A stretch of DNA of 11,685 bases from a candidate division WOR-3 bacterium (GTDB lineage: Bacteria > Hydrothermota > Hydrothermia > JBDRYB01), in NCBI GenBank assembly GCA_049969615.1, contig JBMFOM010000066.1, positions 1 through 11,685 of the forward strand, given 5' to 3'. This document shows positions 1 to 11,685 of the stretch, in pieces. Positions within the stretch are counted from its first letter, which is position 1; every line of letters starts with the position of its first letter. The notes under the pieces were generated by a model, which saw only the letters and a program-made list of their open reading frames with translations, ran no database searches and was not told the origin of the DNA. The translations under genes were made by a program, and so were the position numbers.

Positions 1-1
1 G

Positions 2-145
2 TCTTTTCTCGCGTGCTCGGATAACCTGAAGGCCCTCCTGCCCTCTTATATCTGTTCCCTGAAAGCCTCAGGGGAATTGATCGTTCATCCTGATGTTGAG
101 GCCAAGGCCCTAAGGTTAGGGTTTAGTTTTGAGCGAACAGGGTAA
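2..145 (+). CDS. Possible 3' end of a gene running in from the left edge (unknown product)
   Basis: Frame 2 is open from the window edge to TAA at 143-145 (SFLACSDNLKALLPSYICSLKASGELIVHPDVEAKALRLGFSFERTG*). No recognisable motif. Confidence 0.4.
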   Translation, partial: SFLACSDNLKALLPSYICSLKASGELIVHPDVEAKALRLGFSFERTG

Positions 146-270
146 GAGAATCCTCCTGCGTCATGTTGACGCTCAGGAACAAGTAGCTTAGATCTAAATC
201 CAGAAGCTTCTAGAAACATGTTCCGGCTGCGACAAAGTTTCCTGAACCCAAAAGGATTCCCGGAGCCAGG

Positions 271-846
271 CTATCCTTTACCTTTCCCCCTGACGGTTAT
301 TGGAACGCCCTCCCTGCACAAAGGGCATTCCTCTGGCTTCCAAGCGATCATGTCTAGCCTGAGGGCCGAGAGGACTGGGACCCCAAGGTCTTTTCCTCCG
401 GACCGGTCAACCAGCACCCCCACCCCAACGACATGGCCGCCATCCCTTTTTACGGCTTCAATCGTATCCAGAATAGAGCCTCCAGTGGTCATAACATCGT
501 CCACGACCAGGACGCGCTTGCACATTATGGGGAATTCGCGCCTGAAGACCCTTCCCTTGCTCCCATCGGGGGGCAACTCCGCATAGGCCGCGCCGATGCC
601 CATGATCTCAGCCAGGGCGAATGCCACGAGTATGCCTCCGGTTGTTGGCCCGGCTATTATCTCGGGGTTCAACCTTCTGACATCCTCGGCTATGAGGGAG
701 AGCAATTTTCTCGTCAGATCCGGGCTTTCCAGAACCCTGAACTTCTCAAAATAAGCGTCAGAGTGCAGGCCGGATGTGAGTAGAAAATGGCCCCTGAGCA
801 AGGCCCCGCGCCTCTCAAGCTCATTGAGGATCTCGTCCATATTCAT
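271..846 (-). CDS. pyrE: Orotate phosphoribosyltransferase
   Basis: GHFLLTSGLHSDAY N-terminal motif, PRPP-binding loop VLVVDDVMTTGGS, LVDRS and a C-terminal CPLC tail. Start could be ATG 846 or ATG 840. Confidence 0.95.
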   Translation of the reverse strand: MNMDEILNELERRGALLRGHFLLTSGLHSDAYFEKFRVLESPDLTRKLLSLIAEDVRRLNPEIIAGPTTGGILVAFALAEIMGIGAAYAELPPDGSKGRVFRREFPIMCKRVLVVDDVMTTGGSILDTIEAVKRDGGHVVGVGVLVDRSGGKDLGVPVLSALRLDMIAWKPEECPLCREGVPITVRGKGKG

Positions 847-912
847 TCATCAGGGGTTTCAAATCCACCAACCCCCGGCCCCTCAGGGTCGCGTGAGGGT
901 TTCGGCCGAACC

Positions 913-1071
913 CTAGCCCTTCTTCGGAGTCGGAGGCATTGGCGCCTTCAGGGGACTGATTGTAAGCGCGCCCTCGTTTCTCTCCGAGGCCAGGATCTTC
1001 GGCTTTTCATAAGGCTTACGCACCCGGTCCTTTATCCGGGGAACCCTTCTATCCTTATCCTCTTCTGACAT
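913..1071 (-). CDS. 52-aa peptide, putative RiPP-precursor-like (YxxPxI/L leader)
   Basis: ATG at 1071 preceded by AAAGGAAAGCT (SD-like AGGA, 5-nt spacing). Translation MSEEDKDRRVPRIKDRVRKPYEKPKILASERNEGALTISPLKAPMPPTPKKG fills the ssrA-pyrE gap. The ORF-track start at 1131 lies inside tmRNA. Confidence 0.7.
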   Translation of the reverse strand: MSEEDKDRRVPRIKDRVRKPYEKPKILASERNEGALTISPLKAPMPPTPKKG

Positions 1072-1092
1072 AGCTTTCCTTTTTGCGTCCAA

Positions 1093-1427
1093 TGGAGGCG
1101 GGGGGATTCGAACCCCCGTCCAGAGACCCAACCCGCAAAGCCCTACACGCTTAGCTCGCCCTCATTCCTTCCGGAGCCGGGCGAGCAAGCCTCCCGGAAG
1201 GTTTTGCCCCTTTATCTGACCGGGCCCACGGGGCAGGGGTCCGGCGACCCCGGATTTATGAGGCCCCTCTGGGAGGTCCGGGGAACATCCCAGGGAACCA
1301 CGCCCTTCAGTTAGGCGTACGCGTATGCCTTTTCGGCAGTTGTATCTTGCCGCTTTTTTAACGGGGTGACGGCTCCCCGGCGTGCGCCTCGTCGGGTTCG
1401 CTGTCCCTGTCGAGACCAGTCGCCCCC
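1093..1427 (-). ncRNA. ssrA: tmRNA, one-piece, 335 nt, CCA not encoded
   Basis: 5' GGGGGCG pairs with 3' CGCCTCC-A with the G3-U alanyl determinant. T-arm GGGGG-TTCGAAT-CCCCC, CTCGAC motif near the 5' end, internal tag ORF. Confidence 0.97.
1311..1337 (-). other. tmRNA tag reading frame AEKAYAYA*
   Basis: Resume context ATACAACT-GCC after the first pseudoknot region; GCC GAA AAG GCA TAC GCG TAC GCC TAA. Confidence 0.85.
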
Positions 1428-1441
1428 AAACTAAGGCCTAT

Positions 1442-1470
1442 ATAATACTGGTTTTGCCGGGCAAAATCAA
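1442..1470 (-). promoter_or_regulatory. Putative sigma70-type ssrA promoter
   Basis: TTGATT (1470-1465), 17 nt, TATTAT (1447-1442), ending 14 nt upstream of the mature tmRNA 5' end. Confidence 0.6.
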
Positions 1471-1544
1471 GTGCTTGAATCCCGGATGACCCATCTTGGC
1501 CCTATCCAATTTGGGGCAAGGGTTTGGCAATTTCGGAGCAAAGA

Positions 1545-1652
1545 GAGCCTGTCCCAGAATAGGGTTATTGAGAAGCTGTCTCAGATAAGATCCGCTCCGG
1601 GCCTTATTCTTAGAATTGAGTGGCGCCAAAAATCGTATTTTGAGACAGGTTC
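1545..1652. mobile_element. MITE-like element / IS remnant, family 2 (108 bp)
   Basis: Imperfect terminal inverted repeats GAGCCTGTCCCAGAATAGGGTTATTG vs GAACCTGTCTCAAAATACGATTTTTG (20/26). Third TIR-like copy at 1572. No clear target duplication. Confidence 0.55.
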
Positions 1653-1701
1653 AATCTGGGTTATAATGGCCTTGAAAGACCGCTGAGCCAGCCTAGATAA
1701 T
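1640..1701 (+). promoter_or_regulatory. Tandem putative promoters for the aminotransferase
   Basis: TTGAGA (1640-1645), 16 nt, TATAAT (1662-1667); and TTGAAA (1672-1677), 18 nt, GATAAT (1696-1701). Confidence 0.5.
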
Positions 1702-1709
1702 ATTCCCCT

Positions 1710-2921
1710 ATGCGTATCTCACAGAGGGCAGAAAAGGCCCAGGCAAGCCCTATAAGAAAGCTCGTTCCCCTTGCTGATGCGGCAAAAGAGGCCGGCATCA
1801 TTGTTTATCACCTTAACATAGGCCAACCGGACATACCCAGTCCCCCGGCGGCCATAGACGCGATCCGAAAGTGGGAAGGCAGTGTTCTGGCATACGGCCA
1901 CTCTGAGGGTCAGAAGTTCTACAGGGAGACCCTGGTCAAGTATTACCGTGGTCTTGGCCTTGATGTGAACCTGGAGGATGTGTTCGTGACAACGGCCGGC
2001 TCAGAAGCCATCATCTTCGCTATGGCCGCTGTCGCTGACCCGGCCGATGAAATAATTGTGTTTGAGCCTTTCTACACGAACTACAACGGCTTCGCGTCCA
2101 TGGTCTCGGTTAGGCTCGTTCCCATAACCCTCTCGGTTGAAAACGGGTTTCACCTGCCGGACAGGAAGACCATAGAATCCCGGATAACCGAGAAAACCAG
2201 GGCGATTCTCTATTGCTCGCCGAACAACCCAACCGGAACGGTCTATACTAGGGAGGAGGTTGCCATGCTGTCTGAGATAGCGGCCGAGCACGACCTGTTC
2301 CTTATGGGAGATGAGGTCTACAGAGAGTTCGTGTATGATGACGGAGTAACCCACACATCGGTTCTCTCTTTTCCCCAGATCCGTGACAGGGCCATAATGC
2401 TTGACAGCATATCCAAACGTTTCTCCATGTGTGGCGCCAGAATAGGTAACATAGTAACCAAGAACAGGGACATCTGGAACGCTTGCCTTAAGTTCGGCCA
2501 GGCGAGGCTATGCCCTCCCCAACTGGAACAGGTTGCCGCGGGTGCCGCATACGGGATACCTCCGGAGGATTATATCCTGCCAATGATAGGCGAATACAAG
2601 AACCGAAGGGATACTGTTTATGAAGCACTCACGAAGATGCCAGGGGTTAAGACCTTTCTGCCAGAAGGAGCATTCTACGCAATAGCGGCCCTACCTGTTG
2701 ACGACGCGGACAGGTTCGCGGCTTGGCTTCTCTCGGATTTCTGGAAGGCTGAGGGCATAAAGGAAACGGTTATGCTGGCTCCAGCCTCGGGATTTTATGC
2801 GACTCCTAGCGCTGGCACGAATGAGGTCAGGATAGCCTATGTGCTTGAGCGTGATAAGCTAGCCAGGGCTATGGAGCTACTGGCAAGGGCGCTTGAGGTC
2901 TATCCGGGGAAAAGGGGCTGA
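1710..2921 (+). CDS. PLP-dependent aminotransferase class I/II (aspartate aminotransferase family)
   Basis: LNIGQPD, SPNNPTG, DEVY, PLP-lysine motif SISKRFSMCGARIG, PEGAFY, C-terminal VRIAY; 403 aa. Confidence 0.93.
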   Translation: MRISQRAEKAQASPIRKLVPLADAAKEAGIIVYHLNIGQPDIPSPPAAIDAIRKWEGSVLAYGHSEGQKFYRETLVKYYRGLGLDVNLEDVFVTTAGSEAIIFAMAAVADPADEIIVFEPFYTNYNGFASMVSVRLVPITLSVENGFHLPDRKTIESRITEKTRAILYCSPNNPTGTVYTREEVAMLSEIAAEHDLFLMGDEVYREFVYDDGVTHTSVLSFPQIRDRAIMLDSISKRFSMCGARIGNIVTKNRDIWNACLKFGQARLCPPQLEQVAAGAAYGIPPEDYILPMIGEYKNRRDTVYEALTKMPGVKTFLPEGAFYAIAALPVDDADRFAAWLLSDFWKAEGIKETVMLAPASGFYATPSAGTNEVRIAYVLERDKLARAMELLARALEVYPGKRG

Positions 2922-3025
2922 TCCATGCCTTTTCAGGCCAGGTTGACGAGATGGTTCGGAATATTGCGCTGAGGTGAGCTCAATCTGGAAAGGAACCTGA
3001 TCCAAGCTTTAGAATTTTCGCAGGC

Positions 3026-6000
3026 ATGGCAGGATATAAACCGAAAAACAAGGTGAGGTTTGTGACCGCGACCTCGCTGTTTGATGGGCATGATGTTTCC
3101 ATTAACCTGATAAGGCGATTACTGGTTGAGGCCGGCGCTGAGGTCATCCACCTCGGCCACAACCGCTCCGCGGGGGAAATAGTTGATGCCGCAATCCAGG
3201 AGGACGCGCAGGCAATCGCGGTATCCTCTTATCAGGGTGGCCACATGATGTTCTACAAATACATGCGCGACCTCCTAAACGAGCGCGGGGCCAGCCACAT
3301 AAGGATATTCGGTGGTGGCGGAGGGGTCATAATTCCAAGAGAGATAAAGGAGCTCGCTGAATACGGGATAAGGATATACTCACCAGAGGACGGGCACAGG
3401 ATGGGGCTTTCTGGGATGATTGACGAAATGATGGAGAAATCGGACTTCTCCACGACCGAGCTTCCCGACGATGGCTTATACGAGAGGCTTAAGGTAAGGG
3501 ACCACGGCGCGATCGCGAGGCTGATCACCCTGGTGGAGGAGCTTCCGGAGGGAACTGAAAAGGAGACGGTTCTCAAAAGGGTTAAGGCCATCCAAACAAA
3601 ACACGCGCCAGTAGTCGGCATAACCGGGACCGGCGGTGCGGGAAAAAGCTCCATAACCGATGAGCTGGTCTGGCGGATACTGGAGCACTGCCCCGATAAA
3701 ACCGTGGCCATCATATCCGTTGATCCGTCCAGAAAGAAGACCGGAGGTGCCCTGCTTGGTGACAGGATAAGGATGAATTACATTCAGGACCAGAGGGTCT
3801 ATATGCGCTCCCTTGCGACCCGCGGAGCCAAATCCGAACTCTCAAGTGCGACGCGGGATGCCATAGAAGTCTGCAGGGCCGCTGGTCTTGACCTGGTTTT
3901 CGTTGAAACCGGAGGCATAGGCCAAGGGGATACGGAGATAACCCAGGTCTCAGATATATCGCTCTATGTTATGACGCCTGAGTATGGGGCATCCCTGCAA
4001 TTGGAAAAGATAGACATGCTGGACTACGCGGACATCATCGCTATAAATAAGTTTGAGAGGCGTGGGGCGTGGGAGGCCCTGCGGGATGTCCGAAAGCAAT
4101 TCAGGCGCAACCATAAGATAGAACATTCTGTGCCAGACGATGACCTGCCCGTTATAGGGACAATAGCCAGCCGCTTCAACGACATCGGGGTGAACGCCCT
4201 CTACAGCCTCGTGGTAGAAAAGATCAGGGAAAAAACCGGCCAGGAAATTGATCCATCGGCCAGATATTCAAAGGATTGGCTGGACCGAAAGGACTACACC
4301 ATCATACCCAGGGAAAGGGAAAATTACCTGCGAGAAATAGCGAAAACCGTCCGGGAATACAAGAGCCGCGGCATGGAGCAGGTAGCGCTGGCGCGCAGGC
4401 TCTATCAGCTGGAGGGAGCGCTCAGCGCGGCACAGGAAAACGGCCTCAGCAAAGAAGTAATAAGGGCGCTTGAGGAGCTCAGAAATGAGTGTGAGACCAG
4501 GCTCTCACCAGAGGCAAAGAACCTTTTGAATTCCTGGAATCAAATAGTCAAGCGTTACTCAGCCGAAACCCTGACCATAAGGGTTAGGGACAGGGAGATA
4601 ACTCACGAGCTAATCACCAAGACCCTCTCTGGAACGAGAATACCAAAGGTGGCGCTCCCTAAATACGAGGATTATGGTGAGCGTTTGAAATACCTGTGGC
4701 TGGAAAACCTGCCCGGATATTTCCCCTTCACAGCCGGCACATTCCCACTGAGAAGAACCGAGGAGGAGCCGCGGCGCCAGTTTGCTGGCGAGGGGGGGCC
4801 GGATCGCACCAACAAGAGATTCCATTATCTGACCAGGCACGACCCAATGAAACGGCTCTCGGTCGCTTTTGACAGCCCGACCCTCTATGGCGAGGACCCA
4901 GCCGAACGCCCAGACATATATGGCAAGATAGGCGAAGGTGGGGTGAGCATATGTAGTCTTGATGACATGAAAAAGATGCTGGCGGGTTTTGACCTCTGTC
5001 ACCCGTTGACAAGCGTGTCAATGACAATAAACGGCCCAGCGCCGATAATACTGGCCATGTTCTTCAACGCGGCCATAGAGCAACAAACGGAGAAATTCCG
5101 AGAGGAAAATGGCCGGGAGCCAACCGAGGCAGAGCGTGAGGAGATAAAGAACTGCACCCTCCAGACGGTCCGCGGAACGGTCCAGGCGGACATACTCAAG
5201 GAGGACCAGGGCCAGAACACCTGCATATTCTCAATAGACTTTGCTCTCCGGCTCATGGGCGATGTGCAGGAGTATTTCATCCAAAAGGGTGTCAGAAACT
5301 TTTATTCCGTGAGCATAAGCGGTTATCACATCGCGGAGGCCGGCGCTAACCCAATAACCCAGCTGGCTTTTACGCTGGCGAACGGGTTCACTTATGTTGA
5401 ATATTATCTGAGCCGGGGCATGAACATAGACGACTTCGCACCGAACCTCTCGTTCTTTTTCTCCAACGGGATGGACGCGGAATACTCTGTCCTGGGCAGG
5501 GTTGCCAGGAGGATATGGGCTGTTGCCATGAGGGAGAGATACGGCGGGAACGAGCGCTCTCAGAAGCTCAAGTATCACATCCAGACCTCGGGCAGGAGCC
5601 TGCACGCGCAGGAGATGGCCTTCAACGACATAAGGACGACCCTGCAAGCGCTCGTGGCCTATTATGACAACTGCAACTCCCTGCACACGAATTCCTATGA
5701 CGAGGCGGTCACAACCCCAACTGAGGAGTCAGTGCGCAGGGCGGTGGCCATCCAGATGATAATCGCCAGGGAGTTCGGTCTAGCCAAGAACGAGAACATA
5801 TCCCAGGGCAGTTTCATCATGGAGGAGTTGACCGATCTGGTTGAGGAGGCGGTTCTGACGGAATTTGAGCGCATATCCGAGCGCGGGGGGGTCCTCGGAG
5901 CCATGGAGCTCGGTTATCAGAGGGGAAAGATACAGGATGAATCAATGATCTATGAGCTCAAGAAGCACTCGGGCGAACTTCCCATAGTTGGGGTCAACAC

Positions 6001-6280
6001 ATTCGTTAATCCGGACATAAACCCGGATGAGTTTATTCCCCAGGACATACGGCTCGCGAGGGCAACCGAGGACGAGAAGCGCGCGCAGTTGCAAAACCTC
6101 AGGGCCTTTCAAGATAGAAACCGCAATAAGGCAACCGAGGCCCTTGCCAGGCTGAAAAAAGTTGCCCGCGAGGGCGGCAACATATTCGCGGAGCTCATGG
6201 AAACCGTGAAATACGCCAGCCTCGGCCAGATAACCCATGCGCTCTATGAGATAGGGGGCAAATACAGGAGGAACATGTAG
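3026..6280 (+). CDS. icmF: Fused isobutyryl-CoA mutase / MeaB-like GTPase
   Basis: N-terminal B12-binding domain (FDGHD, SSYQGGH), P-loop GTGGAGKSS with DPS, GDRIRM and NKFE, then the mutase barrel ([44 protein letters not shown]); 1084 aa. Confidence 0.96.
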
Positions 6281-6285
6281 ATAGA

Positions 6286-6315
6286 TTGCCCACGAACCCT
6301 GCCATGCCTTATATT
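6286..6315 (+). promoter_or_regulatory. Putative promoter, leaderless geometry
   Basis: TTGCCC, 18 nt, TATATT, then 6 nt to ATG 6322. Confidence 0.55.
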
Positions 6316-6321
6316 TTAATT

Positions 6322-7116
6322 ATGAGCAAGAGAGTTGGGTTTTTGTTTTTCGCCGTGCTTGTGGGGACCTCGTGCGACGAGCGCGGTCTCGCTGGTAGTC
6401 CGCTGATACACCTGAAAGTGGAGGAAGGCGGCGCCGCGCTCACCGTGAGCTGGTATAATGTCGTTGGCGCTGAACGTTATCAGCTTTGGATTGATGGGGT
6501 CAAGGTCTATGAGGGGAACGACACATCCTATTACCTGACAATACCTGCCCGAAAGATAAAAACCATCGCCATCGGCGGGACAGAGAGCACAACGGACGAG
6601 CTTGACCTCTCCGCTGTTACGGATACCGTGGAGGAGATATATGAGCGCGACGGCGAGGGGGTCTCTGCCTTGGGATTCACTGGGGAGGGCAAGTTTGTTC
6701 TCTACGCCCTTTCTGACACCGCAAAAGACGACAATTTCAGCCTTTATCTTGACGATTTCCGCATGGATACAACTAAACCAGATTCCATACGCATGGTCTC
6801 GCCAGACTTCAACGCCTTCGGCGAACCCTTCAACGAGCACAAAACCCTGTTCGCAAGGTGGGGCCCGGACAGCCTGGTCGCGCCGGACACTCTCTCCTAT
6901 CAGAATAACTATTCGCACGTGCTCAAAAAGGATTCGGTATATGCGCTCTGGCTTGATACTGATCACAACGGCTGGGGCGATGGCCACAGCTTTGACTATT
7001 TCGTAAAGGTCAAGATCCTGGCCGAGCCGGACTCGACGGGAAAGGTAACATTCCAATACTGGTTCCAGAAGATCGGTGGACTCAGGTGGGTTCCCGAACC
7101 CACAGAAGAGGAATGA
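6322..7116 (+). CDS. Hypothetical lipoprotein (264 aa)
   Basis: MSKR + hydrophobic stretch + lipobox-like VGTSC. FN3-like segment LTVSWYNVVGAERYQLWIDG. Stop overlaps the mltG start (ATGA). Confidence 0.8.
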   Translation: MSKRVGFLFFAVLVGTSCDERGLAGSPLIHLKVEEGGAALTVSWYNVVGAERYQLWIDGVKVYEGNDTSYYLTIPARKIKTIAIGGTESTTDELDLSAVTDTVEEIYERDGEGVSALGFTGEGKFVLYALSDTAKDDNFSLYLDDFRMDTTKPDSIRMVSPDFNAFGEPFNEHKTLFARWGPDSLVAPDTLSYQNNYSHVLKKDSVYALWLDTDHNGWGDGHSFDYFVKVKILAEPDSTGKVTFQYWFQKIGGLRWVPEPTEEE

Positions 7117-8126
7117 AAACCAAAATCACGGCATTGCTCATATTCGGTGGCATAGCGATTGCCGTTGGGGCCACGGCCTTGGCATATTTTGGCGGGCCGA
7201 CCGGCGAGGAGATCCGCGTTGGCCTCGGCAGGGGACAATCCCTGCTCAGCCTCGCGGATACCCTAAAGGCCAAGGGGGTGATTGAAAGCCCAGCGCTTTT
7301 CCTGCTGTTCCTCCGAATCACCGGCAAGGAAGGGCATGTAAAAGCCGGATACTACATTTTCAGGAAACGCGACCACGAATGGAGGGCCGTCAAGAAAATC
7401 TTGACGGGGCCAAACGCGAGCCTTGAAGTTAGGGTAACAATACCGGAGGGAACAACAGGGGCCGCTATGGCAGGGCTTTTCTCAGATAGCCTGGGCTTGG
7501 ATTCCGCTGAGTTCTGCGCGCTCATGAGGGACAAAAGGTTCATTGATTCCCTGGCAGAAACATACCCTTACCTAAAGGGACTCAGTAGCCTGGAGGGGTT
7601 CCTTTTCCCGGACACATACTTTTTCTACAAAGGGGAGAAGCCTCGCGCGGTAATAGCCAGGATGGTGGATAGACATTTCTCCTTTTGGACTCCGGAGCGC
7701 CTCTCGGCGGCTGAGGAATTGCGGATGACAGTCGGGGATATTGTCGTCTTGGCTTCCTTGGTTGAATCCGAGACAAAGCTGGATGAGGAGAGGCCAGTGG
7801 TCGCGTCGGTTTTTCTGAACAGGTTGGCCAGGAAAATGCCCCTCGCGTCAAATAGCGCTCTGGGCTATGTCCTCTCCAAGAACCCAGCGTGGCTGAGCGG
7901 CGAGGACCTTGAGATCAATAGCCCGTATAACACCTACAAACGGCTGGGCCTGCCGCCAACAGCTATTTGCAGTCCGGGTCTGAAGTCCATAGACGCGGTT
8001 CTGCACCCCGCCCGGACAAACTACCTGTTTTTCGTCGCAACGGGCGAGGGAAACCACTTGTTCTCAGCGACCTACGAGGAGCACCAGCGGAATGTCGCTA
8101 GGGCGCGGGAGAACTGGAACAAGTAG
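7113..8126 (+). CDS. mltG: Endolytic transglycosylase MltG (YceG family)
   Basis: N-terminal membrane anchor, VKAGYY, VTIPEG, LEGFLFPDTY, catalytic ASLVESE, SPYNTYKRLGLPPTAICSPG, YLFFV, HLFSATYEEH. Confidence 0.95.
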   Translation: MKTKITALLIFGGIAIAVGATALAYFGGPTGEEIRVGLGRGQSLLSLADTLKAKGVIESPALFLLFLRITGKEGHVKAGYYIFRKRDHEWRAVKKILTGPNASLEVRVTIPEGTTGAAMAGLFSDSLGLDSAEFCALMRDKRFIDSLAETYPYLKGLSSLEGFLFPDTYFFYKGEKPRAVIARMVDRHFSFWTPERLSAAEELRMTVGDIVVLASLVESETKLDEERPVVASVFLNRLARKMPLASNSALGYVLSKNPAWLSGEDLEINSPYNTYKRLGLPPTAICSPGLKSIDAVLHPARTNYLFFVATGEGNHLFSATYEEHQRNVARARENWNK

Positions 8127-8183
8127 GGCAAGACTCGCGCCCGGCCCTTGATCGTCCACGCGCTTCAGGTTAATAATTGGGAT

Positions 8184-8660
8184 ATGCTCCTGGCGTTGGC
8201 GCTTTTGGCCGAACCTGTTCCGGTTTCCATATACGGGGTTGAAAACCTGGGCGGGTCATACAACGCAATCCTGGTGGATACCATCGGCGAGCGGTTCGTT
8301 CTCATAGGGATATCTGAGGACCAAGCCCTTTCGCTCCGGCTCGGGCTTTATGGGATGAATTACATCAGGCCCCTGACCCACGATCTGTTCATGGCCGCGC
8401 TGGATTCGGTGGGTTGGAAGGTTAGTAGGGTGGTGATAACGAAGCTGGATGCCGGGGTTTTCTACTCCGATCTCTACCTGTCAAAGGGCAAAAAGACCGT
8501 GAAGTTGGACGCGAGGCCCTCGGACGCGTTGTGCCTCGCGGCAAGGGCACACTGCCCAGTTTTCGTGGAAGAGAAGGTTCTTGACGATTACATTGAGGAC
8601 TTCATGCGGATGCTGAAGGATATGAGGGAGGGGAAAAAGGATGAGGGTATAGGGATATAG
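8184..8660 (+). CDS. Bifunctional nuclease family (DUF151) protein
   Basis: RPLTHDL and LDARPSDALCLA motifs. ATG 8184 preferred because TTG 8148 looks like the -35 box (TTGATC, 18 nt, AATAAT, 6 nt, ATG). Confidence 0.9.
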   Translation: MLLALALLAEPVPVSIYGVENLGGSYNAILVDTIGERFVLIGISEDQALSLRLGLYGMNYIRPLTHDLFMAALDSVGWKVSRVVITKLDAGVFYSDLYLSKGKKTVKLDARPSDALCLAARAHCPVFVEEKVLDDYIEDFMRMLKDMREGKKDEGIGI

Positions 8661-8681
8661 AAAGCCGCCTTGCTAACCTAG

Positions 8682-8866
8682 GAGACCCCTGATAAAGCAG
8701 TAATAACTTACTGGTTTGAACTGGGAGCGCTTTGTCCAAGGGAACAAGTTCTAAGAGGGCCCCCTGAAAAATCCCGCAACAATGGCATTTCCTCAGGGTT
8801 CTCATCTGGCTATGATGAGGCTTTCGGATAGGGACCAAGGACAAACCGGGATTTTTCAGGGGTTTC
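8682..8866 (+). mobile_element. MITE-like element family 1, copy A (185 bp)
   Basis: TIRs GAGACCCCTGATAAA / GAAACCCCTGAAAAA. Flanked by direct repeat AACCTAG (8675-8681 and 8867-8873). Homologous to 10302-10421. Confidence 0.8.
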
Positions 8867-8869
8867 AAC

Positions 8870-10261
8870 CTAGGGGCTACAATCGCGGTGGCCTGATGAG
8901 GCTTCTCTCTCCTTCAGAAACGCCCTCACCGCGGCCAAAGCGGATTTTTTGGTCTTTATCTTTCCCTCGGCCCTGAGGTCGTCAATCTCATCAAGTATCT
9001 CCCGGAACAAAGGCCCGGGCTTCAATCCCAGGGCAATCAGGTCGTTGCCCGTGAGCAATCTGGGTTCTTTCTTCTTTTCCCTCTCCATATCCTCAATGAA
9101 ATCGTGCAGGGATTTGGCCAGGATTAGGTGCGACACAACGCCCTGGTGGGAGAGCATAGAACTCAGGGCATCCGCGTATGTCAGGATTACTATGGGAAAG
9201 GCCCATTCCCCTGTCCTCCTGAGAAACCGGTTCATGGCCCTCCTAGTGGGGCCCTCGCCCTGGCCAAGGAAGTGCGGGTGCATATGATTCGCTATAAGCA
9301 ACACGAGCGCGTCGGCCTCTTCACCGCTCATCCTTAGCCTCCTGGCTATCCTCCTGGCCATCTTGGCACCCAGGGCATCGTGGCCATAGAAGTGAACCTC
9401 ATCGCTTTCCTCCTGGTATGTGTGCGGTTTTCCAATGTCGTGAAGCAGGGCCGCGAGGATGAATACTGCTCTAAGGGATGGATTTTCCAGGACCGTTAAG
9501 TGCCTCTTGTAGTGTACAAATGGTGTTATCTCAATGTTCCACAGAACCCCAGAGGAAACGGCCGCCGTGGACATGGAGTGGTGGAGCAGGTTGTTCCCGC
9601 CCCAGTCCGCGTCCGTGTCCAGGAGCTCCGGTAGGATGCTAGGCAGGACTCCGGCGTCCCAGGATACCCGGAGCGCCTCAGCCAGGCGCTGACCCAAAAG
9701 GAGCAGTTTGAGCTCAAACCAAATCCTCTCTGGAGCAACGTTTTCAAGGCCTCTGGTCTCCTCTTTGATCCAAGAGAACGTTTTGGGTTCAACCGAGAAA
9801 CCCAGCTCTGATGCAAAACGGAATGCCCGAAGGCACCTGAGGGGATCAGCCCGGAGGTTCTCGCGGGAGAGGGCACGGATGATCCTATCGCCAAGATCAC
9901 CGAGTCCGCCGGTTGGATCAACCAGCTTGCCACTGGGGCTCACGGCCATCGCGTTTATCGTGAAATCCCTCCGGGCGAGGTCTTGCATGATGTCCTTGCC
10001 CTGCCTGGCGACAACATCAACCCAGGCATCCCCGGCTATAACCCTTACCACCCCATCGTCCAGGGGAACAGCAGGAACGCGCCCCAGAGCCACGGAGAGC
10101 CCATTGGCGACGCGCTCGGCGTGGCCCGGTACCACCACATCCCAGTCCTTGACAGGCCTACCCAAAAGGGCATCCCTAACCGCGCCGCCAACCAGGAACC
10201 ACCCGCGAGGCAGGAATTTGCTTCCGGGTATGGATTGGACCAGGGATTTCAGATCGGACAT
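8870..10261 (-). CDS. Class II tRNA nucleotidyltransferase (CCA/poly(A) polymerase family, probably CC-adding type) with HD domain, 463 aa
   Basis: VGGAVRDALLGRPVKDWD, DLARRDFTINAMA, DPLRCLRAFRF, ERIWFEL, ALLHDIGKP, LLTGNDL..LGLKPGP. The ORF-track start at 10387 lies inside the MITE. Confidence 0.92.
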   Translation of the reverse strand: MSDLKSLVQSIPGSKFLPRGWFLVGGAVRDALLGRPVKDWDVVVPGHAERVANGLSVALGRVPAVPLDDGVVRVIAGDAWVDVVARQGKDIMQDLARRDFTINAMAVSPSGKLVDPTGGLGDLGDRIIRALSRENLRADPLRCLRAFRFASELGFSVEPKTFSWIKEETRGLENVAPERIWFELKLLLLGQRLAEALRVSWDAGVLPSILPELLDTDADWGGNNLLHHSMSTAAVSSGVLWNIEITPFVHYKRHLTVLENPSLRAVFILAALLHDIGKPHTYQEESDEVHFYGHDALGAKMARRIARRLRMSGEEADALVLLIANHMHPHFLGQGEGPTRRAMNRFLRRTGEWAFPIVILTYADALSSMLSHQGVVSHLILAKSLHDFIEDMEREKKKEPRLLTGNDLIALGLKPGPLFREILDEIDDLRAEGKIKTKKSALAAVRAFLKEREASSGHRDCSP

Positions 10262-10267
10262 ATATAA

Positions 10268-10296
10268 ATTATAACACATTTCCCGCGCAGAATCAT
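10268..10296 (-). promoter_or_regulatory. Extended -10 promoter, leaderless geometry
   Basis: TGtTATAAT with the perfect -10 at 10273-10268, 6 nt before ATG 10261. ATGATT at 17-nt spacing. Confidence 0.7.
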
Positions 10297-10301
10297 GTAT
10301 T

Positions 10302-10421
10302 GAAACCCATGAAAAATCCCGGTTTGGCCTTCGTACATCTCCGGGAGCCTCATCATAGTTCCTTCGGTCAAAGTGCTCCTGGTCCAAACCAACAAGTTAT
10401 TGCTACTTTATCAGGGGTCTC
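10302..10421 (-). mobile_element. MITE-like element family 1, copy B (120 bp, inverted relative to copy A)
   Basis: Same TIRs as copy A. Flanked by direct repeat GTATT (10297-10301 and 10422-10426). 101/120 positions identical to copy A by manual alignment. Confidence 0.8.
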
Positions 10422-10445
10422 GTATTTTGAGTATGGACTATGGGG

Positions 10446-11423
10446 TCATATGGCCAACAGCCTCGCGATCTCCCTCACGAGATCATCCAGGCCCATGCCT
10501 GTGAGCGCTGATACAACTATGGCCTTCCGGCCTCCTATTTCCGAAGGAAACGGCCCTGGAACCAGGTCTGACTTGTTGATCGCAATTAGCGTCTCTTTCT
10601 CAAGGAGGGCCGGATCGTGGCTCTTCAGCTCGGAGATCAAGAGTTCGTGTTGATTGTAGATATCGCCCTGGGTAGGGTCAAGCAGAAAGAGGATGACCCT
10701 GGAGCGTTCTATGTGTCGGAGAAAAGCGGTTCCCATGCCCCGACCGCGCGATGCGCCCTCAATAATGCCGGGAATATCCACCAGGGTGAACTTGCCCCTT
10801 ATCTCGTCCAACTCAAGGGTTCCCAGGTTTGGCCTTTTAGTTGTGAATGGGTAAGCCCCAACCACAGCCCTTGACCTGGTCAGCGCGACCAGGAGACTGC
10901 TTTTGCCAGCGTTGGGCAGGCCCACAATCCCAACATCACCGAGGGACTTGAGCTCAAGTCTAAGGAAGCGCTCCTCGCCCTCGGTGCCCATTTCGGCTTT
11001 CTGAGGTGCCCTGTCGGTTGGAGTAGCGAACCGCGCGTTTCCGCGCCCGCCCCTGCCGCCCCTTGCTACCATGAGCCGCTGGCCATCCTTTGTTATCTCG
11101 CCAAGGAGTTCTCCTGTGGTATCATCCACAGCAACGGTCCCCAGGGGAACCCTTATGAGGACATCCCTGCCCTTTTTGCCCCTCATCCCCTTTGGCTTTC
11201 CCTTGCCGCCGTCGCCCGCGAGAAAAACCCTCTCCTGCGCCAGGTCAAGGAGGTTCCATTTCCTGCTATCGCCGACCAGGAAGACAGAGCCGCCATCCCC
11301 GCCATCCCCGCCATCAGGCCCACCGCGCGGAACATATCTCTCCCGCCTGAAATGAACCAGACCATCCCCACCATTGCCAGCCCTGATCCGTATTACAACC
11401 AGATCAACGTAGCGTTCCTTCAC
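10446..11423 (-). CDS. obgE: GTPase ObgE/CgtA (325 aa, no C-terminal extension)
   Basis: Gly-rich Obg domain (YVD..AGNGGDG, RERYVPRGGPDGGDGG), G1 GLPNAGKS, G2 YPFTT, G3 DIPG, G4 NKSD, G5 SA. GTG 11423 matches the usual family N-terminus. Confidence 0.96.
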   Translation of the reverse strand: MKERYVDLVVIRIRAGNGGDGLVHFRRERYVPRGGPDGGDGGDGGSVFLVGDSRKWNLLDLAQERVFLAGDGGKGKPKGMRGKKGRDVLIRVPLGTVAVDDTTGELLGEITKDGQRLMVARGGRGGRGNARFATPTDRAPQKAEMGTEGEERFLRLELKSLGDVGIVGLPNAGKSSLLVALTRSRAVVGAYPFTTKRPNLGTLELDEIRGKFTLVDIPGIIEGASRGRGMGTAFLRHIERSRVILFLLDPTQGDIYNQHELLISELKSHDPALLEKETLIAINKSDLVPGPFPSEIGGRKAIVVSALTGMGLDDLVREIARLLAI

Positions 11424-11685
11424 GGATATATTATGCCGCGGGAGCCGATGCCTGAACCAGTATTTGGGCTGAGGATGTCCCGTCAACGAGTTCGGCGAAA
11501 GTGCCGATGGCTCTAGGACTTAGCGAGGCAGGATCGGGGAATTGCCTTATTTTATCAGCGAAATACGGAACCCGGATCGTTAAGACAGGGCCGAAAAGGG
11601 CCGGGTTTTGGCCTGAACTCGGCCGTGGGAGGGCCAAACCATAATAATCAAGGCCTGGTGCGGGTTTCCCGGCATGCTATTGCTG

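Follow-up and report, generated by a model that had tools for sequence, protein, structure and literature searches.

A putative small basic protein of the candidate division WOR-3 lineage encoded directly behind the tmRNA gene ssrA

The window, by which we mean the whole 11,685-nt stretch of DNA analysed here (contig JBMFOM010000066.1 of a candidate division WOR-3 bacterium), carries on its minus strand the tmRNA gene ssrA, a 52-codon open reading frame (ORF) and a pyrE-type gene, in that order and separated by short spacers (Table 1). An earlier note on this DNA, made from the sequence alone, had described the ORF as having its own SD sequence and starting 22 nt past the tmRNA discriminator, and these coordinates were confirmed, with the ATG at 1071-1069 (21 nt lie between it and the discriminator), the SD-like AAGGA at 1081-1077 and the stop codon at 915-913. 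The Rfam model RF00023 places the tmRNA at 1090-1427, with 154.3 bits and an E-value of 1.5e-61 over model positions 1-374 of 374. The tmRNA gene ends in ...CUCCA, the discriminator A being base 1093, and because this end runs directly into UUG, the 3′ CCA of the tmRNA is not encoded.

Table 1. Features of the minus-strand unit containing ssrA, the small ORF and pyrE, with their coordinates in the window
Feature	Position	Strand	Basis
Sigma-70-type promoter-like site (TTGATT, 17 nt, TATTAT)	1442..1470	-	Consensus match only
ssrA, one-piece tmRNA	1093..1427	-	ARAGORN; tag read AEKAYAYA
3′ trailer/spacer, 21 nt, with SD-like AAGGA at 1081-1077, 5 nt before the ATG	1072..1092	-	Sequence
ORF, 52 codons plus stop, putative small basic disordered protein	913..1071	-	Homologues, alignment, codon-position GC; no predicted fold
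Spacer from ORF stop to pyrE start, 66 nt	847..912	-	Without terminator, attenuator-like structure or U-rich tract
pyrE-type phosphoribosyltransferase, last gene of the minus-strand unit	271..846	-	PF00156

The tag that ARAGORN reads from the tmRNA closes in YA, the usual ending of tmRNA tags being LAA. Elsewhere on the minus strand (8870-10387) lies a gene for a nucleotidyltransferase of the CCA-adding type, with a PolyA_pol head, RNA-binding and HD domains, which is the kind of enzyme needed by a tmRNA without an encoded CCA. The product of the pyrE-type gene falls short of the curated cut-offs in the NCBIfam pyrE models, scoring 135 bits against TIGR01367 (pyrE_Therm) with its cut-off of 150 bits, and its relatives carry the name orotate phosphoribosyltransferase. 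On the plus strand, the region 1672-1712 contains a promoter-like sequence (TTGAAA, 18 nt, GATAAT) that extends to 1701, and the ATG of an aminotransferase gene (1710-2921) follows after 8 nt. No SD-like stretch was found in the 30 nt upstream of this gene, and its mRNA may therefore be leaderless. Further along the same strand, 3026-6280 encodes a 1084-residue protein in which a B12-binding domain is fused to a MeaB-type GTPase and a methylmalonyl-CoA-mutase-type domain, an architecture that we take to be IcmF-like, and it is followed at 6286-7116 by a 276-codon ORF without a match in Pfam or NCBIfam. Read from an internal Met, the latter begins with a hydrophobic stretch ending in Cys that resembles a lipoprotein signal, and a 246-codon ORF without family match lies antisense to it (6316-7056).

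The site preceding ssrA (1470-1442) is the sole promoter-like match that a consensus scan found on the minus strand upstream of the ORF and pyrE. From this site to pyrE, the same simple scan of the minus strand returned no promoter-like and no terminator-like sites, in line with the earlier observation that no evident terminator separates ssrA from the ORF; it does mark sigma-70-like sites for both ssrA and the divergent aminotransferase gene. The scan gave no terminator match 3′ of pyrE, and a plus-strand reading frame entering from the left edge of the window stops at 145, which is taken to be the end of a convergent gene. The minus-strand unit therefore comprises ssrA, the ORF and pyrE. Judged from the sequence, the ORF is probably co-transcribed with ssrA, and the proposal that it is expressed from the ssrA transcript agrees with this architecture, in which neither a promoter nor a terminator intervenes and in which, for at least one contig besides the window, the ORF again comes after the tmRNA T arm.

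The length of the ORF does not by itself indicate a gene. In dinucleotide-preserving shuffles of the 246-nt spacer between ssrA and pyrE, an ATG-initiated ORF of at least 52 codons appeared on this strand in 304 of 5000 cases, with any start codon on this strand in 658/5000, and on either strand with any start in 1172/5000. ORF length alone is not significant, and it is conservation that makes the gene real. These frequencies (6% for this strand, 23% for either strand with any start) favour the alternative that there is no gene here and that the region is no more than the 5′ UTR of pyrE or the trailer at the 3′ end of the tmRNA precursor, the reading frame being a by-product of conservation at the RNA level; also in its favour, protein databases show intact ORFs only, and the ORF comes with no family, fold or expression evidence. 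The GC content by codon position argues against it, as the ORF frame (0.55/0.45/0.66) resembles the genes of the window (0.55-0.64, 0.33-0.46 and 0.61-0.70 for the three positions) and none of the other frames of the ORF region fits their pattern. The RNA itself shows no unusual structure either, since the trailer folds with a z-score of -0.94 (30 of 200 shuffles were at least as stable), and there is no Rfam match. Two other frames were considered and rejected, namely a 72-codon version starting at TTG 1131, which overlaps the tmRNA and the upstream frame of which differs between contigs, and an antisense ORF at 787-1068 on the plus strand, which lacks a family match and has the wrong codon-position GC. 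Within the ORF, a 6-bp hairpin at 984-1002 resembles a terminator solely on the plus strand, in antisense orientation, where it would have no gene to terminate; the chance expectation for the region scanned is 2.1 sites of this sort.

The remaining evidence on the coding nature of the ORF comes from its relatives. A word-indexed search returned three of these next to the window's own protein (4/4 candidates), and an exhaustive HMMER search of 1.84 billion cluster representatives of all lengths gave a single protein at E ≤0.001 (P0005, 1.6e-11), from which the family appears to be narrow, without a detectable fused form. With a five-sequence profile, 12 clusters (90% identity) were recovered among 38 candidates, the window's own included, with E-values of 1.9e-28 to 5.0e-15. 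Three N-terminal extensions were trimmed by script, after which the set comprised 11 distinct mature sequences, 49-54 aa in length, with P0007 in its trimmed form identical to P0006. The alignment comprises nine of the 12 members, as P0003, P0007 and P0011, which carry the miscalled N-terminal extensions, were left out. Twenty columns are invariant among the nine (M1, R8-I13, D15, R16, K19-P24, R31, N32, L36, P47 and P49 in the numbering of the window peptide), and they outline a family block, RRVPRI.DR..KPYEKP, within the conserved residues 8-32, followed by a Pro-rich basic tail at residues 40-52. Replacements within the block are mainly conservative (K/R, E/D, I/V, L/V and S/T). The reading frame, its length and its start hold down to identities of 55-60%, and changes in ORF length are in-frame; this argues against a non-coding region, although the homologues are all predicted proteins, so that only intact ORFs are visible (ascertainment bias).

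The miscalled extensions provide a view of the DNA upstream of the ORF in other contigs. P0007 is a 102-residue call in which residues 1-51 stem from reading through the DNA upstream, and this extension matches the 3′ half of the window tmRNA in three different frames, at 16/24 residues in one, over a 7-residue identity in another and at 17/17 residues over the T arm and acceptor strand in the third. Because the extension matches the tmRNA 3′ half, the ORF lies directly behind ssrA in the contig of P0007 too, which makes two contigs, with the window, in which it has this position. The tmRNA gene and the spacer thus show frame-shifting indels between these contigs, and the ORF in-frame length changes only, which is a further point against a non-coding explanation. 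Back-translation suggests that the spacer in the P0007 contig may be about 14 nt long, compared with 21 nt in the window, and that the extensions of P0007, P0003 and P0011 may each include a purine-rich AAGGA-like stretch before the Met. The shorter P0003 extension resembles another frame of the T arm and may, less securely, be read in the same way as that of P0007. With this evidence taken together, we consider it very probable that the ORF is a genuine protein-coding gene, and improbable that the region is merely a trailer or an untranslated region.

The family follows one bacterial lineage. Two of the peptide clusters have NCBI names as proteins from metagenome-assembled genomes of 'candidate division WOR-3 bacterium', and the nearest relatives of the window PyrE are from 'Candidatus Hydrothermia bacterium' (99%) and WOR-3 (87%), the organism name of the closest PyrE relatives being filed in the taxonomy under Caldifarciminia, phylum Caldifarciminota. 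The protein is, as far as the sequences recovered here indicate, known only from the WOR-3/'Candidatus Hydrothermia' lineage. A cultured WOR-3 isolate has been reported (PMC12285271). Peptide identities fall into tiers of 79-89% and 55-68%, and those of PyrE into tiers of 79-88% (plus one at 99%) and 55-68%, a comparison of tiers in which the genomes are unpaired. As the number, spread and identity tiers of the peptide clusters run parallel to those of PyrE, the peptide seems to be about as constrained as a housekeeping enzyme, and the ORF would be a core gene under purifying selection. We also scanned GTDB representative genomes with PyrE, keeping 80 loci of 105 relatives, all from other phyla and with 42-53% identity. 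None of these 80 pyrE loci has a tmRNA within 4 kb, the window being found as positive control, which suggests that the adjacency of ssrA and pyrE is lineage-specific; tblastn of four peptides against the same 80 loci yielded nothing convincing, with a best E-value of 0.029 among the matches listed (P0001). A genome scan with the peptide alignment gave 127 pattern matches, none of which was confirmed, and as both words used are narrow and missing from P0005 and P0009-P0012, this is not evidence of absence.

The translation of the ORF contains RKPYEKPKIL, Thr37 and the tail SPLKAPMPPTPKKG, exactly as had been described. The window peptide has a pI of 10.1 and a net charge of +6, and all 11 distinct sequences are similarly basic (pI 9.8-10.4, net charge +4 to +7) and lack Cys. 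Modelling with AlphaFold2 and the nine-row alignment gave a mean pLDDT of 65, a pTM of 0.19 and one four-residue helix, by which the protein is predicted to be a disordered chain. The tail has P-x-P-P in all members, and a run of at least three prolines (three or four) in 8/11 distinct sequences; that of the window peptide has PP only, with no longer run. Neither the window peptide nor any of the nine aligned members matched Pfam, NCBIfam, PHROGs or the PDB sequences, even at E-values up to 10. The YEKP stretch is, to our eyes, reminiscent of ribosomal protein bS21, the Pro-rich part of Pro-rich antimicrobial peptides and the TPKK end of the SPKK DNA-binding motif; these likenesses were dropped, as there is no profile match and TPKK is not conserved. 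A literature search for tmRNA or ssrA with a downstream small ORF found nothing relevant, and one for the string KPYEKP only an unrelated occurrence.

The earlier note had interpreted the peptide as the precursor of a ribosomally synthesised and modified peptide (RiPP), and had compared its YxxPxL-type motif with those of lasso peptide leaders, where YxxPxL is bound by the B1/PqqD-type RRE. PMC10368454 places YxxPxL at leader positions -17 to -12 of lasso precursors and Thr (rarely Ile or Val) at position -2, and gives the lasso ring as closed by Asp or Glu at core position 7-9, with B and C enzymes. Like these precursors, the WOR-3 peptides are short and predicted to be disordered, and counted from the C terminus, some 30 residues in, they have an invariant Y-x-x-P-x-[IV]. 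The Y-x-x-P part of the claimed motif is borne out in 9/9 aligned members, the strict form is not, as the window peptide reads Y-x-x-P-x-I and the members as a whole Y-E-K-P-[KR]-[IV], with Ile or Val where the lasso motif has Leu. The register depends on the cleavage site; with the Tyr taken as -17, position -2 falls on an invariant Leu and not on Thr, the position of Thr37 is variable (T/S/F/W/Y across the members), and core positions 7-9 are Pro, Met or Ala and never Asp or Glu. As described before, the last 15 residues of the window peptide contain no Asp/Glu, Cys or aromatic residues, and Asp/Glu are likewise missing from the last 15 residues in 9/11 distinct sequences, the other two having a C-terminal Glu only, at about core position 15. 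No genes for B (protease/RRE) or C (cyclase) proteins are present among the eight large ORFs of the 11.7-kb window, and there is no match to a lasso-leader model. With three defining features failing (Thr at -2, Asp/Glu at core 7-9 and neighbouring B/C genes), a lasso precursor was rejected; by its predicted sequence the ORF product is not one, having no Asp/Glu at core positions 7-9, a Thr37 that proved variable, and no maturase or RRE in the window. The earlier note, too, had judged a lasso peptide unlikely.

The wider form of this interpretation holds that the peptide belongs to an uncharacterised RRE-dependent RiPP class, in which the conserved N-terminal part would be a leader to which a PqqD-like domain from another locus binds, and the modified core would be the Pro-rich tail. 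It accords with a short, disordered peptide that is conserved over its N-terminal two thirds and varies more in its tail, with Y-x-x-P-x-[IV] in 9/9 aligned members and a conserved Ser or Thr followed by Pro or Gly at residues 39-40; both the ORF (12 clusters) and its YxxP (invariant in 9/9 aligned members), which the earlier note had suggested examining, turned out to be conserved. When the whole peptide was compared with the ESM Atlas, only unnamed clusters were found at 0.88-0.89, and the nearest named clusters were lasso-type (Subterisin and the DUF5972 lasso leader) at 0.77-0.78, which is chance level, as shuffled proteins reach 0.8 a third of the time. The leader part by itself (residues 8-38) had no usable match to a named cluster, and 0/9 members match a precursor or any other Pfam or NCBIfam model at E-values up to 10, though a new class would not match anyway. 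The surroundings also speak against a RiPP, because the eight large ORFs scanned in the window contain no RRE/PqqD, radical SAM or other maturase domains (the earlier note had also seen no maturase), and the transcription unit of ssrA, ORF and pyrE is surrounded by housekeeping genes. On one side, 10.6 kb are free of maturases, and on the other lie pyrE and the convergent gene; the sole unassigned ORF (6286-7116) resembles a lipoprotein. Nor does the peptide itself look like a modified precursor, as its tail lacks Cys and the usual reactive residues (with Asp/Glu absent from the last 15 positions in 9/11), and its conserved block of about 25 residues exceeds the usual RRE-binding motif, which is shorter. 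Finally, the clusters are distributed as those of a core gene and not as those of a patchy biosynthetic gene cluster. The claim that the ORF encodes an RRE-dependent RiPP precursor is not supported, given the lack of a maturase domain in the window, of a matching precursor model and of a patchy distribution; the wider RiPP reading is neither refuted nor supported, the short motif being its one positive sign, and we regard it as very unlikely.

A different possibility is that the peptide acts in cis as a leader peptide, so that polyproline stalling or coupling of the enteric pyr type sets the expression of pyrE and the peptide has no function in trans. Consecutive prolines slow ribosomes and require EF-P, and the P-x-P-P of all members, the runs of at least three prolines in 8/11 distinct sequences and the location of the ORF 66 nt upstream of pyrE without an intervening promoter are consistent with such a role. 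In attenuation of the pyrL type, the leader ORF is separated from the pyr gene by a U-rich pause region and an intrinsic terminator, and neither a terminator nor a U-rich tract was found between the ORF and pyrE. The segment 835-935 folds with a z-score of +0.80 (156/200 shuffles were at least as stable), so that neither it nor the trailer, at -0.94, has significant structure, and no PyrR or other Rfam element was found there, even at E-values up to 10. A pyrL-type leader was rejected on the absence of a terminator-like site and on this fold. The pattern of conservation also runs against stalling, as the invariant positions precede the prolines by 14-39 residues and variation is found right beside the prolines, the opposite of the pattern in known arrest peptides; the window's own peptide, moreover, has PP only. 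We therefore consider a cis-acting leader peptide an improbable explanation.

The best explanation overall, to which we would give about an even chance, is that the ORF shares a transcript with ssrA and encodes a small, basic and disordered protein specific to the WOR-3 lineage, with a binding partner that is an RNA or part of the ribosome. Transcription from the ssrA promoter would run through the ORF as the 3′ trailer of the tmRNA precursor, and probably through pyrE as well. Because the CCA is not encoded, the tmRNA 3′ end would have to be cut and extended; as is established for tRNAs, an RNase Z-type enzyme cuts the precursors of CCA-less tRNA-like molecules behind the discriminator, and a CCA-adding enzyme supplies the CCA afterwards. 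If the tmRNA is cut in this way, the remaining RNA would have its 5′ end about 21 nt upstream of the ATG and would include the AAGGA as ribosome-binding site. Through its invariant 25-residue block and its basic P-x-P-P tail, the protein would most likely bind, in extended form, to an RNA or ribosomal partner, and its supply would thereby be tied to that of the tmRNA. Of these steps, co-transcription and release by processing are what we infer from the arrangement of the locus, and the partner and the link to translation are a guess, prompted by the charge, the disorder, the long invariant block and the place behind ssrA. An RNA- or ribosome-binding role taken on its own is accordingly a tentative proposal that is more likely to be wrong than right, and co-transcription with a stable RNA need not imply a shared function.

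Parallels for this arrangement can be found in Escherichia coli. The tpr ORF, for a small protamine-like protein, lies 3′ of the tRNA on the tyrT transcript, and to our knowledge it has no known function. Table 2 of PMC3141248 enters it as 'part of tyrT transcript'. Like tpr, the WOR-3 ORF is very small, has a basic product and follows a mature stable RNA on its 3′ side, on what is predicted to be the same transcript and without a promoter of its own, and it has an arrangement of the tyrT-tpr type, with a 21-nt spacer in which the consensus scan marks neither a terminator nor a promoter, and an adjacency that recurs in the contig of P0007. It differs from tpr in that there is no sequence similarity, the stable RNA is a tmRNA and not a tRNA, the peptide is conserved across the lineage, and pyrE follows. 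In the E. coli ssrS-ygfA operon, the transcript of a stable RNA (6S RNA) extends into a protein gene downstream, and processing sets the RNA free; the downstream gene in that case is an ordinary enzyme, compared with a 50-residue peptide in WOR-3.

One specific version of the proposed RNA or ribosome binding is that the peptide, made from the 3′ trailer of the tmRNA precursor, serves as a lineage-specific accessory or back-up factor of trans-translation or ribosome rescue, binding the ribosome or the tmRNA via its invariant basic block and polyproline tail, with its synthesis coupled to the production of tmRNA and the maturation of the tmRNA 3′ end. The rescue factors ArfA, BrfA and ArfT are small, basic and largely unstructured, occur in one lineage each, have mutually unrelated sequences and are tied to tmRNA function, and we know of none whose gene adjoins ssrA. 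The resemblance of the WOR-3 peptide to these factors is one of kind only, in general traits, and does not extend to homology. Of the traits of the ArfA/BrfA type, the peptide has no Pfam match and its ORF has no sense-strand terminator inside it to give a non-stop mRNA. That the peptide is an accessory or back-up factor of trans-translation or ribosome rescue seems to us unlikely.

At present, the ORF product is best described as a small, conserved hypothetical protein. Should it indeed be produced, a phylum with hardly any cultured members would have an uncharacterised core family of small proteins, and the locus would be an uncommon instance of a tmRNA precursor that also carries a protein gene, tying the supply of a peptide to that of the ribosome-rescue RNA.
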